A model generated the notes under the pieces. That model worked only from the letters and a program-made list of their open reading frames with translations. It did not search any database and was not told the origin of the DNA. From IMG/VR virus record IMGVR_UViG_3300042340_000066: DNA of 20,000 nt, one strand, 5' to 3'. The stretch's first letter is position 1, and each line of letters starts with the position of its first letter. This document shows, piece after piece, positions 1 to 20,000 of this stretch. A program made the translations under genes and the position numbers. The DNA comes from an uncultured virus (IMG/VR IMGVR_UViG_3300042340_000066). Its lineage: Duplodnaviria > Heunggongvirae > Uroviricota > Caudoviricetes.

Positions 1-1178
1 ATGCGCATGGCTTCGGAGGTATCGGTCTGCATGTACTTAGCGATAGCCGCAATCTGTTGATCTGCGGAGAGGCCACTGTTGACTATGCGGGCTACGCCAG
101 CGTTATTGTTTGGGTCTAAGTTGACTTTCTGTCCTTCTTCGCCTTGGTCATCCACGATTATGGTGTCAGACGGGTCGTTATAGGAGCTCTGTAGGGGGCC
201 ACCCGTCCATGCCGCTGGGCTAAGTAGCGACACACCCGGACGCTCATCGGACTTCGGCACTTCTTTAGGAACAGGCGCGGGCGCAGGTATACTGCGCCCC
301 TCTGACGCTTTGGGAGCGTTTGGTTGCTTTGCTGCACCTGCATCGGGCTTTACTGTTTTGTCTGGGGTCAGCATTTCTCCAACCGCCGCGAGTACGCCTT
401 TAGTATCGTCAATAAAGCTAGGCTTCTCAGGTGCAGTAGGTATAGGTGCAACACCCATCAATTCTCTTTTTTTACTAGGAGAAGGTTCAGTAGTTTTGTA
501 GTAATCTTTTTCGGCTTGCGCTTTTGCGGCTTGCTTAGCTTCCCAGTTAGGGTCTTTAATAAACGCCTTATCCGCAAGCCAACTACCCGCAGACTTCAAC
601 CCTTTTAAAGCCATTCCACCAATATCACCGGGGCCAGCGCTGTAGCGCTGCACATCTTCCTCCATTTCCGGGTTTGCCTCTGCTTCTGTTTCAGCTGCGA
701 TCATGGCATCTAGCTCATCATCGTTCAAATCGCCATACCCAGAGGTATAAGGGAAAGCTCCTCTAACTACACTACCATCTGCAAACCCTCTCATCCCCTC
801 ATAGTCTTCACCACCATCGTAATTGAAGACAGGTACATCATCTTCACCGGCATAGCCCATCGGGAGCATACTAGCCAGCCCGCCATTAGCGAAAGCTACG
901 AGCCCACCAGCTGCATACTGCTGTGCCATTTCCTCAAGCCCCGGCTGTGCCAGCCCCATTTCCGGTTGCTGTTGAGGCCATTGATAGTATTGATTCATAA
1001 CAGTACCCTGTGGAGGTGGAGGGGTTTGTAATTTAGTACGTAAGCTACCTTCTGCACCATCTAACCTTTGCGCCATCAATGCGGCTATGGGGTTGTTCGC
1101 CGCGGCTGTCTGCCGCTGCTGTGGGGTGATGGGTTGCTGCAGTGCCCTTTCAATCTCGTAGACGTTAGCGGTTTTCAT
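1..1178 (-). CDS. Putative internal virion/ejection protein, partial (runs off the window's left edge; at least 392 codons)
   Basis: Not in the ORF track. Hand translation from ATG at 1178 gives MKTANVYEIERALQQPITPQQRQ...QQYAAGGLVAFANGGLASM...MRGFADGSVV...AIAKYMQTDTSEAMR with no stop before position 1. It starts 2 nt after the stop of the 814-aa gene and carries the same AxGG motifs as neighbouring genes. Confidence 0.85.
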   Translation of the reverse strand, partial: MKTANVYEIERALQQPITPQQRQTAAANNPIAALMAQRLDGAEGSLRTKLQTPPPPQGTVMNQYYQWPQQQPEMGLAQPGLEEMAQQYAAGGLVAFANGGLASMLPMGYAGEDDVPVFNYDGGEDYEGMRGFADGSVVRGAFPYTSGYGDLNDDELDAMIAAETEAEANPEMEEDVQRYSAGPGDIGGMALKGLKSAGSWLADKAFIKDPNWEAKQAAKAQAEKDYYKTTEPSPSKKRELMGVAPIPTAPEKPSFIDDTKGVLAAVGEMLTPDKTVKPDAGAAKQPNAPKASEGRSIPAPAPVPKEVPKSDERPGVSLLSPAAWTGGPLQSSYNDPSDTIIVDDQGEEGQKVNLDPNNNAGVARIVNSGLSADQQIAAIAKYMQTDTSEAMR

Positions 1179-1180
1179 AA

Positions 1181-3625
1181 TCAGGTATTCGTTCCACCGG
1201 GAGCACCTGAGAGATTAGCAGCGCCAGTCCCCATGCGATTATTAGCCGCGTACCTATTATAAAAATCTTGCCCCAAGCCCATCATGGAGCCAGCTGTGCC
1301 TTTGAGATTACCGAACATGTCCATCTGTTGCGCCCAATTAGCATTACCTATAGCCCCTAAGCCTTGAGCCATGTTGCCCATAGCGTTAAAAGCGCCGATG
1401 TTTTGTTGGTTTCCTTGAAGCCCTGCTTGTTGGTTAGCCATCTGCGACTGCAGCCCATATTGAGAGTTGGCAAGGTTGACGTTTGTACCCAACTGAGCAT
1501 TTTGAAGAGCCGCCTGTGTTCCCAGCGAAGCATTCTGCAGGTTGGTTTGATTCGCCAGATTTGCATTCAAAGAGCCCACACCGAACTGAGTCTGCTGATT
1601 AGCCAAAGCCGCTTCAAGTGCCGCCCGTTGGTTGGCTAGATTGGCCTGCGTTCCCAACTGAGCATTAGCAAGAGAGGCTTGATTCTGCGCCCCAGCATTG
1701 AACTGCCCTGTGCCAAACTGCGTTTGTTGATTAGCTAGAGCCGCTTGTAACGCCGCTGCTTGATTAGCCAGAGCACCTTGAGAGTTTACGCCTTGGTTAG
1801 CTAGCGCTGCCTGCTGTGCTAGTTGTGCATTGGTCTGCCCCGTACCGAAGGCAACTTGTTGGTTAGCCAAGGCCGCTTGAAGCATTTGCTGTGCTTCTTG
1901 AGACTGCACACCCAACATCGACTGCAGGTTCTGCACTTTGGTCTGATAGTCAATGTTCTGGTTAGCCAGCATTGCTTGCAACTCTTGCTGCGAAGACTGC
2001 GACTGTGTGGAGAGCTTAGACTGCAGATTCTGTAGAGCCGCCTGCTGCGACATGCTTAATTCCCCAGTGTACTGAGAGCGACCTGATTCGTAGGCTTGCT
2101 GCAACCCTCGCGTTTGAATATCTTGCAACTGCTGATTGTAGTTACGCTGCGCTTCAGAGCGCTCCAAAGCCTGCCTAGACCCACCAAACGCTCCAGCCGA
2201 TACAGCCTTGGCATTCAGAGCATTCATCTGCTTGGTATAGTCCCTCTCTGCTTCGCGCTTTGAGATATCGATGACCCCCTGCATGTAGGGGCTCATATAC
2301 TTGCCGGATACACCCTCATCGGTCCAAGACCCCGGCCCTGCCATTTGATAGGCTTCAAGCGCTTGAGTGGTGATTGGACTCGTACTATCCATCTGATACC
2401 GCTGCAGTTCTCTAGCGGTTACATCCTCTGGGCGCTGCATTTGCGAAGCGTCTACGTTGTACTGCCCGAGGTTCACTTGCTGAGCATTAACATCAGCAAT
2501 AGCTGCCATTTGAGAGGCTTGAGCTCTTTCTGCCGCTGCGCGTTCTGCATTGACATTAGCAATACTACCCATCTGTGCGGCGGCGGCTCTTTCTGCGCTG
2601 GCCCTTTCAGCCGAAGCGTTTTGGTAGCTTACATCCTGCGGTTTATACCCAGCCAAGCCTTGCAACCCTGCTCCCGCTGTTCTGAACATATCTGCTGATT
2701 GCCCCAACTCGGCGGGTGCTTGCATCTGATTCAAGTAATCCAGAGTTTTATTAACCCACGGATCAGTGGTGGTTATGGGTTTGGTGGGGTCTACTCCTAC
2801 GATGTTGCCTTTATCATCTCTGATATACCCCGGAACCACGCCATAGGTGCTCTCCATCCCTCCTAATTCAGAGATAACAGGCGCTGCATTTTTTACCCCC
2901 TCCGAACCTGTTCCAGCACTTGTCCCCGTGCCTTTACCTGCACCTAAAGCGGTAGAGTTCTTCAGAATACCTTTATTGGTAGGGGCTTTGGTGCCTACGT
3001 TGGTATAAGGAGAAACATCACGTCCTGTTTTCTGCTCAATCGTATCAAGCCGTTTCTTTTGTGCTGCCGTAGGTTCTTTGCCTTTAGCTTTAAGATTGGC
3101 CATTTGTTTTACAAACGCCGCTTGACCCGCATCAAGCCCTTTATCTCCTACCTTGCCTCCGTCTGCATAGCGCTTAGCCTGCATGATTCCACCAGCCGCT
3201 TTACCTTGCTTGGCATAGGGGTTAGCCACACCTACGAGGTCAGCCATCGCTGCGCTCTGCTGCTGTTTATCTAAGCGGCCTTGCGTCCAAGCATCGGGTC
3301 TGGCTCCCGGCATCTGTGGGTTTGGTTGAATAGCAGCGGGGGCGTCATTCACAATACCACGGCTACGATTGATTCGGTCCATTACATCTTGCTGTACAGC
3401 ACCGGGAGGCATTCCAGCAAACCTACGCAAAGACTCAGGGTCCATCTCCATAACCCCCTTATACAGCTTTCTACGCTGTAGGGTATCTTTAAGCATGGGC
3501 GTGTAATACTGCATCTGCAGTCCCTGCATTTGCTGCTGCAGGCCGAACTTCAGCCAGTCAAGCTCGTTGGGGGTGTACGCTTGAAAAGTCTGGGATGATG
3601 TTGACGGGGGTACTGAACTGCCCAT
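1181..3625 (-). CDS. Putative DNA ejection/DNA-transfer internal virion protein (814 aa, Gln/Ala-rich)
   Basis: Long ORF with GAGGT RBS. It contains the YMSPYMQGVID...AGAFGGSRQAL...QQAYESG block typical of podovirus-like DNA transfer proteins, plus many AALANQ helical repeats, and sits downstream of the nozzle gene. Confidence 0.7.
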   Translation of the reverse strand: MGSSVPPSTSSQTFQAYTPNELDWLKFGLQQQMQGLQMQYYTPMLKDTLQRRKLYKGVMEMDPESLRRFAGMPPGAVQQDVMDRINRSRGIVNDAPAAIQPNPQMPGARPDAWTQGRLDKQQQSAAMADLVGVANPYAKQGKAAGGIMQAKRYADGGKVGDKGLDAGQAAFVKQMANLKAKGKEPTAAQKKRLDTIEQKTGRDVSPYTNVGTKAPTNKGILKNSTALGAGKGTGTSAGTGSEGVKNAAPVISELGGMESTYGVVPGYIRDDKGNIVGVDPTKPITTTDPWVNKTLDYLNQMQAPAELGQSADMFRTAGAGLQGLAGYKPQDVSYQNASAERASAERAAAAQMGSIANVNAERAAAERAQASQMAAIADVNAQQVNLGQYNVDASQMQRPEDVTARELQRYQMDSTSPITTQALEAYQMAGPGSWTDEGVSGKYMSPYMQGVIDISKREAERDYTKQMNALNAKAVSAGAFGGSRQALERSEAQRNYNQQLQDIQTRGLQQAYESGRSQYTGELSMSQQAALQNLQSKLSTQSQSSQQELQAMLANQNIDYQTKVQNLQSMLGVQSQEAQQMLQAALANQQVAFGTGQTNAQLAQQAALANQGVNSQGALANQAAALQAALANQQTQFGTGQFNAGAQNQASLANAQLGTQANLANQRAALEAALANQQTQFGVGSLNANLANQTNLQNASLGTQAALQNAQLGTNVNLANSQYGLQSQMANQQAGLQGNQQNIGAFNAMGNMAQGLGAIGNANWAQQMDMFGNLKGTAGSMMGLGQDFYNRYAANNRMGTGAANLSGAPGGTNT
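1430..2050 (-). repeat. Imperfect coding repeats (QAALANQ; ANQQTQFGxGxxNA) in the 814-aa protein
   Basis: Translation shows repeated QAMLANQ, QAALANQ, QGALANQ, QANLANQ and EAALANQ, and three ANQQ(V/T)(A/Q)FG(T/V)G blocks. Boundaries are approximate. Confidence 0.8.
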
Positions 3626-3646
3626 GATAAACCTCTTAAAAATTCG

Positions 3647-4060
3647 TTAAAGCTTGCGCCCTACTACGTGATACTTTTCGGCAAAACCAAAGTGCCTCAG
3701 TAACCTAGCCATTGACTTCCTGACTGCTCCCTCAACACACGTAGCCCCGTGTGTCTGCATTATAGTAAAAAGTTGCTGTAATGTATCTTTATTTGTGATG
3801 AACTTACCGCCAGAAGCTACGATAAAGGCCACTCTATCTCTAGGGCGATTGTAGTATTCGATAACAGCACAGCCATGAATCTGGTTCTGCTCATCCACCG
3901 CTACCGTAAGCTGCCATAGTCCTCTAGTCAGCAAAACCCGCGCTTCCTCTACCGTGTAGTCACCCTGAGAATGTTCAAACGCCTCGGCTATATATGTCTC
4001 CACATAAGGCAACGTAGACGGTACGTACTCCAAAGGTACTATCTGTACGGTGTTCATCAA
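3647..4060 (-). CDS. GNAT/acyltransferase-like phage protein (137 aa)
   Basis: Size and pattern (WQLTVAVD...HGCAVIEY...VAFIVASGG...GATCVEGAVRKSMARLLRHFGF) match GNAT-fold proteins found among podovirus internal-protein genes. Its start overlaps the upstream stop codon. Confidence 0.55.
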   Translation of the reverse strand: MMNTVQIVPLEYVPSTLPYVETYIAEAFEHSQGDYTVEEARVLLTRGLWQLTVAVDEQNQIHGCAVIEYYNRPRDRVAFIVASGGKFITNKDTLQQLFTIMQTHGATCVEGAVRKSMARLLRHFGFAEKYHVVGRKL

Positions 4061-5148
4061 CCAGCCCGCTGCATTCTCTCCACAGCCCTACGCTCGGCTA
4101 AGCTGCCTGCACGTTGAGGAGGCTTTACACCTTCGGGGGGTCCATTCTGTATGTAGTGGGTGAACGCTTGTTCCAAGAACTTGGCCCCAGCTTTGGATGA
4201 ACCATTACCAATCGCACTGACCACATCTGCAGGGATCACATACTGACCGTCCCGCATAGCAATACCACCACCTTTCAGCGTAGTCAGACCGCCATCAGAA
4301 AAACCTCTAAACGGGTTAGCAAAGGGACTACCTGACATTCTTCTACTCATCAATTCATCCTCTTCAGCATAGCGAGACTGAGGTCTGCCACCACCGCCCG
4401 TAGAGGGTCTCGGCATGGGCTCTTCTTCAGGAGACATAGCGCCTTTGAGCGCTTCCTTGCCTAGCTCCTTACTCATATCACCAAACATAGAGTCAGAGCC
4501 CCCGGTTGTCGAGGCTGCAGCTGCTTGAGAAGCTTTTCCAAATGTAGGAGCCGCTGTCCCTTTAGTTATAGCGCTAACAGAAGGTTCTGCCGCTACGACT
4601 TGAGCAGCGCCGGGGATACCACCCGTTGCTTGTTGGAATGCTGGAGTGGCTACTCCCTTAGTAATCTCACTAACTGATGGTTGTGCTGCAGTGACCGCTT
4701 GGCCCGCTTGACCTGTTATACCCCCTGCAGGCGCTGCTGCGCCACCCAATGCTCCAAGACCACTCATCAAGGCTCCACCCGCAGCACCGAAAAGAGCCCC
4801 TTGGCCGGGATCACCACCCATAGCCGCAGAAGACGCAGCACCTAATCCAGCACTACCCGCAGCGGTGGTTAACCCTGTACCTATCGTCCCTGCCGCTCCT
4901 CCTATCGTACCGCCTGCTCCTACAGAGCCGGGAACCCCAAGCGCCATCAATCCAGAGCCTATACCCCCAGCAATGCCTGAGCCTATACCAGACGCGGCTC
5001 CCGCCGCTGTACCCACTGCCCCGGCCAAGCCTGTACCGGCTGTCGCTGCCGCTGTCGCTGTCGCTGCCGTACCCACTGTACCTAGACCAACAGCAGCAAG
5101 CCCCGAGGCGAGAGCAGAACCAATCGAACCCAATACAATAAACGCCAT
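4057..5148 (-). CDS. Gly/Ala-rich internal virion (pilot/ejection-like) protein (363 aa)
   Basis: Hydrophobic Gly/Ala-rich N-terminal half, an internal duplication (AAQPSVSEITKG / AAEPSVSAITKG) and a C-terminal RGFSDGG...DGQYVIPADVVSAIGNGSSKAGAKFL domain. Confidence 0.65.
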   Translation of the reverse strand: MAFIVLGSIGSALASGLAAVGLGTVGTAATATAAATAGTGLAGAVGTAAGAASGIGSGIAGGIGSGLMALGVPGSVGAGGTIGGAAGTIGTGLTTAAGSAGLGAASSAAMGGDPGQGALFGAAGGALMSGLGALGGAAAPAGGITGQAGQAVTAAQPSVSEITKGVATPAFQQATGGIPGAAQVVAAEPSVSAITKGTAAPTFGKASQAAAASTTGGSDSMFGDMSKELGKEALKGAMSPEEEPMPRPSTGGGGRPQSRYAEEDELMSRRMSGSPFANPFRGFSDGGLTTLKGGGIAMRDGQYVIPADVVSAIGNGSSKAGAKFLEQAFTHYIQNGPPEGVKPPQRAGSLAERRAVERMQRAG

Positions 5149-5149
5149 G

Positions 5150-5581
5150 CTAGTTCTCCAAAAGTCCTGCTTTATACTCGTCCATTGAACTACACGTCAG
5201 CAGCTTCTCAATCACATCCACATCCGTTTCTTCACAGGCATGAACAGTGAGCCACTCGACCTCTGTATGCGCATAGATCGCCCTTTGTACGCCTGCTGGA
5301 GTAACGAAGACTTGAGGAGCAAATACATCCCTCTTCTCTCCGTTCTCATCCATGACTGAGGCTATGCCTTTCAACGCTACCGTGATGTGCGGCACTTTAT
5401 GAACCGCTGATATAATCGTCGCTCCCGCAGGGACATTCGTCCTACGTCCATAGAGCATACCGGGAACAATGTAATGATCGGTCTTTCCTTCAATACGGAA
5501 CTGGTCTCCAGCCGCTATCGCGTCTGCCATCGCATGGCGAAACTCTTCAATAGACGGGCTAGCTTTTTCTATCTGATTCAT
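5150..5581 (-). CDS. Cupin-like (double-stranded beta-helix) phage protein (143 aa)
   Basis: HYIVPGMLYGRRTNVPAGATIISAVHKVPHITVALKG...APQVFVTPAGVQRAIYAHTEVEWLTVH matches the cupin pattern commonly seen next to phage ejection genes. TAATG overlap with the upstream gene at 5581. Confidence 0.65.
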   Translation of the reverse strand: MNQIEKASPSIEEFRHAMADAIAAGDQFRIEGKTDHYIVPGMLYGRRTNVPAGATIISAVHKVPHITVALKGIASVMDENGEKRDVFAPQVFVTPAGVQRAIYAHTEVEWLTVHACEETDVDVIEKLLTCSSMDEYKAGLLEN

Positions 5582-6873
5582 CAGTCCATCATATCCAGTA
5601 CGACTTCTTTACCTGCATCTTGCTTGACTTGTTGGGCTGTCCCGTATGCTGCCATTCTAACACGCTTGAGCATATTATCTAAGGCTTCAACCCCAAACAT
5701 ATCCACAATAGCTTTAGGAATAATCACCTCACCATCCGCTACACGGACTTCCTCTTCACCATCAATGACCGCGCCCACCGAGTCACTCATGCCATCCCCA
5801 TCACCTTCTATAAACCCACTGTCTTCAGGCTCGCCTTCACCGTCAACAAACCCGCCTTCTTCATAGCCTTCTACGACCTCATGCCTTTGTGGAGCAGCAG
5901 CGGGGTATGGTTTAGCGCGTTCAATCATGGATTGTGGATAGGCAGTATCCGGGTCAAAAGGGGCTGTGTTGATATAGCCTCCATGCGCCATACGCAGGGC
6001 TCCCAGTCCTCCCTCTTTCTTAAAACTTTCTATCGCATGTTCAGGGATATAGGCTTGTACAGGAAGACCAAACTCACCCGCATACCCCACGGCACCACCA
6101 TCAGAGAAACCACGGTTGGTAAAAGAGTAACTGTATCTCATCTTAGACGGGTCAATCCCTGCCTGTCGCAGTAGCGCTAGCTTCTGCTCTTCTTGTTGTT
6201 TGATGGCATCGGGAGCATCGAACATGCTCTCTAACCCCGCTTGAGTCGTACCGCCTAGCATAATAGGTTCTTTATACTCAGAGAGGTAGTTCTTAAAACC
6301 TTTTACACTGCCTAAGTTGTTATCAAAAGCACGACTTAGATTGCCAGAAACCCTATCGGTGAATGAGGAGGGTTCGTAAAAAAGGTCATCCATTGCACCC
6401 TCTGCGCTTCGCGCTCCCAACAAATTCTCAGCTTCGGCTCCTCCGTATCCTCCCAGAGCTGCGCCCGTAAGGGCTCCCGCTTTCGCTGCGCTACCTATAT
6501 TACCTCCAGACAACCCAGCACCTAGAGCCCCGGTAGCTGCATTCGTCGCTGCGCCTGCTAGACCTGAACCGGCTAGTCCAAAGATATCTGCTACTCCCGC
6601 GTCTTCTAAATCAAAAAGCTCTTTTGCCGCGTCTTTAACCGGATCAAACATGGCGCTGCCCATAAGGGGGCTAAGCACACTACCTACAAACCCGCTAATC
6701 ATGCTGCCCCAACCAAAGGCTTCGGGAAGGCCCGTATCAGGATTCACCGTAGGCTCCGTACCAAACAGAGCGGCGAGGCCAGCGACTTCTTCCGGGTTGA
6801 CGTGCATCAGCATCGTATCGCCATTACGCCCCAGAGAGGCCAGACCGTTAGCAGTGGTGTTGTACTTTGGCAT
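5581..6873 (-). CDS. Putative internal virion/ejection protein (430 aa)
   Basis: N-terminal GLASLGRNGDTMLMHVNPEEVAGL...VNPDTGLPEAF block, a Gly/Ala-rich hydrophobic middle, three hydrophobic-x-x-GG motifs and a C-terminal GDGDGMSDS...ADGEVIIP domain. Confidence 0.65.
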   Translation of the reverse strand: MPKYNTTANGLASLGRNGDTMLMHVNPEEVAGLAALFGTEPTVNPDTGLPEAFGWGSMISGFVGSVLSPLMGSAMFDPVKDAAKELFDLEDAGVADIFGLAGSGLAGAATNAATGALGAGLSGGNIGSAAKAGALTGAALGGYGGAEAENLLGARSAEGAMDDLFYEPSSFTDRVSGNLSRAFDNNLGSVKGFKNYLSEYKEPIMLGGTTQAGLESMFDAPDAIKQQEEQKLALLRQAGIDPSKMRYSYSFTNRGFSDGGAVGYAGEFGLPVQAYIPEHAIESFKKEGGLGALRMAHGGYINTAPFDPDTAYPQSMIERAKPYPAAAPQRHEVVEGYEEGGFVDGEGEPEDSGFIEGDGDGMSDSVGAVIDGEEEVRVADGEVIIPKAIVDMFGVEALDNMLKRVRMAAYGTAQQVKQDAGKEVVLDMMD

Positions 6874-6882
6874 ACGCTTATC

Positions 6883-7305
6883 CTATGGAACGATTTTTAG
6901 GGTGTTGTCTGCAGCGGTGTCCCGCCATACCGTGCCGTGGGGTGAACCTGTAATCACTCGACCTGTTCCTGTCGCTGCACCTGTAGTTTTGAATGTGGTG
7001 CCTAGGTTGTTGTCTGCTGCGCCGACCAACGTGAAGTCCGTAGTGCCTACCGTGACGATAGTATAGTACGAAAGAGCCACCATAGCCGTGGCTGCAATAG
7101 GTGTTGGAAGAGCCGCAGAGAACGCATTCCCATCCGGGTTGAAGTTAGCCGCAACCAATGACGTGCACCGCACATCGCCGGGATTGTTGACCTGTTCGAT
7201 GAAGTAATTGACCAACCGCACCAGATTATTCTGGAACTGAATGTCGTACTCTAGCGGAGCTAGCGGGAGTACCGGAGCGGGAGGGACGTTACCTGACTTA
7301 CTCAT
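6883..7305 (-). CDS. Small tail/virion protein (140 aa), possibly tail needle/plug-type
   Basis: PVLPLAPLEYDIQFQNNLVRLVNYFIEQV N-terminal helix and GTVWRD...TLKIV C-terminus. It lies immediately after the nozzle gene, the position P22 gp26 occupies; the function is inferred from synteny only. Confidence 0.5.
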   Translation of the reverse strand: MSKSGNVPPAPVLPLAPLEYDIQFQNNLVRLVNYFIEQVNNPGDVRCTSLVAANFNPDGNAFSAALPTPIAATAMVALSYYTIVTVGTTDFTLVGAADNNLGTTFKTTGAATGTGRVITGSPHGTVWRDTAADNTLKIVP

Positions 7306-7309
7306 CTAT

Positions 7310-9688
7310 TTATCTGCGTCCGTCTGGCTGCACTTGGATTCTTGGGACTCCTAATTGCCATTTTACACCCAAAGAGTTATTGCTAATCTTAAAGGCAACT
7401 TGTCTTCCTCTCAGGCGAATCCATTCTTGGTGCGTGTAATCGTACACTTGCAGTGACACCTTGTTACTGGAAACTACTTCGCTATCTGTAGAGGTGAAAG
7501 TGCCTTGACCGGGGAAATTCCTCGTCGATACCGTCATCGTCACAGAAGGTGTATTTGACAGTGATCCAATAAAATCTACGTCCGGTATGATGCGCTTTAT
7601 GAACGAGAAGTTGTCACCCTCACCGATGTCGAAATCCGAAGATTCAATAAAGGAGTCAATGGGTGTTGGAGGGTTGGTGGTGTAGTCGTCTACACCGTTC
7701 TCATGAAGTAAAAGTCTGCCTCCACTGGTAGCCAGCGGGAAAGCTCTGATATGTGAATCGTACCAAGCGGTGCGCGGCATTTGGCCGTAGTACCAGACTT
7801 TCTCAAGGTAGTTGTAGACTACATAGCGGTCATTTGTGGGATTGTCCACACCGATAGTGGAAGCCGAAGGGTAGAACCACCATACCTCATTAAACTTCTC
7901 GTTGGTGCCCGCATAGACCTGATCCAACTGCGACTCGTTAATATCATCAAAGACATACTGCCGCAGACTGCAGGGGAGCGTGTCCACACGCCCAGAATAG
8001 ACATAGAATTTTTCCAAGCCCATCCAGTACGTGATGTTGCTGGCAGTGACGACTGCATTAGGACCGGCGAGAGTGACTTCGTTTGAGATCGTGTTGAACC
8101 CAAAGGTGTAGGGCGGGCCTAGATAGCGCATGGAATACAGCGCACTATCACTCCAAATCAGCACTTCCTGTCGAGTCTTTTCAGCCGTAATCAGCTTACT
8201 GCCATAGGCCATGCGTTGAAACCCCGCCGTGTTGATAGGTGTCGGCTCCCAGATCAACGGGTCTTCCTGTTCGCACCAGCGAAGCAACAATGGGTCTTGA
8301 GCGCTGGGTTCCGTGGCTGTGGGGTCGTTAGTGCCTAGCACCACAATATGCCGTTCTTCAGAGACAAAGACATGGGCACCCACTTCAGGAGACCAACTAT
8401 CCGCGCCGGGAAGATCAACAATGTTCACACCACTATGCAGCGTGACTTCACCCGTATCATCCAGATTAGCAGCCGCCGCCCAATAGTACACTCCACCATT
8501 GCGAATGTTATAAACCAAGTCTTGACCAAACGAGTCAGAACTCCACAGGCGCATGGGAATGTTGATGCCAAACTCTGCGGGTGTATTCCACCCACGGACA
8601 GGATTAGTTACGCTAGGTGTTGTTGACTGATAAACCAAACCTCTTATCGTCGTGCCGTTCTGATGGAAGGTCGCTGTGCTTGAAGTCGCTCCGCGTGTGC
8701 ATCCGGTCAGATCATTACCACTTATGCCTGAGTATTGAATGATTTCAGATTCAAGCAGTGCATACCCAGAAGCCGGAAAGGTCGAAGCATTGGTCAGGGT
8801 GATTGTCGTCTCAGTGTTATCTACTTCTTCCGCTACCGTGGTGAGCCCAGCGTTGTAGACCATAGAGTTCCAGACACCTGCACTCCAGCCCGTGCCTTGC
8901 GTAGAAAACTCCTCACCCGTGTCAATCTCAAACTCTGCAGTGATGGCACCGCCACCCTGACCTGTCAAAGCTGATGTTGCCAGTACCCCAACATCTACGG
9001 CTACGTAATTGGTAGTAAACGCCTTGATCTGAAAGTTCTTGTTTAACTGCGCGGCAGTGTAAGGCCCAAACGCAGCCGCCCCGCCTATAGTGACGAAGTT
9101 ATTCGTGCCCGAGCCATGAGCCGTAGCCGCAAGGATCAACCATCGACTGGTGACAGCAACGCCTGAATTGTACGCCGCCGCTGTAGTGCCGTTATAGCCT
9201 CGTGAGCAGCCAGTGAGAGTATTGCCACTGACATTCTGAACAAAGATATCTTCTGAACCAATGGTGATGACCAAAGGAAAAGCTCTCTGAAAAGACGTAC
9301 CCGAGACAAGAGTAATGTCCGTGCTAGTAGCACTGATCGAAGAAGCTAGCGTTGAATAGATGGTATCAAGGGACACCGTGCCCGCAGCAAAAGAGTCTGC
9401 TATGGGTGTGATATCGTAAAAGACTTGGTTGGAGTCGATGTAATATTTGAGGTTAGTCCCCATACTCAGCAGAGTGAAAGACACCCCGGAATTGGCTAGA
9501 GACTCCCACTCAGTCAGATCACGACAAGCCCCTAGATACACATCATCTGAAGCAAACGTCCACCCACCGATGTTTTCCGGCTGACCTGAACGGAAGCGAA
9601 TCTTATCGCAGGCATACCACCCCCCTTCGTTAGCAAGGGATGTTGACTCCCTATTAACTCCGGGCCTCATTTGCAATTTCTGAAGCAT
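7310..9688 (-). CDS. Tail nozzle / packaged-DNA stabilisation protein (P22 gp10-like beta-propeller, 792 aa)
   Basis: MLQKLQMRPGVNRESTSLANEGGW..CDKIRFR.G.PE.IGGW start, many W/Y-rich propeller-like strands (DPLLLRWCEQED, FNEVWWFYPS, DRYVVYNY), IRLRGRQ and QPDGRR end, AAGGAG RBS. Size and position fit a podoviral nozzle. Confidence 0.7.
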   Translation of the reverse strand: MLQKLQMRPGVNRESTSLANEGGWYACDKIRFRSGQPENIGGWTFASDDVYLGACRDLTEWESLANSGVSFTLLSMGTNLKYYIDSNQVFYDITPIADSFAAGTVSLDTIYSTLASSISATSTDITLVSGTSFQRAFPLVITIGSEDIFVQNVSGNTLTGCSRGYNGTTAAAYNSGVAVTSRWLILAATAHGSGTNNFVTIGGAAAFGPYTAAQLNKNFQIKAFTTNYVAVDVGVLATSALTGQGGGAITAEFEIDTGEEFSTQGTGWSAGVWNSMVYNAGLTTVAEEVDNTETTITLTNASTFPASGYALLESEIIQYSGISGNDLTGCTRGATSSTATFHQNGTTIRGLVYQSTTPSVTNPVRGWNTPAEFGINIPMRLWSSDSFGQDLVYNIRNGGVYYWAAAANLDDTGEVTLHSGVNIVDLPGADSWSPEVGAHVFVSEERHIVVLGTNDPTATEPSAQDPLLLRWCEQEDPLIWEPTPINTAGFQRMAYGSKLITAEKTRQEVLIWSDSALYSMRYLGPPYTFGFNTISNEVTLAGPNAVVTASNITYWMGLEKFYVYSGRVDTLPCSLRQYVFDDINESQLDQVYAGTNEKFNEVWWFYPSASTIGVDNPTNDRYVVYNYLEKVWYYGQMPRTAWYDSHIRAFPLATSGGRLLLHENGVDDYTTNPPTPIDSFIESSDFDIGEGDNFSFIKRIIPDVDFIGSLSNTPSVTMTVSTRNFPGQGTFTSTDSEVVSSNKVSLQVYDYTHQEWIRLRGRQVAFKISNNSLGVKWQLGVPRIQVQPDGRR

Positions 9689-9691
9689 GAT

Positions 9692-11662
9692 TTAGGCTCC
9701 TTTAAGAGCTTCTACTTCGGTTTTGAGTTCTTGCACGGCTTTAACCAGCATAGCAATTATCGCTCTATCGTATATGCCTTGCCCCGTTGGAGAGGCTTCT
9801 TGGCTAACTGCTTGCACCTCTTGAGCATAAAAACCTAGTTGCCTTCCTTCTTCAAGGTTAGCATTACCTTCTTCATCTTTCCAATAAAAGTAACGCGGCT
9901 GCAGTGCATCTATTTTAGAGAGGCCGTCTTCTACAAACCCGTCAGCTATTTTTAAGTTTTGGTCTGAGAGGATCGTTAGTGTGCCCGTGCCCACCCCCGC
10001 AGTGACAGTACCGCCAGCAGCTAAGTTAGGTATCGTTACAGCGCCCCCTGTGCCTATGGCTAATCTAACTTCATAAATGTTTAATGTGCTTAATTGCGCT
10101 AATACTAATGGCCTATATGTAGAAGCGGCTGTATTAACAGACAAAATAGCGGGGAAATAGTCAGAGCCATTAAAGACAGTGTCTACACTAACATACCCTG
10201 ATGGAGAACCGCTATTCTGAACATTTAACGCCCCAGTCATCGTGGAGCCGGTTTTTAGTACGTAACCGCTAGCGGCTACACCGCCCAAAGCATTTGCATT
10301 CGTGGCGTTTGTAGCTGTCGTGGCACTTACCGCATTCGTAGCGTTCGTGGCGTTTGTAGCGTTTACCGCATTCGTGGCGTTTGTAGCTGTCGTGGCTGTT
10401 GTTGCATTCGTAGCGTTTGTTGCATTCGTAGCGGTAGCGGCATTGCCTGCAATACTGATGGCCCAAGTACCCGAAGCGTTGGAACCATTAGCATCGCATT
10501 TGCCGTCAAACGTGTTCCAGTCCGTGGAGGTTAAATAGCCGTTTTGTGAAGTGCTGGCTATATTCATGGACAAATTAACCGCCGTAGTGCCTGTAGCGGT
10601 CAAAGGAGAAGTTGCCGTAACCGAAGTGACCGTACCTCCTCCAACAAGCTGAAGATTGATATTTCCACTCAAATCCGCACTCGCCGTGCCATTGACCTGA
10701 AGCCCCGTGCCTACTGTAATGGTCCTCGTCTGGGGGACAAAAGTGCTCGCGGCTTGAGATGACGCCGCCGCTATCTCTCCATCTACATAGCTCTTATTGG
10801 TAGCCTGAGTGCCACTCAAGGGAGCGTTGGGGAGAATAAGCTGCGCGGAGCCACTTAGGGAGACATTTGTAGAAAATGTCTTAGTGCCAGAAATCGTCTG
10901 GACAGTGGTGAGCCCTACAAAGTTACTGTCTGCGTATCCTTTAGTGATTACATCATCATTATCAACAGCCGCTTGGGTTAATTTCAGCCTAGGGATCATG
11001 GTCTGAGTGCTTTCACCCGCCGCTTTCCACAAATAGTTGCTATTGACGTAGTTGTACGAGGTGGCTTGGTTGCCTGTGGGTGTCGCTACGGGCAGAGTGA
11101 CGGTGCCTGTAAATGTAGTGTTGCCCGTGACGGTATTGGCCCCTGCATTGATGAAAAATTTCCCATCTACATAGCCTTTGTTTACGGCATGTGTGTTGAC
11201 CGTGGGGGTGCCTGTCAGTGTAAGGAAGTTCAGCGCAGTAAAGGCTTCTTGGAAATCCGTGCCGTTGTAGATGACCGTCTTCGTCATGTTGGCTGGAATC
11301 GTTACGCCCGTAGTGGCTGGGAGTTTGATCGTGACCGCATAAGATGTTGATCGGTTGATGACGGTATAGAGCTTGCCCGATGAGGCTGTGACCGCACTGG
11401 CGGGGACCACGATGTTTGAGTCTGCACTGATCGTAATAGCCGGGACCACCAGACACATCTGCCTTGACTGATCGTTAGCACCATTGAGCGCCGTCAGCGT
11501 AAGTGAGTTAGCCACCCAACCCGAAGAGAGCTCTACACGCCCTGCGATAGAACTTTCCAGCAACGTGCCTAGATTGGTGTTGGTGGTGTTGCCCCACGTA
11601 TTGGCCTGCTCACCCGAGGCGATGAGTTCGAGTCTAAGATTAGATGAATATGATGAAGGCAT
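9692..11662 (-). CDS. Tail fibre protein with C-terminal intramolecular chaperone (Peptidase S74-like), 656 aa
   Basis: N-terminal anchor SSYSSNLRLELIASGEQANTWGNTTNTNL; repeated AVNKGYVD/ITKGYAD/ATNKSYVD motifs; NGYLTSTDWNTF motif; ATN repeats; C-terminal SDQNLK...KIDALQPRYFYWK...LGFYAQEV...LVKAVQELKTEVEALK (9692-9967). Confidence 0.85.
   Translation of the reverse strand: MPSSYSSNLRLELIASGEQANTWGNTTNTNLGTLLESSIAGRVELSSGWVANSLTLTALNGANDQSRQMCLVVPAITISADSNIVVPASAVTASSGKLYTVINRSTSYAVTIKLPATTGVTIPANMTKTVIYNGTDFQEAFTALNFLTLTGTPTVNTHAVNKGYVDGKFFINAGANTVTGNTTFTGTVTLPVATPTGNQATSYNYVNSNYLWKAAGESTQTMIPRLKLTQAAVDNDDVITKGYADSNFVGLTTVQTISGTKTFSTNVSLSGSAQLILPNAPLSGTQATNKSYVDGEIAAASSQAASTFVPQTRTITVGTGLQVNGTASADLSGNINLQLVGGGTVTSVTATSPLTATGTTAVNLSMNIASTSQNGYLTSTDWNTFDGKCDANGSNASGTWAISIAGNAATATNATNATNATTATTATNATNAVNATNATNATNAVSATTATNATNANALGGVAASGYVLKTGSTMTGALNVQNSGSPSGYVSVDTVFNGSDYFPAILSVNTAASTYRPLVLAQLSTLNIYEVRLAIGTGGAVTIPNLAAGGTVTAGVGTGTLTILSDQNLKIADGFVEDGLSKIDALQPRYFYWKDEEGNANLEEGRQLGFYAQEVQAVSQEASPTGQGIYDRAIIAMLVKAVQELKTEVEALKGA
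10285..10445 (-). repeat. 9-bp/tripeptide (ATN)n coding repeat containing a perfect 29-bp direct repeat
   Basis: Translation NAATATNATNATNATTATTATNATNAVNATNATNATNAVSATTATNATNANA. The sequence gcattcgtggcgtttgtagctgtcgtggc occurs at 10296-10324 and 10368-10396. Confidence 0.9.
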
Positions 11663-11674
11663 GGTTACGCACCT

Positions 11675-12793
11675 TTATGTCGGTATATTGACCCAGTTGC
11701 TGGTCTGGGTGGTTGTAATGTTGGACCACAATGCGGCAGGATATTTGCCTGTAGAGGGTAGATTGTACCCAATCCCTCCTAATACGAAGAGTGTATCCCC
11801 TACTATGTACCCAGAGCCGCCGTTGGCAATCGCTACGCTGATCGCTACATTTTGGGAGTATTGTATATTGAACGTGGCATTTGCTCCACCGTTTGTTGCT
11901 ACTACAATGGCTGGATTGGGTGGGACTTCATCGTAGAGCGAGGTGTGCTTTATCGAAATTCCCGTGACGGCTCCACCACCATTCACTGCTGTCACCAGCA
12001 ATTCGGTATTCGTATAGTTGACTCCCACACAGATAGGCTGTGACCCAATCGAACAGTCCTGACCATCTACCACCGCATCAAGCGTTATCTCGTTCCAATT
12101 TCCCTGAATCGTCGCCTGCGTTGTGGGCTCTGGTGGGGTGTAGCATATCGGCGTTGAGCCAATCGAGCAGTCATCGTAGGGAATCTCAGGTATCTGTGGG
12201 GTAAAAATATCTACCCAGAACTTTCTGAAACTATTGAGCGTCGATGTGAGCATCAACCCCGTAGTGGGGACCGTAGCCCCTACACTCAGAATAACCGGCG
12301 AAACATATCCATAGAAGGACAGCCCCGTGGGTGTTATACCCGCTGCCGCAGAGACAGTAACCGAATTGAGCGTAGTGGTGAGGGTTTGCCCTGTGGGTAG
12401 GACTTCTGCACCTGCTGTGACTGAGACAGCATTAAGAGTAGTTGTTAGCGTTTGCCCAGTGAGCGTAACCGCCGCCGCACCGGAGATAGCTACGGAAGAT
12501 AGCGTAGTAGCGAGAGATTGCGAATCGAGAGCTAAAGTGTTGTTAGTCTCTAATGTTACGGCATTGAGTGTAGTAGTGAGTGTCTGCGAGTCAAGCGCGT
12601 ATTGTGCCCCTGCCTGAATAGTGGGGCTGTTGAGCGTCGTTACAAGTGACTGAGAAGAGAGCGCGTAGTTAGCTGCAGCCGTGACTGCAGCCGAAGAAAG
12701 AGAGAGGCTAAGACTCTGAGAAGCTAGGAGTAAATAGGCATCAATGCGCGGTGCCGCAATGGGCGAGTCTGCAATAGCCGAGAAGCCTAACAC
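11675..12793 (-). CDS. Virion structural protein with ~20-aa Thr/Ser-rich tandem repeats (372 aa)
   Basis: GTG start; MLGFSAIADSPIA N-terminus; about 8-9 repeats of L(T/D/S)(G/S)Q(T/S)LTTTLN(A/S)VxV; Trp-containing C-terminus; IANGGSGYIVGD motif typical of phage tail proteins. Confidence 0.7.
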   Translation of the reverse strand: MLGFSAIADSPIAAPRIDAYLLLASQSLSLSLSSAAVTAAANYALSSQSLVTTLNSPTIQAGAQYALDSQTLTTTLNAVTLETNNTLALDSQSLATTLSSVAISGAAAVTLTGQTLTTTLNAVSVTAGAEVLPTGQTLTTTLNSVTVSAAAGITPTGLSFYGYVSPVILSVGATVPTTGLMLTSTLNSFRKFWVDIFTPQIPEIPYDDCSIGSTPICYTPPEPTTQATIQGNWNEITLDAVVDGQDCSIGSQPICVGVNYTNTELLVTAVNGGGAVTGISIKHTSLYDEVPPNPAIVVATNGGANATFNIQYSQNVAISVAIANGGSGYIVGDTLFVLGGIGYNLPSTGKYPAALWSNITTTQTSNWVNIPT

Positions 12794-12809
12794 CCCGAGT
12801 CTCTGTCAG

Positions 12810-12998
12810 CTAGCCTACGGACGGTTTGCGCTTTGTGAAAACGCTGATAACACCAAAAACGGCAAGGCCCGCTTGAATAATAGCCGTCTGCTGAGCAGGA
12901 TCAATCTGCAGTCCCACTGCAGTCAACAGCATTACAATCCCGCGCCACGTACTCGCCTCGCCTAATGCAATACCAAATCTGTCTACTAAAGCACCCAT
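12810..12998 (-). CDS. Putative holin (62 aa, two hydrophobic segments)
   Basis: EASTWRGIVMLLTAVG and IIQAGLAVFGVISVF hydrophobic segments, basic C-tail KRK, strong AGGAG RBS, downstream of the endolysin. Confidence 0.7.
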   Translation of the reverse strand: MGALVDRFGIALGEASTWRGIVMLLTAVGLQIDPAQQTAIIQAGLAVFGVISVFTKRKPSVG

Positions 12999-13007
12999 TG
13001 TATTCTC

Positions 13008-13136
13008 CTAATCCCAAAAGTAAGTCACAACACCATACATAAACACCAACAGAAAAGAGACCGTCAGACAGGCATATACCAGCCCTTCGGCTAATAGCTC
13101 AACAGGGGTCTTGTCTTTGGGGTTGCGGGGTTTCAT
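13008..13136 (-). CDS. Small single-pass membrane protein (42 aa), possible lysis accessory
   Basis: Not in the ORF track. MKPRNPKDKTPVELLAEGLVYACLTVSFLLVFMYGVVTYFWD; ATGA overlap with the endolysin stop; fills the gap before the holin. Confidence 0.65.
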   Translation of the reverse strand: MKPRNPKDKTPVELLAEGLVYACLTVSFLLVFMYGVVTYFWD

Positions 13137-13696
13137 ATTTTCGCTAGTTGGAAGTGGGGTCCGTCAGGAAAAGATTTAGACATGTCCGCTGGCCCTAGTT
13201 TGTGCGAAGAGTCATTCAGGTACTTCCAGTTTGCGCCCCACTTAACCCGAACATTCAATTCTTTCGCAGCTTGCCGCATAGCTTCAGCTACCGGAAAATA
13301 ATACTTCCAATCCCAAGTTACTTTGCCATCTACGAGCGGAGCGATATCTACTGCATGGCCCGTGATGTGGAAACTGTTCATGGTTTTGCTTGCGCCCTTG
13401 GCGACAAGCTGTTTCTGCCGCTCCTTAGTTCGGAGCCCTTCCAGCACTGTGAAGTCAATGGGAGTCAATTCAATCGCTCTCCTGACCACTTTAACCAAAT
13501 CAGGATGTACACCTTTAAGACGCGCTAGCGATGTAGCCCCTAGCTGGAATTTTGGTTTGGGTGGAGAGTTGGGTGTAACGGCATTGGTAATGCTAGGTTT
13601 GAGCTTGTCGAGAAGAGGTTTTAGCTCGGGTCTGTCTTTCAACAGGAATACCAAGTCTTCGACTTCCTCGCTAGTCAATGCAACCGTTACACCCAT
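13133..13696 (-). CDS. Endolysin, M15-family Zn peptidase (L-Ala-D-Glu peptidase type), 187 aa with N-terminal extension
   Basis: LKGVHPDL...DFTVLEGLRTKERQKQLV.KGAS.TMNSFHITGHAVD...WGANW...DGPHFQL carries the SxH-x6-D and DxxH zinc motifs. I prefer the ATG at 13696 (GGAG RBS) over the track's 13786 start, which lies inside the upstream 51-aa gene. Confidence 0.9.
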   Translation of the reverse strand: MGVTVALTSEEVEDLVFLLKDRPELKPLLDKLKPSITNAVTPNSPPKPKFQLGATSLARLKGVHPDLVKVVRRAIELTPIDFTVLEGLRTKERQKQLVAKGASKTMNSFHITGHAVDIAPLVDGKVTWDWKYYFPVAEAMRQAAKELNVRVKWGANWKYLNDSSHKLGPADMSKSFPDGPHFQLAKI

Positions 13697-13700
13697 AACC

Positions 13701-13856
13701 TTACTCCGCTGCTTCGGTTTCTTCCTGTGGCAACTGCCCCTTGGCCTGCTCCTGAATGCCATTGATGAGTCCTGCGACTTCCACAAAAGGCTTGGTGCCC
13801 AGATAGTTCAGGATCGCGTTCAAAAGCTCTACACTGATTTCAATTTTAGGCTGCAT
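13701..13856 (-). CDS. Small helical protein (51 aa), tail-fibre-associated type
   Basis: Not in the ORF track. MQPKIEISVELLNAILNYLGTKPFVEVAGLINGIQEQAKGQLPQEETEAAE resembles small proteins I recall following tail fibre genes in aquatic phages. It ends 4 nt before the lysin ATG. Confidence 0.75.
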   Translation of the reverse strand: MQPKIEISVELLNAILNYLGTKPFVEVAGLINGIQEQAKGQLPQEETEAAE

Positions 13857-13890
13857 AGTTGTCTATGAGTTGTTGTTGATAGGAGCGCGT

Positions 13891-13920
13891 AGTGTAGCAG
13901 GTTTTATTCTTCCGGCTCAA
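13891..13920 (-). promoter_or_regulatory. Candidate sigma70-like promoter upstream of the 51-aa gene and lysis cassette
   Basis: Minus strand TTGAGC-N18-TACACT with TG at the extended -10 position (TGcTACACT); the -10 lies in one of the few intergenic gaps. Each box matches only 4/6 of consensus. Confidence 0.3.
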
Positions 13921-14052
13921 CAGGAGGGACCAAGTTAGCCCCGTCGTCACGAGCCATCGCTCTGTTAATGTAGTCTGAGAAGAGCGCTTCATGCACCGTC
14001 GCCACCGGGATTGTTTGACTAGGTTCGTGGAAAGCGTGATTTTTTCGGGCAT
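13904..14052 (-). pseudogene. Chimeric remnant: 5' end of a small-protein gene (MPEKITLSTNLV) joined out of frame to the 3' end of another gene (QTIPVATVHEALFSDYINRAMARDDGANLVPPVEPEE*)
   Basis: ATG at 14052 is 3 nt after the previous stop and its first 12 codons resemble the start of the 51-aa protein, after which the frame loses protein-like character. The -1 frame becomes protein-like from about 14019 and ends at TAA 13904. Confidence 0.55.
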
Positions 14053-14055
14053 GGT

Positions 14056-14418
14056 TTATTCCTCGATGGGGGTTATAGAAACAGGTGTCTGCCACGGCAA
14101 AGTTGGCGTGACGATAGGTGGATTGATTTGATTTTCGATCTGTGTGTCGATGCTTGTATATACAGCCGCGACTTGTTCTTCGCCCAATGCGTCCTGAGTC
14201 CACTGGATAGCCTGTGCTTCCGTAATGTCCTCGAAGGGCACGAAGTTGGGTTTGTCGGGATCGACAGTGAATGAGACAGTGCTATAACACGATCCGGTAT
14301 GCCCTTCGCCATCATCGCCGGAACAACGCCAGTGGCTGGTTACGACGTAATCAAGCATTCCATTAACATCTGGGATGCAGTCAAGTGCGGATATTTGCCA
14401 AGTGTATTGAGTAGTCAT
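14056..14418 (-). CDS. Tail-fibre-associated protein (120 aa; DUF7936-like by recollection)
   Basis: YTWQISALDC...VVTSHWR...FVPFEDITEAQAIQWTQDALG...IENQINPPIVTPTLPW is a pattern commonly found directly after tail fibre genes. AAGGT RBS. Confidence 0.65.
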   Translation of the reverse strand: MTTQYTWQISALDCIPDVNGMLDYVVTSHWRCSGDDGEGHTGSCYSTVSFTVDPDKPNFVPFEDITEAQAIQWTQDALGEEQVAAVYTSIDTQIENQINPPIVTPTLPWQTPVSITPIEE

Positions 14419-14433
14419 ATTAGTGGACCTTAA

Positions 14434-15765
14434 TTATACGGCAGCTCTAGTGCGTATCATGGCTATCCCAAAAGTTTGAGTAGAGCCAACATTGTTATAA
14501 ATGGCGTAGCTTGATCCAGTCCAACCCACACCTACTTGTCCCGCTGATGGGGTGCTGCTAACTACATAACTAGCATTTCCGCCGAGCTTGAATATTGAAC
14601 TTCCGCAGAGTAAATATACACCCGCTTCACCGGTAATGTGGCTATTCAAAACTATGAGACCCGACCCTGTAGCCAGTACAGCATTTGCGCCATTCGTTAA
14701 AGTAATTTGCGACCCTGAGTGGTCTATACCCCATTGCGATGTTGGGGTATTTGTAACAACGACTTTTCCGCCGCGCTCAACGGTATCGTTGACCAACAAA
14801 TTCCCCGCCGCTGTGATGCGGGCGCGTTCTGTATTATTAGTCCCAAAAACCAGCGGGTGGTTAGACGTTGCATATAAAGCAATACCGCCAACCCCTGACG
14901 GGGTTAATAGGCAAGTGTGTGTGCCATCTGTAATCCTAAACCCACCGTTTGTTGCACACAGTACATCCAGCCTAGTCCCCGGCGAACTCGTCCCAATCCC
15001 GACATTCCCAGACGCATCCTTGTAAATCTGGTTAGTGCCGATGGCGATAACGCCCGTGCCGCCTGTAAGAGTGCCGGTATAGCTAAGATTGGTGAAAGTA
15101 CCCGCTGCGGCTGTGCCGCTTCCGATTGCTCCCGGCGCTGCAAACGTCGCACCGTTCAGAGAGCTTGCGTTGAGGTTTGCGACATTAGTGGTAGAAGCTA
15201 CAGTAAAAGGCGCTGTGCCGGTTGCAACAGTCGAGGTGATGGTCGTAAACCGACCTGTACTTGCCGTAGCGCCACCGATAGCAGGAGGTGAGGCGAGGTA
15301 GTTACTAAAGCCAGTACCAGAGACGGTAGAGGAAGCCGAAAGAGTAGTAAAGGCCCCTGTGCCTGCGGTTGTGTTGCCGATGTTGACGCTGTTTAGCGTC
15401 TGAGTCCAGCTTGGGTTCGTGCCGTCTGTAGTGAGGACGTAGCCGCTTTTGCTGTCTTGGTTGGGGACCAGTGAGCGCGTGGGCGCGGAGCAAAATACTC
15501 GTTTAGTACCAGAAGAAAAGTTGACTAGCGCACCGCTATTAGACGAGGCGATGACCGTAGTACGAGATAGTGTACCTGTAGTAACAAGGGTACCTATGCC
15601 AATTTCCCACTCGCCAATGCCGTTATCTATAGTGTAAAAGAGCACATCGCCCGTAGTGAATCCCGCAGCAAATGTAATGTACCCAGTAACAGCACCAGCC
15701 AAAGTAATCGTGCCGGTACCGCCAGTAGTAGTGGTCTCTTGGACCCGATTTTGCATCTTAGGCAC
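14434..15765 (-). CDS. Tail fibre / receptor-binding protein (443 aa)
   Basis: GTG start with GGAG RBS; N-terminal NRVQETTTTGGTGTITLAGAV...WEIGIGT...LSRTTVIASSN...VNFSSGTKRVF anchor; GYVLTTDGTNPSW, IGxTTxxxGxFTTL repeats, GTAPFTVASTTNVANLNA, GNVGIGTSSP and FGTNNTERARITAAGNLLV fibre motifs. Confidence 0.85.
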   Translation of the reverse strand: MPKMQNRVQETTTTGGTGTITLAGAVTGYITFAAGFTTGDVLFYTIDNGIGEWEIGIGTLVTTGTLSRTTVIASSNSGALVNFSSGTKRVFCSAPTRSLVPNQDSKSGYVLTTDGTNPSWTQTLNSVNIGNTTAGTGAFTTLSASSTVSGTGFSNYLASPPAIGGATASTGRFTTITSTVATGTAPFTVASTTNVANLNASSLNGATFAAPGAIGSGTAAAGTFTNLSYTGTLTGGTGVIAIGTNQIYKDASGNVGIGTSSPGTRLDVLCATNGGFRITDGTHTCLLTPSGVGGIALYATSNHPLVFGTNNTERARITAAGNLLVNDTVERGGKVVVTNTPTSQWGIDHSGSQITLTNGANAVLATGSGLIVLNSHITGEAGVYLLCGSSIFKLGGNASYVVSSTPSAGQVGVGWTGSSYAIYNNVGSTQTFGIAMIRTRAAV

Positions 15766-15777
15766 GGTGCTGCTCCC

Positions 15778-16206
15778 TTAACTCAGGATAATGATTGCGG
15801 TGCTGCTAGTGTTAGCAGGGAAAGTCACTTGGAAATTGCCGTTAGTAGAGGTGTACGTCCCTCCGAAGCTCAGAATCGCTACTGCCTTATTGGAATCAGT
15901 AGAATTGTAAATCAGAGCGCCCGCCGCAGAGATAGAAGCAGAGGTCCATGTCACGTCATCAAAATCCAGAAATGCGGTGGTGCCCGAGAGACTCACACCT
16001 ACATTAGTCAGCGTCTGCCCACCCGCCGTATACCCCGGTCCTGAAGATTCCCCAGAAGTCGTATAGACCGTAGTCGCGGAGTCTAGGTTAGCTGCCGAAG
16101 TGTAAAGAGCAAGTTTGAAGGTATCGCCACCCGCAGCGGCGAAGTTATGAATGCCTTGTAGAAGCTCGCTTTTGAACGACGAGGCAAGTGCCTGTGTAAT
16201 AGCCAT
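15778..16206 (-). CDS. Conserved phage virion/tail protein (142 aa, beta-rich)
   Basis: MAITQALASSFKSELLQGIHNF...DTFKLALYTS...GYTAGGQTL...DFDDVTW...AAGALIYN...AVAILSFGG is a widespread phage structural family by recognition. GAGGT RBS. Confidence 0.7.
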   Translation of the reverse strand: MAITQALASSFKSELLQGIHNFAAAGGDTFKLALYTSAANLDSATTVYTTSGESSGPGYTAGGQTLTNVGVSLSGTTAFLDFDDVTWTSASISAAGALIYNSTDSNKAVAILSFGGTYTSTNGNFQVTFPANTSSTAIIILS

Positions 16207-16209
16207 GAT

Positions 16210-16323
16210 TTATACCTCTTCGGAAATTTCAAATTCTGCGTCGGGCTCAAAGTGGTCGGCCATCACAGCGACATCATTGAGAGTAAATTCTATAATCTGA
16301 TCTACTTCGTTTTCTTCGTTCAT
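16210..16323 (-). CDS. Tiny acidic protein (37 aa)
   Basis: Not in the ORF track. MNEENEVDQIIEFTLNDVAVMADHFEPDAEFEISEEV; ATGA overlap with the upstream stop; ends 3 nt before the next ATG and fills the gap exactly. Confidence 0.6.
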   Translation of the reverse strand: MNEENEVDQIIEFTLNDVAVMADHFEPDAEFEISEEV

Positions 16324-16961
16324 ACGACTTGATCTCTAACTTGGGTTGTTCTGAAATTGTCTTCGCGGTTTTTCGCATCTCCAAGCATTTTAAGAAGTCC
16401 CATCGCTTCATTATACTTGTTCTGGTAGTTCTGCGTCATATCCGCTTCGCCTTTCAGAAAGACAGAGGCTTCAACCAATGAGCCCCACAACAGCACAGAG
16501 GGGTAGTTCTGGCCCAACCAGCTAGTCCCTGCGTCAACAATAGACTGCGGAGCCGCGTAGTAATGAAGCTCCATCGTGTAATTCACGTCTGGAGTCGGGC
16601 CTAGAATAAACGCAGTAGAACTAAACAGACCGTAGTATTTTGGCTCACCGATAGCCGTTGGAAACGGGTAGGCTTCACGGATGTAGTTCACATCTTTCTG
16701 CAGGAGGTAAGTGTAGTTACCGCTAGCGTCAATGGTTGCCATTGAAAACACAGACAAAAAGTCTGATGGCATGTTGAGGTACTGAAACAACTGAGTGGCT
16801 TCGCCCGTAACATTACGTCTGAATGCTGGGAGTTGAACGGTGTTGTTGACCAGTAGCTCTGTATTCTTTACAAAGTTAGGGATGTTTGCGTTGAACGTGG
16901 GCTCGTCAACTTCACTATATTGCTGAATGGCATCGTAAAGCTGCTGGTACGTCAGGCTCAT
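16320..16961 (-). CDS. Head-tail adaptor / tail tubular protein A-like (213 aa)
   Basis: LTYQQLYDAIQQY...IPNFVKNTE helix, YLNMPSDFL, GEPKYYG, FILGPTPDVNYTMELHYY, TSWLGQNYPSVLLWGSLVEA: the pattern of podovirus adaptor ring proteins. Confidence 0.65.
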   Translation of the reverse strand: MSLTYQQLYDAIQQYSEVDEPTFNANIPNFVKNTELLVNNTVQLPAFRRNVTGEATQLFQYLNMPSDFLSVFSMATIDASGNYTYLLQKDVNYIREAYPFPTAIGEPKYYGLFSSTAFILGPTPDVNYTMELHYYAAPQSIVDAGTSWLGQNYPSVLLWGSLVEASVFLKGEADMTQNYQNKYNEAMGLLKMLGDAKNREDNFRTTQVRDQVV

Positions 16962-16981
16962 GTCAAATATCCCTTAACTTT

Positions 16982-17134
16982 TTAACCCAGCTTGGTAGAA
17001 GACTTATCGCCTTTGACGGCTGCACCCGTGCCGCGTACTTTTACGGTCTGAGTGTTGGGCTTCTCATTTGGGTAGCCAGCGGTGTTTGGAGTCGGGACTT
17101 TTTCGGCGGTACCGCCCGTTTTACGTGTACTCAT
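16982..17134 (-). CDS. Small basic protein (50 aa) with RGTGAAVKG motif
   Basis: Not in the ORF track. MSTRKTGGTAEKVPTPNTAGYPNEKPNTQTVKVRGTGAAVKGDKSSTKLG; starts 2 nt after the upstream stop. I recall the RGxGAAxKG motif from related phages. Confidence 0.7.
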   Translation of the reverse strand: MSTRKTGGTAEKVPTPNTAGYPNEKPNTQTVKVRGTGAAVKGDKSSTKLG

Positions 17135-17136
17135 GA

Positions 17137-17322
17137 TTACTTACTCTTTTGGTTCTTGGCACGAGCCATATTCCGGCCCATCTTTTTCATTTCAGCAGAG
17201 GTGACTCCACCTTTCTTGAGACCCTTTAGGCGTGTCTTTTTTCCTTCATGCAATTGGTCATCGTGCATGCCCATAGCCTTCTTAATCATTTTCTTATCCT
17301 GAGAAACGTCTTCGTGTTTCAT
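17137..17322 (-). CDS. Small Lys-rich protein (61 aa)
   Basis: GAGGT RBS; 18 of 61 residues are K/R; contains KGLKKGG; fits the operon tiling. Confidence 0.7.
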   Translation of the reverse strand: MKHEDVSQDKKMIKKAMGMHDDQLHEGKKTRLKGLKKGGVTSAEMKKMGRNMARAKNQKSK

Positions 17323-17331
17323 CTGTAACCT

Positions 17332-17658
17332 CTAGCTAATTGTAACAAAAACGCTGTTAAGCGTAAAATCGGCCTGTTGTGAAGCGATAGGATTCCATGC
17401 AAATAACCCTCTGGAATCGTTCAAATTGGTATCAGGTCTTGGATTACGCAGTGCCTGCGGATCGTTAGCTACCTTCTGTGCGCCTATAACTCCGACCCAT
17501 AATTGCGGCTGGTCTGCCTCCCAACAGGTAGGGCAAACTCTCTGATTGATGATCTTGCCGAAAACCACATACTGCTTGAGTTTTTTCAGTGGATAGCGAA
17601 AGGTACAACGATCACAGAAGCCAAACGCCTTTTTCTCACTAGCAAACCGTTGAGCCAT
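17332..17658 (-). CDS. Zn-ribbon protein (108 aa; CxxC...CxxC) in the neck gene cluster
   Basis: CDRC and CPTC pairs followed by DQPQ...DPQALRNPRPD; ATG directly abuts the upstream stop. Confidence 0.7.
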   Translation of the reverse strand: MAQRFASEKKAFGFCDRCTFRYPLKKLKQYVVFGKIINQRVCPTCWEADQPQLWVGVIGAQKVANDPQALRNPRPDTNLNDSRGLFAWNPIASQQADFTLNSVFVTIS

Positions 17659-18363
17659 TTACCAGCCTCCGCCTCCTACATAGCTGATAGCGGGAACAAA
17701 TCTTACCGAAGCTCTCTGCCTATCTTCGTCTGCGGCTAACTGGAAGGCTTCGTCGTATATCTGTTTCAGCATCGGGATTCGCCCTTCAGCTTCAGGAGTC
17801 TTGATAGAGAGATAGTATGCCAACCCAGCGATCAAAGCGGGGACAAATCTGAACGGCATATCGGCGGTATTCGTACCTGCGGAACCGGTATCATCCATTC
17901 TACGGAGCTTCCAATACACCAGCTTGTACCCGTCTACATTGGGGGCAGGCCAGATTCTCGCTATCGGTGCGTCCGTTTGGCGGTCTACAAAAATCTGAAT
18001 GGGCCTGCCTGTAGCGAGTTTGTTGGGAATTGTGGCATAAGTAGAGACACTAATACGGGCTATCTGCAGGTCTACTTGCGTGGTGGGATTGCCATCATTC
18101 TGCCGTACAACGGTTTCAAGCAGGTCTATGGTGTCTGCAGGGAGAGGGTAATTGCTTACGCCCACGCTCAAATTCAAAGAACCCTGTTCGATTGTCCATA
18201 GGTTTAGACCACGCGAAGCCCATTCTTGAAACAGCAAATTGAGGCTGCGCCTCGCCGTTTTGAACTGATAACCCGTGCGTACCTCAACCCCGACTCTCTC
18301 AAAGGCTTCTTCGATGATTTCGGCAAAATCAGGAGTCCAAGTCGCTGTGCCTGAAGTGGTCAT
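17659..18363 (-). CDS. Head-tail adaptor / head completion protein (P22 gp4-like N-terminus, 234 aa)
   Basis: EIIEEAFERVG...ARRSLNLLFQEWASRGLNLW helix pair, YPLPADTID, GRPIQIF, IWPAPN, PFRFVPALIAGLAYYLS. Confidence 0.65.
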   Translation of the reverse strand: MTTSGTATWTPDFAEIIEEAFERVGVEVRTGYQFKTARRSLNLLFQEWASRGLNLWTIEQGSLNLSVGVSNYPLPADTIDLLETVVRQNDGNPTTQVDLQIARISVSTYATIPNKLATGRPIQIFVDRQTDAPIARIWPAPNVDGYKLVYWKLRRMDDTGSAGTNTADMPFRFVPALIAGLAYYLSIKTPEAEGRIPMLKQIYDEAFQLAADEDRQRASVRFVPAISYVGGGGW

Positions 18364-18521
18364 TTTTTACTCTTCGCTGCCCGCATGTTATCAACGAGAT
18401 TCGGGTAAGGTCGCCCTGCTTTCTTCGCTGCAGCTTTAGCTGAGGCTTTCTTGGCAGAACTTAGCTTCTTTGGTTTGCCTAGCCCTTTAGGGCGCTCCTT
18501 ATCCCAAATTTCTTTAGCCAT
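18360..18521 (-). CDS. Small Lys/Ala-rich protein (53 aa)
   Basis: Not in the ORF track. MAKEIWDKERPKGLGKPKKLSSAKKASAKAAAKKAGRPYPNLVDNMRAAKSKK (17 of 53 K/R). TAATG overlap upstream and ATGA overlap downstream. Confidence 0.8.
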   Translation of the reverse strand: MAKEIWDKERPKGLGKPKKLSSAKKASAKAAAKKAGRPYPNLVDNMRAAKSKK

Positions 18522-19312
18522 TAGGTTTGACCGTTGTTCTTAATCAACAGGATATTGAAGTACGAACTGACCGAGTTGTTTGCCGCTGCACCTATCGCTG
18601 TGGCCCCGACGCAATTCTTTTCAGGGATTCTGTAAGGAAGTTCAAACAGGTAATCTGCCGTACCATTGTTGACGGCTGTCACGGCACCCACGCGAAGGAT
18701 GTCATCAGGCCCATGCTGCTTCAAAAACCCAGTAACGGAGGAGTTACCAGATGCCTGCCCAGCAGAAAAAAGCCCCTGTAGCATGTATCCTGTGTACCCT
18801 GCTGGAACGCAGTAATGGCCCGTAGTACGGTTGTTGAACCCTGTTGCAATAATATCATACAGCACGGCTGGAACACCCGAAGTCACTATGCCTGTACCCG
18901 CGTTGATATTCCCCGCATTGGCTCCACCTGATCCGACAGAAGTCACGTAGAACTGATTTACATAGAGATAACTTTTGGTCGTGTTTACCGCTGTCTGCCC
19001 ATCTAGGGTTACAGTTTCGCTGACTTCGTTGAAATCACCATCAAGCCCAACAATCGTAACTGTTCTTGCCCCTGTACCCGCAGCCGCGTCGTTCGTACTA
19101 GATGAGCTAATTTTGAGCACTGATGCTACTGTTGGATGAGGAACCGTGCCCCCATCAGGCCATACAGATTCTTCAGATGTGTCTACATCCGGGTTGTACC
19201 CAAAGACAATAACAGGCGAGTGCATCGTGATCTGCCCACGAGAGACCTGTATATGAAACGGCTCGTATTTGCCCAGACGACTGACGGAAGAAACTACACT
19301 GGTATTTGCCAT
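18521..19312 (-). CDS. Conserved phage protein, probably structural, beta-rich (263 aa)
   Basis: QVSRGQI...FGYNPDVD...SSSSTNDAAAGTGARTVTIVGLD...ETVTLDGQTAVNTT...GGANAGNI; Gly/Thr/Ser-rich composition; located in the virion operon. Confidence 0.55.
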   Translation of the reverse strand: MANTSVVSSVSRLGKYEPFHIQVSRGQITMHSPVIVFGYNPDVDTSEESVWPDGGTVPHPTVASVLKISSSSTNDAAAGTGARTVTIVGLDGDFNEVSETVTLDGQTAVNTTKSYLYVNQFYVTSVGSGGANAGNINAGTGIVTSGVPAVLYDIIATGFNNRTTGHYCVPAGYTGYMLQGLFSAGQASGNSSVTGFLKQHGPDDILRVGAVTAVNNGTADYLFELPYRIPEKNCVGATAIGAAANNSVSSYFNILLIKNNGQT

Positions 19313-19322
19313 GATTTTTTAC

Positions 19323-19574
19323 TCAACAATTCCATGCTTTTAGGGACAACGCTTTCCGCGTTGGCTTACCTTTTTCATCTTTCATAGGACCGGGCATACC
19401 GCTCATGCGGGCACAAAATGACTTTCTTCTGCCTGCGTCCTTCTTAGTTTTCGGATTAGGGGCGGGGGGCTTCAGATTCATTCCCTGTGCTTTGGCGCTA
19501 GCGCGGCCTTTTGCATTAAGCCCACCCTTTGGGTCTTTCCCCTCTTTTCTTTGCCAAGCTGGAGACTTAGCCAT
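19323..19574 (-). CDS. Small basic phage protein (83 aa; DUF6321-like by recollection)
   Basis: MAKSPAWQRKEGKDPKGGLNAKGRAS...RRKSFCARMSG...KPTRKALSLKAWNC is a highly recognisable conserved phage family of unknown function. Confidence 0.75.
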   Translation of the reverse strand: MAKSPAWQRKEGKDPKGGLNAKGRASAKAQGMNLKPPAPNPKTKKDAGRRKSFCARMSGMPGPMKDEKGKPTRKALSLKAWNC

Positions 19575-19576
19575 GA

Positions 19577-19984
19577 CTATCGCCTACCTCTAAACTGTGG
19601 CCTTTGTAGTGGCATAGCATTGGGATTACCCATAACTTGCGGCATACCTTGTGGCGTTGGCCTAGGCATTGGGCGTGGCATCGGCTGCGCTTGGGGGAGA
19701 ACTTGAGGTTGTGGAGCCGGTTGAGATATCTGGGGTTGACCCTGCGGTTGGAATGACCCTACAGAAATAGGAGGTTGTCCTCGCGGTGCTTCGAGATAGT
19801 CATTACCAATTGAGAGAGGTTGCCCAAATTGAGCCCCCGCTCCACCCGGAGCAGGCATAGGCATTGGTCGCGCCATCCCTTGTGGCATCCCTTGTGGCAT
19901 CCCTTGTGGCATCCCTTGTGGTGGTCCCCCATAAAACATCTGTTGTCCGCTCGGAGCGGGACCCGCATACGCAGGTAGAGTCAT
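19577..19984 (-). CDS. Pro/Gln/Met/Gly-rich low-complexity protein (135 aa)
   Basis: Co-oriented ORF ending 2 nt before the next ATG; PQGM and PMPR repeats. The upstream context is cut by the window edge. Confidence 0.6.
   Translation of the reverse strand: MTLPAYAGPAPSGQQMFYGGPPQGMPQGMPQGMPQGMARPMPMPAPGGAGAQFGQPLSIGNDYLEAPRGQPPISVGSFQPQGQPQISQPAPQPQVLPQAQPMPRPMPRPTPQGMPQVMGNPNAMPLQRPQFRGRR
19874..19921. repeat. Perfect 12-bp tandem repeat x4 (catcccttgtgg), encoding (PQGM)4
   Basis: Four exact copies start at 19874, 19886, 19898 and 19910, with no spacers. Confidence 0.95.
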
Positions 19985-20000
19985 CTGAGGAGCACCCGGA

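Follow-up and report, generated by a model that had tools for sequence, protein, structure and literature searches.

Why does an endolysin of an otherwise well-known type carry about 48 additional residues ahead of its catalytic domain, and is this extension related to the 51-residue protein encoded directly upstream, as a sequence-only reading of the locus had proposed? The window analysed here is the whole 20,000-nucleotide stretch from an uncultured tailed phage. It covers a morphogenesis and lysis region whose genes are read on the minus strand, in the order fibre-like gene, DUF7936 gene, a broken stretch, the 51-aa gene, the endolysin, a 42-aa membrane gene and a 62-aa holin-like gene (Table 1). 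The same endolysin and 51-aa protein were found as a pair at 100% protein identity in three viral contigs, and a scan of 185,579 prokaryote genomes returned no prophage copy of the lysin module. The window contains two separate fibre-like genes, both on the minus strand: one (9692-11662) ends in a Peptidase_S74 chaperone domain, and the other (14434-15765), which gave no significant Pfam or PHROG match, has a conserved 5' part and an apparently exchangeable tip. Besides, two minus-strand genes at 16320-16961 and 17659-18363 both match Pfam SU10_adaptor (PF24175) and are a possible paralogous pair of head-tail adaptors.

Table 1. Features of the lysis and fibre region, in window coordinates, with the basis of each assignment.
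Feature	Position	Strand	Basis
Endolysin, 187 aa, M15C L-Ala-D-Glu peptidase type with N-terminal module	13133..13696	-	Peptidase_M15_4 (PF13539) 36.9 bits, cut-off 25; phrog_465 endolysin E 7e-65; fold match to ChiX, LysECD7 and T5 endolysin
N-terminal module, residues 1-34: extended segment, helix, turn, helix; acidic, pI 4.7	13595..13696	-	conservation in 9 variants; pN/pS; AlphaFold2; charge
Pro/Ser/Thr-rich linker, residues 35-48	13553..13594	-	distant variants share 1-2 of 14 residues; pLDDT <50 at 37-47
Catalytic domain, residues 49-187, basic, pI 9.9; S108-x-H110...D117 and D178-x-x-H181	13133..13552	-	Pfam, Foldseek, motif check
Ribosome-binding site, GGAG with 7-nt spacer; overlaps end and stop codon of 51-aa gene	13697..13707	-	sequence; homologues with same start codon
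Stand-alone 51-aa protein of a widespread family of small phage proteins without annotation	13701..13856	-	family alignments; structure-library matches
Recombination scar	13904..14052	-	blastn match to L018, L021 and L070 from 14016; intact gene in L018 and L021; weak family-profile match
DUF7936 protein; commonest upstream neighbour of the small family	14056..14418	-	PF25590 E 4e-28; 18 of 72 upstream neighbours scanned
Tail-fibre-like gene, distal part probably exchangeable	14434..15765	-	Gly/Thr-rich; 5' part 97% common with L018, 3' part not
42-aa single-membrane-span gene	13008..13136	-	directly after lysin in extended-lysin loci
62-aa two-membrane-span gene, putative holin	12810..12998	-	hydrophobic sequence and position; phrog_8494 (unknown function) E 0.002; travels with extended lysin

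The catalytic part of the lysin matched the T5 endolysin, ChiX and LysECD7 in Foldseek searches (E 9e-14 to 2e-10, 38-50% identity), and its metal-site residues (S108/H110/D117 and D178/H181) were intact in the arrangement SxH-x6-D plus distal DxxH, which we take to be the zinc-site motifs of M15C endolysins. By sequence and fold, the lysin is an ordinary M15C peptidase of the T5/ChiX/LysECD7 group, with predicted L-Ala-D-Glu cleavage. A 16-residue insertion at about residues 158-174 (window about 13170-13220, minus strand) is present in the window and in L004/5 and absent in P0003, L059, L066 and L068. Since P0003 is identical to the window lysin over the first 130 residues and yet lacks this insertion, the C-terminal half of the lysin appears to have been exchanged by recombination. 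Such exchange is probably what lies behind the poor resolution of the lysin tree, in which the branching was not resolved and a single origin of the extension is allowed.

We found that the extension itself is real. The start codon of the lysin is the ATG at 13696; a GGAG, which overlaps the 3' end of the upstream 51-aa gene, precedes it with a spacing of 7 nt. The roughly 48 extra residues that the sequence-only reading had noticed, together with the peptides it quoted and the Pro-rich linker, are all present. Homologues start at the same codon as the window lysin or at a GTG after AGGAG (L371). No in-frame ATG, GTG or TTG was found between codons 20 and 66 of the window lysin, nor in codons 2-70 of L004, so that translation cannot begin at the catalytic domain; the earlier reading had named such a start as the outcome that would speak against it, and with no usable start codon in this interval it is ruled out. 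The ORF finder also listed a TTG start at 13786, which we rejected because it overlaps the 51-aa gene and homologues use the codon at 13696. Unextended relatives begin 1-2 residues before the linker end in seven of the eight non-module rows, the eighth being Moraxella phage Mcat9. The extension is a conserved, translated and flexibly linked module of the lysis cassette.

Nine variants of the module were collected, all of them N-terminal and before the same catalytic-domain start; one, P0023, departs from the catalytic sequence about 20 residues into this domain and is unrelated from there on. Distant pairs among six genes had pN values of 0.12-0.27 over residues 2-34, compared with pS values of 0.72-0.99 at which synonymous change is saturated. 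Judged by these substitution patterns, the module is under purifying selection and the linker is free. AlphaFold2, run with 11 sequences, predicted an extended stretch over residues 1-8, helices at 9-19 and 23-36 (pLDDT about 75-79) and a disordered linker, with a pTM of 0.66 for the lysin. With 12 charged residues among the first 34 and a best 19-residue hydropathy of 1.15, the module has no membrane-type stretch. It also lacks any uncharged hydrophobic run of about 15-20 residues, and we agree with the earlier view that it is neither a signal peptide nor a SAR sequence.

No carrier of the module was found outside this lysin clade, whose extended members sit in three unrelated backbones represented by the window lineage, L059/L074 and L371/L373, the last having the extended lysin after genes that by eye resemble those for a tail tube and a tail chaperone. 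Three of 1.84 billion representatives matched the module profile: two begin like the lysin, and the third was a chance match to a repeat protein. Stand-alone copies were found neither among these representatives nor in viral, metagenome and genome scans, and the ESM Atlas held no match for the module. L064/65 and L360 were rejected as carriers, being chance matches. Among cultured phages, only one of 1333 records with a relative covers 80% of the query, that of Mcat9; its longer N-terminal part looks different from the module and is presumably a peptidoglycan-binding-like segment. A match to the endolysin of Escherichia phage 26 was discarded because it lay on the opposite strand.

In each of the three backbones the extended lysin is followed by a membrane gene of 33-42 aa and then by a holin-like gene of 60-62 aa. 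Wherever the DNA downstream of an extended lysin was viewed, the small membrane gene came next; it also follows some unextended lysins (present in L025 and L107, absent in L018 and L021). This single-span gene, for which no family match was obtained, is a candidate antiholin or lysis regulator. The extended lysin has been kept under selection and has spread together with its cassette (lysin, small membrane gene and holin-like gene) into at least three unrelated backbones.

The 51-aa protein had no match in Pfam, PHROG or NCBIfam, and PDB sequence and fold searches gave no clear match, the best having a Z of 4.3 and representing generic helix pairs. Its 30 best matches in a viral structure library were all uncharacterised or unnamed proteins of 42-96 aa, and only unnamed clusters were returned by the ESM Atlas. 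Scanning with a DNA pattern built from nine residues of the 51-aa protein alone matched at least 120 viral stretches. Of 80 loci examined among the matches listed, 77 had an ATG-started frame, corresponding to 75 distinct proteins; all 75, among these listed matches, were stand-alone frames of 42-82 aa. The family has a length of 42-66 residues (median 54) and is net acidic (median -3), and its free members end in tails rich in Ala, Glu, Gln and Pro. AlphaFold2 with 122 sequences predicted for the 51-aa protein an ordered extended segment (residues 1-8) and helices at 9-19 and 24-39 (pLDDT 86-97). No other fusion of the family domain was found, in what is a weak test; one longer protein carrying the domain was set aside because it looks like a chimeric gene call.

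Of 100 upstream neighbours called, the 72 from loci with full flanks were scanned; they included 18 DUF7936 proteins, 15 RegA, 4 S74 fibres, 3 Gly-rich proteins, 2 tail-assembly chaperones, 2 carbohydrate-binding proteins, 1 lysin and 1 Hsp20, as well as 5 other proteins and 21 without assignment. In T4-like phages (L240, L247, L248, L255 and others; L269, L285; L355), the family gene lies directly after regA, a second setting unrelated to fibres or lysis. Hsp20 adjoins the family gene twice, in L269 and L285. Weak matches in cultured phages lay after a fibre gene in Paracoccus phage KLEP18-1 and Thiohalocapsa phage MD04, after a tailspike-region gene in CAU_YEP3 and after regA in BUCT-ZZ01. 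A lysin was the next gene in one weak match out of 55 scanned, from 87 neighbours of the broad family.

Is the module a member of this family? The sequence-only reading had called it a paralogue of the adjacent protein, with an almost gapless alignment. Between the two proteins themselves the likeness was at chance level: BLASTP gave an E of 2.2 in a register other than the proposed one, identity in the proposed register was 5/30, and the module profile reached a probability of 0.6-1% against the narrow subfamily of the 51-aa protein. The supposedly shared [KR]P turn did not hold up either, Pro being present in only 4 of the 9 module variants. What stood was the layout of strand, helix and helix, alike in the two AlphaFold2 predictions, and the register, which reappeared with a 2-residue gap when the wider family was used. 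A family profile chosen without the lysin, from a non-circular set selected by a pattern of 51-aa protein residues only, matched the module with a probability of 65% when 8 variants were used and 71% when 9 were used, over 32 columns. The first broad set had given 79%, but we discount this value as circular: part of the motif used to choose that set came from the module itself.

The profile match has to be weighed against chance resemblance, i.e., the possibility that its two amphipathic helices, with an N-cap motif of a common kind, have no link to the family and work inside the lysis cassette, for example by docking on the holin or on the small membrane protein at its cytoplasmic end. The match covers the strand and both helices (32-33 columns), and its score of 21-22 was reached by none of 100 column shuffles (7.3 +/- 1.4) and by none of 400 shuffles that preserve the hydrophobic pattern (9.6 +/- 2.8; also 0/100 in a further set). 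When the family profile was compared with 81 real families from the fetched loci, its best non-self match was the lysin family (22.6 over 33 columns); in the reverse direction, however, one of 79 unrelated families tied with it (20.99 over 22 columns compared with 20.83 over 33). With one free gap granted to all, the window module scored 21.4 bits and the best of 959 decoy proteins 17.3; 5 of the 9 variants outscored every decoy while the other 4 were outscored by 5 to 101 of them, the decoys being redundant and fibre-rich. A chance origin would agree with the HMM-to-sequence searches, which linked the two in neither direction (family HMM at most 3.3 bits, no match at E 10), and with the departures of the module from the family signature, in which the helix-1 Asn is replaced, Pro occurs in fewer than half of the variants and the aromatic residue of P-[FY] is deleted; the helix-1 Asn had been fixed by our search patterns, and divergent family members in cultured phages also lack it. 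The constant company of the small membrane and holin-like genes, wherever downstream DNA was viewed, would likewise suit a docking role, but the membrane gene accompanies unextended lysins too, and the N-terminal position and total length of the extension fit a whole captured gene. We therefore regard chance resemblance as unlikely, though it deserves to be taken seriously, and on the profile evidence the module is quite probably homologous to the 51-aa family, if remotely.

Such homology does not make the module a local duplicate. In likeness to the module the neighbouring 51-aa protein ranked 119 of 122 family members, whereas the best members had 11-13 identities in 30; the non-circular scan supplied three of the six most similar. 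As the neighbour is among the least similar members, local tandem duplication was not supported, and of the earlier claim only the remote, family-level relationship is probably right. By these comparisons the module, if derived from the family at all, would come from another branch than its neighbour.

A captured family member might act within its own chain, as an acidic cap that masks the basic catalytic domain or aids folding or solubility until release. The opposite charges of the two parts and the 14-residue flexible linker would permit such contact, and the settings in which the family is found, after fibre genes and after regA with Hsp20 adjoining in two loci, suggest a folding-helper role. 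Against this, the AlphaFold2 model, with its moderate pTM and disordered linker, offered no readable fixed contact, and close unextended relatives whose catalytic domains are 51-66% identical do without any cap. This explanation therefore appears improbable to us.

The sequence-only reading went further and proposed that lysin and small protein form a hetero-oligomer, in which the free 51-aa partner could tether the enzyme to the fibre or virion, inhibit it or time lysis. A probable common fold, the adjacency and translational coupling of the two genes in the window and in L066-L070, and the existence of two-component endolysins in Gram-positive phages, as described in the available text of PMC6832245, are compatible with this idea. 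The gene contexts gave it no support. Among the seven extended-lysin types with known context, three have a family gene directly upstream (window, L066/69 and L067/68/70) and four have none adjacent (L004/5/71, L059/72/73, L074 and L371/373); records G002, G003, G004, G011 and G012 likewise yielded none, but as fragments of 10-45% completeness they may come from genomes with a copy elsewhere. Conversely, 51-aa genes with 88-94% identity in L018, L021 and L025, and one with 52% in L107, precede a different, unextended lysin of 142 aa, and no relative of the window lysin was found in records G006, G007 (77% complete) and G010. The lysin and the 51-aa gene are uncoupled in both directions. Since the 51-aa relative comes and goes independently, a dedicated partnership with the lysin is unlikely; together with the 15 of 72 family genes that follow regA, away from fibres and lysins, and the low rank of the neighbour in likeness to the module, this leaves the pairing very doubtful, and co-occurrence supports neither tether nor inhibitor nor timer. 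As gene context showed, the lysin is independent of the 51-aa gene, a member of another family branch that travels together with the tail-fibre block.

The 142-aa lysin of L018 (3175-3603), L021, L025 and L107, all close relatives of the window phage, has M15-like motifs by eye and was swapped in at the same position with flanking genes kept. Traces of exchange were also found just upstream of the 51-aa gene, where what looks like a second family gene breaks off after its first 12 codons and runs on, in another reading frame, into the final third of a 119-aa gene. In blastn comparisons the window switches at 14016 from the DUF7936 fibre block into the tail of this 119-aa gene, which is whole in L018 and L021, and the 12 codons gave a weak family-profile match. 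The scar sequence is also present in L001 and is thus not an error of a single assembly. Judged from these alignments, the junction is a recombination hot spot. In L025 a long frame (1022-2317) lies upstream of the fibre block near an Asn-rich repeat; we take its features to recall the reverse transcriptase of a diversity-generating retroelement.

We tentatively favor a different explanation, to which we give somewhat less than an even chance: long ago the lysin would have captured a family gene in frame, and the captured piece, today a component of the lysis cassette, probably serves as a handle for self-association. A family gene would once have lain directly upstream of a single-domain M15C endolysin and become fused to it in frame, its folded part giving rise to residues 1-34 and its low-complexity tail to the linker. 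Capture is favored because unextended relatives begin at the linker end and the 43-48 added residues fit the length range of the family, because the extended lysin in L004/5/71 directly follows a fibre gene, a position often held by the small gene, and because free family proteins end in tails of the kind described above. It is weakened by the rarity of a lysin as the next gene in the broad family and by the fact that no second fusion turned up in the weak test above. As to function, the module would be a 34-residue amphipathic unit without a core of its own, held on a flexible linker, and such a unit needs a partner surface; the only constant partners are another copy of itself and a membrane protein of the cassette, which makes self-association the first choice. 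The lysin may then form a dimer or small oligomer in the cytoplasm, either bringing several catalytic heads together or keeping the enzyme packed until the holin releases it.

How does this lysin compare with known systems? Endolysins of the T5/LysECD7 type are mostly single-domain, and some have been studied as antibacterials. The catalytic domain of the window lysin resembles those of Serratia ChiX (PDB 5opz), LysECD7 (8q2g), the T5 endolysin (2mxz), the RB49 endolysin (23ri) and the lys protein of phage PY100 (Foldseek E 1e-10 to 1e-13), and PY100-type lysins share 65-67% identity with it over residues 50-184. The known M15C chains have 125-137 residues and match only the catalytic part, leaving the module without a counterpart in them.

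Lys170 and CTP1L, from phages of Gram-positive hosts, produce an identical free C-terminal cell-wall-binding domain from an internal start in the same gene, according to the available text of PMC6832245 (citing Proenca 2015 and Dunne 2016). As far as that text describes them, the resemblance is that a lysin domain also exists as a free small protein which could assemble with the full-length enzyme; the difference is that here the domain is N-terminal and its free relative is a separate gene with 5/30 identities that is not co-inherited. The window lysin was not assigned to this two-component type, because the free relative has its own gene and no internal start lies near the domain boundary. 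One could still imagine that the 51-aa family is a very common phage oligomerisation or folding-helper module captured by the endolysin, and that the free copy next door swaps into the lysin oligomer and tunes lysis, as an optional two-gene heteromer of the Lys170/CTP1L kind, probably in Gram-negative hosts, which would couple the timing of lysis to the exchange of tail-fibre cassettes; we consider this scenario hardly likely.

For the free family, the position after fibre genes recalls gp57A of phage T4, a small, oligomerising, non-virion helper of fibre folding with 79 residues and neither aromatic residues nor proline in the available text of PMC3004832. The 51-aa family differs from gp57A, as portrayed there, in its length of 42-66 aa and conserved P-[FY], the two being compared by size and gene context alone, and no library match links them; by this analogy a gp57A-like role in fibre folding may be taken as a lead. 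A further comparison concerned the strand-helix-helix order of the family. This order, with an alternating hydrophobic N-terminal strand, is that of the ribbon-helix-helix dimer fold (Arc/MetJ/CopG). Structure searches gave one viral protein named as ribbon-helix-helix, at rank 46 with a probability of 0.03, and no PDB match, and the family is net acidic, unlike DNA binders.

We found no publication on the extended-lysin architecture, DUF7936 or phage KLEP18-1 in a literature search that left most subscription journals uncovered. Compared with the systems above, the novelty is real but modest: a new N-terminal module, probably captured from a common unannotated family, on a well-known endolysin. 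As an architecture, it is neither a wall-binding domain nor a signal or SAR sequence, and it has been kept across three backbones. It also provides a first handle on a large unannotated phage family of about 50 residues found after tail-fibre genes or regA. If the module is an oligomerisation unit, this would explain the family and show how a lysin gained a domain by capturing the gene upstream of it.
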